Shown: positions 1 through 24,000 of the stretch, in pieces
How the letters are laid out: the number at the start of each line of letters is the position of its first letter
How positions within the stretch are numbered: position 1 is the stretch's first letter
From: Vagococcus intermedius
Lineage (GTDB): Bacteria; Bacillota; Bacilli; Lactobacillales; Vagococcaceae
NCBI RefSeq assembly: GCF_029144185.1
Contig: NZ_CP110232.1
Span: forward strand, 1,422,164-1,446,163
Direction: 5' to 3'
DNA length: 24,000 nt
Notes under the pieces: generated by a model
Database searches by the model: none
The model's input: the letters and a program-made list of their open reading frames with translations, nothing else
Told to the model about the DNA's origin: nothing
Translations under genes and position numbers: made by a program

Positions 1-76
1 AGTTGACTCACCTAAGCCTTGACGAGGTGAGTACTTTAAACGATTAAATACTACTAAAGAATTTGGGGGTCATTGG

Positions 77-1018
77 ATGAAAAAAAGTGAAGGCTATGCA
101 CATGGTAAGATTATTCTAATAGGTGAACACGCCGTAGTTTATGGTCAACCCTCAATTGCCCTGCCCTTCCCTGCTACCCAAATAAGAGCAACTATTACGC
201 CTAGTGAGATGAATAATCTTACAATTGAGTGCATGTTCTATAAAGGGTTATTAAACGACATGCCAGAGTTACTTGATAGTCTAAAAAAAGTGATTGAAGT
301 ATCTCTAAAACGGCTCAATCAACCAAATGCCTTTCTACATATAAAAATTGAAAGCACTATTCCTGCTGAACGCGGAATGGGATCTAGTGCTGCTGTTTCG
401 GTTGCCACAACACGAGCTCTTTTTGACTATTATAAGCAAAAATTAAGTCGTGAAGAATTACTTGATATCGTTAATATTGCTGAAATCATTGCTCACGGTA
501 ACCCTAGTGGCTTAGATGCTCTAATGACAAGTAGTTCTCAGCCTTATTATTTTATTAAAAATCAGACACCTGAACTTATTCAACCAAATTTAGATGCTGT
601 ACTAATAGTGGCTGATACTGGGGTCACCGGGCAAACTAAGAAAGTCGTCCAACAAATTGCGACTAAACTAAATCAAACTGATGGTAGCCACTATCAAGAA
701 ATGATGACAACAATTGGAGAACTCGTTAAAAAATCTCGTCTAGCTTTGACGCATAACCAAGCAGAGGAATTAGGAGCGTTATTAACTAACACCCATTCCT
801 TATTGTCCCAACTAGGAGCAACTAGCCCAGAGCTAGAACAGCTAGTTACCTGTGCCCTTGCTTCAGGCGCCTTAGGAGCAAAACTTACTGGCGGTGGTGG
901 CGGCGGCTGTATGATTGCTCTAGCCAAAAATACTACCGAGGCTAAACACATCGCCCAAAATTTAACACAAATAGGAGCCAAATCAACTTGGCTTTATGAA
1001 ATGAGTGACTTATCATGA
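77..1018 (+). CDS. mvk: mevalonate kinase (GHMP kinase family)
   Basis: 313-aa ORF with GKIILIGEHAVVYG N-terminus, GHMP motif PAERGMGSSAAV and C-terminal KLTGGGGGGC glycine loop. First gene of the mvk-mvaD-mvaK2-fni cluster. G-rich SD upstream of the ATG. Stop overlaps the next start (ATGA at 1015-1018). Confidence 0.9.
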   Translation: MKKSEGYAHGKIILIGEHAVVYGQPSIALPFPATQIRATITPSEMNNLTIECMFYKGLLNDMPELLDSLKKVIEVSLKRLNQPNAFLHIKIESTIPAERGMGSSAAVSVATTRALFDYYKQKLSREELLDIVNIAEIIAHGNPSGLDALMTSSSQPYYFIKNQTPELIQPNLDAVLIVADTGVTGQTKKVVQQIATKLNQTDGSHYQEMMTTIGELVKKSRLALTHNQAEELGALLTNTHSLLSQLGATSPELEQLVTCALASGALGAKLTGGGGGGCMIALAKNTTEAKHIAQNLTQIGAKSTWLYEMSDLS

Positions 1019-1992
1019 CAAATTTTGCAAAAGCTAAAGCCCATACTAATATTGCCCTAATTAAATATTGGGGCAAACGAGATGAACAATTATTTTTACC
1101 AATGAATAGTAGTCTCTCTTTAACCTTAGATGCTTTTTATACAGAGACCGAAGTGTTATTGGATGATAATTTAGAAAGTGATCAGTTCATATTAAATAAT
1201 GACATTCAGTCCCTAACGGAAACAAAAAAAATAACTGACTTCCTTAACCTGTTTAGAAAACAAGCTGGCATTACAACCCCAGCTAAAGTAACAAGCCAAA
1301 ATTTTGTCCCAACAGCTGCTGGCTTAGCTTCTTCTGCCTCAGCTTTTGCTGCCTTAGGATGTGCTATGAATCAAGTTACAAACTTAAATATGGATAAAAG
1401 TACACTATCAACTTATGTTCGCCGTGGTAGTGGTAGTGCTACTCGCAGCTTATTTGGAGGTTTTGTTGAATGGCAAATGGGGACGTGTTCGGAAGATAGC
1501 TTAGCTACTCCCGTAGATGATGCAAACTGGGATATTGGGATGATAACCGTGGCTGTTAATACTCAGAAAAAAACTGTTTCAAGTCGCAAAGGCATGAAAT
1601 TAACCGTTGAAACCTCTAATTTTTATCCTGCATGGCTTGAAAGTGCCGCAACGGATTTAGTTGCCATTAAAACAGCGATTAAACAGCAAGATTTTGAACA
1701 AGTCGGGCTAATTACCGAATCTAATGGGATGAAAATGCACGGCACAATGCTTGGTGCAACGCCTCCTTTTAGTTATTGGGAACCACGTACCTTAGAAGTT
1801 CTAACAAAAGTGCGACAATTACGTGGACAAGGGTGGCAGTGTTACTTTACAATGGACGCGGGACCTAATGTTAAAATATTATGTCGTTACTCAGATTCTC
1901 AAAAACTACAAAAATTTTTACAAGATGCCTTCCCTGATAACCCTGTTATCATTTCAAAAGTCGGCAGTGGTGTCGAATTGTTAGCTAAATAA
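1015..1992 (+). CDS. mvaD: diphosphomevalonate decarboxylase
   Basis: 325-aa ORF with NIALIKYWGKRD, AAGLASSASAFAAL and RRGSGSATRS motifs typical of MVD. Translationally coupled to mvk by a 4-nt overlap. Confidence 0.9.
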   Translation: MTNFAKAKAHTNIALIKYWGKRDEQLFLPMNSSLSLTLDAFYTETEVLLDDNLESDQFILNNDIQSLTETKKITDFLNLFRKQAGITTPAKVTSQNFVPTAAGLASSASAFAALGCAMNQVTNLNMDKSTLSTYVRRGSGSATRSLFGGFVEWQMGTCSEDSLATPVDDANWDIGMITVAVNTQKKTVSSRKGMKLTVETSNFYPAWLESAATDLVAIKTAIKQQDFEQVGLITESNGMKMHGTMLGATPPFSYWEPRTLEVLTKVRQLRGQGWQCYFTMDAGPNVKILCRYSDSQKLQKFLQDAFPDNPVIISKVGSGVELLAK

Positions 1993-2017
1993 TTCGATAA
2001 TAGAAAGGACGAAGAAA

Positions 2018-3109
2018 ATGATAGAAGCCAGTGCGCCGGGAAAACTATATATAGCAGGTGAATATGCTGTACTTGAACCTGGTCATCCAGCGATTTTGGT
2101 CGCATTAGATCAATTTATTACTGTAAAACTAAAAGAAGCTAAAAATCAAGGCAGCATTTGTTCAAGTTACTCCAACGGTTTGACTATTCCTTGGACTCGT
2201 AAAGATGGACAATTTTATATCGATGAACGTGAAAATCCTTTTACCTATGTCATTCAATCTGTTACGACGACTGAAAGTTATTTACAGGAACTTGGAAAAG
2301 ACCTAACCTTCTTTGATTTAGAAATTGAAAGTGACCTTGATAACAAAGATGGTCGTAAATATGGATTAGGTTCAAGCGGTGCGGTCACAGTTGCAACAAT
2401 CAAAGCGTTACTAACTTTTCACAATGTTACATTTGATGCTGAGCTGGTCTATAAACTTGCTGCGCTTACTCATTTGACTATTAAAAGTAATGGCTCCTTT
2501 GGTGATTTAGCTGCTAGTTCTTTTGGTGGATGGTTAGCCTATTCATGTTTTGATCGCGAGTGGGTACAAAAAAATAGAGAGACTCATTCGCTAAAAGCTT
2601 TACTAGAAATGACTTGGCCTAAACTGATGATTGAGCCCCTAACCCCACCTGACAATTTAAATTTATTAATAGGTTGGACAGGTAGCCCTGCTTCAACTAC
2701 TCATTTAGTTGATTTATTAAATGAAGAAATTAGCGATATTGACCATTACTATCCTATTTTCTTAAAAAATAGTTTTGACTGTGTCTCGACAATCATTTCA
2801 GCATTTAAACAGCATGACTTTGCTGCTATTCAACGAGGTATTCGTCAAAATAGAACGCTTTTACAACACTTAGGAGCTAATAGTGGCGTTCATATTGAAA
2901 CAGCTACGCTATTTGACTTATGTGAAGTAGCTGAGGATTATCATGGTGCCGCTAAATCTTCTGGTGCTGGTGGCGGAGATTGTGGCGTGGTCATCATCGA
3001 TAAGTCAATTGATACGACACCGCTCATTGAAGAATGGAAACAAGCGGATATTTGTCAATTAGATTTAACTGTTCATTATGAAGTACTTAGAAATGCTTGT
3101 CTTAAATAA
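2018..3109 (+). CDS. mvaK2: phosphomevalonate kinase (GHMP family)
   Basis: 363-aa ORF with APGKLYIAGEYAVLEPG N-terminus, GLGSSGAVTVA GHMP motif and KSSGAGGGDCG. Position between mvaD and fni matches Gram-positive mevalonate operons. Confidence 0.85.
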   Translation: MIEASAPGKLYIAGEYAVLEPGHPAILVALDQFITVKLKEAKNQGSICSSYSNGLTIPWTRKDGQFYIDERENPFTYVIQSVTTTESYLQELGKDLTFFDLEIESDLDNKDGRKYGLGSSGAVTVATIKALLTFHNVTFDAELVYKLAALTHLTIKSNGSFGDLAASSFGGWLAYSCFDREWVQKNRETHSLKALLEMTWPKLMIEPLTPPDNLNLLIGWTGSPASTTHLVDLLNEEISDIDHYYPIFLKNSFDCVSTIISAFKQHDFAAIQRGIRQNRTLLQHLGANSGVHIETATLFDLCEVAEDYHGAAKSSGAGGGDCGVVIIDKSIDTTPLIEEWKQADICQLDLTVHYEVLRNACLK

Positions 3110-3136
3110 TTTTTACTCATATTAGGAGGCCAATAG

Positions 3137-4198
3137 ATGTCTATTCAACAACATCGCAAAGATGAGCATGTCTCTCTTGCTACACAACAATATATCGACC
3201 AACCAGAGACTGATTTTGATGCAATCTCATTTGTTCATCACTCGCTACCCAATATCGATGTTTCAGAAGTCTCTCTTGCTACTGAGTTTGCGGATATGGA
3301 TTTTGATGTCCCAATTTATATAAATGGTATGACTGGTGGTAGTCCTAAAACCGCTAAAATTAATGAAGAACTCGCTATTGTTGCTAGAGAAACTGGACTA
3401 GCTATGGCTGCCGGTTCTGTTAGTGCTGCATTAAAACACTCTGATGTAGCAGAAAGTTATACTATAATTCGCAAAATGAATCCTAACGGTAAAATTTTTG
3501 CGAACTTAGGAGCTGAACATTCAGTTGAAAATGGGAAAAGAGCGGTTGATTTATTGCAAGCAGATGCCTTGCAAATTCATGTCAACGTTCCTCAAGAATT
3601 GATCATGCCTGAAGGTGAGCGTCGGTTCGCTACATGGTTAAGTTCGATTGAAAATATGGTCAGCCAAGTTGGTGTCCCTGTAATTGTCAAAGAAGTTGGT
3701 TTTGGGATGAGTCGTAAAACCATTCAACAACTTTTAAATATTGGCGTTAAAACAATTGATATTAGTGGTCGCGGAGGGACTAATTTTGCTGCTATCGAAA
3801 ATTCACGACGTAAGCACCATGATTTTTACTTTGCAGAAAATTGGGGACAGTCTACCCCAATTTCGCTAATTGAGGCCTATAATCAATCTGGTGCTTGTGA
3901 TATTCTAGCTTCTGGAGGTATTAGAACCTCTCTAGATATGATTAAAGCTTTTGCTTTAGGTGCCCATGCTTGTGGGTTATCTGGACAATTTTTACATCTG
4001 ATCCAAGAAGAAGGTGTTGATGAAACCATTATGACTGTCAACCGTTGGGAAGAACAATTAAAAATTATTATGACCTTACTTGGAGCTAAACGCTTAACTG
4101 AATTAAAGAAAACAGATGTGATTTTACGTGATCCAATTAAAACCTGGTGTGAAGCTCGTCATATCGATTGGACTCACTTTGCTAATCGTTCCAAATAA
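3137..4198 (+). CDS. fni: type 2 (FMN-dependent) isopentenyl-diphosphate delta-isomerase
   Basis: 353-aa ORF with RKDEHV near the N-terminus and NGMTGG, GRGGTNFAAIE and ASGGIR motifs. AGGAGG SD 8 nt upstream. Last gene of the mevalonate operon. Confidence 0.9.
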   Translation: MSIQQHRKDEHVSLATQQYIDQPETDFDAISFVHHSLPNIDVSEVSLATEFADMDFDVPIYINGMTGGSPKTAKINEELAIVARETGLAMAAGSVSAALKHSDVAESYTIIRKMNPNGKIFANLGAEHSVENGKRAVDLLQADALQIHVNVPQELIMPEGERRFATWLSSIENMVSQVGVPVIVKEVGFGMSRKTIQQLLNIGVKTIDISGRGGTNFAAIENSRRKHHDFYFAENWGQSTPISLIEAYNQSGACDILASGGIRTSLDMIKAFALGAHACGLSGQFLHLIQEEGVDETIMTVNRWEEQLKIIMTLLGAKRLTELKKTDVILRDPIKTWCEARHIDWTHFANRSK

Positions 4199-4206
4199 AT
4201 AAAAAA

Positions 4207-4240
4207 GCTCAGAGACTCATCTCCGAGCTTTTTTATTTTT
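4207..4240. terminator. bidirectional rho-independent terminator between fni (+) and the GDPD gene (-)
   Basis: GCTCAGAG (4207-4214) / CTCCGAGC (4221-4228) form an 8-bp stem with a 6-nt loop. A6 lies upstream and T6-A-T5 downstream. The single mismatch is A.C on the + transcript but a G.U wobble on the - transcript. The stop codon of the minus ORF (4233-4235) lies in the T tract. Confidence 0.75.
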
Positions 4241-5006
4241 CTAACAAGAATAAAACTCTATTTAAAAAAGTCTCTGTCTCTTCACGACTCTCTCTAAATT
4301 CGACTCCTCGATCAGGATGGTTACTGATGATACCATCTACATCTAATCTCAAGTAATGCTTTAAGAGCTCATCTTTATTAACAGTCCATACAAATAGCCC
4401 TTTTTTCAGTTCTTTTGCTTCTTCTAATAAGTTCTCTGTCACTGAAAATTCCTCTAATACATAAAAATTATGCAACGTATCTGGTAAATGACCAAAGTTT
4501 AGTGGAATAATATAACCAGTTTTTAAACGCGGTTCTTTGATTTTTAATTCATCTAATATTGGTTTATCTAATGATTGTACCGAAAACCAACTTAAAACTT
4601 GCTTGTCTTTTAATACTTTTATTAAGTTATCACACATGTCTTCTGATTCATAGCCATGTGGTTTCACTTCAATTAATAATTTCATATTCAGTGATTTGGC
4701 CTCGTCAATATATTCTTTCAACGATGGAATACGATCAGTAAAACCGTTCTGAACTATTTTGACTGTTTGTAATTCTTTTAGTGTCATATTTCGCACCTCT
4801 TGATCCAGGCCGGCTAAACGTTTTAAATTATAATCATGCATCACAACGAATTGACCATCTTTGGTTTCTTGAATATCCATCTCAACCATATCAGCTCCTA
4901 CCTCAGCAGCTGCTCTAAGTGATCCTAATGAATTTTCAACCCCTTTTTCCATAAAACCTCGATGAGCAACAATCGTTGTTTGAGGTTGATAAACAACTGT
5001 TATCAC
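4233..5006 (-). CDS. glycerophosphodiester phosphodiesterase catalytic-domain fragment
   Basis: 257-aa ORF with VAHRGF..ENS and DMVEMDIQETKDGQFVVMHD motifs (GDPD fold). It has only a GTG start with no convincing SD, consistent with being the 3' part of a longer gene. Confidence 0.7.
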   Translation of the reverse strand: MITVVYQPQTTIVAHRGFMEKGVENSLGSLRAAAEVGADMVEMDIQETKDGQFVVMHDYNLKRLAGLDQEVRNMTLKELQTVKIVQNGFTDRIPSLKEYIDEAKSLNMKLLIEVKPHGYESEDMCDNLIKVLKDKQVLSWFSVQSLDKPILDELKIKEPRLKTGYIIPLNFGHLPDTLHNFYVLEEFSVTENLLEEAKELKKGLFVWTVNKDELLKHYLRLDVDGIISNHPDRGVEFRESREETETFLNRVLFLLEK

Positions 5007-5062
5007 GGACCAACTATTAAATCCAATGAGACCTCCTAAAATAAGGATGGCACTTATTGTTT

Positions 5063-6016
5063 TCAGCTTTTTTTTCTTAATTGCTTCATAAAAAGATTGC
5101 TGATTTTTTTTAGTGGCACACTAAAAGGCGTTATCTCTTCTCTTGTTGTCTCCACTACACCATTTGCAAGTAAAGGTTGCAATAAACCTCCCACGAAAAA
5201 AAGAACTAATTGAATTCCTGTAATGACTATTCCTGCTACTATTGGAGAAAGTTTTGGCATAATGAAATCAGTCAACATTAAAGGCAGTGTCATCATAAAT
5301 ATCGTGCCTGCTAACGTTGCTCCGATTAATAAAATAAGCGTGCCAATAATACAAACATTCCGCCAAAGTCTTCCTTTGGAAAATTCCCAACTCTCTTTAA
5401 TCGCTGATAAAATAGTTTGAGAAGGAGTAATAACAAAAAAATAAATAACATAGAGCAGTCTAAAAGATAAATATAAAATAAATATCCCAGCTAAACTAAT
5501 GAGGATAGAACCAACTAACGTCATAGACAGCTCATCCACAATAAAATCAGGTATTTTAATAGTTTCTAATAAATCTGATTGAAATCCTAGCGACACTAAA
5601 GGCAATATTAATAAGAAATAGCCTAAAAATAAGACTAGATGACTACTAAAAAAATATTTAATTTTTTTATTTAATTTTTTGAAATTCTCTTTATAGTTTG
5701 CTTTATACCCTTTCAGATGACTATCTGCCATTAAAAAATAATAGCCTAATTCATAAAAAATTGCGTATGTAAAAATTAGTAGCCATAGTAAGCCTAATAT
5801 CAGTGCGCTAGGAGTGTGTAATAACGTCATAATAGTCTCATCTGTTAGTCCGACAATTTTAGCTCTTTGCAGCATTAAAATGAAAATTCCTGATAAAATC
5901 GGTAATATTATAATTGTTTTTAAACCTTGTAAAAAAAGCATACTTTTAAAATAATCTTGCCAATAAAAACGAACTCTTTTAATACTATTCGTTATTTTAA
6001 TCCATATTTTATTCAT
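5063..6016 (-). CDS. N-terminal multi-pass membrane domain fragment of the GDPD protein
   Basis: 317-aa hydrophobic ORF with about 7 predicted TM segments. AGGGAGG SD upstream of the ATG at 6016. From memory, this type of membrane domain is normally fused to a C-terminal GDPD domain in Firmicutes. Confidence 0.7.
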   Translation of the reverse strand: MNKIWIKITNSIKRVRFYWQDYFKSMLFLQGLKTIIILPILSGIFILMLQRAKIVGLTDETIMTLLHTPSALILGLLWLLIFTYAIFYELGYYFLMADSHLKGYKANYKENFKKLNKKIKYFFSSHLVLFLGYFLLILPLVSLGFQSDLLETIKIPDFIVDELSMTLVGSILISLAGIFILYLSFRLLYVIYFFVITPSQTILSAIKESWEFSKGRLWRNVCIIGTLILLIGATLAGTIFMMTLPLMLTDFIMPKLSPIVAGIVITGIQLVLFFVGGLLQPLLANGVVETTREEITPFSVPLKKISNLFMKQLRKKS

Positions 6017-6144
6017 CTAAATCCTCCCTCTCTATTAATATGTCTTCCTTCTTATTATAGTGAATAAATAACAAAACTACTAATTAATCACCTTATTTAA
6101 TAAAAAATAAAAATTTAATACGTTACTGATTACTAATTTTTAAT

Positions 6145-6182
6145 AAAAAAGACATTGAATCATATGATTCAATGTCTTTTTT
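6145..6182. terminator. bidirectional rho-independent terminator downstream of the MarR gene
   Basis: Perfect palindrome GACATTGAATCATATGATTCAATGTC (6151-6176), flanked by A6 (6145-6150) and T6 (6177-6182). Confidence 0.8.
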
Positions 6183-6199
6183 ATTAATCTTTACTAGTA

Positions 6200-6637
6200 T
6201 TAATGGCTTCTTTTATTATCATCAATTTTTTTAATAACTTCTAAAACTCCCATAAAACGGATCTGTTCTTCGGAAGATAGTTGTGAATAATCATCTATAA
6301 TAATTTTTTCATATTTATTGTAGAGCTCTTGGGCAAGTTTTTGGCCTTTCTCAGTAAAAGAAATATAATAAAGGCGGCGATCATCTGAAGATTGCTCACG
6401 TTGGATAATACCCTCGTTCATCAACCTTTTTAAAATACGGCTAGTGTAGCCTTTATCTAAATCTAATTCGCTTTCAATATTTTTCGCCGGCATACGACCT
6501 TGTTCCCACAATTCAAAAATAATACGTAATTCATTGAAATTAAATGAATCGTTTGCCATTTCTTTTTCTAAAAAAGTCAGGTAATTCAAAAAGGACTTTA
6601 TGAAAGCATTAACTGTATGGGCATCTGCTTTAATCAT
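6200..6637 (-). CDS. MarR-family transcriptional regulator
   Basis: 145-aa ORF with a winged-HTH region (LDLDKGYTSRILKRLMNEGIIQREQSSDDRRLYYISFTEKG) typical of MarR. AGGAGG SD 9 nt upstream of the ATG. Confidence 0.85.
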   Translation of the reverse strand: MIKADAHTVNAFIKSFLNYLTFLEKEMANDSFNFNELRIIFELWEQGRMPAKNIESELDLDKGYTSRILKRLMNEGIIQREQSSDDRRLYYISFTEKGQKLAQELYNKYEKIIIDDYSQLSSEEQIRFMGVLEVIKKIDDNKRSH

Positions 6638-6727
6638 TCTTTATAACCTCCTAATACCTTTATATTTCTATAATACTTTTATTTTGAATTAAGTACAAAT
6701 AATAACACCTAAAATCAGTAAAAATTA

Positions 6728-6753
6728 TTGCTTAAGCAACTAATTTTAGTTGC
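6728..6753. promoter_or_regulatory. overlapping palindromes in the marR / yccF-like divergent region (candidate MarR operator)
   Basis: TTGCTTAAGCAA (6728-6739) is a perfect 12-nt palindrome. It overlaps GCAACTAATTTTAGTTGC (6736-6753), which has 8-bp arms and a 2-nt centre. Confidence 0.45.
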
Positions 6754-6793
6754 CTAAATCATGCTAAAGTCTGATGAAACTGTAAAAGAAGCT

Positions 6794-6802
6794 TGCTATA
6801 AT
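6794..6802 (+). promoter_or_regulatory. extended -10 promoter element for the YccF-family gene
   Basis: TGcTATAAT (TG 6794-6795, TATAAT 6797-6802), 28 nt upstream of the ATG at 6831. No good -35, consistent with an extended -10 promoter. Confidence 0.5.
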
Positions 6803-6830
6803 AGTCTTGTATAAAAGAAAGGTGATTTTT

Positions 6831-7190
6831 ATGGGATGTTTAGGAAATATAATTTGGTTCATTTTTGGTGGGTTTGTCCAGGGCCTATCATGGTGCTTAG
6901 CAGGTGTCCTTTGGTGTCTAACTATCATTGGCATTCCTGTTGGCTTACAATGCTTTAAATTCGCAAAAATTTCGTTTTTCCCATTTGGGAAAGAGATTTA
7001 TTACGGGGGTGGGACCGGTTCTTTTTTACTGAATCTAATTTGGTTAGTCATTTCAGGTATCCCACTAGCTTTAGTATCTTTAACAAGCGGTATTGTCCTT
7101 TGTTTGACAATTATTGGGATTCCCTTTGGTTTACAATCATTTAAAATGGCTCGGCTTGCCCTAATGCCTTTTGGCTCACGAGTTATCTAA
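6831..7190 (+). CDS. YccF-domain inner-membrane protein
   Basis: Internally duplicated motif (NIIWFIFGG..IIGIPVGLQCFKFAKISFFPFGK and NLIWLVISG..IIGIPFGLQSFKMARLALMPFG) typical of the YccF family. I prefer the ATG at 6831 (GGTGA SD 5 nt upstream) over the track start at 6807. Confidence 0.8.
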   Translation: MGCLGNIIWFIFGGFVQGLSWCLAGVLWCLTIIGIPVGLQCFKFAKISFFPFGKEIYYGGGTGSFLLNLIWLVISGIPLALVSLTSGIVLCLTIIGIPFGLQSFKMARLALMPFGSRVI

Positions 7191-7217
7191 AAGCTTAGCT
7201 TTGCTAAGCTTTTTTTT
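7191..7217 (+). terminator. rho-independent terminator of the YccF-family gene, overlapping the GNAT stop codon
   Basis: AAGCTTAGC (7191-7199) / GCTAAGCTT (7203-7211) form a 9-bp stem with a 3-nt loop, followed by a T run to 7217. Confidence 0.7.
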
Positions 7218-7731
7218 GAGTCCATTCACTAACTAATATCGCATAGTAATTTTCATCCCACCAACCATTATTTACCGGAATACACTGCTTAAATTCGCCT
7301 TCTAGCCTCATACCCAGTTGTCCCATCATTTTATTAGACCCTATATTTTCAGGTTGACAAGTAGCGATAATACGATGAATCCCTAATTCTTTAAAACCAT
7401 AGTCCATCAATGCCTCTGCTGATTCTGAAGCATAACCTTTTTTATGAAACTTAGGATTAAAGACCCAACCTATTTCGTAAGAATGATCTCCAAAAAAAGC
7501 GGTGAAATATAAGTGCCCTATTACTTGATTGGTTTCTTTTAAAACGACAGCATAGTATTCCTTTTTAGTCTCTTGCTTCTTTATGAAAGAAGCTACCTCC
7601 TCATACGTCATCACCTCTTCAGGTAAGTAATACATAGCTTCTTTATTTCCTAAAAAACCTAGGGCCTCCTCGCTATCTTCTTTTTGATAATCCCTAATAA
7701 TTAATCTTTCTGTTTGTAATAATAACTTCAT
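7204..7731 (-). CDS. GNAT-family N-acetyltransferase (RimJ/RimL-like)
   Basis: 175-aa ORF with TERLIIRDY N-terminus and a HKKGYASESAEALMDYGF acetyl-CoA-binding region. AGAGG SD 8 nt upstream. Confidence 0.85.
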   Translation of the reverse strand: MKLLLQTERLIIRDYQKEDSEEALGFLGNKEAMYYLPEEVMTYEEVASFIKKQETKKEYYAVVLKETNQVIGHLYFTAFFGDHSYEIGWVFNPKFHKKGYASESAEALMDYGFKELGIHRIIATCQPENIGSNKMMGQLGMRLEGEFKQCIPVNNGWWDENYYAILVSEWTQKKA

Positions 7732-7951
7732 GCATTCTACCTCTTTTCATTGGTATCGTCCCCCCTTTTTAAGGAAAGCGCTTTAATTCGGATCGATGCC
7801 AAGCAACCAATAGTCTGCTTTGACTCTACCTGTTTTGTTATGTCTTGATAAAATTCTTCTTTTCTATCCATCACTAGTATAATCTGATATCGGATGATTA
7901 TCAAACATTCTTTATCGTCCCTTTACTAGCAAATAAAAAAAATAAATAAAA

Positions 7952-7990
7952 AGTCTAAAAACAACTATTAACTAACGCTATTTTTAGACT
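7952..7990 (-). terminator. putative terminator downstream of the Mga/RofA-like gene
   Basis: AGTCTAAAAA (7952-7961) / TTTTTAGACT (7981-7990) form 10-bp A/U-rich arms with a 19-nt loop. A T-rich tract follows on the minus strand. The large loop lowers confidence. Confidence 0.45.
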
Positions 7991-8009
7991 TTTATTAAAA
8001 TTGATATTA

Positions 8010-9401
8010 CTAATTTAATAACTTAACATTTTTTAAAATACGCTCTTCGTCACTATTTGTAACCACATCTAAAATATTCATGATAAATTTTAAATACTGT
8101 TTATTATCAAATTCGGTAATAAAATCGCTAATCAAATAAATAAATGTATCCTCATTTCTAAAATTAATACTATCAGGGTTATCAGTAATAATAACATTAG
8201 CTTCACTAATATCTGAAGTGACTTTTACTACATCAGGGTTGAAAACTTGTTCAATTGAATCAATAAATAACTGTGTAATAAAAATAGAATCTAAAAATTC
8301 CACATATATTTGAACAGATTCAACTGGTTTGCTTTTTTCTAAGGTCATGGTTATAAAGAAAAATAAGGTTTTAATTGTGGATTCTTTTAACTTAACTTGA
8401 TTGTCTCTAATTGAATTTCTATGACACATAAACTCATCATATTTTTCTGGCATAGACTCACTATAACTTGTTAACATCTTAAGATCCGCTTCTGTCATAA
8501 TAATATTATGGGGACTAACCTCAATAATAGTCACCATCCTAATCATTTCAATGAGAAAGAAACTCATCTGCTCAATTTTTACATAGTTATATTTCCCGTG
8601 ATAATATGCTATCAAATTATAACAAAACTCAACTAAGCTACCACCTTGTTGAATTAAACTGTAAGAAATACGATTTAAATCCTCTGGACTTTGCTTTTTA
8701 TTATACGTACTATCAAATAATTCATAAATAAGCTCTTTATCTGTACAAGGTTCATTTTTTTCACAAATTGTCATTAAGTATGGCCGTAAGTATTCTATGA
8801 CATAATCATCAATCTCATTATTCATAAATTGACTAAACGTAATATGATGCGCTGATGGGAAATATTTACAAAATTGAAAAGTCAACGCAATAATTTTATT
8901 GGCTTCACCAAAAAATTTAACGGCTTTTTTATCAATTTCAATTGTTACACCAAATAACTCTTCAGATGTCTTATTAAAATTGCCAATTAATTTATAAATA
9001 TAACTTGTTGAAATATTTAAATCATATACAACATTTTCCACACTTGATTCTTCATTGATAATAAGATATTTTACTAAATGAAAAATATTTGATTGGTCTA
9101 AGAGATATTTTTTATAACTATACAAAATAATTCTTTTATAGTACGATTTTAAGGGCTCTATGTTGGTATTTTCGGCCATAGAATAAATATTTTTATTTGC
9201 TAGACTAAGACGCTCATCTGTAAAGGTATATGTTAAATTGTTATTCACCTTTAACGGAATATCACATATTGCTAATTCGTCATTGATTGCTTTGATTCTA
9301 TGGGGTAGATTATCTAACTCATGACCTTTAACAGGATTTAATACCTGATTTAAAATAGCATACTTCTCTTGCTGTGCATTATTCAAAAAAATTCTTAACA
9401 A
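8010..9401 (-). CDS. stand-alone Mga/RofA-like (RALP-type) HTH transcriptional regulator, putative
   Basis: Size is about 463 aa. An HTH-like segment (VENVVYDLNISTSYIYKLIGNFNK) sits in the N-terminal third. The C-terminal region (VQIYVEFLDSIFITQLF...EANVIITDNPDS) resembles the EIIB-like tail of RofA as I recall it. I prefer the TTG start at 9401, 8 nt after AGGAGG (9410-9415), over the 39-codon upstream extension in the track. Family assignment is by eye only. Confidence 0.5.
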   Translation of the reverse strand: MLRIFLNNAQQEKYAILNQVLNPVKGHELDNLPHRIKAINDELAICDIPLKVNNNLTYTFTDERLSLANKNIYSMAENTNIEPLKSYYKRIILYSYKKYLLDQSNIFHLVKYLIINEESSVENVVYDLNISTSYIYKLIGNFNKTSEELFGVTIEIDKKAVKFFGEANKIIALTFQFCKYFPSAHHITFSQFMNNEIDDYVIEYLRPYLMTICEKNEPCTDKELIYELFDSTYNKKQSPEDLNRISYSLIQQGGSLVEFCYNLIAYYHGKYNYVKIEQMSFFLIEMIRMVTIIEVSPHNIIMTEADLKMLTSYSESMPEKYDEFMCHRNSIRDNQVKLKESTIKTLFFFITMTLEKSKPVESVQIYVEFLDSIFITQLFIDSIEQVFNPDVVKVTSDISEANVIITDNPDSINFRNEDTFIYLISDFITEFDNKQYLKFIMNILDVVTNSDEERILKNVKLLN

Positions 9402-9597
9402 ACCATAAGCCTCCTGCTTCTTTACTATTTTTATTAAAATAATTATAGCACGTTTTTTATTTGAAATAATTTTGATTTTTCGAGAAATTTTATTATTTTT
9501 TAGAAATAACACACACACTATTTTAACAAAACTCTTTTATGACAACCTTATTTATATTAATTAGCCGACTTTTTCATCAACATGTTAGATAGAAAAA

Positions 9598-9626
9598 TTG
9601 ACAGGTGACACTATGTCACCTATACT
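9598..9626 (+). promoter_or_regulatory. sigma-A promoter with embedded palindromic TetR operator
   Basis: TTGACA (9598-9603), 17-nt spacer, TATACT (9621-9626). The whole spacer is the palindrome GGTGACA-CTA-TGTCACC (9604-9620). Confidence 0.75.
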
Positions 9627-9680
9627 AGTACTAGTAACATTAATTCAATTGTAAGATCGATAGTTAGAAGGAGGAGTTAG

Positions 9681-10301
9681 ATGCCTAAAGAAACTTTTTT
9701 AAATTTACCAACACACAAAAAGGAACTTATTTTGAAGGCTGCACTAAAGGAATTTTCTCAATACAATATTCATGAAGCTTCTGTGGCTAATATTGTAAGA
9801 GATAGCAATATTTCACGCGGTAGTTTTTATAAATATTTTGTTGATATTGAAGACTTGTACTACTATCTTTATCACGAAATAACTTCTCAGGCTCATGGTA
9901 CGGTTATTGATGCCTTAAAATCAGCAAATGGCGATTTATTTCTTGGGTTAGAAAATTATTTAGCCGACTTAGTGACCGCTTTTTCAGAGGATAAGTATCA
10001 TGATTATTTTAAAGTAGTTACGTTAAATTTAAATTATGTTACTCAACGCAAGCTTGCTAAAAAAGAAACTAATTTGAAACCTACCAATCCTGTCGATTTT
10101 ACAAAACTCATTCAAACAGAAAAACTAACCATTACATCACAAGAAGACTTATTAGATTTCTTTAAAGTGTTTGTACCTGTAATCCATGAGTGTCTTAATG
10201 ATTATTTTGCTAATGATTGGCGTTATGAGCAATTAATGGAAGAATATCACCGCCGCATCAAGTGGTTAAAATATGGGATATTAAAAAAAGAAAATGAATA
10301 G
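9681..10301 (+). CDS. TetR/AcrR-family transcriptional regulator
   Basis: 206-aa ORF with an N-terminal TetR HTH (ILKAALKEFSQYNIHEASVANIVRDSNISRGSFYKYF). GGAGG SD upstream. Confidence 0.85.
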   Translation: MPKETFLNLPTHKKELILKAALKEFSQYNIHEASVANIVRDSNISRGSFYKYFVDIEDLYYYLYHEITSQAHGTVIDALKSANGDLFLGLENYLADLVTAFSEDKYHDYFKVVTLNLNYVTQRKLAKKETNLKPTNPVDFTKLIQTEKLTITSQEDLLDFFKVFVPVIHECLNDYFANDWRYEQLMEEYHRRIKWLKYGILKKENE

Positions 10302-10317
10302 GAGATTTTATTTAATT

Positions 10318-10731
10318 ATGAACAAATTAGTTAGAACCAGCGCTTTTTACACAATTTTAGGGTTAGCTCTAGGCGTTTTTTACCGTGAGTTTACCAAGAT
10401 GAACGATTTTACTGGAACAACACAATTATCAGTCACACATACTCATGCCCTAGTTTTAGGAATGTTGACTTTTTTGATTGTCTTACTATTAGAAAAAAAC
10501 TTTCAGTTATCACAGTTCAAACAATTTAACCGTTTTTATATTTTTTACAATATAGGTTTGTTGGTTACTTTAGTTATGTTAACTTTCCATGGTATTATGA
10601 CTGTTTTAGGCAACGAGACGGGACCTGCTATTTCAGGTATCGCTGGTTTAGGTCATATTATTATGACAATCGGATTATTTTTCTTGTTTCAAAGCCTTTC
10701 AAAAGCAGTAAAACTAATTGATAAAAAATAA
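10318..10731 (+). CDS. DUF2871-family small membrane protein
   Basis: Four-TM ORF. The N-terminus MNKLVRTSAFYTILGLALGVFYREFTK matches my recollection of DUF2871 proteins, which are often paired with TetR genes. Alternative start at ATG 10294, which overlaps the TetR stop. Confidence 0.65.
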   Translation: MNKLVRTSAFYTILGLALGVFYREFTKMNDFTGTTQLSVTHTHALVLGMLTFLIVLLLEKNFQLSQFKQFNRFYIFYNIGLLVTLVMLTFHGIMTVLGNETGPAISGIAGLGHIIMTIGLFFLFQSLSKAVKLIDKK

Positions 10732-10811
10732 TAACTACTCTATTTGATTGACCTTTTCACTATAAACGTTTAGCATTAAGGTATGGGTTACAAATGAAAG
10801 GGATGGTTAAT

Positions 10812-11441
10812 ATGAAGATTGGAATTGTTGGTGCTACTGGCAAACAAGGAACACTATTGCTACTTGAAGCATACAAACGTGGACATGAGGTAACAGCTTT
10901 GATTCGTAATCAAGCTAAACTGGCTTATGAAGTCCCATATATTGAAAAAGAATTATATGATTTAACTGAGAATGAGGTCGCTAATTTTGATGTTATTATA
11001 GATGCATTTAATGCCCCTACTATCATGCCGCAACTTCATCAAACGTCACTACGTCACTTAACTAAAATTTTAAAACACAGTGATGCACGTTTATTTGTAG
11101 TAGGTGGTGCGGGGAGTTTAGCTACTGATTCATCACGTACAATCCAACTTTATGAAACGCCCGACTTTCCTAGTGACTTTTACCCAGTTGCCAAAAGTAT
11201 GGCTTTAGCTTTAGATGAATTAAAAAAAAGCCAACATACTACTTGGACATATATTAGTCCTGCTGCTGATTTTAGCGTTGAGGGTGACTTAACGAAAAAC
11301 TATCAATTATCAAATGATGTTTTAACGTTAAACAGTCAAGGTAAGAGTTATATTAGCTATGCTGATTATGCATTAGGATTTATGGACGTTATTGAAAAAG
11401 GTGGTTATGAAAACACTCATTTATCACTCGTTTCAAACTAA
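10812..11441 (+). CDS. NAD(P)H-binding oxidoreductase (atypical SDR, NmrA/YwnB-like)
   Basis: Rossmann N-terminus MKIGIVGATGKQG at the ATG at 10812, preferred over the track start at 10794. Length is about 209 aa. Confidence 0.75.
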   Translation: MKIGIVGATGKQGTLLLLEAYKRGHEVTALIRNQAKLAYEVPYIEKELYDLTENEVANFDVIIDAFNAPTIMPQLHQTSLRHLTKILKHSDARLFVVGGAGSLATDSSRTIQLYETPDFPSDFYPVAKSMALALDELKKSQHTTWTYISPAADFSVEGDLTKNYQLSNDVLTLNSQGKSYISYADYALGFMDVIEKGGYENTHLSLVSN

Positions 11442-11469
11442 AAACCAACTCAAATGAGTTGGTTTTTTT
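11441..11469. terminator. bidirectional rho-independent terminator (oxidoreductase + / BceB-like -)
   Basis: AAAACCAACTC / GAGTTGGTTTT stem with a 4-nt loop, followed by T7 on + and preceded by an A run. Confidence 0.8.
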
Positions 11470-11548
11470 ATTTATTGGTTGATTCCCGAAAAACTATTAA
11501 ATAGCTTACTGATTTTTGACTGTCTTTATTTGTTTAGCTCCATCATTA

Positions 11549-13387
11549 CTATTTTTTAGGTAAGACAATATTTTTATAAAGCTGTGCTGTTATCACATAG
11601 TATATTAAGTAAATAGCACCATATACCGCAAAAGGTAAGGCAATATAATTATATGGATTAGGAATAAAAACAGTAAACATTTTTAATCCCACTAAGACAT
11701 GCACGATTCCTAACACTGCTGGAGCTAAGAAAATAGCAAATAATTCTTGATGTAAGGATTTAATTAACAAATTACGACGGACACCAATCTTATGCAGCAT
11801 GTCATAACGCTTCACATCTTGATATGCTCCTGATAAAATCTTAAACATTAAACAACTAGCCAACATTGCTAAAAAGGCAATTCCTAAAAAGAAGCCCATA
11901 AACATAAAACCACTTGCCATACTTTGGATTTGTTGGTAAATATCATATTTGCTCATTGTAAAATCAGTTGTATTAAAACGTTGTTTTTCTAATTGATCAA
12001 TTTTTTTGAAAATATTAGCTTGTTTTTGATAATCTTTTACTCTAATTACCTGCACAAGCTCTTCTTTCACCTCTAAACTTTCAAAATTTGATTTAGGTAT
12101 GATTTGAAACTGACTATCATAAACACCGATATTAGAAGTAATGTATGGATTTAATAAATTGGAAAGTCCTTGGATCAAATTAAAATCATCATCATTCGCT
12201 ACTGAATAAACATGTGTCTCATCAAATTTAGAAACTTCATGGATATTTGGTGTAAATGTCACTTCAGATCCATTGTATTCTGTTACTTTAAGAGGCTGTT
12301 TCGCAAAATCTTCCTGGATAAAATATGTCACACCTTCTTTATTTTTAGTGTGATAAACTAATTTTTCTTCAATGTTTAATTGTGATACCTGCTTATTAAG
12401 TTCCGCAGTAGGATTATAAATAACGACATCGTTCGGCGTACTTTTCAGAACATCTCCAGCAAAGTTCCTAAAAGCTTGCCCCACTGTAACTGCTCCTAGA
12501 GATAAGGCTAACAACATGCTTACTAGTCCCAGTACTCTTGCTAGAGAAGTTGCCTTAAAACTAAGTTGAGATAAGGTAAAAATCCTAATACCTTTATTAC
12601 TGACAGCCCGTGAACTTTTTACTTGATTCACGACAAAAGGTACAAGGGCATTAAAGAATAAAAATGTTCCTGGTGTAATCGTAATAATCGCAATAAAAAC
12701 CCCAATAATTTGTAACGTTGACATATTAATCATACAGCCATAGCCAATGCCAATTAAGATAAGTGATAATAATATTTTTACAGCAGTTCTAACAGGTTGT
12801 TTCTTACTACGTTCAGATTTAGCTTCACTATACAGTAAATCAAGGGTACTCGTTTTTCTGAATTTCACAACATTTATGATACTTGTAACAATAAATAGGA
12901 TTACAAAAAATAAACTTGTGACCAATAAGGCCAGTGGTACAAATGATTCGTAAGTATTTGAAGGCAGATCGATTAATTGACTTAAGGTGCTCCCCATCAC
13001 TTTAGCCAAAAGTGTGCCAATGACCGTTCCAATCAGCAGAGAACACGCTCCGATGAACAATGTTTCGATCGCAATCATCTGTCCAATTTTACGTTTTTTT
13101 GCACCCAACATCATGTACATACCATATTCTTTTTTTCTCATAGATAATAGAAAGGAATTAGCATAAAAAATATAGACAACTGTGATAATCGCAAGTAAAA
13201 AGGCTCCTAATTGAAACACAATCGTAACCATCGCAACAGTCGGAATATTTTCTTCTAAAAATTTAGTATTTAATGATAACGTTTGAAACATATAAAAAAT
13301 AGCAATTGAGATGATCAGACCCATCATCAAAACTAAATAATCTTGCCAACGTTTTTTGACACTCGTTAGAGATAATTTTAACATCAT
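11549..13387 (-). CDS. BceB-type ABC transporter permease (FtsX-domain, 10 TM with large extracellular domain)
   Basis: 612-aa ORF with about 7 TM, then a roughly 170-aa hydrophilic domain, then 3 TM. This is the BceB/VraG topology. It follows a MacB-type ATPase gene after a 5-nt gap. Confidence 0.8.
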   Translation of the reverse strand: MMLKLSLTSVKKRWQDYLVLMMGLIISIAIFYMFQTLSLNTKFLEENIPTVAMVTIVFQLGAFLLAIITVVYIFYANSFLLSMRKKEYGMYMMLGAKKRKIGQMIAIETLFIGACSLLIGTVIGTLLAKVMGSTLSQLIDLPSNTYESFVPLALLVTSLFFVILFIVTSIINVVKFRKTSTLDLLYSEAKSERSKKQPVRTAVKILLSLILIGIGYGCMINMSTLQIIGVFIAIITITPGTFLFFNALVPFVVNQVKSSRAVSNKGIRIFTLSQLSFKATSLARVLGLVSMLLALSLGAVTVGQAFRNFAGDVLKSTPNDVVIYNPTAELNKQVSQLNIEEKLVYHTKNKEGVTYFIQEDFAKQPLKVTEYNGSEVTFTPNIHEVSKFDETHVYSVANDDDFNLIQGLSNLLNPYITSNIGVYDSQFQIIPKSNFESLEVKEELVQVIRVKDYQKQANIFKKIDQLEKQRFNTTDFTMSKYDIYQQIQSMASGFMFMGFFLGIAFLAMLASCLMFKILSGAYQDVKRYDMLHKIGVRRNLLIKSLHQELFAIFLAPAVLGIVHVLVGLKMFTVFIPNPYNYIALPFAVYGAIYLIYYVITAQLYKNIVLPKK

Positions 13388-13392
13388 AGTAA

Positions 13393-14163
13393 CTACACCA
13401 AACTTTCTGAATCAAGTTCTAGTCCTGCTAATACAGCTAAAATTTCTTGATAAAATTCTTGTTGTGTACCCTCGCGATTAAGTTCTCGATAAATCAAGCC
13501 ATCTTGGATAAATAAAATTCGTTTGCAATAACTGGCGCTAACAGCATCATGCGTGACTAATAAGATAGTCGTTTGGTAGTCTTCGTTTAATCCTCTTAAA
13601 GCTCCTAATAAATTTTTAGCATTTTTTGAATCTAAAGCACCAGTCGGCTCATCGCCTAAAAGTAAGGCTGGATTATGAACTAGCGCTCTAGCTGCTGCTA
13701 CACGTTGTTTTTGCCCACCAGAAACTTCAGTTGGATAGTTATCTAATATACGTTCAATATCCAAAATTTTTGCAATATCTTGAATTTTTTTCTTGGTTTT
13801 AGTCATTGAAACACCTTGTAATGATAAGGGTAATCCTATATTTTGTTGCATCGTTAGATTTTCAAGTAAATTAAAATCCTGAAAAATAAACCCAATATTT
13901 TTTGCTCTAAAATCTGATAACTCACTCTCTTTTAACCCATTTAAACTAGATCCAGATATTTTAATGTCCCCACTAGTTGGACTATCTAAAGCTGATAAAA
14001 TATTTAATAATGTTGTTTTACCTGAGCCAGAAGGCCCCATGATGCCAACAAATTCGCCTTGAGATACTTCAAAAGAAATGTCTTTCAGTGCTTCATGCTG
14101 TTTTTCACCTTTTTTACCATAAACTTTTTTTATATGCGTTGCTTCTAAAACGGTTTTTTTCAT
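13393..14163 (-). CDS. BceA-type ABC transporter ATP-binding protein
   Basis: Walker A GPSGSGKTT, signature SGGQKQR, Walker B LLLGDEPTGALD. GGAGG SD upstream. Confidence 0.9.
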   Translation of the reverse strand: MKKTVLEATHIKKVYGKKGEKQHEALKDISFEVSQGEFVGIMGPSGSGKTTLLNILSALDSPTSGDIKISGSSLNGLKESELSDFRAKNIGFIFQDFNLLENLTMQQNIGLPLSLQGVSMTKTKKKIQDIAKILDIERILDNYPTEVSGGQKQRVAAARALVHNPALLLGDEPTGALDSKNAKNLLGALRGLNEDYQTTILLVTHDAVSASYCKRILFIQDGLIYRELNREGTQQEFYQEILAVLAGLELDSESLV

Positions 14164-14217
14164 AATGATTGTTCCTCCATTTATTTAAGTGATAGACTTT
14201 TCTCACTTGACTTGATA

Positions 14218-14298
14218 ATTATAGTTTACTAGGTATTTTGCCCTTAGGCGTGGGATATATCTTACAAAATAACTTTTCTATCTAACAATTTTGTCACA
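14218..14298 (-). promoter_or_regulatory. putative promoter (-10 TATAAT) with upstream BceR-like response-regulator box
   Basis: Read on the minus strand: TGTGACA-AAAT-TGTTAGA (14298-14281), a third TGTAAGA copy (14266-14260) 21 nt further on, and TATAAT (14223-14218). The first box resembles the B. subtilis bceA operator (TGTGACGAAAATGTCACA) as I recall it. Confidence 0.45.
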
Positions 14299-14310
14299 TG
14301 AATAACAGGA

Positions 14311-14343
14311 AAAAAAAAAGAACTGAATTAATCAGTTCTTTTT
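14311..14343 (-). terminator. rho-independent terminator of the TetR-SMR operon
   Basis: AGAACTGA / TCAGTTCT stem (14319-14339) with a 5-nt loop. On the minus strand it is followed by about T9-10 (the A run 14311-14319 on +). Confidence 0.85.
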
Positions 14344-14345
14344 AA

Positions 14346-14657
14346 CTATCCTAATATTTTTAAGGCCATCGTTGAAGCTAATATCAAACCAATACAAGCT
14401 AAACGTTTGACATCAGTTGAATCTTTATACAAAATAATCCCTACGATAGCTGTTCCAACTGTCCCAATTCCTGTCCAAATAGCATAGCCTGTTCCCATAG
14501 GAATTGTTTGTAGCGCATACGAAAGTAATAGTAAGCTACTTCCCATTGTAAAAAAAGCAAATAACAAAGCGCCTTTATTCCCTTCTGACAACCGTTTAAT
14601 ATTCCAAACACCTATTACTTCCATCAAGCCTGCTGCAACTAAAGCTAACCAATGCAT
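14346..14657 (-). CDS. SMR-family small multidrug-resistance transporter subunit (paired SMR, second subunit)
   Basis: 103-aa, 4-TM ORF with a conserved membrane Glu (AAGLMEVIGV). Its start abuts the stop of the upstream SMR gene. Confidence 0.8.
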   Translation of the reverse strand: MHWLALVAAGLMEVIGVWNIKRLSEGNKGALLFAFFTMGSSLLLLSYALQTIPMGTGYAIWTGIGTVGTAIVGIILYKDSTDVKRLACIGLILASTMALKILG

Positions 14658-14993
14658 TTACTTGTCCCCCTTACTTGTATCAGTTTCAATTAACTTTAAA
14701 CCTAATATGCCTAAAATCAAAGTTCCCATAAAAACTAACTTTAAAAGAGAAACGGATTCATTGAAAAAGACAGCACCAACAATGATACTTCCTACCGAAC
14801 CTAAGCCGGCAAATACTGCATAAACAGTCCCAATGGGTAAATGTTTGACTGACGACGTTAGTAAATAAAAACTAACTACCACACCTATTGCTGTAAAAAA
14901 CCACTCTAATGGTGTGGAAGCGTGGGCTAGTCCACTGACCCATACCATTTCAAAGATTGATGCTACCACTACCTTTAACCATTCTTTTGTCAT
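14658..14993 (-). CDS. SMR-family small multidrug-resistance transporter subunit (paired SMR, first subunit)
   Basis: 111-aa, 4-TM ORF with a conserved Glu in TM1 (ASIFEMVWVSGL). The tandem arrangement is typical of heterodimeric SMR pairs. Confidence 0.8.
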   Translation of the reverse strand: MTKEWLKVVVASIFEMVWVSGLAHASTPLEWFFTAIGVVVSFYLLTSSVKHLPIGTVYAVFAGLGSVGSIIVGAVFFNESVSLLKLVFMGTLILGILGLKLIETDTSKGDK

Positions 14994-15010
14994 AAGACAC
15001 CTCTTAATTT

Positions 15011-15553
15011 TTAATTATTTTCTTTTGTCCATGAAATTAAGCGTTCTAAAAGATCTTCTCTTAATTTCGGTTCTAATGAGCTTGCTTTAAATAATTCACC
15101 ATAATATAATCCATCAATAGCTAAACGGATAATAGTTCCTAAAACAGGATCATAACCATCTGTTACTGCACGTTTTTGCATAAATTCAAGACTATCTGTT
15201 GCGACATCTGATTTTTGACTTGCTAAGGCCGCGGCAACTAAAGCATTGTTAATAGCTCGATCACTCGTCAAGTCTTCATCTGACACTTTGATTAGGGCGC
15301 GTGACCAAGCCCCTACTTGACCTTCCTCTTTTTTAGCCATATTTTCTATTTTATCTAAATAGTCTCGGTCTAACATTGTGGCAAGTTCGATTAAGAGTAA
15401 ATCCTTGTTAGGATAATAATGTGTCACTCCCCCTTTACTAAGACCTGCTTGCGCTGCTACTTCATCCAAGGTAATATCCATCAATCCTTTTTTAGCCAAT
15501 AATTCATTAGCGCTTCTTAAAATATGTTGTTTTTTTAATTCTGCTTTTGACAT
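15011..15553 (-). CDS. TetR/AcrR-family transcriptional regulator
   Basis: N-terminal HTH (ILRSANELLAKKGLMDITLDEVAAQAGLSKGGVTHYY). I prefer the ATG at 15553 (AAGGAG SD 7 nt upstream) over the GTG at 15556. Confidence 0.85.
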   Translation of the reverse strand: MSKAELKKQHILRSANELLAKKGLMDITLDEVAAQAGLSKGGVTHYYPNKDLLLIELATMLDRDYLDKIENMAKKEEGQVGAWSRALIKVSDEDLTSDRAINNALVAAALASQKSDVATDSLEFMQKRAVTDGYDPVLGTIIRLAIDGLYYGELFKASSLEPKLREDLLERLISWTKENN

Positions 15554-15615
15554 CACTTAACTCCTTACCATAATCTTTTATATAGAAAAGCGAACAAAAC
15601 GACCAGTCGGTTTTT

Positions 15616-15644
15616 ATTTTAGCAAGTTTTGCTAACTTAGTCAA
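15616..15644 (-). promoter_or_regulatory. sigma-A promoter of the TetR-SMR operon with embedded palindromic operator
   Basis: Minus strand: TTGACT (15644-15639), 17-nt spacer, TAAAAT (15621-15616). The palindrome TTAGCAA-AAC-TTGCTAA (15635-15619) fills the spacer and overlaps the -10. Confidence 0.7.
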
Positions 15645-15980
15645 TTTATATTTTAATAGTTATTCCAAACTAGTCTAACTCCTATCATCTTCACTTTTAA
15701 GACTAAATTTATCATTAGAGTCCAGTAACTCTCTTAAAAAAACTAACTACTTAAGTTAACTTGATTTGTTTACTTATTAATTAAATAACTATGTATTTAT
15801 TAATCTCTTTACTGCCCATATGTCCCTCATTTTGATAAGTTTCCAACAATGAATAATTAAGTGAATAACCAACAGTTTTTATAAAAAAGATGGTAAATCA
15901 TACTTTTTTACCAATATAATTATTAAGTCTTAAAAAATAAGAGATAACCTTGCTAGCTAACTATCTTTAAAATTTAAGTC

Positions 15981-16009
15981 TTGACATAATTTTAAATCTA
16001 TGGGATAGT
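15981..16009 (+). promoter_or_regulatory. promoter of the T-box leader
   Basis: TTGACA (15981-15986), 17-nt spacer, extended -10 TGgGATAGT (16001-16009). Confidence 0.6.
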
Positions 16010-16021
16010 ATGACTCATATC

Positions 16022-16254
16022 TAATTTCTTAAGTAAGTCCCAGTAGCTTCTCATTTTAGAGGATAGAGAGTTGACGGTCGGTGCAAGTCAATCAGAGTGA
16101 GCAGGTGAATTACAACTTACATGTCTTAAGAAATGGCTTGAGCGCCTTATCCCTCAAAAGAGAAAAGCCGATGCTTTAAAATTTGGGTGGTACCACGACA
16201 TAGTTCGTCCCTGTTAAATTCATTTATGATAATGAATTTAACAGGGACTTTTTG
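16022..16254 (+). promoter_or_regulatory. T-box riboswitch leader (tRNA-sensing antitermination), specifier most likely UAC (Tyr)
   Basis: - Stem I: AG bulge AGAGAG (16065-16070) and distal loop GGTGCAA (16080-16086).
- Specifier loop: AGTA (16042-16045) opposite GAA (16107-16109), then T-TAC-A (TAC 16111-16113) directly before the lower helix ACTTAC (16115-16120).
- T-box core: AAATTTGGGTGGTACCACG (16178-16198).
- Antiterminator: GGG / TGGTACC bulge / ACG..CGT / CCC.
- Terminator: perfect 18-bp stem (16207-16224 with 16231-16248) followed by T5. Confidence 0.9.
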
Positions 16255-16384
16255 CATTTGCTAATTCTTTCTCACTAAAAAGGAGTTTTATTTATGTTAT
16301 TAACCAGTGTGGGTGGTATCACAAGTTATCGTTTAGGTCAGGTTATAAAAATACTTACTTAATCATAATTTGGAGGTTCTACTT

Positions 16385-17767
16385 ATGTCAAAAAAAATTA
16401 AATCGATTAGCTTCTTAGAAGCCTTACTTATTTTTACGATCATGATTGTACTTATCGGATCCAGCGTTATTAAATTTGGTCTTTCTCCCGTTAGTCCTAT
16501 TATTTTAACCATCAGTCTATTGATAGTCTGGGCACGTATTCGCCGCATTACTTGGAAAGATATTCACGTTGGCTTGGAGGATGGTGTTAAAACAGGGATT
16601 GTCCCAATTTTCATCTTTTTATTAATTGGTGCTTTAATTAGTAGTTGGATTGCTGCAGGTATTATTCCAGCTATGATGATTACTGGCTTCAAATTAGTGA
16701 ATATCAATTTCTTTGTTCCTTCAACTTTTCTAGTTTGTGCCATCATCGGGACTTCTATTGGAAGTGCCTTTACAACTGCTTCAACAGTCGGACTAGCCTT
16801 AATGGGAATGGGAATCACTCTTGGTTTTAATCCTGCCCTTGTTGCTGGAGCGATCATTTCAGGTGCTGTTTTTGGTGATAAAATGTCCCCCTTATCTGAT
16901 AGCACCAATCTTTCCGCTGCTATTGCCGGTGCTGACTTATTTAAGCACATCCGAAATATGATGTGGACAACTATTCCAGCTTTAGCCATTTCCTCGATTC
17001 TTTTCTTTTGGTTAGGTCGAAATATCTCAACGAGCGGAACGACTGATACCATTGAACAATTGACAACAACTTTAAATCAACATTTCTCGATTGGTTGGTG
17101 GTCAGCTATTCCTCTTATATTTATGTTAGGTTGCTCTTTATTTAAAGTTCCAGCTATTGCTACTTTATTAAGCAATATCATGATTTCATTTATCATCTTT
17201 TTAATACAGAAACCACAAACTAAATTAAGCGAAGTCGCCTCAATTATCGAAAATGGTTTTGTATCACAAACAGGAGTGCCCGATTTAGATACACTTTTAA
17301 GTCGGGGAGGGTTAGCTAGCATGTTGGGATCTGTCTCACTAATCATCTTAACTTTAGCCTTAGGTGGGATGTTAATGCACTTCGGCATCATTGAAGCGCT
17401 AATGAAACCTTTAACAACTAAACTAGTAAGTACTGCGTCATTAGTTATTGCTACCGTGATTGGTGGTATGATGACAAATATCATGATTGGTGAGCAATAC
17501 TTAGCAATTATTCTACCCGGTAAAGCTATCAAGCCTTCTTTTGATAAAAGTAACTTAGATCCAGTTGTACTATCACGAGCATTGGAAGACTCAGGAGCTG
17601 TTTTAAATGCTCTAGTCCCTTGGGGAGTAACAGGCGTTTTCATGGCCAATACCCTTGGTGTGCCCACGTTAAGTTACCTACCATTTAGTTTCTTCAATTT
17701 ATTATGTCCCGTTCTTTCAATTTTATCCGGATTGACTGGGATTGGTATTAAAATGAAAAAACAATAG
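16385..17767 (+). CDS. NhaC-family (Na+/H+ antiporter superfamily) transporter, probably an amino-acid (tyrosine) transporter given the T-box
   Basis: Polytopic membrane ORF of about 460 aa. I prefer the ATG at 16385 (GGAGG SD 8 nt upstream) over the TTG at 16370. The NhaC family assignment is by overall sequence character. The T-box upstream implies amino-acid-responsive control. Confidence 0.75.
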   Translation: MSKKIKSISFLEALLIFTIMIVLIGSSVIKFGLSPVSPIILTISLLIVWARIRRITWKDIHVGLEDGVKTGIVPIFIFLLIGALISSWIAAGIIPAMMITGFKLVNINFFVPSTFLVCAIIGTSIGSAFTTASTVGLALMGMGITLGFNPALVAGAIISGAVFGDKMSPLSDSTNLSAAIAGADLFKHIRNMMWTTIPALAISSILFFWLGRNISTSGTTDTIEQLTTTLNQHFSIGWWSAIPLIFMLGCSLFKVPAIATLLSNIMISFIIFLIQKPQTKLSEVASIIENGFVSQTGVPDLDTLLSRGGLASMLGSVSLIILTLALGGMLMHFGIIEALMKPLTTKLVSTASLVIATVIGGMMTNIMIGEQYLAIILPGKAIKPSFDKSNLDPVVLSRALEDSGAVLNALVPWGVTGVFMANTLGVPTLSYLPFSFFNLLCPVLSILSGLTGIGIKMKKQ

Positions 17768-17800
17768 CTTACTCATACTAAACAACTAACACTTATTAAA

Positions 17801-17840
17801 ACAGCCGAGAGTTAATGCTTATTAACTCTCGGCTGTTTTT
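17801..17840. terminator. bidirectional rho-independent terminator between convergent transporter genes
   Basis: ACAGCCGAGAGTTAAT (17801-17816) / ATTAACTCTCGGCTGT (17821-17836) form a 16-bp perfect stem with a GCTT loop. T4 follows and an A run precedes. Confidence 0.9.
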
Positions 17841-17843
17841 GAT

Positions 17844-18623
17844 TTATAATCTTGTTCTATCTTTTTCAAATAATAATAATAATTCTTCTAATGTTAAATT
17901 ACTTTTTTCTTCGGCTCCAATATCCGCTTTAATCTCCCCCTCTTCAAGTAAAATTAGCCGATTTCCATACTTGAGAGCATCTTCCATTCGATGAGTAATC
18001 ATTAAGCAAGTCAATTGGTCTGTATCAATTTTTTTAGCTGTCAGACTCATTAGATTAGCAGCCGTTTTCGGATCTAAAGCAGCTGTGTGTTCATCTAACA
18101 ATAATAATGTTGGCGGTTTTATCGTTGCCATCAATAGGCTCAATGCTTGCCTTTGTCCACCTGACAATTGTCCTGTCGGTGTTTCCAAATATTTTTCTAA
18201 ACCGTTATCAATTTTTTGACATAACTCTTTTAGAAGCTTTTTCTGTTCCTTGACATTTTGTTTCCTCAATTTTCTTTTTTCGCCACGTAACTTTGCTAAT
18301 AATAAATTTTCTGAAACAGTCATATTTGGAGCTGTTCCCATATGGGGATCTTGAAAAACTCGAGAAATCAACAACGCTCTTTCTTCTTCTTTTTTTAATG
18401 TGATATCTGTTTCACTAATCATCACAGTTCCTGAAGTTAACTTAGTAGTGCCGGCAATAATATTAAAAAGTGTTGATTTACCAGCTCCATTTCCTCCTAA
18501 TACTGTAATAAAGTCCCCTTTGTTTACTTGTAAAGTGATATTGTTCAAAAGTACCTGTTTATCATTGACACCATTGGCAATTTTCTTCACACCATTTCGT
18601 ATTTCTAAGACGATTTCTGGCAT
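17844..18623 (-). CDS. ABC transporter ATP-binding protein (COG1101-type)
   Basis: Walker A GGNGAGKST, signature LSGGQRQ, Walker B LLLLDEHTAALD. Its start abuts the permease stop. Confidence 0.9.
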   Translation of the reverse strand: MPEIVLEIRNGVKKIANGVNDKQVLLNNITLQVNKGDFITVLGGNGAGKSTLFNIIAGTTKLTSGTVMISETDITLKKEEERALLISRVFQDPHMGTAPNMTVSENLLLAKLRGEKRKLRKQNVKEQKKLLKELCQKIDNGLEKYLETPTGQLSGGQRQALSLLMATIKPPTLLLLDEHTAALDPKTAANLMSLTAKKIDTDQLTCLMITHRMEDALKYGNRLILLEEGEIKADIGAEEKSNLTLEELLLLFEKDRTRL

Positions 18624-19508
18624 TTATCTTTCCTCCGAACGTTTCATGACCTTATGATTCAAGTTAATTTTTAAAGTTGGAAGCATCAAGCAACTAGCCA
18701 GGACAACAGCAGATATTAATTTTAAATAATTTGTATTAAATCCTAATTTGATAACTAATAGTATTAATAATTGATACAATATACTGCCTACAACAATAGC
18801 AAGTAGTCGCTCTGATAATTGTAATTCTCCAAAGATAACTTCCCCAATAATAATTGAAGCTAAACCAATCACAATAATACCAATCCCTTTATCAACACTA
18901 GCATAGCCATCATTTTGGGCTAATAGCGCTCCAGATAAAGCTACCATCCCATTAGATAATGTTAAACCAATAATTTTCATTTTGTCTGTATTAATCCCAA
19001 ATGAACGTGCCATTTGTTCATTATCTCCTGTAGCGATATAAGCTTGCCCCAATTGAGTCTTTAGAAAAAATAATAATAATATTATTATCAAACTAACACT
19101 AATAACTCCGATTAATACCGTATCAAAATAATCCGGTAAATTTAAATTTTGAAACAGGTCATGGATCTTTTTCTGTTTTAATAACGAAAGACTTGGTGAT
19201 TTCATAACGAATAGGATCACTGAATTAGAAGCTGACATCACTAAAATCCCTGCTAATATAATGGGGATGTTCCCCTTTGTATACAATAGACCGGTCGTTA
19301 GACCAGCTAACATTCCTATTCCAACACCAAGTAACGTAGCTACTACTGGTGACATTCCTTGTGTAATTCCCATCACACAAACGGCTCCTCCTAATGGATA
19401 TGAACCCTCGACCGTCATATCAGGAAAGTTCAAAAGACGATACGTCATAAAAATTCCTAAACCTAATATTCCCCAAATTAATCCTTGTCCAATTGTTGAA
19501 ATTAACAT
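18624..19508 (-). CDS. ABC transporter permease (COG4120-type)
   Basis: 294-aa polytopic ORF lying between the SBP and ATPase genes of the same operon. Confidence 0.85.
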   Translation of the reverse strand: MLISTIGQGLIWGILGLGIFMTYRLLNFPDMTVEGSYPLGGAVCVMGITQGMSPVVATLLGVGIGMLAGLTTGLLYTKGNIPIILAGILVMSASNSVILFVMKSPSLSLLKQKKIHDLFQNLNLPDYFDTVLIGVISVSLIIILLLFFLKTQLGQAYIATGDNEQMARSFGINTDKMKIIGLTLSNGMVALSGALLAQNDGYASVDKGIGIIVIGLASIIIGEVIFGELQLSERLLAIVVGSILYQLLILLVIKLGFNTNYLKLISAVVLASCLMLPTLKINLNHKVMKRSEER

Positions 19509-19523
19509 GTTATTCCCTCATTT

Positions 19524-20522
19524 CTACTTAGTTTTACTTGCACTTTTTAATAGGTCGTCTGGAATCTTTATTCCTAATTTTTTTGCCTGTTCTTTATTTA
19601 TGACAACATCTCCTTTTGTAAATGTATAAATAGGTGTGGTAGCCGGCTGAGAGTCATTCCTTAAAATATCGGCAGTCATTTTCCCTGTCTGAACCCCCAA
19701 CTCATATTGGTTAATCCCAACAGTCGCTAACCCACCTTGGGCTACCATCGTATCAACTGAAGGCATAATTGGAATATTATTTTTTGTTGCTATATCAACA
19801 ACGATTTGCATAGCATTAGCAATGGTATTATCCGTAGGTAGATAAATTAAATCCACCTCTGAACTCATAACTTGAACCATTTGAGATATTTGATTACTCG
19901 AAGGAACTGGGTATTTTTTTACAAGCAACCCTCTTTTTCTCCCTTCTGCCACTACGCGACTAGCTTGAGCTTCAGAATTATCTTCTGCTGAGGAATATAA
20001 AACACCTACCTTTTTTAAAGTTGGCATGATTTTTTTAGCTAAATCTAATTGGGCGTCTACTGGTGATTGATCACTTACCCCTGTGATGTTCCCTCCTGGT
20101 TTTTGATTGTCAGCTACTAAATGAGCTGCTTGAGGATCAGTTATTGCTCCTAATACTATTGGTGTATTTGTTGTATTATTCGCCAAAGCTTGGGCAGCAG
20201 GTGTTGCAATTCCCACTAAAATATCGGCTTTTTTGTTTAGTAAGTATTGGCTCATCATGTTTAATTTACTTTGGTCAGCCTGCCCATTTTGAAATTCAAT
20301 TTTTAAATTTTTTTCAGATTCAAAGCCCTTTTCTGCCAAACCGTCTTGAATACCTCGGTAAATCTCATCTAGAGCTGGATGACTCACATATTGCAAAATC
20401 CCAACTGTTTTAGTTTCACGGTCCTGCTCTTTTTTCCTTGTTTCTTGCTTCTCGCTTACAAAAGTAGCTAGTACGATGATGATTAGTAGCAGCATCATCC
20501 CTAATAATCCTTTATTTTTCAT
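19524..20522 (-). CDS. ABC transporter substrate-binding protein (COG2984 / PF04392-type), membrane anchored
   Basis: I prefer the ATG at 20522 (GGAGG SD 8 nt upstream, MKNKGLLGMMLLLIIIVLATF signal/anchor). The track start at 20573 lies inside a terminator-like hairpin. The mature domain begins VGILQYVSHPALDEIYRGIQDGL, typical of this SBP family as I recall it. Confidence 0.8.
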   Translation of the reverse strand: MKNKGLLGMMLLLIIIVLATFVSEKQETRKKEQDRETKTVGILQYVSHPALDEIYRGIQDGLAEKGFESEKNLKIEFQNGQADQSKLNMMSQYLLNKKADILVGIATPAAQALANNTTNTPIVLGAITDPQAAHLVADNQKPGGNITGVSDQSPVDAQLDLAKKIMPTLKKVGVLYSSAEDNSEAQASRVVAEGRKRGLLVKKYPVPSSNQISQMVQVMSSEVDLIYLPTDNTIANAMQIVVDIATKNNIPIMPSVDTMVAQGGLATVGINQYELGVQTGKMTADILRNDSQPATTPIYTFTKGDVVINKEQAKKLGIKIPDDLLKSASKTK

Positions 20523-20554
20523 TTCTTCTTCCTCCATTCTTATATTTGGGTATA

Positions 20555-20592
20555 CAAAAAGACAATGACCCATTAATTGCAGTCATTGTCTT
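20555..20592 (-). terminator. second terminator-like hairpin (T2) in the ABC operon leader
   Basis: Minus strand: AAGACAATGAC (20592-20582) / GTCATTGTCTT (20569-20559) form an 11-bp perfect stem with a 12-nt loop. The stem runs into TTTTTG. It sits about 30 nt upstream of the SBP start codon. Confidence 0.5.
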
Positions 20593-20631
20593 AAAAATAG
20601 TACTAGTAGTCACCAACACTTTTATTAATAC

Positions 20632-20663
20632 AAAAAAACCACATAGATAAACACTCTACATGG
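20632..20663 (-). terminator. attenuator terminator (T1) in the ABC operon leader
   Basis: Minus-strand RNA: CCAUGUAGA (20663-20655) pairs with UCUAUGUGG (20647-20639). That gives 9 bp including two G.U pairs, which would be A.C mismatches on the + transcript. U7 (20638-20632) follows. Confidence 0.65.
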
Positions 20664-20682
20664 TTGGTTACTTACTTTTTAG

Positions 20683-20728
20683 CCACATAGATGCAAATTT
20701 AGAAGGTACTCTAAAAGTTGCATCTATG
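20683..20728 (-). promoter_or_regulatory. anti-antiterminator hairpin (segments A:B) of the ABC operon leader
   Basis: CATAGATGCAA (20728-20718) pairs perfectly with TTGCATCTATG (20696-20686), with an inner TTAGA/TCTAA extension. The 3' arm continues as ATCTATGTGG. That 10-mer is repeated exactly in the 3' arm of T1, so the T1 5' arm can pair with either copy. Confidence 0.6.
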
Positions 20729-20749
20729 AAAGAATCTTCATACACACAA

Positions 20750-20812
20750 CTATCTACGCCAGCTTTGCCAAGCATTCATTTGTTCTTTTTTGATAAGTGT
20801 TAGTTGTGTCAT
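20750..20812 (-). CDS. candidate leader peptide MTQLTLIKKEQMNAWQSWRR (two Trp codons)
   Basis: 20-codon ORF with a GAGG-type SD (AGAGGG) 7 nt upstream of the ATG. It starts about 30 nt downstream of the predicted transcription start. Trp codons are at positions 15 and 18, followed by Arg-Arg-stop. It lies upstream of alternative terminator/antiterminator helices. Confidence 0.4.
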   Translation of the reverse strand: MTQLTLIKKEQMNAWQSWRR

Positions 20813-20846
20813 GAAAATCCCTCTCTTCTCTTTTAATATAAGCCAT

Positions 20847-20875
20847 AGTTTACTTGGCTATAACTCTCTTGTCAA
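20847..20875 (-). promoter_or_regulatory. sigma-A promoter of the ABC operon leader
   Basis: Minus strand: TTGACA (20875-20870), 17-nt spacer, TAAACT (20852-20847). Confidence 0.65.
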
Positions 20876-20892
20876 CCTTTTTTTTATCTTAA

Positions 20893-20931
20893 TAAAAAAA
20901 ACAACTTCTCTCGATAGCTTTGAGAAGCTGT
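20893..20931 (-). terminator. rho-independent terminator of fhs
   Basis: Minus-strand RNA: ACAGCUUCUC / GAGAAGUUGU form a 10-bp stem (one G.U, which is A.C on the + transcript) with an 11-nt loop, followed by U7 (A7 at 20894-20900 on +). Confidence 0.75.
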
Positions 20932-20960
20932 TTTTATTAAACTAATTGAACGTTTTTTAA

Positions 20961-22637
20961 TTAAAACAAACCAGTAATTTGACCTGATTCATTAACATCA
21001 ATTGAATTAGCAGCTGGGATTTTCGGTAAACCTGGCATGGTCATAACATCTCCTGTATAAACGACAATAAAGCCCGCTCCAGCTGAAACTTTGATCTGAC
21101 TAACTTCAATCGTAAAGTCGGTCGGAGCACCTAGTAAACTGGGATCATCTGAAAATGAGTACTGGGTTTTAGCCATACAAACAGGTAACTTACCATAACC
21201 TAAGTGCTCCAGTTTAGCCATTGCTGTTTTCGCTGATTTAGCAAAACTCACACCCGATCCTCCATAGATTTTTTGGACTACTTCGGTAATTTTATCAGCA
21301 ATTGGTTGCTCATTATCATAAGCGTAAGAGAAATTATTTTCAGACGAATCACACATAGCAACGACTTCCTCTGCTAAAGCAACGCCTCCTGATCCTCCTT
21401 GGCCCCAAACGTCAGATAATACCACTTTTACATTTAATTCTTGACATTTTGCAGTAATTAGCGCTATTTCTTCTTCTGAATCGGTTGGGAATTTATTAAT
21501 CGCAACGACTGCTGGTAAATGATAAACATCAGTTATATTTGAAACATGCTTTAATAAATTAGGCAATCCAGCTTCTAAGGCCGTAAGGTCCACTTCTGAA
21601 AGTTGGTTCTTAGCTAAGCCACCATGCATTTTTAAAGCACGAACAGTTGCCACTACCACTACCGCACTTGGTGTAATGTTCGCTTGACGGCACTTGATAT
21701 CTAAAAATTTCTCAGCCCCTAAATCTGCCCCAAAACCGGCCTCAGTGACAACATATTCACCTAATTTCATAGCCGTTTTAGTAGCAATTACTGAATTACA
21801 ACCATGAGCAATATTGGCAAATGGGCCACCATGAATAATCGCTGGATTTTTTTCTAATGTTTGAACTAAATTAGGTTTAATAGCTTCTTTCAGAAGAGCT
21901 GTCATTGCACCTTCGGCTTTCAAGTCACCTGCTGTCACAGGTTCGTTATCTCGTGTATAAGCAACGATCATTTGACGTAAACGATTTTTCAAATCCTTTA
22001 AATCTGTCGCTAAACATAGAACTGCCATGATTTCAGAAGCGACAGTAATTTCAAACCCATCTTCTCGTGGAATACCATTTACACGTGCACCTAACCCATT
22101 TACAATACTACGTAATTGCCGATCATTCATGTCAACACAACGTTTCCAAGTAATACGATTAACATCAATATCCAGCATATTTCCTTGGTGAATATGATTA
22201 TCTAACAAAGCTGCTAACAAATTATTAGCCGCACCAATAGCATGAAAGTCTCCTGTAAAATGTAAGTTAATATCTTCCATTGGGACTACTTGGGCATACC
22301 CACCACCGGCAGCTCCCCCTTTAATGCCAAAGACTGGTCCTAAAGATGGCTCACGTAAAGCAATCACAGCTTTTTTACCAATCTTGTTTAAAGCATCTCC
22401 CAAGCCAACAACTGTCGTTGTTTTTCCTTCCCCAGCAGGTGTGGGTGTAATGGCTGTCACCAAAATAACTTTTCCTGTTGCCTCTTTATCGGCTAATGTT
22501 GCCACGTCAATTTTAGCCTTATAATTACCAAATAATTCTAAATTTTGACGTGTTAAATTTAATTTTTTAGCGACCTCTTCAATCATCACCATTTTGTTGG
22601 TTTGTGCTATTTCTATATCTGTTAAATACTCTGTCAT
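20961..22637 (-). CDS. fhs: formate--tetrahydrofolate ligase
   Basis: 558-aa ORF with [11 protein letters not shown]-loop region, [19 protein letters not shown], and a C-terminal [10 protein letters not shown]-type tail characteristic of FTHFS. AAGGGGGA SD upstream. Confidence 0.92.
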
Positions 22638-22750
22638 ATGACCAATTCCCCCTTATACTCGACACTTCTCTAAATTCTATTTTTTAGTTATAGTTATTTA
22701 GAACGTCACAATGATTCTATTTTACCATCAATTGCCTTTTTTATTAAGAA

Positions 22751-24000
22751 TTATGACCAGTCGTAACGTAAAATGGGCTGTCTTGCAGCTGTCACTTCAT
22801 CTAAACGCTTAACCAACGTATCGTGAGGTGCTTCTTTCACTTTTTCTGGGCTTTGACATGCTATCTCATATATCTCATGATAAATACGAATAACCTCATC
22901 CAACGTTTGTTTTGATTCTGTCTCAGTTGGTTCCACCATTAAAGCTTCTGGCACAACATTTGGGAAATACATAGTTGGTGGATGAATACCGTAATCTAGC
23001 ATGGCTTTGGCTATATCTAGTGCCGTAACATCATGATTTTTTTTCAAATTTTCTAAAGTCATCACAAACTCATGCATACAATAACCTGGATAAGCTATCT
23101 CATAGCAATCTTTCAAGTGATGGCGTAAATAATTAGCATTTAAAACTGCTTGGTTAGCGGCTTCTCTAATCCCTTCATTCCCCAAGATTGAAATATAGGT
23201 AAAGGCTCGTAAAACCGTTAAGAAATGACCATAAAAAGCCTTCATTCGACCAATAGACTGTTCAGGTCGAATCATATCGTAACCATTATCAGTTAATACT
23301 GGGTAGTCAGTTGGTAGAAAGTCTTTTAAAAAGTCTTTACAACCAATAGGGCCAGAACCTGGACCACCTCCTCCATGGGGAGTTGAGAATGTTTTATGAA
23401 GATTTAGGTGAACCACATCGAAGCCCATGTCACCAGGTCGAACCACGCCCATAATCGGGTTAAGATTTGCTCCATCATAATACGTCAGACCCCCACATTG
23501 ATGGACTAGTTCTGTTATTTCTAAAATATGTTCTTCAAAAATCCCGACTGTATTTGGATTGGTTAACATTAACCCAGCTATCTCTTCTGATAGGAGTTCC
23601 TTAAATGCATCCATATCCACGCTACCTTGCGGATTTGAGGGAATATTGACTGTCTCATAACCAACCATTGCCGCACTCGCTGGATTGGTTCCGTGAGCCG
23701 CTTCAGGAATTAAGATCTTAGTTCTACGTTCTTGTCCTTTTGATTCATGATATGCTTTAAAAATCAATAATGCTGTTAACTCACCATGGGCTCCTGCTGC
23801 TGGCTGAAACGTCATATGAGCCATTCCAGTTATTTCCGTTAAACGTTCTTCAGCAAGAGATAGTAACTCTAAAGCCCCTTGAACCGTTGACAGAGGCTGT
23901 AAAGGATGAAGGTTCGCAAATTGAGGTAAACTGGCCAATTCATCGTTAATTTTGGGATTGTATTTCATCGTACACGAACCCAATGGGTAAAAACCATCAT
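22751..24000 (-). CDS. gcvPB: glycine dehydrogenase (aminomethyl-transferring) subunit 2, 5'-truncated by the window edge
   Basis: Contains GFYPLGSCTMKYNPK (reading frame open to position 24000), LNLHKTFSTPHGGGGPG with the PLP-lysine region, and a C-terminal RYDWS-type end. The true start lies beyond the window. Confidence 0.9.
   Translation of the reverse strand, partial: DGFYPLGSCTMKYNPKINDELASLPQFANLHPLQPLSTVQGALELLSLAEERLTEITGMAHMTFQPAAGAHGELTALLIFKAYHESKGQERRTKILIPEAAHGTNPASAAMVGYETVNIPSNPQGSVDMDAFKELLSEEIAGLMLTNPNTVGIFEEHILEITELVHQCGGLTYYDGANLNPIMGVVRPGDMGFDVVHLNLHKTFSTPHGGGGPGSGPIGCKDFLKDFLPTDYPVLTDNGYDMIRPEQSIGRMKAFYGHFLTVLRAFTYISILGNEGIREAANQAVLNANYLRHHLKDCYEIAYPGYCMHEFVMTLENLKKNHDVTALDIAKAMLDYGIHPPTMYFPNVVPEALMVEPTETESKQTLDEVIRIYHEIYEIACQSPEKVKEAPHDTLVKRLDEVTAARQPILRYDWS

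Follow-up and report, generated by a model that had tools for sequence, protein, structure and literature searches.

The window analysed here, a 24,000-nt stretch of the Vagococcus intermedius genome, carries on its minus strand a transport operon preceded by a promoter and a structured leader. The first gene of the operon encodes a TrpX equivalog (NCBIfam NF041285; 457 bits, cut-off 390) and is followed by a permease gene and then by an ATPase gene, with matches to PF04392, PF02653, and PF00005, which bears out an initial annotation, made from the sequence alone, in its reading of this COG2984-type uptake operon as a predicted TrpXYZ system. In Streptococcus suis, TrpX is an experimentally supported component of Trp uptake and is induced by Trp limitation (PMC9382623). 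The trpX open reading frame (ORF) that was called mechanically begins at 20573 and is an over-extension, the true start being an ATG with a Shine-Dalgarno sequence (SD) before it. The promoter named in the initial annotation was recovered by a consensus scan, and TTGAC(A/G)-17-TA(A/C)ACT likewise precedes the leaders of loci L001, L002, and L010; taken on its own, the consensus match has no significance against shuffles. All of the features that had been listed previously were located on the minus strand where they had been placed. The genes and the promoter are as follows:

17844 to 20535, minus strand: trpXYZ operon, including the SD at 20535-20531 (GGAGG)
20522-19524, minus strand: trpX, ATG at 20522, SD GGAGG at 20535-20531
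19508-18624, minus strand: permease gene
18623-17844, minus strand: ATPase gene
20847 to 20875, minus strand: sigma-70-type promoter TTGACA-17-TAAACT (consensus scan, 10/12 matches)

Between the promoter and trpX, the leader contains a short ORF and a series of segments with alternative pairing partners, the downstream part of which coincides with a described RNA family:

20818 to 20824, minus strand: leader SD AGAGGGA, with GAGG 7 nt before the ATG
20750 to 20812, minus strand: leader ORF, 20 codons plus UAG, MTQLTLIKKEQMNAWQSWRR*, with Trp codons at 20770-20768 and 20761-20759
20751 to 20763, minus strand: A0 (segment 1), the last leader codons, complementary to the 3' shoulder of B
20751-20739, minus strand: B0, 13 nt, overlapping the last two stop-codon bases and running downstream
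20716 to 20751, minus strand: B0:A hairpin followed by UUUU (B0 at 20751-20739, A at 20728-20717)
20728-20718, minus strand: segment A, CATAGATGCAA, pairing with B
20696-20686, minus strand: segment B, TTGCATCTATG, pairing with A
20686 to 20728, minus strand: P1 (A:B), 11 bp, enclosing a further hairpin at 20716-20698; the 5' hairpin of RF04312
20692-20683 and 20648-20639, minus strand: exact 10-nt repeat ATCTATGTGG, in the B shoulder and in the terminator 3' arm
20663-20655, minus strand: segment C, CCATGTAGA, pairing with B or D
20655 to 20696, minus strand: candidate antiterminator B:C, from the B shoulder AUCUAUGUGG and C CCAUGUAGA, 9 bp including 2 G-U
20630 to 20665, minus strand: terminator T1 (C:D), 11 bp, loop of 7, plus U7 (consensus scan 20665-20637)
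20638-20632, minus strand: U7 run
20555 to 20592, minus strand: T2 hairpin plus U5, between T1 and the trpX SD
20627 to 20730, minus strand: RF04312 trpB motif, covariance-model match

The RNA part of this arrangement is already known, as 20627-20730 is a full-length match to the covariance model of Rfam family RF04312 (67.0 bits, E = 2.4e-9, model positions 1-107; gathering threshold 59 bits), published in 2024 as SRC-39-1, an orphan "strong riboswitch candidate" with >900 members (Narunsky et al. 2024, PMC11109978). The authors of that paper left a classic attenuator or a protein factor possible for the trpB motif and found an ABC transporter to be the gene most commonly associated with it (PMC11109978); trpB itself is also preceded by RF04312 relatives, at loci L025 and L099. 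Membership of the leader in this family had been missed in the initial annotation, and our literature search found no follow-up on the trpB motif. No T-box was detected, whether at the gathering threshold across the window or at E <= 1 across the leader, and the leader matched no other Rfam family; the enterobacterial Trp_leader had no match at E <= 1 in 20400-21000. A reverse-strand Rfam match (28.5 bits) was dismissed as an echo of the P1 palindrome because the G-U pairs of P1, B0:A, and T1 exist solely on the minus-strand RNA, and the palindrome was likewise rejected as a DNA operator, lying ~120 nt downstream of the promoter and keeping its pairing via G-U pairs.

Comparative evidence came from 35 distinct leaders, a part of the >900 RF04312 members, which represent Enterococcaceae, Aerococcus, Carnobacterium, Trichococcus, Lactobacillaceae, and Fusobacterium and thus two phyla. 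The TrpX search of genome contigs gave only 8 loci, BLAST against plasmids gave one useful match, a Fusobacterium chromosome filed as a plasmid, and two scans of viral contigs for distant members returned nothing real. Two loci were dropped from the sample: L054, which had fitted the search pattern by chance, and L013, for a homopolymer frameshift.

An ATG followed by an open frame is present in 35/35 of these leaders, the other two frames being open in 3/35 and 21/35, and scoring placed an SD-like core 7-12 nt upstream of the start codon in 33/35; the SD of L003, missed by the script, reads GGAGGAG by eye, and the Oenococcus oeni leader (L137) has no SD-like core before its ATG. The ORF was found in every Rfam-passing locus examined, namely the window, L001, L002, L010, L025, L099, L032, L041, and the Fusobacterium locus L129. 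Its length ranges from 14 to 23 codons, and its N-termini are variable. Trp accounts for 61 of the 622 leader residues, with 1-3 Trp codons falling within the last 3-9 codons (positions 15 and 18 in the window) and a single one in several lineages; one UGG is invariant, and the codon that follows it is CAA in nearly every leader. This CAA lies outside all of the helices and finds no explanation in the relay model described below. The end of the ORF is less constant: the distance from Trp to the stop is 3, 4, 5, 6, 8, or 9 codons, UAG, UAA, and UGA all occur, and the C-terminal residues differ by group (RR, HR, RG, MV, IV, QL, QS, SR, YKTLY). The SD-preceded ORF with two Trp codons described in the initial annotation (20812-20750) therefore stands, ORF and Trp codon being conserved in all 35 leaders, and the proposal that its translation drives mutually exclusive helices gains weight from that conservation and from the 33/35 scored SDs across two phyla. 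The covariation that the initial annotation had named as a test in orthologous leaders, alongside the ORF, is thin inside the main group because the sequences there are very conserved. A five-codon mini-ORF that had been offered as a means of coupling translation to the helices is indeed present at 20741-20724, but it was rejected in that role, as it is not conserved: 6 of the 27 leaders compared have no ATG, and its stop falls at many positions.

Segments A, B, and C, the 10-nt repeat, the U7 run, and the three exclusive helices of the initial annotation were all confirmed on the minus strand, with one revision of their roles, in that segment 1, formerly assigned to A, is replaced by A0, the last codons of the ORF, which pair with B. 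The A0:B duplex amounts to -12.5 kcal/mol in the window and to -9 to -18 in 31/32 leaders, with a mean z of -4.0; 90.9% of cells are paired, against 26-52% with the partner slid, a pairing that does not clearly exceed shuffles, and in both Aerococcus and Lacticaseibacillus a change in A0 is accompanied by changes in B and C. For most leaders in each group, A0:B starts 7-8 nt past the conserved UGG, a spacing that is fixed although the distance from UGG to the stop varies. The nested B0:A hairpin folds at -14.4 kcal/mol with z -5.15 in the window (family mean -14.3 kcal/mol, z -5.1; 90.3% paired); its basal pair changes from A-U to G-C, its apical stem varies with compensation, and the pair of alignment columns 41-56 occurs as GC, AU, CG, and UA. 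RNAalifold recovered only 8 basal pairs of B0:A from the sub-alignment because MAFFT misaligns the variable apex. The location of the stop codon 21 nt before A, raised previously as a caveat, was confirmed, and the pairings A0:B and B0:A provide an answer to it.

Downstream, P1 folds at -18.5 kcal/mol with z -7.6 in the window (95.3% of cells paired, family mean z -5.8). B:C is not significant alone in the window (-7.4 kcal/mol, z -1.1) and becomes so only family-wide (mean z -3.2, 95.5% paired). T1 reaches -11.5 kcal/mol and z -4.7 in the window, with a family mean z of -6.1, 98.8% of cells paired, and 4 pairs with changes on both sides. For all of the helices together, 90-99% of cells are paired, against 24-52% with the partner slid. 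T2 (-12.3 kcal/mol, z -4.5 in the window) directly follows T1 in 22/27 lineages, and D, together with the U run, offers a pairing partner to the 5' arm and loop of T2; this D:E pairing (mean z -2.8, negative in 19/19; window -1.8 to -1.95) suggests that T2 may be coupled to T1.

Lacticaseibacillus relatives give weak RF04312 scores of 38.5 and 32.1 bits, and they keep the ORF and the B0:A, A:B, B:C, and C:D alternation around a P1 whose sequence is different and GC-rich; between L004 and L134, a three-way compensatory change affects B0, A, and B. The trpX gene of Oenococcus oeni has an independent MNDIQVNNQAWWWLV* attenuator.

The effect of ribosome position was modelled by folding the nascent RNA of 27 leaders, truncated before D, under ribosome masks. 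With the ribosome on the first Trp codon, the probability of B:C was 0.85 and that of P1 0.05, and with the ribosome on the last Trp codon these were 0.78 and 0.14; on the stop codon the outcome reversed, to 0.20 for B:C and 0.83 for P1. In the main group this result was stable across masks of +9 to +15 nt, and for the variants from Lacticaseibacillus and Agrilactobacillus the calculation did not discriminate among ribosome positions. When the full leader was folded to equilibrium, the terminator formed whatever the mask (mean probability 0.94-0.98), from which it follows that antitermination would have to be a kinetic trap, as in classical models. The direction of regulation, which the initial annotation had left undecided, is resolved in silico: the operon is predicted to be on when Trp is scarce.

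We consider it probable, from the sequence comparisons and the modelling, that the leader is a ribosome-mediated transcription attenuator in which a leader peptide reports charged tRNA-Trp and controls trpXYZ through an unusual "relay" design. Its segments follow one another in the order A0, B0, A, B, C, and D with the U run, and would form five helices: A0:B, B0:A, A:B (P1), B:C (the antiterminator), and C:D (the terminator). We infer that the ORF is translated and that ribosomes stall on UGG when Trp is scarce; a stalled ribosome would cover A0 and leave B0 free to hold A, so that B would lack a partner until C emerges, B:C would form in place of the terminator, and trpXYZ would be transcribed. 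When Trp is sufficient, the ribosome would reach the stop and cover B0, whereupon A would be released to pair with B, and C, left free, would form C:D and end transcription at the U7 run; P1 would thus act as an anti-antiterminator, and B0:A is proposed to be both the sensor of ribosome position and a pause hairpin. Should no ribosome load, A0:B together with B0:A would sequester B and the terminator would form.

It is conceivable, with chances that we would put a little below even, that the whole RF04312 class consists of widespread "relay" Trp attenuators in Lactobacillales and Fusobacteria, in which the decision is passed on to a second terminator via D:E. The ribosome would then be sensed at two positions 9-18 nt apart, masking A0 when on UGG and also melting B0:A when on the stop, and the freed strand A, rather than the ribosome, would shut the antiterminator 55 nt downstream. 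For Trp control in Firmicutes, textbooks name T-boxes or TRAP, and transcription-translation coupling is considered weak in some members of the phylum at least. Transcription and translation are reportedly uncoupled in Bacillus subtilis (Johnson et al. 2020). PMC11698733 lends support to this uncoupling, which, if valid in the bacteria considered here, would work against ribosome-mediated attenuation unless RNA polymerase pauses.

The trpB motif was listed as a strong riboswitch candidate (PMC11109978), and P1 might be an aptamer that binds tryptophan or some compound related to it, with the ORF incidental or fine-tuning; the ligand would stabilize P1, the antiterminator shoulder would be hidden, and the terminator would form. 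Such a logic of P1 and terminator would run without a ribosome, and strong conservation is seen in the RAC bulge and in the nucleotides of the P1 stem. Since every strand has two or three partners, however, the conserved stem sequence has an explanation, and P1 is a simple hairpin whose apical loop varies and which has very few unpaired bases that are conserved. The replacement of its sequence in Lacticaseibacillus, where ORF and helix alternation persist, argues against an aptamer, and a pure riboswitch would need none of the SD (33/35 scored), ATG, open frame, and Trp codon that are conserved, which leaves a metabolite riboswitch very unlikely in our judgement. A protein or another trans-acting factor, such as an RNA-binding regulator activated by Trp or sensing tRNA, could instead bind P1 or the repeated AUAGAU/AUCUAU elements and choose between terminator and antiterminator. 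Firmicutes often use protein-mediated attenuation, as with TRAP and PyrR, an element of ~10 nt recurs six times in the leader in alternating orientation, and conservation exceeds what pairing requires; the discovery paper also left a protein possible (PMC11109978). A TRAP site was nevertheless rejected, as (G/U)AG triplets spaced by 2-3 nt form chains of at most 2 in the leader, against the 9-11 needed. Neither a T-box nor another Rfam family was detected in the leader, the loci examined show no linkage of the motif to a candidate regulator gene, and the elements are replaced in Lacticaseibacillus. A factor acting in trans would also leave the conserved Trp-codon ORF unexplained, and its chance of being the answer is slimmer still.

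A sensor of the TnaC type predicts the identical direction of regulation: with abundant Trp, free tryptophan, bound to the ribosome together with a nascent ...WQxWRR peptide, would block release at the stop, B0 would be covered, and P1 and the terminator would form. Trp and Gln do occupy fixed positions, with the otherwise unexplained CAA following UGG, and a ribosome held on the stop is the very state that gave P1 in the mask calculation. The distance of 3-9 codons between Trp and the stop, the C-terminal residues that differ between groups, and the occurrence of all three stop codons fit this poorly, whereas the spacing that is constant, from UGG to A0, points to codon-level sensing; we give this alternative the slightest chance of the three.

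If the attenuator reading is correct, it would supply a mechanism for a member of the 2024 set of eleven "strong riboswitch candidates", taking it off the orphan list and sparing futile ligand hunts, and classical ribosome-mediated Trp attenuation would be a common mechanism among lactic acid bacteria, enterococci, and fusobacteria, groups that include pathogens (S. suis, E. faecalis) to which TrpX is important in the host. The architecture would separate a Trp-stalled ribosome from one at the stop codon a few codons later by means of a nested hairpin, its two terminators may be chained, and its operation would bear on the extent of transcription-translation coupling in Firmicutes.

The published RF04312 motif and the locus have in common a P1 whose right shoulder holds the antiterminator, an intrinsic terminator after it, and a position in the 5' UTR of an ABC transporter. 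The published model begins at P1, 20 nt past the leader stop codon here, and consequently misses the upstream ORF, A0, and hairpin B0:A; neither these elements nor T2 fall within the model or are described in PMC11109978. The trpXYZ operon of Streptococcus suis is controlled by a T-box and induced when charged tRNA-Trp is low, likewise via a choice between terminator and antiterminator (PMC9382623), but a T-box reads uncharged tRNA directly and without translation, and none was detected at this locus. There are precedents for the course proposed here: the Corynebacterium ilvB motif uORFC-75-1 was first taken as a riboswitch and proved to be a uORF attenuator, and leader-peptide His attenuators have been predicted in some Firmicutes (PMC9413887). 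These cases differ in amino acid, lineage, and architecture, and in no case is tryptophan in Lactobacillales or Fusobacteria involved.

With the his, leu, thr, and ilv leaders of enterobacteria, the locus shares a series of alternating segments, more than four in number, that relay ribosome position; those leaders are proteobacterial and contain regulatory codons in long runs, whereas the family described here has one or two Trp codons and hosts among Firmicutes and Fusobacteria, and D:E possibly couples it to a second terminator. There is also an analogy with the E. coli trpL attenuator, which has a short leader with Trp codons and segment 1 beside them, an alternation of 1:2, 2:3, and 3:4 that corresponds to A0:B, B:C, and C:D, a U-run terminator, termination without translation, and similar hairpin energies. 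This is analogy and not homology, as the sequences are unrelated (Trp_leader gave no hit at E <= 1), and the Trp codons are spaced W-x-x-W here and tandem in E. coli trpL. The two also differ in how segment 2 would be reached: the stop codon of the locus lies ~55 nt from segment 2, too far for a ribosome to cover it, and in place of direct coverage a ribosome at the stop would melt the nested B0:A hairpin, and the freed strand A would sequester segment 2.

The gene 3' of the leader is a TrpX equivalog by NCBIfam NF041285 (457 bits, cut-off 390) and is followed by a BPD_transp_2 permease and then an ABC ATPase, which bears out the family link to TrpXYZ drawn in the initial annotation. Its closest named relative is the TrpX of Vagococcus salmoninarum (71% identity). 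In S. suis, TrpXYZ is a tryptophan uptake system with experimental support, induced under Trp limitation by a T-box (PMC9382623). The trpX start was placed at ATG 20522, preceded by GGAGG at 20535-20531 (product 332 aa); a mechanically called start at 20573, 17 codons too long, was rejected because the Shine-Dalgarno (SD) sequence and the homologues indicate ATG 20522. Upstream of the leader lies fhs, with a terminator of its own, and beyond trpXYZ a convergent Na+/H+ antiporter gene (PF03553; 16370-17767, plus strand). Two minus-strand ORFs opposite the antiporter gene (162 and 196 aa; 16564-17667) had no Pfam match and are probably spurious. Mevalonate-pathway genes, in keeping with an Enterococcaceae or Lactobacillales origin, occupy 77-4198 (plus strand): mevalonate kinase, diphosphomevalonate decarboxylase, phosphomevalonate kinase, and an FMN-dependent isomerase-like gene.

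The ORF, segments A, B, and C, the repeat, and the U7 run described from the sequence by the initial annotation were all found on the minus strand, and its promoter was recovered by a consensus scan. Together with the segments and the second hairpin considered here, the elements of the locus are as follows (z, folding-energy z-score).

20875-20847, minus strand: promoter TTGACA-17-TAAACT
20812-20750, minus strand: leader ORF, product MTQLTLIKKEQMNAWQSWRR
20763-20751, minus strand: A0, the last codons, complementary to the 3' shoulder of B, as C also is
20751-20739, minus strand: B0, 13 nt (last two stop-codon bases and downstream sequence), pairing with A
20728-20718, minus strand: A, the 5' strand of helix P1 (A:B)
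20696-20686, minus strand: B
20692-20683 and 20648-20639, minus strand: exact repeat ATCTATGTGG
20663-20655, minus strand: C
20638-20632, minus strand: U7 run
20665-20637, minus strand: terminator T1 (C:D), the sole one reported by the consensus scan (-11.5 kcal/mol, z -4.7)
20592-20555, minus strand: T2, hairpin and U run between T1 and the trpX SD (-12.3 kcal/mol, z -4.5)

The locus belongs to RF04312, the "trpB ncRNA motif", which gave the single Rfam covariance-model match in the 24-kb window (20627-20730, minus strand; 67.0 bits vs a gathering score of 59; E = 2.4e-9; full model covered). As the model starts at 20730, 20 nt past the leader stop codon, the leader ORF falls outside it. Narunsky et al. 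(2024, PMC11109978) described the motif as the strong riboswitch candidate SRC-39-1. They counted over 900 examples from Firmicutes and Fusobacteria, most of them preceding an uncharacterised ABC transporter and some preceding trpB, and assigned an antiterminator to the right shoulder of P1. The literature searched contained no later paper on it. The RNA motif is already catalogued, and the leader peptide and the mechanism appear undescribed. A second family, RF02863 ("Enterococcus sRNA 2410"), matches in comparison loci L032 (1899-2090) and L088 (2297-2457), ~3 kb away from their trpX leaders, and near threshold in L008 (1745-1939), ~1.1 kb upstream of the trpX match.

Conservation of the leader ORF was evaluated in 35 distinct leaders pooled from TrpX relatives in reference genomes, a metagenome scan by a P1-only pattern followed by a filter blind to the leader, the Fusobacterium vincentii chromosome (via BLAST), and contigs encoding diverse TrpX homologues. 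The small ORF and a Trp codon in it, features that the initial annotation had wished to see compared among orthologues, were conserved in 35/35: each leader's ORF starts with ATG and stays open for 14-23 codons. The alternative frames are open in 3/35 and 21/35. An SD-like core is present in 34 (33 scored, L003 by eye), the exception being L137 of Oenococcus oeni. An invariant UGG precedes CAA (rarely CGN), the N-terminus varies freely, all three stop codons are used, and Trp makes up 61 of the 622 residues. The ORF is also present in all nine loci above the Rfam threshold. Leader peptides include MNRLSKPIKELNNSWQNWRR (Enterococcus, L002), MKDYQTKTRALPELNMAWQNWRR (Vagococcus lutrae), MTFTATQSWQSWHR (the trpB-linked L025), MKQILTTTMRYWQNWHR (Fusobacterium), and MSLKQITTFSWQIRMV (Aerococcus), and C-termini such as GKSWQSRIV (Trichococcus), NRNWQSQNR (Carnobacterium), SAWQSQL and NGWWQS (Lacticaseibacillus), TAWWQSR (Agrilactobacillus), and SSWQGWQY (Apilactobacillus). 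The CAA (Gln) after the sensing UGG (20770-20765 in the window) is near-constant from Fusobacterium to Lacticaseibacillus and sits outside every helix defined here. The F. vincentii locus L129 (NZ_CP084075.1, 3927-4118) carries the full motif and leader ORF with no obvious same-strand gene downstream, the next gene being AraC/GyrI-like on the opposite strand; this 2.1-Mb sequence, filed as a plasmid in PLSDB, is the chromosome.

The B0:A hairpin (-14.4 kcal/mol, z -5.15 in the window; family mean -14.3 kcal/mol, z -5.1) was paired in 90.3% of alignment cells vs 29-52% in slid controls; one of its pairs occurs as GC, AU, CG, or UA, a basal A-U pair is replaced by G-C in some leaders, and the apical stem shows compensated variation. 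P1 is stable in the window (-18.5 kcal/mol, z -7.6), and B:C is weak by itself (-7.4 kcal/mol, z -1.1). Across related leaders, in which the initial annotation had proposed examining A:B, B:C, and C:D, P1, the inner hairpin, and T1 were jointly 91.6% paired and B:C 95.5% (slid controls, 24-52%). The A0:B duplex has an energy between -9 and -18 kcal/mol in 31/32 leaders (mean z -4.0). Its start lies 7-8 nt past the conserved UGG in the majority of leaders from each group; the UGG-to-stop distance varies. A0 changes in step with B and C between groups (main, GGCGUAGAUA; Aerococcus, CCGCAUGG; Lacticaseibacillus, GCCAAC.GUAGG), as do the amino acids it encodes, so its codons are conserved within but not between groups; inside the main group, A0:B covariation is weak. 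Two or three pairing partners are open to each strand: B0 or B for A; A, A0, or C for B; B or D for C; and C or E (T2's 5' arm and loop) for D. That alone accounts for the unusual conservation of sequence that gave P1 the look of an aptamer.

A ribosome's footprint extends ~12-15 nt past the first base of the A-site codon. We folded the nascent RNA of 27 leaders, ended just before D, with ribosome-covered bases forced single-stranded.

Mask folding by ribosome position (P, pairing probability)
First Trp codon occupied: P(B0:A) 0.89, P(P1) 0.05, P(B:C) 0.85; P(B:C) > 0.5 in 96% of leaders
Last Trp codon occupied: P(B0:A) 0.63, P(P1) 0.14, P(B:C) 0.78; P(B:C) > 0.5 in 85%
Stop codon occupied: P(B0:A) 0.00, P(P1) 0.83, P(B:C) 0.20; P(B:C) > 0.5 in 11%
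No ribosome: P(B0:A) 0.90, P(P1) 0.02, P(B:C) 0.43; P(B:C) > 0.5 in 44%

On this modelling, a stalled ribosome would favour the antiterminator and a ribosome completing the peptide would favour P1 and the terminator. This polarity, left undecided by the initial annotation, is the one that an uptake operon, or trpB, would be expected to show. The contrast was robust to masks of +9 to +15 nt, and since a larger footprint moves the better-placed Trp codon from last to first, the W-x-x-W spacing has a rationale. With the UUUU that follows it, B0:A might act as a pause hairpin, giving the ribosome time to catch up. Equilibrium folding of the full-length leader gave the terminator every time, so antitermination has to arise through kinetic trapping, as it does in classical models. 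Truncated-RNA folding discriminated between ribosome positions in O. oeni and did not do so in the Lacticaseibacillus and Agrilactobacillus variants.

The second hairpin, T2, lies 3-13 nt past T1 in most trpX-linked Lactobacillales (e.g., L001-L003, L010, L012, L026) and is absent in the trpB-linked, Fusobacterium, and Trichococcus copies. D and its U run are complementary to the 5' arm and loop of T2 (z negative in 19/19 leaders, mean -2.8), which suggests coupled tandem terminators: with T1 unformed, D would be free to block T2, and with T1 formed but read through, T2 would offer a second chance of termination. In Carnobacterium (L133, ~1408-1446), an extra SD-preceded uORF with two Trp codons, MRQWTSQRWQSK, lies between T2 and the trpX start and would be a second Trp-sensing step.

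The published reading of the motif as a metabolite riboswitch is very improbable here, given the conservation of the ORF and the Lacticaseibacillus leaders (L004, L134, L138, L139), in which P1 is replaced by the GC-rich strands GCGACCUGCC and GCAGGUCGU. These leaders retain the ORF, a hairpin beginning 2 nt past the stop, the A:B alternative, B:C, and the terminator; folding predicts exactly that alternation, weak Rfam detection persists, and a three-way compensatory change separates L004 from L134 (C to U in B0, G to A in A, C to U in B). Judged from such sequences, a ligand- or protein-binding P1 would not tolerate this replacement. A protein factor, which the authors of SRC-39-1 "cannot rule out" any more than a classic attenuator (PMC11109978), we regard as very improbable, as the leader lacks a TRAP array, no regulator gene is linked in the loci compared, and the ORF would go unexplained. 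Least credible is a TnaC-like peptide sensor, against which stand the variable Trp-to-stop distance, the variable C-terminal residues, and the fixed distance from UGG to A0.

Elsewhere, an unrelated leader, MNDIQVNNQAWWWLV, precedes trpX of O. oeni (L137, ~1082-1185). It has a simple attenuator of three segments, no obvious SD, and no Rfam match; its mask folding followed the expected pattern (1.00 and 0.85 with the Trp codons occupied vs 0.30 with the stop codon occupied). L131 (Mobiluncus) and L135 (Levilactobacillus koreensis) had neither a recognisable motif nor a Trp leader upstream of trpX, and regulation of trpX is therefore heterogeneous (T-box, trpB motif, WWW attenuator, none visible).

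Transcription is reportedly uncoupled from translation in B. subtilis (Johnson et al. 2020), so a ribosome-mediated attenuator in Firmicutes is not self-evident, which adds to the interest of the one proposed here. Such uncoupling is also a subject of PMC11698733. Precedents exist in the Corynebacterium ilvB motif, which was initially read as a riboswitch and later shown to be a uORF, and in the His-leader attenuators predicted in some Firmicutes (PMC9413887). The classical alternation logic put forward in the initial annotation is supported, with A0 rather than A as segment 1: the leader would work as E. coli trpL does, A0, B, C, and D corresponding to segments 1 to 4. The two are not homologous, as there was no Trp_leader match, and the locus differs from trpL in its nested hairpin, which would act as a relay, and possibly in two chained terminators.
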